From IMG/VR virus record IMGVR_UViG_3300029080_000025, positions 1-6,492 of that record: a stretch of DNA of 6,492 nt; one strand, written 5' to 3'. Within the stretch, counting starts at the first letter, position 1, and the number at the start of each line of letters is the position of its first letter. The stretch is from a virus (taxonomy: Duplodnaviria > Heunggongvirae > Uroviricota > Caudoviricetes). The position numbers and the translations under genes were made by a program. Shown here in pieces: positions 1 to 6,492 of this stretch. Under the pieces are notes generated by a model. That model saw only the letters and a program-made list of their open reading frames with translations. It was not told the origin of the DNA and made no database searches.

Positions 1-296
1 AGAATCTCTATCTGGATAATCTGGAGGCCACAGGGCTGTATCAGGTGCCGTTGTCATCAGTACAACCGGGTGATGTGCTGCTGTGCTGTTTTGGTTCATC
101 GGTGCCGAATCATGCCGCTATTTACTGTGGTGACGGCGAGCTGCTGCACCATATTCCTGAACAACTGAGCAAACGAGAGAGGTATACCGACAAATGGCAG
201 CGACGCACACACTCCCTCTGGCGTCACCGGGCATGGCACGCATCTGCCTTTACGGGGATTTACAACGATTTGGCCGGCGCATCGACCTTCGTGTGA
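1..296 (+). CDS. K: Phage tail tip assembly protein K, C-terminal part (5' end lies upstream of the window)
   Basis: The frame is open from the window edge to the TGA at 294-296. The translation (...VQPGDVLLCCFGSSVPNHAAIYCGDGELLHHIPEQLSKRERYTDKWQRRTHSLWRHRAWHASAFTGIYNDLAGASTFV) matches my recollection of the C-terminus of lambda gpK. Its position directly upstream of and overlapping I is as in lambda. Confidence 0.85.
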   Translation, partial: NLYLDNLEATGLYQVPLSSVQPGDVLLCCFGSSVPNHAAIYCGDGELLHHIPEQLSKRERYTDKWQRRTHSLWRHRAWHASAFTGIYNDLAGASTFV

Positions 297-865
297 AAAC
301 GGGGGCTGAAGCCATCCGGGCACTGGCCACACAGCTCCCGGCGTTTCGTCAGAAACTGAGCGACGGCTGGTATCAGGTACGGATTGCCGGGCAGGATGTC
401 AGCACGTCCGGATTAACGGCGCAGTTACATGAGACTCTGCCTGATGGCGCTGTGATTCATATTGTTCCCAGAGTCGCCGGGGCCAAGTCAGGTGGTGTAT
501 TCCAGATTGTCCTGGGAGCAGCCGCCATTGCCGGATCATTCTTTACCGCCGGAGCCACCCTTGCAGCATGGGGGGCAGCCATTGGGGCCGGTGGTATGAC
601 CGGCATCCTGTTTTCTCTCGGTGCCAGTATGGTGCTTGGCGGTGTGGCCCAGATGCTGGCCCCTAAACCCAGAACTCCCCGCACACAAACAACGGATAAC
701 GGTAAGCAGAACACGTATTTCTCGTCACTGGACAACATGGTTGCCCAGGGCAATGTTCTGCCTGTTCTGTACGGTGAAATGCGCGTGGGGTCACGTGTTG
801 TCTCTCAGGAGATCAGCACGGCAGACGAGGGGGACGGTGGTCAGGTTGTGGTGATTGGTCGCTGA
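194..865 (+). CDS. I: Phage tail tip assembly protein I
   Basis: 223-aa ORF from ATG to TGA (863-865). The translation (MAATHTLPLASPGMARICLYGDLQRFGRRIDLRVKTGAEAIRALATQL...GDGGQVVVIGR) is near-identical, as recalled, to lambda gpI, which has the same length. It overlaps the K 3' end out of frame, as in lambda. Confidence 0.9.
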   Translation: MAATHTLPLASPGMARICLYGDLQRFGRRIDLRVKTGAEAIRALATQLPAFRQKLSDGWYQVRIAGQDVSTSGLTAQLHETLPDGAVIHIVPRVAGAKSGGVFQIVLGAAAIAGSFFTAGATLAAWGAAIGAGGMTGILFSLGASMVLGGVAQMLAPKPRTPRTQTTDNGKQNTYFSSLDNMVAQGNVLPVLYGEMRVGSRVVSQEISTADEGDGGQVVVIGR

Positions 866-866
866 T

Positions 867-896
867 AATCACCGCCAGCTATGACGGTGATTGTTT
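867..896 (+). terminator. Candidate weak hairpin plus T-rich tract between convergent I and sodC
   Basis: Inverted repeat aatcaccg (867-874) / cggtgatt (884-891) with a 9-nt loop, followed by gtttt. The stem is short and only half G/C, so this is weak; it may be a bidirectional stop or nothing. Confidence 0.2.
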
Positions 897-907
897 TAGG
901 CTGTTTG

Positions 908-1437
908 TTATTTAATTATTCCGCATGCCAGTCTTGCGCCCCCACCCCCCAGAGGAGCAGGTGAATCGGANNNNNNNNNNNNTTATCCCCTCCGGCATGA
1001 ATCATGATCGCCCGTTCTTTTATCTGGCTTATTTTTTTTATTTTTGGACTCAGAACCGGGTTTTCTGCATTTCCTTCTGAGTTGACATAGAGTGCTGGTA
1101 GATCACCCAGATGGCCCTCCGGATTGTACGGCCCAAGATGTTTATTTGTTTGTTCAGGATCATAATGCCCACCGGCAGCAAGAGCTGGCACTTTTTTTCC
1201 ATTAATCAGACCGGGATCACAACTGGCATTTTCATGGATATGAAAGCCATGTAACCCTGGTGGTAGTTCTTTCAGATGAGGAGTGAACAGCAATCCGTAG
1301 CTGGTTTCTGAAATAGTTATTTCCCCTATATTTTTCCCTACTCCTTCTGAGGAAACGAGATTTACAGGGATCGTCATTGTATCAGCCATTACGGCTCCAC
1401 TAAGTAGCGCAGTTACAGCAAGTATTTTTTTTATCAT
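908..1437 (-). CDS. sodC: Periplasmic copper/zinc superoxide dismutase (SodC family), prophage cargo; reading frame interrupted by an N-run at 971-982
   Basis: Reverse-strand ORF starting at ATG 1435-1437. It encodes a signal-peptide-like N-terminus (MIKKILAVTALLSGAVMA) and Cu/Zn-SOD hallmark motifs (GFHIHENASC, PALAAGGHYDP, GHLGDLP, MIHAGGD). After the N-run the ORF-track frame is wrong. The adjacent frame reads SDSPAPLGGGGARLACGIIK and stops at TAA (rc of 908-910), the expected SodC C-terminus including the disulfide cysteine. I therefore place the true 3' end at 908 rather than 916. Confidence 0.85.
971..982. other. Run of 12 ambiguous bases (assembly gap or masked bases) inside sodC
   Basis: Literal n characters at 971-982. 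The flanking codons show the real missing length must be 1 mod 3 for sodC to be intact, whereas 12 is 0 mod 3, so the N-run length is probably arbitrary. Confidence 0.95.
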
Positions 1438-1570
1438 AAATACCCCGTCATTTCGTGTTGTTAATCAAGGTGATTTAAGTTTTAACAAATGAAATACAAC
1501 AGATGCATTTTTGTTGCAAGCGGTCGTTATATGGTTCGCATAAAATTGATTACTGTTTCGGGAATTATCT
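1438..1570. promoter_or_regulatory. AT-rich divergent intergenic region between the sodC start and J start; probable location of the sodC promoter and 5' UTR
   Basis: 133-bp AT-rich spacer between divergently oriented sodC (-) and J (+). On the minus strand a TTGCAA (rc of 1514-1519) lies 17 nt upstream of TATTTC, and GGGG sits 5-8 nt upstream of the sodC ATG as a Shine-Dalgarno candidate. The promoter hexamers are weak matches and not confirmed. Confidence 0.3.
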
Positions 1571-4500
1571 ATGGGTAAAGGTGGCACTAAGGGGCATACC
1601 CCGCGCGAAGCGAAGGACAACCTGAAATCATCCCAGCTGCTGAGCGTGATAGACGCCATCAGTGAAGGGCCGATTGAAGGTCCGGTGGACGGATTAAAAA
1701 GTGTGCTGCTGAACAGTACGCCGGTGCTGGACAGTGAGGGGAATACCAATATCTCCGGTGTCACGGTGGTGTTCCGGGCAGGTGAGCAGGAGCAGACACC
1801 GCCGGAGGGATTTGAATCCTCCGGTTCAGAAACCGTTATCGGTGCAGAATTAAAATATGACAATCCGCTCACCCGGACCATCACGTCGGCAAACATCGAC
1901 CGTCTGCGCCTGACCTTCGGTGTGCAGGCACTGGTGGAAACCACTTCAAAGGGGGACCGGAATCCGTCGGAAGTTCGCCTGCTGGTTCAGATACAACGTA
2001 ATGGTGGCTGGGTGACGGAAAAAGACATCACCATTAAGGGCAAAACCACCTCACAGTATCTGGCCTCGGTGGTGGTGGATAATCTGCCGCCGCGACCGTT
2101 CAGTATCAGGATGCGCAGGATGACGCCGGACAGCACCACAGACCAGTTGCAGAACAAAACGCTCTGGTCGTCATACACCGAAATTATCGATGTGAAACAG
2201 TGCTACCCGAACACGGCACTGGTCGGCGTGCAGGTGGACTCTGAGCAGTTCGGCAGCCAGCAGGTGAGCCGTAATTATCATCTGCGCGGGCGCATTCTGC
2301 AGGTGCCGTCGAACTATAACCCGCAAACACGGCAATACAGCGGTATCTGGGACGGAACGTTCAGGCCAGCGTACAGCGACAACATGGCCTGGTGTCTGTG
2401 GGACATGCTGACCCACCCGCGCTACGGCATGGGGAAACGTCTTGGTGCGGCGGATGTTGATAAATGGGCGTTGTATGCCATCGGTCGGTACTGCGACCAG
2501 TCGGTACCGGATGGCTCTGGCGGCACGGAGCCGCGCATCACCTGTAATGCGTACCTGACCACACAGCGCAAGGCGTGGGATGTGCTCAGTGATTTCTGCT
2601 CGGCGATGCGCTGTATGCCGGTATGGAACGGGCAGACGCTGACGTTCGTGCAGGACCGGCCATCGGATAAGGTGTGGACCTATAACCGCAGTAATGTGGT
2701 GATGCCGGATGATGGCGCGCCGTTCCGCTACAGCTTCAGCGCCCTGAAGGACCGCCATAATGCCGTTGAGGTGAACTGGATTGACCCGGACAACGGCTGG
2801 GAGACGGCAACAGAGCTTGTGGAGGACACGCAGGCCATTGCCCGTTACGGTCGTAACGTCACGAAGATGGATGCCTTTGGCTGTACCAGCCGGGGGCAGG
2901 CACACCGAGCCGGGCTGTGGCTGATTAAAACAGAACTGCTGGAAACGCAGACCGTGGATTTCAGCGTGGGTGCAGAAGGGCTTCGCCATGTGCCGGGAGA
3001 CGTCATTGAAATCTGCGATGATGACTATGCGGGTATCAGCATCGGTGGTCGCGTGCTGGCGGTGAACAGCCAGACCCGGACGCTGACGCTCGACCGTGAA
3101 ATCACGCTGCCAGCCTCCGGCACCACACTGATAAGCCTGGTCGACGGGACGGGGAGTCCGGTCAGCGTGGTGGTCCAGTCCGTCACCGACGGCGTGCAGG
3201 TGAAAGTGAGCCGGGTTCCTGACGGCGTTGCCGGATACAGCGTGTGGGGGCTGAAGCTGCCGACGCTGCGCCAGCGCCTGTTCCGCTGCGTGAGTATCCG
3301 TGAGAACGACGACGGCACGTACGCTGTCACTGCCGTGCAGCATGTGCCTGAAAAAGAGGCTATCGTGGATAACGGGGCGCACTTTGACGGCGACCAGAGC
3401 GGCACGGTGAATGGTGTCACGCCGCCAGCAGTGCAGCACCTGACCGCAGAAGTCTCCGCAGACAGCGGGGAGTATCAGGTGCTGGCGCGCTGGGACACGC
3501 CGAAGGTGGTGAAGGGGGTGAGCTTTATGCTTCGCCTGACCGTGGCAGCGGACGACGGCAGTGAGCGGTTGGTCAGCACGGCCCGGACGACGGAAACCAC
3601 ATACCGCTTCACGCAACTGGCGCCAGGGAACTACAGGCTGACAGTCCGGGCGGTAAATGCGTGGGGACAGCAGGGCGACCCGGCGTCGGTATCGTTCAGG
3701 ATTGCCGCACCGGCAGCGCCGTCACAGATTGAGCTGACGCCGGGCTATTTTCAGATAACCGCCACGCCGCATCTTGCCGTTTATGACCCGACGGTACAGT
3801 TTGAGTTCTGGTTTTCGGAAAAGCGGATTACCGATATCAGGCAGGTTGAAACCACAGCCCGCTATCTTGGCACGGGGATGTACTGGATAGCCGCCAGTAT
3901 CAATATCAAACCGGGCCATGATTATTACTTTTATATCCGCAGCGTGAACACCGTTGGCAAATCGGCATTCGTGGAGGCTGTCGGTCAGGCGAGCGATGAT
4001 GCGGAAGGTTACCTGGATTTTTTCAAAGGCCAGATAACCGAATCCCATCTCGGCAAGGAGCTGCTGGAAAAAGTCGAGCTGACGGAGGATAACGCCAGCA
4101 AACTGGAGGAGTTTTCGAAAGAGTGGCAGGACGCCAACGATAAGTGGAATGCCATGTGGGGCGTCAAAATTGAGCAGACCAAAGACGGCAAACATTATGT
4201 CGCGGGTATTGGCCTCAGCATGGAGGACACGGAAGAAGGCAAGCTGAGCCAGTTTCTGGTTGCCGCTAACCGTATCGCGTTTATTGACCCGGCAAACGGG
4301 AATGAAACGCCGATGTTTGTGGCGCAGGGCAATCAGATATTTATGAACGACGTGTTCCTGAAGCGTCTGACGGCCCCGACCATTACCAGTGGTGGAAATC
4401 CACCGGCATTTTCCCTGACACCGGACGGGCGGCTGACGGCGAAAAACGCTGATATCAGCGGTAACGTGAATGCGAACTCCGGGACGCTCAACAATGTCAC

Positions 4501-4984
4501 GATAAGTGAGAACTGTACGATTAAGGGCATGCTGGAGGCGACCCAGGTCAGAGGGGATTTCGTTAAAGCTGTATCAAAAGCCTTCCCGAAAAAAGTCGGT
4601 ACGTGGGGTAACACGGAAACGCCAGACGGGACGGTTACAGTCACCATCAGCGATGATCATAACTTTGACCGTCAGATTATTATCCCGCCCATTATCTTTA
4701 ACGGTATAGCGTATACCGATCCGGGAAGTGGTAATAACCCGGGAGGTACAAGGTACACGGGTTATGGATTTGAAGTTCGCAAAAACGGCGTATTAATCGC
4801 ATCCAGAGAAACTAAAGGGGCCATTCCCGGTAGTTACAGTGCGGTTATTGATATGCCGAGTGGGCGAGGTAGCGTCACTCTGGAGTTTAAGATTTACCAG
4901 AAAGGCAATCAGGGGGCAGGCAATATCACCGACTGTACGGTGATTGTGACCAAAAAAGCGGCTTCCGGCATCAGTATCCGTTGA
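1571..4984 (+). CDS. J: Phage host specificity protein J (central tail fibre / tail tip protein)
   Basis: 1137-aa ORF. The N-terminal and central regions ([54 protein letters not shown]...; ...[39 protein letters not shown]...) closely match my recollection of lambda gpJ (1132 aa), including the fibronectin-III-like middle region. The position downstream of K and I is as in lambda. Confidence 0.95.
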
Positions 4985-5005
4985 AATATTTATAACCCTA
5001 ATAAC

Positions 5006-5031
5006 GGGCGCCAGAAATGGCGCCTTTTTTA
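5006..5031 (+). terminator. Rho-independent terminator downstream of J (tJ-like)
   Basis: GC stem ggcgcc (5007-5012) / ggcgcc (5019-5024) with loop agaaat, followed by tttttt (5025-5030). It lies 22 nt after the J stop codon. Confidence 0.6.
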
Positions 5032-5045
5032 TTTGTGGAGTGAGT

Positions 5046-6098
5046 ATGGCAGTACAGATTTCAGGTGTACTGAAAGATGGTGCAGGTAAGCCGATACAAA
5101 ACTGCACCATTCAGCTAAAGGCCAGACGTAACAGCACCACGGTGGTGGTGAACACAGTGGCCTCAGAAAACCCGGATGAAGCCGGGCGTTACACAATGGA
5201 CGTTGAGTACGGTCAGTACAGCGTCATTCTGTTGGTGGAGGGATTTCCGCCGTCACATGCCGGGACCATCACCGTGTATGAAGATTCTCAGCCGGGTACG
5301 CTGAATGATTTTCTCGGTGCCATGACGGAGGAGGATGCCCGGCCGGAGGCACTGCGCCGTTTTGAACAGATGGTGGAAGAGGCAGCGCGTCACGCTGAGG
5401 AGGCGAAGAAGAATGCCGGAGAGGCAGAGACGTCAGCGAGGAATGCGGGTATATCAGTCGGCCAGGCGGAAAAGAGTGCAGTAAATGCTGACACTTCAGC
5501 AGGGGAGGCATCGGAGTCAGCCCGGCAGGCGGCAGAAAGTGCAGCCTCAGCAAAGCAGTCAGAGGATGCGTCCTCGTCCTCGGCTTCTGCGGCCGCTCAA
5601 AAAGCCAGTGAGTCATCACAAAGTGCAGCAGAAGCTGAATTGTCAAGAAAGACGGCAGAAAGTGCAGCCGGTAATGCATCCAGGGATGCAACGACCGCAG
5701 CAGAAAAAGCCCGGGAGTCAGCAGAAAGCGCACAGTCAGCGGAACAAAGCAGGATAGCGGCGGAAGAGGCCGTAAACCGAATCCCCACCGTGGTGGGACC
5801 TCCCGGGCCAAAGGGGGAACAGGGGCCCGCTGGCCCTCAGGGGCCGAAGGGAGACCCGGGCGAGACACAAATCCGTTTTCGTCTGGGGCCGATGAGCATT
5901 ATTGAGACAAACAGCTATGGCTGGTTCCCGGATACAGATGGTGCGCTCATCACCGGACTGACCTTTCTTGACCCCAAAGATGCCACACAGGTTCAGGGGG
6001 TGTTTCAGCATTTGCAGGTCAGATTTGGTGACGGGCCGTGGCAGGATGTTAAGGGGCTGGATGAAGTGGGCAGTGATACAGGCAGAACAGGAGAATGA
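5046..6098 (+). CDS. stf: Side tail fibre protein (lambda Stf-like N-terminus, Ala/Ser/Glu-rich shaft, collagen-like Gly-X-Y segment, short distinct C-terminal domain)
   Basis: ORF ending at TGA 6096-6098. I prefer ATG 5046 (GGAG at 5037-5040, 5-nt spacing) over the in-frame GTG at 5040 because MAVQISGVLKDGAGKPIQNCTIQLKARRNSTTVVVNTVASENPDEAGRY... then matches the recalled lambda Stf N-terminus (MAVKISGVLKDG...). It is much shorter (350 aa) than lambda Stf (774 aa). Confidence 0.85.
   Translation: MAVQISGVLKDGAGKPIQNCTIQLKARRNSTTVVVNTVASENPDEAGRYTMDVEYGQYSVILLVEGFPPSHAGTITVYEDSQPGTLNDFLGAMTEEDARPEALRRFEQMVEEAARHAEEAKKNAGEAETSARNAGISVGQAEKSAVNADTSAGEASESARQAAESAASAKQSEDASSSSASAAAQKASESSQSAAEAELSRKTAESAAGNASRDATTAAEKARESAESAQSAEQSRIAAEEAVNRIPTVVGPPGPKGEQGPAGPQGPKGDPGETQIRFRLGPMSIIETNSYGWFPDTDGALITGLTFLDPKDATQVQGVFQHLQVRFGDGPWQDVKGLDEVGSDTGRTGE
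5370..5790 (+). repeat. Low-complexity Ala/Ser/Glu-rich coding repeats within stf (imperfect tandem AESA-type units)
   Basis: Recurring nucleotide motifs gcagaaagtgcag / gcagaaagcgcac / gcggaaaagagtgcag encode repeated AESAA-like peptide units (EAARHAEEAKKNAGEAETSARNAG...SESARQAAESAASAKQSEDASSSSASAAAQKASESSQSAAEAELSRKTAESAAGNAS...). Boundaries are approximate. Confidence 0.6.
5796..5864 (+). repeat. Collagen-like Gly-X-Y triplet repeat within stf
   Basis: The in-frame codons read GPP GPK GEQ GPA GPQ GPK GDP GE, i.e. seven consecutive G-X-Y triplets plus a trailing Gly-Glu, on a GC-rich stretch (gggccaaagggggaacaggggcccgctggccctcaggggccgaagggagacccgggc). Confidence 0.8.
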
Positions 6099-6099
6099 C

Positions 6100-6369
6100 A
6101 TGAACATACTAAAAAAACTTATGCAGCGTCTGTGCGGTTGCGGAAAGCATGATGGCCGTGAACACGGGCAGTCACTTACAGCACAACTGCGACTGGGGCC
6201 GGCAGACATCCTGGAGTCAGATGAGAATGGTATTATCCCGGAGCAGGCCAGGGTAATCACGCAGGTGGTGATACTGGATGCGGATAAAAAGCAGATACAG
6301 TGCGTGGTAAGACCGCTGCAAATTCTGCGTGCTGACGGGAAGTGGGAAAATATTGGCGGGATGAAGTAA
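6100..6369 (+). CDS. Hypothetical 89-aa protein, unknown function, immediately downstream of and closely coupled to stf
   Basis: ATG at 6100 with AGGAG at 6089-6093 (6-nt spacing), ending at TAA 6367-6369. Translation: MNILKKLMQRLCGCGKHDGREHGQSLTAQLRLGPADILESDENGIIPEQARVITQVVILDADKKQIQCVVRPLQILRADGKWENIGGMK. The ORF track extends this frame back to 5968, but that part overlaps stf and has no better start signal. I recognise no family. Confidence 0.55.
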   Translation: MNILKKLMQRLCGCGKHDGREHGQSLTAQLRLGPADILESDENGIIPEQARVITQVVILDADKKQIQCVVRPLQILRADGKWENIGGMK

Positions 6370-6383
6370 CCCGACAGCTTCAC

Positions 6384-6409
6384 AAAACCGGAGTCCGGCT
6401 CCGGTTTTT
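6384..6409 (+). terminator. Rho-independent terminator downstream of the small ORF
   Basis: Stem aaaaccggag (6384-6393) / ctccggtttt (6399-6408) with loop tccgg; the T-run is ttttt at 6405-6409. It lies 15 nt after the stop codon. Confidence 0.6.
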
Positions 6410-6492
6410 GTGTTGCAATGTCCGGGGGATATTTGTTAAGTAGATGACAGAGGAGCTAATTTAACAGGGAGATAAATTAATGCCGATAAATC

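What the first reader, a model, noticed from the sequence alone, without database searches (positions are those of the whole stretch)
866..1570. Reverse-strand sodC moron inserted between tail genes I and J, with a distinct base composition
In lambda, I and J are separated by only a few tens of bases. Here about 700 bp lie between them and carry a convergent, opposite-strand periplasmic Cu/Zn superoxide dismutase gene with a signal peptide. The insert is visibly AT-rich: my hand counts over several 60-nt lines give roughly 35-55% GC, mostly near 42%, against about 60% in J. This is the signature of a horizontally acquired moron expressed independently of the late operon. Prophage-borne sodC is an established fitness and virulence factor (Salmonella Gifsy-2 sodCI, E. 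coli O157 prophage sodC), so the element is probably a lysogenic-conversion prophage of a pathogenic or commensal enterobacterium.
Basis: partly seen in the sequence, partly recalled or inferred. Interest (0 to 1): 0.55.

Follow-up and report, generated by a model that had tools for sequence, protein, structure and literature searches.

The report
Prophage sodC moron between tail genes
A periplasmic copper/zinc superoxide dismutase gene sits backwards between tail genes I and J of a lambda-like prophage of Escherichia albertii or E. coli; this is a real but ordinary example of an arrangement already known from Salmonella Fels-1 and E. coli O157 prophages.

Summary
Window 866-1570 is a 705-nt insert between I (194-865) and J (1571-4984). 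It carries a minus-strand sodC (908-1437). GC is 42.3% against a mean of 56.6% elsewhere, and GC3 is 0.32 against 0.68 in J. Contigs encoding the identical I protein but no insert match the window up to 866 and again from 1571, so the 59-nt native I-J spacer was replaced. The protein passes the curated cut-offs of Pfam Sod_Cu and of the NCBIfam SodC equivalog. It has a Sec-type signal peptide, and the metal-ligand positions of its aligned relatives are conserved. Six relatives (92-98% identical over the shared I-sodC-J stretch) have only 4 nt there and encode an intact 173-aa SodC, so this is probably an assembly gap. The same slot and orientation occur in Fels-1 (sodCIII), an O157-type Stx2a phage, another E. 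coli prophage and a Citrobacter prophage. This allele is deposited as SodC from E. albertii and draft E. coli genomes, and is absent from 5,426 complete E. coli genomes. No consensus promoter was found. A hairpin after the stop codon travels with the gene in non-phage contexts. Verdict: interpretation supported, already known, low interest.

The parts
194..865 (+). Tail assembly gene I (223 aa), left neighbour of the insert
   Evidence: Pfam Lambda_tail_I, 97.6 bits. The exact protein is found on contigs with and without the sodC insert.
866..1570 (.). The 705-nt cassette that replaces the 59-nt native I-J spacer
   Evidence: Homology to insert-less relatives L093 and L095 (98-99% and 96-99% identical) ends at 866 and resumes at 1571. 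GC is 0.423.
867..892 (-). Hairpin immediately 3' of sodC (11-bp stem, 4-nt loop on the sodC strand). It is probably the sodC terminator or 3' stabiliser. On the + strand it is followed by a U-rich run, so it may also act after gene I.
   Evidence: Folding energy is -15.5 kcal/mol on the minus strand (z -4.6) and -18 kcal/mol on the plus strand (z -3.9). It is conserved downstream of sodC in a plasmid-like locus (L101) and a chromosomal locus (L103), with a compensatory T-A to C-G change. Homology stops at ...GGTGATTA.
908..1437 (-). sodC, periplasmic Cu/Zn superoxide dismutase precursor (173 aa if the N run stands for the 4 nt seen in relatives)
   Evidence: Pfam PF00080, 89 bits. NCBIfam NF007628 SodC equivalog, 214.5 bits for the reconstructed protein and 175.2 bits for the 151 aa actually readable, cut-off 165. 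PHROG 1975 'superoxide dismutase precursor', category moron. Best solved-structure match is Salmonella SodCI, E 7e-68.
971..982 (.). Run of 12 N inside sodC. The frame shifts by one base across it.
   Evidence: Relatives L083-L088 have 4 nt (ATGA on the + strand, giving Asn-His) at this place.
1384..1437 (-). Signal peptide (MIKKILAVTALLSGAVMA, predicted cleavage before DTMT)
   Evidence: By inspection: basic n-region, hydrophobic core, V-M-A at -3 to -1. The first residue of the crystallised SodCI chain 1eqw, which I take to be the mature protein, aligns with residue 19.
939..950 (-). G6-T-G5 tract (coding strand) encoding the LGGGG motif. In some relatives it is an uninterrupted run of 14-15 G.
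   Evidence: Frameshifted deposited homologues P0001, P0124, P0125 and P0127 all break at this tract.
1438..1570 (-). AT-rich (33% GC) spacer between the sodC and J start codons. It is the presumed sodC promoter region, with an SD-like GGGG at 1443-1446. It also supplies the sequence upstream of J.
   Evidence: GC. Identical in L083 and L087. No consensus promoter. The only weak candidate is TAATCA-15-TATAAC at 1552->1526. No significant fold and no credible Rfam match in 700-1800 (one sub-threshold hit outside the cassette).
1571..4984 (+). Tail tip / host specificity gene J (1137 aa), right neighbour of the insert
   Evidence: Six J-specific Pfam domains.

Best explanation
The insert is a lysogenic-conversion ('moron') cassette in the tail module of a lambda-like prophage of Escherichia albertii or E. 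coli. It consists of a hairpin, a reverse-strand sodC and an AT-rich upstream spacer, and it replaces the whole native I-J spacer. Shown here: the insertion boundaries, the foreign composition, membership of the bacterial SodC family with catalytic residues conserved, and a hairpin that travels with the gene. Inferred: in the lysogen, where the late operon is silent, sodC is transcribed from a promoter in or near the 133-nt spacer. The precursor is exported by Sec, cleaved after VMA, loaded with Cu and Zn and disulfide-bonded in the periplasm. There it dismutates superoxide of external origin, such as the phagocyte oxidative burst, as shown for Gifsy-2 SodCI and proposed for O157 SodC-F. The antisense orientation keeps sodC expression separate from late transcription, which must read through the cassette to reach J during lytic growth.
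For: The ORF and its neighbours are identified. Insert-less contigs that encode the identical I protein place the boundaries at 866 and 1571. Composition: GC 0.423 against 0.566 +/- 0.042, and GC3 0.318 against 0.677. The low GC is intrinsic to the cassette, with sodC at 0.41-0.44 in the non-phage relatives too. Family scores are above curated cut-offs and PHROG 1975 is in the moron category. The HGFHIHE, SC, GGH, KH, GHLGD, IH, GGGGAR and ACG motifs are conserved in the alignment with SodCI, SodCIII, SodC-F type and K-12 SodC. Close relatives are intact at the N run, and the window has no other indel against the intact L083. The same slot and orientation are seen in Fels-1, E. coli FDAARGOS_1283, Stx2a phage EH1846 and Citrobacter. 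From the literature: sodCI is highly expressed while Gifsy-2 lytic genes are silent, and antisense placement is typical of accessory loci (PMC7067206). O157 prophage sodC-F genes are expressed and encode stable dimeric enzymes (PMC2569942).
Against: As the sequence stands, the gene is out of frame across the 12 N, so intactness of this copy is inferred from relatives. No sigma-70 consensus promoter was found on the sodC strand, and only one weak candidate appears in a relaxed scan. The upstream spacer is not homologous to the experimentally active O157 sodC-F promoter fragment, so promoter activity cannot be transferred. The hairpin lacks a U-tract on the sodC strand. No expression, export or activity data exist for this allele.
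Confidence: 0.88

Rival explanations
1. The sodC copy in this window is a pseudogene, a decaying remnant in a defective prophage that makes no active enzyme.
For: Read literally, the frame shifts across the N run, and the last 20 residues, including the catalytic Arg and the second disulfide Cys, are lost. Several deposited homologues are frameshifted at the nearby G tract. One relative contig (L084) has lost most of J.
Against: All six close relatives have 4 nt where the window has 12 N, and the four whose sodC was translated encode the full 173-aa protein. A run of N is unresolved sequence, not evidence of a mutation. The window's G tract is the interrupted G6TG5 form, identical to intact L083. 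I, J and the tail-fibre genes in the window are full-length ORFs.
Confidence: 0.08
2. sodC is not an insertion but an old resident of this tail module, and the insert-less phages, lambda included, lost it by deletion.
For: sodC occupies the same slot and orientation in at least five diverged lambdoid tail modules. SodC identity between them (56-66%) is of the same order as that of I (67-69%) and J (70-79%).
Against: GC3 of 0.32 against about 0.7 persists in every lineage. The junctions differ between lineages: Fels-1 and Citrobacter keep the native I-J hairpin next to J, the window type does not, and the O157 type has a 190-240-nt left spacer. The window's SodC groups with plasmid-like and chromosomal copies (98% bootstrap), not with the other I-J-slot copies. 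Those non-phage copies share the 3' hairpin.
Confidence: 0.07

Closest known systems
Salmonella phage Fels-1 sodCIII (STM0924)
   Same: Same slot (between the gpI and gpJ homologues), same opposite-strand orientation, similar sizes (525-nt gene, 722-nt insert) and lower GC than the flanks. It is the closest phage-borne protein, at 65.5% identity.
   Different: It belongs to a different SodC clade: Fels-1 groups with the Citrobacter copy at 97% bootstrap, and the window with non-phage copies at 98%. The Fels-1 insert keeps the native I-J hairpin and J ribosome-binding region next to J, whereas the window type replaced the whole spacer. The spacers are not homologous. The identification of STM0924 as sodCIII rests on my own knowledge plus PMC3920066, because the record calls it hypothetical.
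E. coli O157:H7 prophage sodC-F1/sodC-F2 type (as in Stx2a-converting phage Stx2_EH1846; D'Orazio et al. 2008, PMC2569942)
   Same: A lambdoid prophage with sodC on the opposite strand between the tail assembly gene and the host specificity gene, and a 133-nt sodC-J spacer. The published enzymes are periplasmic and dimeric, and are expressed in log phase and anaerobically.
   Different: Only 57% protein identity, a 190-nt left spacer with other hairpins, higher GC (0.53) and no upstream homology. That the Stx2a-phage gene is the sodC-F type is my inference and was not checked against EDL933.
Salmonella Gifsy-2 sodCI
   Same: A prophage-borne, opposite-strand sodC inside the tail module. It is the best solved-structure match (6d52, 1eqw, E about 1e-67, 62% identity). 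It is an established virulence factor expressed in lysogens.
   Different: A different slot, between the lom-like gene and L rather than between I and J. PhoPQ control of sodCI (my own knowledge) cannot be transferred, because PhoP-box-like matches are at chance level.
Chromosomal E. coli K-12 sodC (b1646)
   Same: Same enzyme family and length, with a signal peptide.
   Different: 53% identity, a core-genome location, and it falls outside the group that holds all the phage-associated SodC types in the tree.

Membership tests
Bacterial periplasmic Cu/Zn superoxide dismutase SodC (Pfam PF00080, NCBIfam NF007628) | Profile score above the curated cut-off | tested here: met
   PF00080 scores 89 bits against 28.9 on the literal ORF. 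NF007628 (equivalog) scores 175.2 bits on the 151 residues actually readable and 214.5 bits on the reconstructed 173 aa, against a cut-off of 165.
Bacterial periplasmic Cu/Zn superoxide dismutase SodC (Pfam PF00080, NCBIfam NF007628) | Cu ligands (four His), Zn ligands (three His and one Asp), the disulfide Cys pair and the active-site Arg | tested here: met
   HGFHIHE, SC, AGGH, KH, GHLGD and MIH lie before the N run and are conserved with SodCI, SodCIII and K-12 SodC. GGGGAR and ACG are encoded after the N run, and are in frame only if the N run stands for 4 nt as in the relatives. Which residue plays which role comes from my knowledge of the family.
Bacterial periplasmic Cu/Zn superoxide dismutase SodC (Pfam PF00080, NCBIfam NF007628) | N-terminal Sec signal peptide for export to the periplasm | tested here: met
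   MIKKILAVTALLSGAVMA|DT by inspection. The start of the crystallised SodCI chain, which I take to be the mature protein, aligns at residue 19. No dedicated predictor was available. Some database entries start at M17 (157 aa) and so lack the signal peptide.
Bacterial periplasmic Cu/Zn superoxide dismutase SodC (Pfam PF00080, NCBIfam NF007628) | Superoxide dismutase activity | not testable with these tools
   Needs an activity gel or assay on periplasmic extracts.
Phage moron (Hendrix/Juhala sense) | Lies between two genes that are adjacent in related phages | tested here: met
   L093 and L095 encode the identical I protein, with J starting 59 nt later. Homology breaks at 866 and 1571. Lambda and more than 100 phages have no insert.
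Phage moron (Hendrix/Juhala sense) | Nucleotide composition distinct from the surrounding phage genes | tested here: met
   GC 0.423 against 0.566 +/- 0.042, and GC3 0.318 against 0.589 (I) and 0.677 (J).
Phage moron (Hendrix/Juhala sense) | Own promoter | tested here: inconclusive
   No consensus hits. One weak candidate, TAATCA-15-TATAAC. No homology to a characterised sodC promoter.
Phage moron (Hendrix/Juhala sense) | Own terminator | tested here: inconclusive
   A stable hairpin lies directly after the stop codon and is conserved with the gene in three genomic contexts, with a compensatory change. It has no U-tract on the sodC strand, and the consensus scan did not call it.
Phage moron (Hendrix/Juhala sense) | Expressed in the lysogen independently of the late operon | not testable with these tools
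   Needs RNA-seq or 5' RACE. Shown for sodCI in Gifsy-2 (PMC7067206) and for sodC-F in O157 (PMC2569942), not for this allele.
Fels-1 sodCIII lineage | Orthology: same SodC clade and same insertion junctions | tested here: not met
   Same slot and orientation. However, the window's SodC groups with non-phage copies (98% bootstrap) while Fels-1 groups with Citrobacter (97%), and the junctions and spacers differ.
Gifsy-2 sodCI lineage | Location between lom and L, and the SodCI clade | tested here: not met
   The slot is different. Identity is 62%. Grouping with SodCI has only 65% bootstrap support.

The most novel reading that the evidence does not exclude
The I-J junction of lambdoid tail modules is a recurrent landing site for sodC cassettes. 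At least two or three separate sodC lineages (the window type, the Fels-1/Citrobacter type and the O157/FDAARGOS type) would then have been captured independently, always on the opposite strand. Each has its own junctions, and each is related to sodC copies on plasmid-like elements or islands. That would imply selection for this particular slot and orientation rather than a single ancestral insertion.
Probability: 0.4. Interest if true: 0.35.

Novelty: already known. Interest (0 to 1): 0.15.

Why it matters
Prophage-borne sodC genes are textbook lysogenic-conversion genes. This copy adds little beyond showing that E. albertii and some E. coli carry a third, uncharacterised SodC lineage in the same tail-module slot as Fels-1 sodCIII and the O157 sodC-F type. 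It could be relevant to oxidative-stress resistance of E. albertii, an emerging enteropathogen, but nothing here departs from the known pattern. The modestly useful by-products are the exact cassette boundaries, the hairpin that travels with the gene, and the hint of repeated capture at one junction.

Tried and rejected
(1) A PhoP box upstream of sodC, by analogy with sodCI: 12 matches in the window against 9.7 expected by chance, so rejected as uninformative.

(2) Sigma-70 consensus scan: 0 promoter hits in 780-1660. A relaxed scan gave one weak hit.

(3) Rfam scan of 700-1800: only a sub-threshold hit outside the cassette. The upstream spacer shows no significant fold.

(4) Exact look-up of the J protein found nothing. 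The genome-contig scan found no close relative, with a best of 64% in Pseudomonas, so the source genome was not recovered. P0122 and P0123 could not be looked up.

(5) My early reading that the window and Fels-1 are colinear through the left junction came from BLAST extending across a short spacer. A stricter comparison gives separate matches for I and sodC, and the spacer is not homologous.

(6) Alignment of the upstream spacer with the plasmid-like and chromosomal relatives shows convincing similarity only in the roughly 25 nt next to the start codon, so the right-hand edge of the mobile unit is not defined.

Full report
**What is in the window.** The ORF list and Pfam scan give the following layout:
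- the end of a K-like NlpC/P60 gene (45-296)
- tail assembly gene I (194-865, Lambda_tail_I)
- a gap of 705 nt
- tip attachment gene J (1571-4984, six J-specific domains)
- a tail-fibre gene (5040-6098)
- a small tail-fibre-C gene (6100-6369)

In the gap, a minus-strand ORF starting at 1437 matches Pfam Sod_Cu (89 bits, cut-off 28.9).

**The composition claim holds.** The insert has 42.3% GC. That is lower than any non-overlapping 705-nt stretch elsewhere in the window (minimum 47.9%, mean 56.6%, sd 4.2). GC3 is 0.318 for sodC, 0.589 for I and 0.677 for J.

Positions 971-982 are 12 N inside sodC.
- Upstream of the N run the gene reads ...MIHAGGD. Downstream, the conserved C-terminus SDSPAPLGGGGARLACGIIK (stop at 908-910) is in a different frame. 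Read literally, the gene is frameshifted, and the mechanical ORF (916-1437) ends in an unrelated tail.
- Six IMG/VR contigs (L083-L088) are 92-98% identical to the window across the I-sodC-J stretch they share with it. They have only 4 nt (ATGA) at that place, giving Asn-His. The four whose sodC was translated encode a full 173-aa SodC.
- The window shows no other indel against L083, and its G tract matches the intact form.
- The N run is therefore most simply an assembly gap of mis-estimated length, but the state of this particular copy is inferred, not read.

**Is it an insertion?** Yes.
- The window's exact I protein is found on four other contigs. One has the sodC cassette (L094). Two have J starting 59 nt after I with no cassette (L093, L095).
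- Identity to the insert-less contigs is 98-99% (L093) and 96-99% (L095). It runs up to position 866 and resumes at 1571, the J start codon.
- The native spacer carries a hairpin and a GAGAGGA ribosome-binding site. All of it has been replaced.
- Lambda and more than 100 other lambdoid phages, and over 4,000 E. coli genomes, match only the end of I and the start of J, about 60 nt apart.

**What the protein is.**
- The reconstructed protein scores 214.5 bits on the NCBIfam SodC equivalog NF007628 (cut-off 165). The 151 residues that can actually be read score 175.2 bits.
- PHROG 1975, 'superoxide dismutase precursor', in the category moron/auxiliary/host takeover, scores 253 bits.
- The best solved-structure matches are Salmonella SodCI (6d52, 1eqw; E about 1e-67) and Yersinia SodC. 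E. coli SodC (1eso) comes lower.
- All motifs that carry the Cu and Zn ligands, the disulfide cysteines and the active-site arginine are conserved in a 15-sequence alignment.
- The N-terminus MIKKILAVTALLSGAVMA|DT looks like a Sec signal peptide. The first residue of the crystallised SodCI chain, which I take to be the mature protein, aligns at residue 19.

**Host and distribution.**
- The 90% cluster of this protein has 60 members, named from Escherichia albertii (including complete chromosomes) and from draft E. coli genomes such as RN587/1.
- No complete E. coli genome among 5,426 carries this allele. The best DNA matches to the insert are 67-71% identical sodC genes in 62 genomes.
- Only 9 of 50,697 phage records encode any relative. 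The closest is Fels-1, at 65.5% protein identity.

**Comparison with known cases.** The arrangement is not new.
- Fels-1 has gpI, then a reverse-strand 525-nt gene, then gpJ. That gene is STM0924, known in the literature as sodCIII (PMC3920066).
- The same slot and orientation occur in an O157-type Stx2a-converting phage, in E. coli FDAARGOS_1283 and in a Citrobacter meridianamericanus prophage.
- Gifsy-2 sodCI sits elsewhere in the tail module, between lom and L.
- All these inserts keep a 133-144-nt AT-rich sodC-J spacer and a GC below the flanks.

**One insertion or several?** The details differ between lineages.
- Fels-1 and Citrobacter retain the native I-J hairpin next to J. The window type does not. 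The O157 type has a 190-240-nt left spacer.
- In a bootstrapped NJ tree the window's SodC groups with two non-phage copies at 98% support. These are P0004, in a plasmid-like context with CcdAB, TraD and a SPATE autotransporter, and P0002, next to a fimbrial operon.
- The Fels-1/Citrobacter group (97%) and the O157/FDAARGOS/SMS-3-5 group (100%) form other clades.
- This suggests more than one capture at the same junction. The deeper nodes are weakly supported (62-65%), so it remains a suggestion.

**Cassette anatomy.**
- Directly after the sodC stop lies a hairpin (867-892). Its folding energy is -15.5 kcal/mol on the sodC strand and -18 kcal/mol on the + strand, both well beyond shuffled controls.
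- The same hairpin follows sodC in the plasmid-like and chromosomal relatives, with a compensatory T-A to C-G change. Homology ends at its base, 1-3 nt from the I stop. It therefore belongs to the sodC unit.
- On the sodC strand it lacks a U-tract. On the + strand it is followed by a U-rich run, so it may also substitute for the lost I-J hairpin.
- Upstream of sodC nothing convincing was found. There is no consensus promoter, one weak relaxed hit, PhoP-box matches at chance level, no credible Rfam match and no significant fold.
- Similarity to the non-phage relatives upstream is limited to about 25 nt next to the start codon.

**Mechanism.**
- Shown: an inserted, compositionally foreign cassette encoding a bona fide SodC precursor with its own conserved 3' hairpin.
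- Inferred from the family and from published work on sodCI and sodC-F: transcription in the lysogen from a promoter in or near 1438-1570, Sec export, metal loading in the periplasm, and protection against external superoxide. The antisense orientation would insulate it from the late operon.

**Verdict.** The feature is a further instance of a well-known kind, already deposited and annotated as SodC. Interest is low.

Noticed in passing
window 971-982: A run of 12 N lies inside sodC. Relatives have 4 nt there, so the length of the N run is not the true length, and the ORF called mechanically (916-1437) has a false C-terminus.
   Followed up: yes
window 939-950; L086, L104 (E. coli RN587/1); proteins P0001, P0124, P0125, P0127: The G6-T-G5 tract encoding LGGGG is an uninterrupted run of 14-15 G in some relatives. 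Several deposited E. coli and E. albertii SodC proteins are frameshifted exactly there. This could be real slipped-strand (phase-variable) inactivation or homopolymer sequencing error.
   Followed up: partly
database entries P0121, P0125, P0126, P0128: Many deposited copies of this SodC are annotated from Met17 (156-157 aa), which removes the signal peptide. The 173-aa start, with a GGGG Shine-Dalgarno-like motif, is the one consistent with the homologues.
   Followed up: partly
L085, L087 compared with window 194-865: In two relatives SodC (98-99%) and J (about 97%) are nearly identical to the window, but protein I is only about 80% identical. A mosaic (recombination) boundary therefore lies within or just after gene I.
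   Followed up: partly
window 5871-6062 and 6100-6369: Two copies of the Phage_fiber_C domain occur. One is at the end of the 352-aa tail-fibre gene (5040-6098). The other makes up a separate 89-aa ORF that starts 2 nt after its stop codon (PHROG 576 'tail fiber protein', full length). It looks like a spare or alternative fibre C-terminus.
   Followed up: partly
window ~4530-4984: The C-terminal receptor-binding part of J drops to about 48% GC and does not align with Fels-1 or Gifsy-2 J at the DNA level, which suggests a swapped receptor-binding domain.
   Followed up: no
window 4985-5039: The spacer between J and the tail-fibre gene contains a GC-rich inverted repeat followed by a T run (ggcgccagaaatggcgcctttttta), a terminator-like hairpin on the + strand.
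   Followed up: no
L084 (IMGVR_UViG_2558860274_000009): This relative keeps I-sodC and the first ~370 nt of J, then jumps to the equivalent of window ~5774. Most of J and the start of the tail-fibre gene are deleted while sodC is retained, as expected for a decaying prophage that keeps its cargo gene.
   Followed up: no
L097 (E. coli SMS-3-5, NC_010498.1 3245951-3246475): A sodC of the O157/FDAARGOS clade sits in an IS-rich island beside sitA rather than in a prophage tail module. In the 62-genome search 11 of the 70 matching places were on plasmids, so sodC cassettes also move outside phages.
   Followed up: partly

Follow-up and report, generated by a model that had tools for sequence, protein, structure and literature searches.

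A lambdoid prophage J protein with a receptor-binding domain of the phage 434 (h434) class, predicted to recognize OmpC

The window analyzed here, a stretch of 6492 bases, covers the tail-tip region of a lambdoid prophage, and its J gene encodes a lambda-like protein ending in a receptor-binding domain that we assign to the allele class of phage 434 (h434). The best explanation of the data, which we consider highly probable, is that this lambda-like J recognizes not LamB but, most likely, OmpC through its h434-class domain. J was mosaic relative to lambda, with the boundary at around nucleotide 4537 (residue ~990), and by alignment its pattern was the same as that of phage 434 itself. J tails of this type are already known and common, and the exact allele found here is itself on record.

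The J product was identified as a tail tip attachment protein (central tail fiber protein) of the lambda type. It matched the NCBIfam model NF049904 (lambda_TipJ) over its full length (residues 1–1137) with 2271.9 bits, above the curated cutoff of 1950. Pfam domains were found in the order FNIII-A_GpJ (residues 86–207), Phage-tail_3 (330–496), Ig_J (610–714), Ig_J_second (716–818), Phage_Tail_Tip (845–972), and Ig_GpJ_C (1001–1136), which reproduces the layout of lambda_TipJ, with the hub followed by two FNIII/Ig domains, the tail-tip fiber, and the C-terminal receptor-binding domain. As in that family, the gene was located 3' of K and I and 5' of the side fiber genes, and the gene order around J was syntenic with those of lambda and 434 (Table 1). 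Names for the lambda-like domains were taken from the lambda structure paper (PMC11101478). An exact protein look-up returned no record for the complete 1137-residue J; the tail segment itself was on record. Overlapping minus-strand ORFs in 4333–5110 were rejected as real genes, being mechanical ORFs within a well-supported gene for which no support was found.

Table 1. Coordinates of genes, J segments, and other features in the window
Feature	Position	Strand	Evidence or remark
K, 3' part (K')	45–296		K-I-J order
Gene I	194–865		K-I-J order
Cu/Zn superoxide dismutase gene sodC	908–1437	-	Insert between I and J
J, tail tip attachment / central tail fiber protein	1571..4984	+	ORF list; 1137 aa, stop codon within coordinates
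Lambda-like part of J, residues 1 to ~990 (hub, FNIII domains, helical shaft, beta-prism fiber)	1571..4537	+	94.4% protein identity to lambda J
h434-type receptor-binding module of J, residues ~990–1137	4538..4981	+	Identity, Pfam, and fold
Ig-like receptor-binding domain proper of J, residues 1001–1136	4571–4978		Pfam PF12421 Ig_GpJ_C
Terminator-like hairpin and T-run directly after J	5006..5035 (hairpin 5006–5025)	+	Pattern scan: 8 pairs, 6 G-C, then TTTTTATTTG
Side tail fiber gene (stf-like)	5046..6098	+	Pfam phage_tail_N E=1e-68, collagen repeat, Phage_fiber_C E=1.2e-34
Small fiber-chaperone-like gene	6100–6369

The terminator-like element has a counterpart in the phage 434 record, where a terminator is annotated at the equivalent place (L001 5861–5887). 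The stf-like gene starts with ATG at 5046 and its translation begins MAVQISGVLKDG; an exact look-up of the Stf protein found no record. The lom gene was absent between J and stf, and megablast aligned window 5028–5854 with 434 stf (L001 6556–7381), skipping lom. The sodC insert was detected by megablast in 0 of 5426 complete E. coli genomes and shared only 65–69% identity with sodC of Fels-1, Gifsy-2, and Stx2a phages. A run of 12 N (971–982), which corresponds to 4 bases in six related contigs, disturbs its reading frame. The sodC–J junction was also found in six IMG/VR contigs at 90–98% identity, none of them identical. Protein I was on record on four short contigs, and one metagenome contig (L014) contained the same I-sodC-J junction.

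To locate the change within J, we aligned the window protein by MAFFT with the J proteins of lambda (NC_001416), phage 434 (OL657226; UMO75286.1), and Stx2a_WGPS6 (AP012539). Identity to lambda J was 94.4% over residues 1–990 and 35.3% over residues 991–1137 (54 of 153 columns, with 17 gap columns). These values bear out the earlier note on this DNA, which had described J as a close homologue of lambda gpJ from the N-terminus through the central region and its last ~150 residues as unlike lambda J; the peptide that it cited was exactly residues 991–1137, from the translation of window 4499–4984. Its own test was a pairwise alignment with lambda J, in which identity above 90% in the last 150 residues would have spoken against the claim, and the identity obtained was well below that level. 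Identity to 434 J, in turn, was 95.5% over residues 1–990 and 95.9%, with no gaps, over residues 991–1137, and the corresponding values for Stx2a_WGPS6 J were 71.6 and 97.3%.

The nucleotide data placed the boundary more narrowly. By megablast, window 1571–4538 matched lambda at 92.9%, after which the match broke off and restarted only at 5028, in stf. In windows of 45 nt, identity to lambda was 76% at 4492–4536 and at most 49% from 4537 on; identity to 434 was 84–100% and remained flat through the junction at ~4537. The G+C content changed from 0.60–0.65 in the middle of J to 0.47–0.48 at 4500–4950. The divergence that the earlier note had set, approximately, at 4500 is thus real, but its actual boundary lies ~37 nt further to the right. 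The fall from ~94 to ~35% identity to lambda at a single point is far beyond chance.

We then compared the tail with sequenced phages. A tblastn search of 50,697 phage records with 163 residues of the J tail gave a bimodal distribution, in which 74 records reached at least 90% identity, 169 stayed below 60%, and none fell between. The high-identity group comprised 434, lambda h434 imm21, 2B8, Evi, mEp332, mEp460, ev243, and many Stx1a-, Stx2a-, and Stx2c-converting phages; lambda, HK630, other Stx phages, and others fell into the low-identity group. The high identity to 434 J extended along the whole divergent tail, with a clear gap to other classes, and on this sequence basis the window tail is placed in the h434 allele class of receptor-binding domains. 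When the DNA of the full window was searched, the top phage records were Escherichia phages 2B8, 434, and lambda h434 imm21, with ~93.5–93.8% identity across 88% of the window; what remained unmatched was the sodC insert.

The class was also very common among bacterial genomes. In a large protein collection, the nearest entries to the tail came from Escherichia albertii (98–99%), followed by many from E. coli and Shigella (92–97%). The 445-bp coding segment at window 4540–4984 was 100% identical at the nucleotide level to J of E. coli O55:H7 prophages (CB9615, RM12579, and others), and an h434-type tail was present at 90–100% identity in 2092 of 5426 complete E. coli genomes (~40%). Prophage J genes were multi-copy in many genomes, occupying up to 7 places per genome. 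A scan of genome contigs with the J tail found three loci, none identical, in E. coli, in Escherichia sp. E1V33, and on a contig of a mis-binned 'Collinsella' MAG. Since this tail was present both on a J body with 95% identity to that of the window and on one with 72%, it moves as a module, and the last ~147 residues of J can be regarded as a cassette that moves among lambdoid phages independently of the remaining protein.

Next, we focused on the family and fold of the tail. It matched the Pfam family PF12421 (Ig_GpJ_C) with 89.6 bits (cutoff 26.2; E=2.5e-25) over profile positions 1–134 of 135. Structure prediction of the C-terminal region, which the earlier note had proposed, was performed with AlphaFold2 on J residues 960–1137 as a monomer with 41 aligned sequences. 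The model was all-beta, with a mean pLDDT of 84, and its top four Foldseek matches in the PDB were solved gpJ receptor-binding domains (8xck, 9wca, 9wcb, and 8xcj; E from 2e-16 to 9e-16, TM 0.70). The monomer model showed the Ig-like beta-sandwich of the solved lambda gpJ domain. The family match together with the fold match rules out an unrelated, non-homologous C-terminal domain, and the predicted structure indicates that the window tail is the same domain as that of lambda, from which it differs by allele class inside one fold.

To assign a receptor, we considered what is known of the 434 allele. Replacement of lambda J by 434 J results in a phage that binds OmpC, the 434 receptor, and the specificity of J is set by its C-terminal part (PMC3509688; PMC11101478). 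In lambda h434 imm21 (OM418627), the sites that differ between lambda and 434 were all of the lambda type up to a switch to 434 sequence inside J, between record positions 17619 and 17637 (J residues ~706–711). To the right of this crossover, as far as just past J, all 264 informative sites were of the 434 type except one, which matched neither parent. Because 434 sequence runs from J ~706–711 through the end of J, the h434 host-range allele contains exactly the J tail module, which lies inside the segment defining the h434 allele of lambda–434 hybrids. According to its annotation, lom, stf, and the fiber chaperone gene, which lie to the right of J in lambda h434 imm21, are of the 434 type as well; with these genes also 434-derived, this hybrid taken alone does not tell whether J or Stf is the OmpC binder. 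The solved complex of A8 gpJ with OmpC (9WCB; PMC11338833) shows that a J domain with this fold is capable of direct binding to OmpC.

For the window J, the assignment to OmpC rests on 96% identity to 434 and not on likeness to A8. The suggestion of the earlier note that a swapped receptor-binding region implies another outer-membrane receptor gains support from the same 96% identity, the J of 434 reportedly giving OmpC binding. This support is qualified in two respects: the tail and that of lambda are homologous and share a fold, so that no unrelated domain was acquired, and the type is the classical, very common h434 type, already known and not a new one. By analogy with 434, this exact allele most likely binds OmpC in its own host. 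A literature search for experimentally determined receptors of mEp332, PhiR68_2, HannyBb, and IdasGreatGrand, recently sequenced phages with the same tail, found none, and a 2026 receptor-prediction preprint covers GpJ of the Drexlerviridae type and not lambdoid tails.

The proposed mode of action follows that of lambda, in which four bottom loops of the domain (L1–L4) are inserted into LamB, the domain widens at its bottom and closes at its top, and the change runs up the beta-prism fiber and helical shaft until the tube opens (PMC11101478). In the window phage, three copies of the J tail domain would form the tip of the central fiber, and the distal loops of the trimer would dock on a trimeric porin, most likely OmpC. 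Porin binding would then open the tip and start DNA ejection, as it does in lambda with LamB, and phage or tail particles equipped with this J should not need LamB for adsorption.

The distribution of conserved and variable positions was consistent with such a mechanism. The motifs DDHxFDRQ, NG, DMPxGxG, and KKxxxGIS were kept in all classes of the tail and alternated with four variable segments (~1004–1015, ~1046–1058, ~1081–1086, and ~1112–1121), inside which all indels relative to lambda were found. Since conserved motifs alternate with indel-bearing segments, the location of the differences fits the lambda loops L1–L4; judging from strand order and topology in the model, the proximal end should hold the conserved motifs and the distal, receptor-facing end the variable segments, as the equivalents of L1–L4. 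Polymorphism within the 434 class was mostly in or beside L1, L2, and L4 (1004, 1008, 1009, 1019, 1049, 1050, 1108–1110, and 1115). The exceptions were 1097 and 1099, in the conserved DMPxGxG loop, which is proximal by topology; the third segment (L3) had single-sequence variants only, at 1082 and 1085. The window J carried T1049 and Y1109, minority alleles common to E. albertii, and also D1019, S1097, R1099, I1108, Q1110, and G1115.

This polymorphism bears on the strongest alternative, namely that a 434-class domain has been retuned by few substitutions to another porin (OmpF, LamB, or an OmpC-like porin) or to particular OmpC alleles in its own host, which we regard as unlikely. The window tail differs from that of 434 at six positions in 991–1137, including T1049, R1099, I1108/Y1109/Q1110, and G1115, which are polymorphic in the class, and its closest protein entries come from E. 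albertii rather than from K-12. Small changes can suffice: in phage 21, which natively depends on LamB, a single J mutation led to the gain of OmpC, and OmpF was gained later (PMC11336670), and J variants that target OmpC distinguish between its alleles, as the chimeras A8 and 1A2 differed across the OmpC variants tested (PMC11338833). Because of such few-mutation receptor shifts and the discrimination of OmpC alleles, the allele could, with a small probability, have a range other than that of 434 on K-12. The set T1049/S1097/R1099/I1108/Y1109/Q1110/G1115, common to E. albertii and the O55:H7 prophages, could conceivably, with a chance we judge to be low, specify an OmpC allele range or a porin other than that of 434 on K-12; if so, micro-variation inside the h434 class would be a host-range code and not neutral polymorphism. 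Against retuning, all of the substitutions are alleles already circulating in the class, and the complete identity of the 445-bp segment in O55:H7 prophages and the 90–100% identity of the class in 2092 E. coli genomes point to one conserved target.

Far less probable is that the tail is a drifted lambda-type domain still using LamB, whose divergence is neutral and involves no change of receptor. The Pfam family, the fold, and the retained structural motifs are those of the lambda domain, as this explanation would have it, but the loss of identity, from ~94 to ~35%, is abrupt rather than gradual and takes place at a single point with three indels, the phage records are bimodal with no intermediates, and the tail is 96% identical to that of phage 434, whose J reportedly confers the use of OmpC rather than LamB. 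Least probable of all is an assembly artefact in which a chimeric contig joins two prophage J genes: the 12-N run at 971–982, where relatives have only 4 bases, marks the record as not a clean finished sequence, and J occurs in up to 7 places per genome, but the combination of a lambda-like body with this tail runs along the whole gene in the finished phages 434, 2B8, and others, L008 and L011, independent contigs that also carry this sodC insert, align with the window from 608 to at least 5033 at ~96%, the reading frame is intact, and the 434 identity profile is flat over the junction.

We therefore retain the reading of a lambda-like J with an h434-class receptor-binding domain that most likely recognizes OmpC. 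The h434 host range has been in use in lambda genetics for decades. For particles of this prophage, the label 'lambda-like J' would mislead, and they should be scored as OmpC-dependent and not LamB-dependent. The value of the finding is confined to annotation and host-range prediction, and it opens no new question. OmpC-targeting J tails have already been exploited in engineered delivery particles (PMC11338833).

Finally, we compared the window J with its characterized relatives. The receptor-binding domain of lambda gpJ (PDB ID: 8XCK, closed; 8XCJ, with LamB) has PF12421 and the Ig-like fold in common with the window J (Foldseek E=2e-16, TM 0.70 query-normalised), and the trigger mechanism is presumably the same; the lambda domain, however, binds LamB, and the window domain is only 35.3% identical to it, its variable segments containing two insertions (2 and 6 residues) and one deletion (6 residues). 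The A8 gpJ chimera (PDB ID: 9WCA, closed; 9WCB, with OmpC of E. coli EDL933) is an engineered lambda J with a natural OmpC-binding tail (PMC11338833). It has the fold of the window J, is a reported OmpC binder, and was the top PDB sequence match for the last 291 J residues (E=5.8e-119), largely through the common fiber part. Its receptor-binding domain is only 40.5% identical to that of the window and 41.7% to that of lambda, and by these identities lambda, A8, and 434 represent three roughly equidistant allele classes. With A8 belonging to a third class at 40.5% identity, its contacts with OmpC are not transferable residue by residue to the window J, and, since it is no closer to the 434 type than either is to lambda, its structure does not show how that type binds. 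Phage 21, whose native receptor is LamB (PMC11336670), was ruled out as a close relative of the tail, as the DNA match stopped at around window 4593.

The closest characterized relative was phage 434, whose J has the same length of 1137 residues and an overall identity of 95.5%, with 51 substitutions, 6 of them among the 147 positions of the tail. The order K-I-J and the terminator after J are common to both, whereas in the window sodC is inserted between I and J, no lom separates J from stf, and stf is shorter. Stx and other lambdoid prophages of E. coli O157:H7, E. coli O55:H7, and E. albertii have J tails 93–100% identical to that of the window, with several Stx and other lambdoid phages at 97%, among them Stx2a_WGPS6 (97.3%), in which a tail of the window type is carried on a much more divergent J body (71.6% over residues 1–990).

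The tail gene J was compared with its homologs along its length, and nucleotide identity was found to dip briefly to 80–84% immediately upstream of the J breakpoint, against lambda as well as against phage 434. The protein residues encoded here (e.g. ISGN) were closer to the versions of the Stx2a phage Stx2a_WGPS6 and of E. albertii than to that of 434. These sequence comparisons suggest that the segment is an additional small mosaic patch in J. The Escherichia-type J tail of the window was also encoded, at 95% identity, by a contig of 1350 bases (JAGZNZ010000056.1) binned in a 'Collinsella sp.' MAG, in which this contig is almost certainly a binning contaminant.

A lom gene, encoding an Ail/Lom outer-membrane protein, lies between J and the side tail fibre gene stf in lambda, in 434, and in the majority of E. 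coli matches, whereas none was found in this interval of the window. The alignment with 434 skips from position 5887 of the 434 locus (L001), at the terminator after J, to position 6556, just before stf, with a 6-base overlap, and the lom cassette is therefore cleanly absent between the two terminator regions. The stf product is short (about 350 aa, compared with 437 aa in 434, of whose stf about 240 nt are skipped in the alignment); it contains a region rich in alanine and serine, a short Gly-X-Y stretch resembling collagen, and a Phage_fiber_C domain. The 89-aa gene after stf is the equivalent of the 434 'tail fiber assembly chaperone'.

Positions of the features in the window
Feature	Position	Strand	Match or remark
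sodC, periplasmic Cu/Zn superoxide dismutase	908-1437	minus	NCBIfam equivalog NF007628, 175 bits (cutoff 165)
Run of 12 N in sodC	971-982		
Identity dip in J	4402-4491		J residues ~944-973
J–stf interval	4985-5045		
stf and next gene	5046-6369		
89-aa gene after stf	6100-6369		Phage_fiber_C, E=1.3e-34

The sodC gene is located as an insert between tail genes I and J, and G+C content is low at this site (~0.39–0.45). Owing to the run of N within the gene, the mechanically translated sodC ORF ends in the wrong frame ('PIHLLLWGVGAQDWHAE'). The run is not length-preserving, because four bases (ATGA) stand at its position in seven related contigs, and the protein appears intact once these four bases are restored. 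Six contigs of IMG/VR and one metagenome contig of ENA carry the window sodC at 90–99% identity; at the megablast level, it was present in none of 5426 complete E. coli genomes. In nucleotide sequence, it shares only 65–69% identity with sodC from Fels-1, Gifsy-2, and two Stx2a phages. The window gene has the appearance of a separate allele of the sodC 'moron' known from prophages.

What the first reader, a model, noticed from the sequence alone, without database searches (positions are those of the whole stretch)
5046..6098. Unusually short Stf-like fibre with a collagen-like segment and a distinct small C-terminal domain; no tfa chaperone gene follows
The N-terminal 100 residues match the lambda Stf tail-attachment region, but the protein is 350 aa against 774 aa for lambda Stf. 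After the Ala/Ser/Glu-rich shaft comes a collagen-like G-X-Y stretch and then a C-terminal domain of about 75 residues (TQIRFRLGPMSIIETNSYGWFPDTDGALITGLTFLDPKDATQVQGVFQHLQVRFGDGPWQDVKGLDEVGSDTGRTGE) unlike the lambda Stf distal domain. In lambda, stf is followed by tfa, the fibre assembly chaperone. Here the downstream gene is an 89-aa ORF with no recognisable Tfa character. Either this fibre folds without Tfa, or the fibre module is a truncated or recombined remnant.
Basis: partly seen in the sequence, partly recalled or inferred. Interest (0 to 1): 0.55.

Follow-up and report, generated by a model that had tools for sequence, protein, structure and literature searches.

The report
Collagen-type prophage side tail fibre
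This is an ordinary, already described kind of prophage side tail fibre (the "EPclA" collagen-like fibre of pathogenic E. coli and relatives) with a shortened collagen segment; its own end domain folds it into a trimer, so the lambda Tfa helper is not needed, and the small gene after it is a separate copy of that end domain.

Summary
The ORF is real (5046-6098, 350 aa) and intact. It has the EPclA architecture of Ghosh et al. 2012. The parts are the lambda-Stf collar domain (PF08400, about 90% identical to lambda Stf over residues 1-117), a 116-aa Ala/Ser coiled coil, eight G-X-Y triplets, and PfC (PF06820). PfC is not an unknown tip: experiments showed it is an autonomous trimerisation domain that re-nucleates the collagen helix in vitro.

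The short length comes from a clean in-frame loss of 29 triplets relative to the 437-aa form, with the crossover in a 17-nt direct repeat. The identical protein occurs on six independent contigs, one of them a complete chromosome. Collagen lengths in relatives run from 12 to 111 aa in steps of three. So this is neither an artefact nor a truncation.

No tfa follows. The late operon ends at a terminator, and type III effector cargo comes next.

It is under purifying selection and always follows PfC-tipped fibres. Its counterpart in phage Sp5 is non-essential, and its role is unknown.

Verdict: already known, low interest.

The parts
5006..5035 (+). Intrinsic-terminator-like hairpin plus T-run between gpJ and the fibre gene. 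It occupies the place where lom sits in lambda and in many relatives.
   Evidence: 8-bp stem, 6 GC pairs, TTTTTTATTTG tail. (dG -18.8 kcal/mol, z -3.7). Function as a terminator is inferred; late transcripts in lambdoid phages are Q-antiterminated (established knowledge).
5046..6098 (+). Side tail fibre gene, 350 aa, EPclA architecture (PfN-PCoil-Col-PfC).
   Evidence: phrog_3279, 1.6e-134.
5046..5444 (+). PfN, the Stf N-terminal collar (tail-attachment) domain plus the start of the helix, aa 1-133.
   Evidence: PF08400 1e-68. PDB 9E7M/9MGH Stf collar 4.5e-52. Lambda orf-401 alignment. In Ur-lambda, 12 copies form a collar at the gpV/gpM junction (PMC12617516).
5445..5795 (+). PCoil, an Ala/Ser/Glu-rich segment (aa 134-250). 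[quoted passage not shown]
   Evidence: Aligns without gaps to the PCoil of the 437-aa relative. Shown to be a coiled coil and a trimerisation module for EPclA in PMC3368898. Inferred here by homology.
5796..5867 (+). Col, the collagen-like segment, 8 G-X-Y triplets (aa 251-274). It is contracted by 29 triplets relative to the 437-aa form.
   Evidence: The crossover lies inside the 17-nt direct repeat CCTCAGGGGCCGAAGGG. The Pfam Collagen hit is only 19.8 bits, below the 27.2-bit cut-off, because the stretch is so short.
5871..6062 (+). PfC (Phage_fiber_C) distal globular trimerisation domain, aa 276-339, followed by an 11-aa tail.
   Evidence: PF06820 1.2e-34, profile positions 1-64 of 64. PfC trimerises alone and nucleates Col refolding (PMC3368898). 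The monomer AF2 model is low confidence (pLDDT 65).
6100..6369 (+). 89-aa stand-alone PfC paralogue. Its ATG lies 1 nt after the fibre stop codon, with a GGAG 8 nt upstream, so it is probably translationally coupled.
   Evidence: PF06820 5e-35. phrog_576 89/89, 2.2e-59. 35% identity to the fibre PfC. dN/dS 0.21-0.30 against divergent homologues. The homologue ORF68 of Sp5 is non-essential (PMC5155283).
6381..6412 (+). Intrinsic terminator closing the fibre and PfC-only gene pair, at the end of the tail module.
   Evidence: dG -23.1 kcal/mol, z -5.2, followed by UUUUUGUGUU. Downstream in relatives come T3SS effector genes.

Best explanation
The gene encodes an EPclA-type trimeric side tail fibre of a lambdoid siphovirus prophage. 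The host is probably Escherichia albertii or a close relative.

How it most likely works:
1. The N-terminal collar domain docks the fibre on the tail tip, as lambda Stf does. This is inferred from about 90% identity to the solved collar.
2. [quoted passage not shown] So no Tfa-type chaperone is needed. This was shown for the 437-aa protein, whose PfC is 98% identical, and is inferred here.
3. The PfC knob at the far end is the probable receptor-binding tip. This is inferred.

The 350-aa length results from an in-frame deletion of 29 G-X-Y triplets between short direct repeats. It is one step in a family-wide accordion of collagen lengths. By calculation from rise per residue, it should shorten the fibre by about 25 nm.

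The following 89-aa gene is a separately translated, selectively maintained paralogue of the PfC tip. It travels with PfC-tipped fibres and its role is unknown.
For: Domain architecture: PF08400 plus 8 G-X-Y triplets plus PF06820. The protein aligns end to end at 98% identity with a 437-aa relative, apart from one 87-aa gap inside the collagen region.

Origin of the deletion: the junction lies in the 17-nt repeat CCTCAGGGGCCGAAGGG, whose copies are 261 bp apart.

Recurrence: the identical 350-aa protein is on 6 contigs, namely a complete 4.78-Mb chromosome, four gut-metagenome assemblies and a draft genome. At least 5 further 90%-identity clusters are also 350 aa with a 24-aa Col. Col ranges from 12 to 111 aa in steps of 3.

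Published biochemistry on EPclA: it is a trimer, Col is a true triple helix, PCoil and PfC are trimerisation modules, and purified Col-PfC refolds quickly (PMC3368898).

Collar function: Ur-lambda cryo-EM (PMC12617516) and PDB match.

A PfC-tipped fibre was localised to the tail end and shown to be essential in Sp5 (PMC5155283).

No tfa. Terminator after the small ORF.
Against: Nothing was tested for this 350-aa variant itself. An 8-triplet collagen segment is far shorter than the 37 triplets studied, and it may not form a stable triple helix.

Whether this prophage is inducible, and whether the fibre is incorporated into virions, is unknown.

Receptor binding by PfC has never been shown directly for EPclA. 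The BamA/YaeT link is for EPclB of short-tailed Stx phages, as cited in PMC3368898.

The conserved PfC-only gene might still be an assembly partner, so 'no helper needed' is proven only for folding in vitro.
Confidence: 0.87

Rival explanations
1. The 89-aa PfC-only protein is the functional counterpart of Tfa or gp38. It would be a tip-cognate partner that binds or caps the fibre's PfC trimer, either as an assembly factor or as the actual adhesin. On this reading the fibre does have a helper, just not a Tfa-family one.
For: It sits exactly where tfa sits in lambda and is probably translationally coupled to the fibre.

The downstream partner co-varies with the tip on the same PfN-PCoil-Col scaffold. 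A PfC tip is followed by the PfC-only gene. A Peptidase_S74 tip is followed by a Gp38_N protein plus DUF4376. The lambda tip is followed by Tfa.

The pairing is kept in a divergent lineage with a different shaft (L009) and in Citrobacter rodentium remnants.

It is under purifying selection, dN/dS 0.21-0.30.
Against: ORF68, the 89-aa homologue in Sp5, was classed as non-essential for morphogenesis and lysogenisation (PMC5155283).

EPclA and PfC trimerise and refold without it (PMC3368898).

The co-variation could simply reflect recombination that swaps whole 3' cassettes.

There is no structural or interaction data.
Confidence: 0.25
2. The short fibre is a decaying, non-functional remnant in a defective prophage. 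The deletion removed most of the collagen rod and the gene is on its way to loss.
For: The deletion removes 29 of 37 triplets. Many EHEC-type prophages are defective, and frameshifted EPclA copies exist (Table 2 of PMC3368898; P0174 and P0253).
Against: The deletion is in frame. Every other residue-level feature is intact, at 98% identity to full-length forms. Neighbouring I, J and the small ORF are intact. The same class recurs in several sequence clusters and in two species. Even shorter Col classes (12-15 aa) are represented by dozens of sequences (P0172, 36 members).
Confidence: 0.07
3. The 350-aa length is an assembly artefact, a collapse of the collagen repeat or a chimera between several near-identical prophage copies.
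For: The region is repetitive, with five GPQGPKG-type repeat copies. Genomes carry a median of about 8 related copies. The window contains a run of N. None of the 25 best complete E. coli RefSeq matches has the short junction.
Against: The identical protein is present in a finished chromosome and in four independently assembled metagenomes made with different assemblers. The shared repeat is only 17 nt, below usual k-mer sizes. Other 350-aa clusters at 91-94% identity exist.
Confidence: 0.03

Closest known systems
EPclA, the EHEC prophage collagen-like protein A (e.g. ECs2717 of O157:H7 Sakai; Ghosh et al. 2012, PMC3368898)
   Same: It has the same four-part architecture (PfN-PCoil-Col-PfC) and the same 116-aa PCoil. 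Outside the collagen gap it is 98% identical to a 437-aa member. It has the same genomic position after gpJ and the same 89-aa gene after it.
   Different: The collagen domain is 24 aa (8 triplets). It is 111 aa in the studied protein and 63-144 aa in the EPclA examples tabulated in that paper. The host appears to be E. albertii-like rather than EHEC. There is no lom between J and the fibre.
Bacteriophage lambda side tail fibre Stf (orf-401/orf-314) with its chaperone Tfa
   Same: It has the N-terminal collar domain (about 90% identity over residues 1-117), followed by an Ala/Ser-rich trimeric helical shaft. The locus position downstream of J is the same.
   Different: It has no Pf2 repeats and no gp37-like distal domain. 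Collagen plus PfC replace them. There is no tfa, and the downstream ORF is unrelated to Tfa. Length is 350 aa against 774 aa.
Sp5/933W tail fibre ORF67 (EPclB, ECs1228) and ORF68 (Mondal et al. 2016, PMC5155283)
   Same: It is a PfC-tipped collagen-containing fibre followed immediately by an 89-aa PfC-only ORF. ORF67 was shown at the tail end and is essential. ORF68 is non-essential.
   Different: [quoted passage not shown] Here the tail module is lambda-like (I, J) and the fibre is the single-Col EPclA type.
EPclD-type fibres with a Peptidase_S74 intramolecular-chaperone tip (Shigella and E. coli; P0211, P0222)
   Same: The PfN-PCoil-(short)Col scaffold is about 90% identical over 78% of the query. 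This includes a 27-aa Col in S. boydii.
   Different: The tip (PF13884) and the downstream partner genes (Gp38_N, DUF4376) are different.

Membership tests
EPclA collagen-like prophage fibre (Ghosh 2012) | N-terminal PfN domain (PF08400) | tested here: met
   1e-68, residues 1-133 covering profile positions 1-133 of 134.
EPclA collagen-like prophage fibre (Ghosh 2012) | Low-complexity Ala/Ser PCoil between PfN and Col (116 aa in most members) | tested here: met
   Gap-free alignment to the PCoil of a 437-aa member. 250 residues precede Col, as in the main class. Coiled-coil conformation itself was not tested.
EPclA collagen-like prophage fibre (Ghosh 2012) | Single uninterrupted (G-X-Y)n collagen domain | tested here: met
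   Eight perfect triplets at aa 251-274. The Pfam Collagen score of 19.8 is below the 27.2 cut-off because of the short length.
EPclA collagen-like prophage fibre (Ghosh 2012) | C-terminal PfC domain (PF06820) | tested here: met
   1.2e-34, profile positions 1-64 of 64.
EPclA collagen-like prophage fibre (Ghosh 2012) | Forms a trimer with a collagen triple helix | not testable with these tools
   Only single-chain prediction was available, and the models were low confidence.
Lambda Stf side tail fibre | StfN collar domain that docks on the tail tip | tested here: met
   4.5e-52 to PDB 9E7M/9MGH chain. BLASTP 4e-79 to lambda orf-401.
Lambda Stf side tail fibre | Pf2 repeats and a gp37-like distal receptor-binding region | tested here: not met
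   No PF03406 or other distal-domain hit. BLASTP similarity to lambda Stf ends near residue 160.
Lambda Stf side tail fibre | Followed by the tfa chaperone gene | tested here: not met
   The downstream ORF has no Tfa Pfam hit and no similarity to lambda Tfa. No such gene lies in 10 kb downstream in L002 or in L001.
Stand-alone PfC protein (phrog_576; Sp5 ORF68 type), for the 89-aa ORF | About 89 aa, made of a short N-terminal segment plus a complete PF06820 domain, encoded immediately after a PfC-tipped fibre | tested here: met
   phrog_576 89/89, 2.2e-59. PF06820 5e-35. Same arrangement in L001-L007, L009 and L010-12.

The most novel reading that the evidence does not exclude
The conserved PfC-only 89-aa protein is a new kind of fibre partner that arose by duplication of the fibre's own tip. 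It would dock on, or co-assemble with, the PfC knob and so take the role that Tfa or gp38 plays for other tips, as assembly aid, distal adhesin or host-range modifier. The tip and its 'mini-tip' would then be exchanged together as one cassette. The rare in-frame Col-to-mini-tip fusions (P0063) and the hybrid P0242 would show that the two copies can also swap.
Probability: 0.2. Interest if true: 0.5.

Novelty: already known. Interest (0 to 1): 0.15.

Why it matters
It matters little as a discovery. The fibre type, its domains, its Tfa-independent trimerisation and the 89-aa companion ORF are all in the literature and in Pfam/PHROGs.

It is useful as annotation. The gene should be called an EPclA-type side tail fibre with an 8-triplet collagen rod, and the next gene a stand-alone PfC-domain protein.

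Two open questions remain modestly interesting. First, what does the PfC-only protein do? It is present in thousands of E. coli, E. albertii and Citrobacter prophages and Stx phages. Second, does the accordion-like variation in collagen length (12-111 aa) tune fibre reach and host range of the phages that move Shiga toxin and type III effector genes?

Tried and rejected

2. Profile search of PfC against 1.84 billion representative proteins. There were only 91 hits, mostly fragments and chimeras of the same E. coli-type sequences. The multi-stretch hits in large proteins turned out to be SprB or CarboxypepD_reg repeat proteins and were dismissed as repeat or compositional matches.

3. Programmed frameshift or fusion of the fibre with the small ORF. 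The small ORF is in the +1 frame. The 494-aa fused proteins in the database (P0174, P0175) arise from loss of one T in a T6 run (GFFQ to GFFS). This window has GTGTTT there and so has no slippery run. Rejected for this locus.

4. Homologous recombination between the two PfC copies as a tip-switch. Their DNA shares only a 12-nt match, so RecA-type exchange is unlikely. The fusion P0063 (L008) begins at a contig edge of a draft assembly and may be a microhomology deletion or a chimera.

5. Lipoprotein or superinfection-exclusion reading of the small ORF. The conserved L-x-G-C motif was considered and rejected because no hydrophobic h-region precedes the Cys (sequence inspection).

6. Assembly artefact. 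Rejected, see the rival explanations.

Full report
**Setting**

The window is the distal end of a lambda-like tail module. It contains:
- the 3' end of a K-type C40 peptidase gene;
- gpI (194-865);
- a Cu/Zn superoxide dismutase gene on the opposite strand (916-1437);
- gpJ (1571-4984, 1137 aa, with all the J domains);
- the fibre ORF (5046-6098);
- an 89-aa ORF (6100-6369).

The chromosomal flank of the complete genome that carries the identical fibre is only about 85% identical to E. coli nfrA/ybcH/envY. Many close protein relatives are labelled Escherichia albertii. The host is therefore probably E. albertii or a near relative. This is an inference.

**Checking the observation**

The ORF is as described. 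The ATG at 5046 is preceded by GGAG and gives MAVQISG....

Pfam finds three things:
- PF08400 phage_tail_N, residues 1-133, 1e-68;
- a weak Collagen match at 251-272;
- PF06820 Phage_fiber_C, residues 276-339, 1.2e-34.

Residues 1-94 match the solved lambda Stf collar domain (PDB 9E7M/9MGH, 4.5e-52). Direct BLASTP against lambda orf-401 shows near-identity to about residue 117 and only compositional similarity after that. The collagen stretch is eight perfect triplets, GPPGPKGEQGPAGPQGPKGDPGET.

No tfa follows:
- The 89-aa ORF has no Tfa-family Pfam hit.
- It has no BLASTP similarity to lambda Tfa.
- A strong terminator follows it (dG -23.1 kcal/mol, z -5.2).
- In relatives the next genes are type III secretion effectors (NleG, a HECT-type E3 ligase, NleC, an OspG-type kinase) and then chromosomal genes.

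**What it is**

The four-part architecture is exactly the "EPclA" type defined by Ghosh et al. 2012 (PMC3368898). EPclA consists of PfN, PCoil, Col and PfC, and it occurs in many copies in the lambdoid prophages of O157:H7 and other strains.

That paper showed the following for the 437-aa form:
- The protein is a dumbbell-shaped trimer.
- Col is a true collagen triple helix (Tm 42 C).
- PCoil is a trimeric coiled coil.
- PfC by itself is a trimer.
- Purified Col-PfC regains its triple helix immediately on cooling, so PfC nucleates folding.

So the "distinct small C-terminal domain" is a named and experimentally characterised trimerisation module. The absence of tfa is the normal state for this family.

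The fibre type is common. DNA related to the fibre region (window 4985-6492) matches 4847 of 5426 complete E. coli genomes, and 693 of them cover at least 80% of it. It also matches 396 phage records, including many Stx-converting phages.

**Why it is short**

Aligned with the closest complete-genome relative (437 aa, 98% identical), the only length difference is one 87-aa gap inside Col.

At the DNA level the window joins the first and last copies of a 17-nt direct repeat, CCTCAGGGGCCGAAGGG. In the long form these copies lie 261 bp apart. This is a clean in-frame contraction of 29 triplets.

It is not an assembly artefact. The identical 350-aa protein is encoded on six independent contigs: a finished 4.78-Mb chromosome (CP117678.1), four human-gut metagenome assemblies and one draft genome. 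All have the same neighbours.

It is not unique either. At least five other 90%-identity clusters are 350 aa with 250 residues before a 24-aa Col. Across 120 relatives Col ranges from 12 to 111 aa in steps of three. Shorter proteins of 338-342 aa and 297 aa also exist. Ghosh et al. already noted that Col lengths differ by multiples of three and PCoil lengths by multiples of seven, and they list a 27-aa Col in a Shigella fibre.

From 0.286 nm rise per collagen residue, the contraction should shorten the rod by about 25 nm. This is a calculation, not a measurement.

The 89-aa ORF is a full-length match to the same PF06820 domain (5e-35). It is 35% identical to the fibre's own tip (6e-13) and is a complete match to phrog_576 (89/89, 2.2e-59).

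- Its ATG is one base after the fibre's stop codon, with a GGAG 8 nt upstream.
- Close (>85% identical) 89-aa forms dominate the hits across E. coli and E. albertii, with thousands of member sequences. A 78-aa form about 75% identical occurs in Citrobacter rodentium.
- A 60%-identical homologue exists, and dN/dS against divergent copies is 0.21-0.30, so it is a real gene under selection.
- Mondal et al. 2016 (PMC5155283) had already noted the equivalent 89-aa ORF68 after the fibre gene of Stx2 phage Sp5. They classed it as non-essential, found no frameshift signal, and suggested it might be a reservoir for tip variation.

**The small gene tracks the fibre tip, not the shaft**

- A divergent lineage with a different shaft, lacking PfN and collagen, still has a PfC-like tip followed by a PfC-only gene (L009).
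- Fibres with the same PfN-PCoil-Col scaffold but a Peptidase_S74 tip are instead followed by a Gp38_N protein and a DUF4376 protein.
- Lambda's tip is followed by Tfa.

This co-variation fits a tip-specific partner role. It fits equally well with recombination that exchanges whole 3' cassettes. I rate the partner idea at about 0.2-0.25.

**Mechanism, with status of each step**

1. Attachment. Twelve StfN collar domains (four trimers) ring the gpV/gpM junction in Ur-lambda (PMC12617516). This is inferred here from about 90% identity.
2. Trimerisation and rod formation by PCoil and PfC. This was shown for EPclA (PMC3368898). It is inferred here, with the caveat that 8 triplets have not been tested.
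3. Receptor contact by the PfC knob. This is inferred from its position. It is supported indirectly by immuno-EM localisation of the PfC-tipped Sp5 fibre at the tail end and by its essentiality.
4. Role of the 89-aa protein. Unknown.

**What failed**

- An exhaustive profile search found only 91 hits in 1.84 billion representatives. The family is very narrow, which limits the depth of any alignment.

**Verdict**

It is an already described fibre type with an ordinary repeat-number variant. "Folds without Tfa" is the supported reading, and "truncated remnant" and "artefact" are not supported. Interest is low. The only loose end of some value is the function of the tip-paralogue gene.

Noticed in passing
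window 916-1437 (- strand); N run at 971-983: A Cu/Zn superoxide dismutase gene (sodC, PF00080) sits on the opposite strand between gpI and gpJ as a moron. It is absent from the closest E. coli relative (L001), where I is followed directly by J. The gene contains 13 Ns in the window.
   Followed up: partly
window 4985-5045: There is no lom/ail gene between J and the fibre, although lambda and most E. coli relatives have one there. Only a 61-nt spacer with a terminator-like hairpin is present (5006-5035, dG -18.8 kcal/mol).
   Followed up: partly
L008 1-291 (protein P0063): In a draft-assembly contig the collagen region runs in frame straight into the small-ORF-type PfC (…GERGPADILESDENG…). The fibre's own PfC and the small ORF's N-terminus are deleted, with about 14 nt of overlap at the junction. 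This could be a real tip replacement or an assembly chimera. The contig starts 3 nt before it.
   Followed up: partly
proteins P0174/P0175 (494 aa), P0242 (92 aa): The database holds fibre and small-ORF fusion proteins created by loss of one T in a T6 run inside PfC (GFFQHL to GFFSIC). It also holds a hybrid with the small-ORF N-terminus joined to the fibre-type PfC. The window has GTGTTT at that site, so the slip-prone run is absent here.
   Followed up: partly
window 6100-6180 (aa 1-27 of the 89-aa ORF); L009 735-800; L010 6001-6050: The N-terminal extension of the PfC-only protein keeps a conserved L-x-G-C / C-x-C motif (LCGCGK, CLFGCDK) ahead of the PfC domain. A helix is predicted at residues 3-12. 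The segment is too hydrophilic for a lipoprotein signal. Possibly it forms an inter-chain disulphide or a metal site. Unexplained.
   Followed up: no
L013-L016 (about 5322-6293 in L013/L015, about 4057-4857 in L016): Fibres with the same PfN-PCoil-Col scaffold but a Peptidase_S74 tip are followed by a 170-aa Gp38_N-domain protein and a 70-aa DUF4376 protein instead of the PfC-only gene. The tip and its downstream partner appear to be exchanged as one cassette.
   Followed up: partly
window 6413-6492; L001 8700-8855; L002 13236-13347: The sequence after the terminator matches the leader upstream of NleG-family effector genes in relatives. In L002 an OspG-type kinase gene is inserted between the small ORF and this leader. 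So the effector cargo differs between otherwise 99.5% identical prophages. The ATG at window 6481 is not annotated as a gene start in L001.
   Followed up: partly
L009 110-748: A 212-aa fibre-like protein ends in a divergent PfC-like domain and lacks both PfN and collagen, showing that PfC is used on at least two different fibre scaffolds. By eye it also has a motif resembling a carbohydrate-binding module (YYIGSICTHHGESYQSL…W); this was not tested.
   Followed up: no

What the first reader, a model, noticed from the sequence alone, without database searches (positions are those of the whole stretch)
6085..6412. Unassigned 89-aa ORF tightly coupled to the stf stop, in the cargo position and ended by a strong terminator
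The ATG at 6100 begins one base after the stf TGA (6096-6098), with a good AGGAG Shine-Dalgarno inside the end of stf. It is therefore probably co-translated with the fibre. The product has no signal peptide and no transmembrane segment that I can see, a Cys-Gly-Cys-Gly motif near the N-terminus (LCGCGKHDGREHG) and another Cys at QCVV. The position directly downstream of fibre genes is where lambdoid prophages carry fibre chaperones or accessory cargo (virulence, superinfection-exclusion or defence/anti-defence genes). I cannot assign a family from sequence alone, so this is the least-explained coding element in the window.
Basis: partly seen in the sequence, partly recalled or inferred. Interest (0 to 1): 0.5.

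Follow-up and report, generated by a model that had tools for sequence, protein, structure and literature searches.

The report
Free-standing copy of tail-fibre tip
The 89-codon gene is real, but it is not unassigned cargo: it is a known small gene that always follows this type of prophage tail-fibre gene and encodes a separate copy of the fibre's own end knob, and what it does is still not known.

Summary
ATG 6100 lies one base after the fibre stop (6096-6098). AGGAG (6089-6093) sits 6 nt upstream. The ORF encodes 89 aa with no hydrophobic segment, and a strong hairpin with a T run follows it.

Residues 28-89 match Pfam PF06820 (Phage_fiber_C, E 5e-35), and the whole protein matches PHROG 576. 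The preceding fibre ends in the same domain (35% identity to the ORF). The ORF is the orthologue of 933W L0122, Sp5 ORF68 and phi24B gp59. PGAP already names it, and this exact sequence is already deposited from Escherichia albertii.

It travels with the fibre in both long- and short-tailed Stx phages. The downstream T3SS-effector cargo varies, so cargo starts after the terminator.

The gene is under purifying selection: dN/dS is 0.07 in the knob and 0.36 in the N-terminal arm. Its knob is better conserved than the fibre's own knob. Published work shows that Sp5 does not need it on K-12, and that two of its peptides occur at trace level in purified phi24B virions.

My best reading, at modest confidence, is a separately translated and dispensable fibre-associated accessory protein. 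A frameshift fusion, a recombination reservoir and lysogen cargo are each less likely. The family is already known, so interest is low to moderate.

The parts
5040..6098 (+). Side tail-fibre gene (352 aa, EPclA type). Domains in order: PF08400 N-terminal domain, Ala/Ser-rich coiled coil, short collagen repeat, PF06820 knob, and an 11-residue acidic tail.
   Evidence: Residues 3-96 match the solved 'Tail fiber protein' chain 9e7m_Ta. The architecture and trimeric state of this fibre type are described in PMC3368898.
5871..6062 (+). The fibre's own C-terminal knob (PfC, PF06820, fibre residues 278-341). The small ORF is a paralogue of this domain.
   Evidence: Pfam E 1.2e-34. It is 35% identical to ORF residues 29-88, BLASTP E 1e-10. 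At the DNA level the two copies are 53% identical, and the longest shared exact run is 9 nt.
6089..6093 (+). Shine-Dalgarno AGGAG, 6 nt upstream of the ATG, inside the last codons of the fibre gene.
   Evidence: It is identical in 13 of 13 relatives. The divergent locus L014 has AGGAGG with a 6-nt spacer.
6096..6098 (+). Fibre stop codon TGA, one base before the ORF's ATG. This arrangement allows termination and re-initiation.
   Evidence: The same 1-nt gap occurs in TL-2011c, VT1-Sakai, BP-4795, E2348/69 and other loci.
6100..6369 (+). The 89-aa ORF, stop codon included. It is the orthologue of 933W L0122, Sp5 ORF68 and phi24B gp59, and PGAP calls it 'phage tail fiber C-terminal domain-containing protein'.
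6100..6183 (+). N-terminal arm, residues 1-28. It comprises a short amphipathic helix (residues 3-11; hydrophobic positions 3, 4, 7 and 11 are conserved) followed by a variable, probably disordered linker that carries the polymorphic Cys/His motif.
   Evidence: AF2 predicts helix 3-11 and gives pLDDT below 50 for residues 15-25. The hydrophobic moment is 0.67. dN/dS is 0.36. Variants are listed. The L014 relative keeps the same hydrophobic pattern.
6184..6366 (+). PfC knob domain of the small protein, residues 29-89. It is a small beta-domain.
6381..6415 (+). Intrinsic terminator that closes the fibre cassette and the late operon. Stem arms 6381-6394 and 6398-6412; the GC core CCGGAG / CTCCGG (6388-6404) is followed by TTTTTGTGTT.
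   Evidence: -28.3 kcal/mol, z = -5.6. A comparable hairpin with a T run follows the small ORF in L014.

Best explanation
The ORF is the second and last gene of a two-gene side-tail-fibre cassette shared by the lambdoid prophages of attaching-effacing Escherichia, both the long-tailed and the short-tailed Stx-type phages. It encodes a free-standing paralogue of the fibre's distal knob (PfC, PF06820). Two fold searches place this knob nearest the Mu tail fibres. In front of the knob is a 28-residue arm made of a short amphipathic helix and a flexible linker.

Proposed mechanism, step by step:
1. The gene is transcribed only as the tail end of the late operon. No promoter-like site was found, and a terminator follows it directly. 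[shown in part]
2. It is translated on its own. Ribosomes initiate or re-initiate at AGGAG-N6-ATG, one base after the fibre stop, so its synthesis is coupled to fibre synthesis. [arrangement shown; coupling inferred]
3. The product stays in the cytoplasm. It probably forms a trimer, as the fibre's PfC does, because the fold-defining residues are shared. [inferred]
4. It associates through its arm or knob with the fibre end or the virion, as a low-copy accessory such as a tip cap, an adaptor or a second adhesin. This accessory is dispensable on laboratory K-12 and may matter on natural hosts. [inferred; weakest step]

It is not moron cargo.

I hold the identity and the cassette membership at about 0.95. 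I hold the 'fibre-associated accessory subunit' mechanism at about 0.35. The single confidence figure given for this explanation reflects the mechanism.
For: Identity.
- PF06820 matches at E 5e-35, and PHROG 576 matches over 1-89 of 89.
- The ORF is 92-98% identical to genes in 296 phage records, including VT1-Sakai H0003, whose record notes similarity to 933W L0122.

Linkage to the fibre, not to the cargo.
- In complete E. coli genomes the ORF is found in 698 genomes and the fibre-PfC DNA in 697.
- The start is always 1 nt after the fibre stop.
- Identical ORF copies in one genome have different downstream genes.
- A different fibre type in L014 carries a 53%-identical small ORF that overlaps the fibre by 14 nt.

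Independent expression.
- The SD and ATG are invariant and are retained in L014.
- Two peptides specific to phi24B gp59 were found by mass spectrometry. The hypothetical fusion entry carries one PSM more than gp61 in gel slice EA1829, where the 204-aa gp54 peaks. That requires at least one gp59-specific PSM in that slice.

Selection.
- dN/dS is 0.07 in the knob and 0.36 in the arm.

Old, subfunctionalised paralogue.
- ORF knobs of the window and L014 are 64% identical, the fibre knobs are 41% identical, and cross-type comparisons give 30-36%.

Fibre-domain fold.
- The top Foldseek PDB hit is Mu gp49 (5yvq, probability 0.97).
- The best BFVD hits are mostly tail fibres: five of the top nine are named as such, all with probability 0.98 or higher.
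- hhalign places PfC on the last 57 residues of Mu S', with shared RLG, G.V.TG, RP.Q and (D/N)G.W motifs.

Knobs can sit in series.
- A collagen protein from the representative library carries four tandem PfC-like repeats.

Dispensability.
- Sp5 ORF68 is listed among the non-essential late genes (PMC5155283).
Against: - No physical interaction with the fibre or the virion has been shown.
- The phi24B signal is only 6 PSMs out of 71,304. That is the level of proteins the authors treated as contaminants, and they do not discuss gp59 in the text.
- Recombinant fibre shows a single terminal knob and trimerises alone (PMC3368898), so no partner is needed for folding.
- No natural fusion of a fibre-type knob followed by an ORF-type knob was found that would argue for stacking.
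- The AF2 model is a monomer built from a shallow 16-sequence alignment.
- ORF copies (7220) outnumber fibre-knob copies (6160), so about a thousand copies persist without an intact fibre next to them.
Confidence: 0.38

Rival explanations
1. The protein is an assembly helper that works by domain mimicry, a functional analogue of the Tfa proteins in the same gene slot. It would transiently template or register the three fibre C-termini so that the knob and the collagen helix nucleate correctly, and it would then mostly be released.
For: - It occupies the slot directly after the fibre gene and is translationally coupled to it.
- No Tfa-family gene was seen in the cassettes examined.
- Its trace level in virions fits a factor that is not retained.
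- Mu fibres, whose distal part is the nearest fold match, need a chaperone that binds their tip (5yvq is described as 'Complex of Mu phage tail fiber and its chaperone').
- It is better conserved than the fibre knob.
Against: - The full fibre, and the isolated PfC as a thioredoxin fusion, trimerise in E. coli without it, and Col-PfC refolds within minutes after heat denaturation (PMC3368898).
- The Sp5 orthologue is listed among the non-essential late genes, so the mutant still forms plaques and lysogens (PMC5155283).
- It has no sequence similarity to Caudo_TAP/Tfa families.
Confidence: 0.22
2. The ORF is a silent or standby reservoir cassette, as Mondal et al. proposed. On this view it exists mainly to be recombined into the fibre gene to change the fibre tip.
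For: - The idea was proposed for Sp5 ORF68 (PMC5155283).
- Rare natural chimeras exist. P0063/L007 joins the collagen repeat directly to the ORF-type knob at a GPA microhomology. P0121 joins the ORF arm to a fibre-type knob.
Against: - The two knob-coding segments are 53% identical at the DNA level and share at most 9 nt exactly. This is too little for homologous recombination.
- Within-locus paralogues are not homogenised. The two types form separate lineages that predate the window/L014 split.
- The gene keeps its own invariant SD and ATG and a conserved N-terminal helix, and it is translated. A mere DNA reservoir would not need any of these.
- The chimeras are very rare: the clusters hold 4 member sequences and 1 protein respectively, against clusters of 318 to 1362 members each for intact forms. 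Other fusions, to Lom, J and cII fragments, look like random deletions in decaying prophages.
Confidence: 0.1
3. A programmed +1 frameshift or transcriptional slippage fuses the fibre to the ORF and produces a minor fibre variant with a second knob. This is the idea in the GenBank note for AU6Stx1 atfT and in the 'Fusion_6159_FS1/FS2' entries of the phi24B proteomics database.
For: - The ORF is in the +1 frame in both the E. coli-type cassette and the L014 cassette.
- The +1 frame is open for 46 codons upstream of the ATG in all 13 E. coli-type loci.
- Some phages have a T7 run (GGTTTTTTTCAG) inside the fibre knob.
- The two detected gp59 peptides cannot by themselves distinguish the free protein from a fusion.
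Against: - The T7 run is present in 4 of 13 loci and a T6 run in 1 more. It is absent from this window, which has GGGGGTGTTTCAG.
- A shift at that site would truncate the fibre knob in mid-domain and insert about 31 out-of-frame residues.
- The open upstream frame is not significant. It appears in 26% of synonymous recodings, and the 13 loci are nearly identical there.
- In L014 a TAA closes the ORF frame two codons before the ATG (one open codon), and in C. rodentium only 7 codons are open.
- At the stop codon, GAA-TGA-C offers no re-pairing for tRNA-Glu [established decoding rules].
- Mondal et al. found no frameshift signal.
- No junction peptide or N-terminal peptide of the small protein was found in the stored part of the phi24B table.
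- The fusion entry has one PSM more than gp61 in a slice well below the main gp61 band (EA1811), which requires at least one gp59-specific PSM there.
Confidence: 0.06
4. The ORF is lysogenic-conversion cargo acting on the host cell or on other phages (exclusion, defence, anti-defence or virulence).
For: - It lies at the end of the tail operon, where morons such as cor, lom and T3SS effector genes sit, and it is next to nleG-type genes.
- About a thousand copies persist without an adjacent intact fibre knob.
Against: - It is a homologue of a virion fibre domain.
- It has no signal peptide, lipobox or membrane segment.
- It has no PADLOC match.
- There is no promoter-like site between 4900 and 6492, and it lies upstream of the terminator that separates the late operon from the cargo.
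- It co-varies with the fibre, not with the cargo.
- Its orphan copies can be explained by deletions that spare the selected effector region.
Confidence: 0.05
5. The ORF is a functionless leftover of a tandem duplication of the fibre's 3' end.
For: - It is dispensable in Sp5.
- There are many truncated and frameshifted copies in the databases.
- The copy in C. rodentium is decayed to 78 aa, with an internal deletion, beside a remnant fibre.
Against: - dN/dS is 0.07 in the knob, with 14 codons carrying synonymous variants against 6 carrying amino-acid variants.
- The reading frame, SD, start codon and terminator are conserved in a relative that is only 53% identical.
- The protein is detected by mass spectrometry.
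Confidence: 0.04

Closest known systems
933W L0122 / Sp5 ORF68 / phi24B gp59 / VT1-Sakai H0003 / AU6Stx1 'atfT' (the small gene after the Stx-phage tail-fibre gene)
   Same: It is 92-98% identical, has the same 89-aa length, starts 1 nt after the fibre stop in the same way, and is followed by a terminator. The window ORF is simply another copy. The exact sequence is deposited from E. albertii.
   Different: Nothing of substance differs. Compared with its relatives, the window copy has K81 instead of T or R and belongs to the 'GQS' arm variant. The upstream fibre here is a short 352-aa form without lom in front of it.
PfC domain of EHEC prophage collagen-like fibre proteins (EPclA/EPclB; Pfam PF06820)
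   Same: The Pfam family is the same, and both the ORF and the fibre score about 120 bits. Fold-defining residues are shared: R31, G33, I37, G44, I53, T54, L59, D60, V69, L73, Q74, D79, G80 and W82. In the fibre this domain is an autonomous trimerisation knob (PMC3368898).
   Different: Here the domain is not the C-terminus of a fibre. It is a separate polypeptide with its own 28-residue N-terminal arm in place of the collagen stalk. It is 35% identical to the neighbouring fibre knob, has a distinct and conserved SD(E/D)NG(I/V)IPEQ loop, and forms a separate and better conserved lineage.
Tail-fibre assembly proteins Tfa (lambda Tfa, Mu U/U', P2 G; Pfam Caudo_TAP)
   Same: The gene position is the same: directly after the fibre gene, as the last cistron of the tail operon. 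Mu Tfa binds the tip of a fibre that is the nearest fold match to PfC.
   Different: There is no sequence similarity. This protein is half the size of a Tfa. It is homologous to the fibre tip itself rather than to a chaperone. It is not required for trimerisation or infectivity in the published tests (PMC3368898, PMC5155283).
Mu tail fibres S (gp49; PDB 5yvq) and S' (gp52; PDB 8ju3)
   Different: The similarity is weak (hhalign E 0.22; profile search of PDB sequences negative). In Mu the matched segment is part of the fibre chain, and alternative tips are supplied by an invertible G segment, not by a free-standing paralogue.
Cor / Llp-type exclusion lipoproteins encoded beside receptor-binding genes
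   Same: They are small genes next to the host-recognition genes at the end of the tail region.
   Different: Those proteins are exported lipoproteins. This protein has no signal sequence or lipobox and is a fibre-domain homologue.

Membership tests
Pfam PF06820 Phage_fiber_C / PHROG 576 | Profile match above the curated threshold | tested here: met
   The score is 120.1 bits against a cutoff of 25, E 5e-35, covering residues 28-89 and profile positions 1-64 of 64. PHROG 576 matches at E 2.2e-59 over 1-89 of 89.
Pfam PF06820 Phage_fiber_C / PHROG 576 | The domain forms the C-terminus of a tail-fibre polypeptide (the family's namesake context) | tested here: not met
   The ORF has its own SD and ATG and starts after the fibre's stop codon. 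The fibre carries its own copy at residues 278-341. PHROG 576 is nevertheless an 89-position model of exactly this stand-alone form.
Pfam PF06820 Phage_fiber_C / PHROG 576 | The domain trimerises autonomously (shown for the fibre's PfC in PMC3368898) | not testable with these tools
   Only a monomer model could be built. The residues shared with the fibre knob are conserved.
933W L0122 / Sp5 ORF68 / phi24B gp59 orthologous group | A protein of about 89 aa, more than 90% identical, encoded 1 nt after the stop of a PfC-terminated fibre gene | tested here: met
   The phi24B coordinates are gp61 38078-40024 and the extended small ORF ending at 40295.
933W L0122 / Sp5 ORF68 / phi24B gp59 orthologous group | Dispensable for plaque formation and lysogeny on K-12 | not testable with these tools
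   This rests on the literature only. ORF68 is listed among the non-essential late genes of Sp5 (PMC5155283).
Tail-fibre assembly chaperones (Tfa; Pfam Caudo_TAP and NCBIfam equivalents) | Sequence membership in the Tfa families | tested here: not met
   PF06820 is the only Pfam family at E up to 1. NCBIfam gives no hit, and the other PHROG hits are fibre families.
Tail-fibre assembly chaperones (Tfa; Pfam Caudo_TAP and NCBIfam equivalents) | The gene lies immediately downstream of the fibre gene | tested here: met
Tail-fibre assembly chaperones (Tfa; Pfam Caudo_TAP and NCBIfam equivalents) | Needed for fibre trimerisation and for infectivity | not tested
   Published data argue against it. 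rEPclA and PfC trimerise alone (PMC3368898), and Sp5 lacking ORF68 remains infectious (PMC5155283).
Programmed-frameshift C-terminal extensions (as in T7 10A/10B and lambda G/GT) | A conserved slippery site, with the overlapping frame open at the shift site in all members | tested here: not met
   The T7 run is present in only 4 of 13 loci and is absent here. The L014 ORF frame is closed by a TAA two codons before the ATG. The open frame is expected by chance in 26% of recodings.
Exclusion lipoproteins (Cor, Llp) and other exported morons | An N-terminal signal peptide with a lipobox, or a membrane segment | tested here: not met
   The N-terminus is MNILKKLMQRLCGCGK, which has four basic residues and no hydrophobic core. 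The hydropathy maximum is 1.26 and lies in the beta-domain. Cys14 is replaced by Tyr or His in close relatives.
Known anti-phage defence proteins (PADLOC-DB) | A profile match | tested here: not met
   No family matched at E up to 1.
Mu tail-fibre fold (gp49, gp52) | Significant structural or profile similarity | tested here: inconclusive

The most novel reading that the evidence does not exclude
The small protein is a new kind of fibre partner that arose by duplication of the fibre's own tip. On this reading it is a free trimeric knob that docks on the fibre end through its N-terminal arm and acts as a cap, adaptor or second adhesin. It would fill the slot that Tfa proteins occupy in lambda and Mu. 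This would explain why it is more conserved than the fibre tip it accompanies, and why it moves with that tip between long-tailed and short-tailed phages. Such a partner could affect how Stx and effector-carrying phages reach O-antigen-covered natural hosts.
Probability: 0.3. Interest if true: 0.5.

Novelty: already known. Interest (0 to 1): 0.25.

Why it matters
For this window the result is mainly a correction. The 'least-explained coding element' belongs to a catalogued family, and it marks the true end of the tail module. The boundary between phage structural genes and T3SS-effector cargo lies at the terminator, 6381-6415.

More broadly, the gene is very abundant: 7220 copies in 698 of 5426 complete E. 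coli genomes, with a median of 11 per genome. It sits in the Stx and effector-carrying phages that spread virulence genes, and its function has never been determined.

The analysis here adds four points that turn a vague annotation into a few cheap, testable alternatives:
- The knob is under strong purifying selection.
- It forms an old lineage separate from the fibre knob and better conserved than it.
- The frameshift and reservoir ideas in the literature and in GenBank notes are poorly supported.
- The fold points to the Mu fibres.

Tried and rejected
- Sequence search of the PDB with the protein and with a 16-sequence profile found nothing meaningful.
- NCBIfam and PADLOC gave no hit.
- The AFDB Foldseek library was not available.
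- The genome-contig scan returned only an E. albertii contig and a 725-nt 'Xanthomonas pisi' contig that looks like contamination. Diverse loci were therefore collected from E. coli genomes, phage records and exact-protein look-ups instead.
- The full representative search (1.84 billion proteins) gave only 86 hits, mostly fragments. The family is narrow, and no deep alignment or covariation analysis was possible. Hits in SprB-repeat and CarboxypepD_reg-repeat proteins are repeat or low-information matches and were set aside.
- I considered a metal-binding CxC...H...H site in the arm and rejected it, because the Cys and His positions vary among close relatives.
- I considered a lipobox at LCGC and rejected it, because there is no hydrophobic signal core and Cys14 is replaceable.
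- I tried to count genomes with the collagen-to-ORF-knob junction of L007. The tool joins the two normal, separated pieces into one place, so the count is uninformative.
- I looked for junction peptides and N-terminal peptides of the small protein in the phi24B proteome table and found none. The stored file is truncated, so their absence is weak evidence.
- The 2025 paper on lambda_2B8 fibres cited by the phi24B preprint is not in the library.
- The second structure-prediction job was not used, because only single chains from the window can be submitted and the open question concerns a hetero-complex.
Full report
**What is in the sequence**

The window is the distal tail region of a lambdoid prophage. 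It carries K (partial), I, a minus-strand sodC, J (1571-4984), a 352-aa side tail-fibre gene (5040-6098) and then the 89-codon ORF (6100-6369).

- The fibre ends with TGA at 6096-6098, and the ORF's ATG is at 6100.
- AGGAG lies at 6089-6093, 6 nt upstream of the ATG.
- The ORF frame is +1 relative to the fibre.
- The product has no hydrophobic segment. The highest 15-residue Kyte-Doolittle mean is 1.26, and it lies inside the beta-domain.
- The ORF is followed by a hairpin of -28.3 kcal/mol (z = -5.6; none of 200 shuffles folds as well) and then TTTTTGTGTT.
- No promoter-like site lies between 4900 and 6492.

**Family assignment**

The protein is not unassigned.
- Residues 28-89 match Pfam PF06820, 'Putative prophage tail fibre C-terminus' (E 5e-35, 120 bits against a cutoff of 25, full profile length).
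- The whole protein matches PHROG 576 end to end (E 2e-59).
- The fibre just upstream ends in the same domain at residues 278-341 (E 1.2e-34). The two copies are 35% identical (BLASTP E 1e-10).

The ORF is therefore a free-standing paralogue of the fibre's own C-terminal knob, preceded by 28 extra residues.

PGAP annotates the gene as 'phage tail fiber C-terminal domain-containing protein'. The exact 89-aa sequence is deposited from Escherichia albertii, for example as BAT38910.1. No complete E. coli genome covers more than 88% of the window, so the window probably comes from E. albertii.

**What the fibre is**

The upstream gene is the EPclA type of collagen-like prophage fibre studied by Ghosh et al. 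(PMC3368898). Its parts, in order, are an N-terminal PF08400 domain, a trimeric coiled coil, a collagen triple helix and a C-terminal PfC knob. In that work:
- the full recombinant protein and the isolated PfC (as a thioredoxin fusion and after tag removal) were trimers;
- the Col-PfC fragment refolded rapidly after heating.

That paper does not discuss the small downstream gene.

**Distribution and synteny**

- The ORF's DNA is found in 698 of 5426 complete E. coli genomes, in 7220 places, with a median of 11 per genome.
- The DNA of the fibre's knob is found in 697 genomes and 6160 places.
- tblastn finds the ORF in 296 phage records. These include long-tailed phages (VT1-Sakai, BP-4795) and short-tailed Stx phages (TL-2011c, Min27, AU6Stx1).
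- In every locus inspected the ORF starts one base after the stop of a PfC-terminated fibre gene.
- What follows the ORF varies. It can be NleG, NleC, NleB, HECT-type or SopA-like ligases, IS elements, or the prophage end.
- Two identical copies of the ORF in one E. albertii genome have different downstream genes but the same fibre upstream.

The ORF therefore belongs to the fibre cassette, and the cargo starts after its terminator.

The VT1-Sakai record describes its copy (H0003) as similar to 933W L0122.

Outside Escherichia the family is very narrow.
- A search of 1.84 billion representative proteins gave only 86 hits, mostly fragments.
- Citrobacter rodentium has a decayed 78-aa copy next to a fibre remnant.

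**A divergent cassette**

One distant relative was informative (L014, GCA_008387015.1).
- A fibre of a different kind ends in a PfC domain.
- It is followed by a 79-aa small ORF that is 53% identical to the window ORF over the whole protein (64% in the knob).
- This ORF has AGGAGG and a 6-nt spacer in front of it, overlaps the fibre's last codons by 14 nt, is again in the +1 frame, and is again followed by a hairpin with a T run.

Comparing the four knobs gives 64% identity between the two small-ORF knobs, 41% between the two fibre knobs, and 30-36% across types. The duplication is therefore older than the split between these cassettes. The two paralogues have stayed distinct, and the free-standing knob is the better conserved of the two.

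**Selection**

Thirteen distinct DNA copies give dN/dS = 0.17 overall (Nei-Gojobori, summed over pairs). The value is 0.07 for the knob (residues 29-89) and 0.36 for the N-terminal arm (residues 1-28).

CGCG, CGYG, CGHG and CSCG all occur, so the motif is not a strictly conserved metal site.

What is conserved in the arm, even in L014, is the hydrophobic pattern at positions 3, 4, 7 and 11 of a short amphipathic helix.

The last 60 nt of the fibre gene, the SD and the ATG are identical in all 13 copies.

**Structure**

An AlphaFold2 model built from a shallow 16-sequence alignment has mean pLDDT 73.6. It shows a low-confidence helix at residues 3-11 and a low-confidence stretch at residues 12-28 (pLDDT below 50 for 15-25). 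A six-stranded beta-domain follows, with block pLDDT of 84-91 over residues 31-80.

The only meaningful matches to solved structures are the two Mu tail fibres:
- Foldseek ranks 5yvq first (Mu gp49 fibre with its chaperone), with probability 0.97.
- hhalign places PfC on the last 57 residues of Mu S', with shared RLG, G.V.TG, RP.Q and (D/N)G.W motifs, although at E 0.22.
- Among predicted viral structures the best hits are mostly tail fibres.

I take this as moderate evidence that PfC is a tail-fibre domain related to the C-terminal part of the Mu fibres. It is not proof.

**What experiments by others say**

Mondal et al. [quoted passage not shown]
- The fibre gene ORF67 was essential.
- They found no frameshift signal and suggested that it might be a reservoir for fibre variation.

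A 2026 preprint on phi24B (10.64898/2026.04.10.717836) combines cryo-EM and proteomics.
- It models 141 of the 645 residues of the lateral fibre gp61 and could not resolve the C-terminal knob in three dimensions.
- It argues that this knob is probably not the BamA binder.
- The main text never mentions the small gene. Its proteome table, however, contains two peptides that can only come from it, VITQVVILDADKK and ADGTWENIGGMK, with 3 PSMs each.
- These are assigned to hypothetical 'Fusion_6159_FS1/FS2' entries and to 'gp59_start', under the label 'Spike or just gp59?'.
- In gel slice EA1829, where the 204-aa gp54 peaks, the fusion entry has one PSM more than gp61. That requires at least one gp59-specific PSM in a slice well below the main gp61 band (EA1811).
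- No junction peptide or N-terminal peptide was found in the stored, truncated table.

The protein is therefore made. Its virion association is not established, because 6 PSMs out of 71,304 is at the level of proteins the authors treated as contaminants.

**The frameshift idea**

The GenBank record of AU6Stx1 names the gene atfT and notes a predicted slippery sequence and pseudoknot for a +1 frameshift. I tested this idea in four ways.
- The candidate T7 run (GGTTTTTTTCAG) lies inside the fibre knob. It is present in 4 of 13 loci, a T6 run occurs in one more, and both are absent in this window, which has GGGGGTGTTTCAG. A shift there would truncate the fibre knob and add about 31 out-of-frame residues.
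- The +1 frame is open for 46 codons upstream of the ATG in the E. coli-type loci. Those loci are almost identical in this stretch, and 26% of synonymous recodings of the fibre's last 45 codons leave the frame open. In L014 only one codon is open before an in-frame TAA, and in C. rodentium only seven.
- At the stop codon, GAA-TGA-C gives tRNA-Glu nothing to re-pair with in the +1 frame [established decoding rules].
- The internal AGGAG overlaps the last sense codon, so it is placed for initiation at the ATG rather than for an RF2-type shift.

Separate initiation is by far the simplest reading.

**The reservoir idea**

The two knob-coding segments are 53% identical in DNA and share at most 9 nt exactly. 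Homologous exchange within a locus is therefore unlikely, and the paralogues are not homogenised.

Rare chimeras do exist:
- P0063/L007 joins the collagen repeat to the ORF-type knob at a GPA microhomology. The contig starts inside the collagen repeat, so a full-length fibre cannot be confirmed.
- P0121 joins the ORF arm to a fibre-type knob.

Similar in-frame fusions to fragments of Lom, J and cII show that random deletions in decaying prophages also produce such products. A DNA reservoir would not need an invariant SD and ATG, a conserved N-terminal helix, or translation.

**Most likely mechanism**

Shown here:
- the family and the paralogy;
- membership of the fibre cassette;
- the coupling arrangement;
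- purifying selection;
- the absence of export signals;
- the terminator.

Shown by others:
- the fibre knob trimerises on its own;
- the gene is dispensable on K-12;
- the protein is produced.

Inferred:
- the small protein forms a trimer like its paralogue;
- it works with the fibre.

Among the possibilities, I put most weight (about 0.35) on a low-copy, dispensable fibre-associated accessory: a cap, an adaptor or a second adhesin that docks through the N-terminal arm, which replaces the collagen stalk. Four observations point this way:
- the knob surface, for example the SD(E/D)NG(I/V)IPEQ loop, is conserved across cassettes whose fibre knobs have diverged;
- the gene moves with the knob between unrelated tail types;
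- PfC-like domains occur in series in another collagen-containing protein (P0144);
- its peptides appear in purified virions.

A Tfa-like assembly helper that acts by mimicry is the main rival (about 0.22). The fibre folds without the protein, which weakens that reading. The reservoir (0.10), frameshift fusion (0.06), lysogen cargo (0.05) and dead duplicate (0.04) readings are less likely.

**Comparison with known systems, and novelty**

The ORF is a member of PF06820/PHROG 576 and of the L0122/ORF68/gp59 orthologous group. It occupies the position of a Tfa chaperone but is not a Tfa. It is not an exported Cor/Llp-type protein, and it matches no known defence family.

Because the family, the annotation, the exact sequence and a knockout phenotype are already public, I rate the finding as already known. 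Interest is low to moderate. The residual interest is the unanswered question of why these medically important phages keep a selected, free-standing copy of their fibre knob. That question can be settled with the experiments listed under next steps.

Noticed in passing
window 916-1437 (-), N run 971-982: A Cu,Zn superoxide dismutase gene (sodC) sits on the opposite strand between tail genes I and J, and it is interrupted in the window by a 12-base run of N. The same I-sodC-J layout occurs in E. albertii loci L023 and L025. The closest E. coli relatives inspected lack sodC at this position.
   Followed up: partly
window 4985-5039: There is no lom gene between J and the fibre gene here, only a terminator-like hairpin with a T run at 5006-5025. 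Most relatives carry a 600-bp Ail/Lom gene at this spot.
   Followed up: no
window 6481-6492 (continues beyond the window; L001 10703-10780): An ATG with GGGAG 9 nt upstream opens an unannotated 25-codon ORF (MPINLTSYLGLQGAKVVPAVVFSKI in L001). It lies between the cassette terminator and the first nleG gene.
   Followed up: no
window 6371-6447 (equivalent to L002 7494-7570, L017 and L019 2772-2848): In relatives PGAP marks a 77-nt 'tail assembly protein' pseudogene (frameshifted, missing its N-terminus) directly after the small ORF and over the terminator hairpin. It looks like an annotation artefact seeded by read-through ORF calls such as P0003 and P0007.
   Followed up: partly
window about 5998-6009 (fibre codon about 322) and the same site in 12 relatives: This site in the fibre knob is polymorphic. 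The residue is F, L, V or M, and the F allele creates a T6 or T7 run. That run is the 'slippery sequence' behind the frameshift annotations in some phage records.
   Followed up: yes
L004 (NZ_JPLE01000138.1, 725 nt): A short contig filed under Xanthomonas pisi DSM 18956 carries a 92%-identical copy of the small ORF and the fibre end. This is almost certainly Escherichia contamination of that assembly.
   Followed up: no
E. coli genomes counts: Copies of the small ORF (7220) outnumber copies of the fibre knob (6160) in the same set of about 698 genomes. About a thousand orphan copies therefore persist next to effector genes after the fibre has been deleted. In-frame fusions to Lom, J and cII fragments are among them.
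   Followed up: partly
P0144 (565 aa, from the representative library): A collagen-containing protein carries four tandem PfC-like repeats (WEF.L.DG...KTVVVL.ADE...G.MGIL.VR.ADGTW.EIPA.KG) ahead of its collagen region. PfC-like units can therefore be strung in series.
   Followed up: partly
L016 3122-3703 (E. coli E2348/69): In this prophage a conventional 'tail fiber assembly protein' gene lies after the small ORF and an IS remnant, at the prophage end next to potB. It may be a leftover of an earlier lambda-type stf-tfa module.
   Followed up: no
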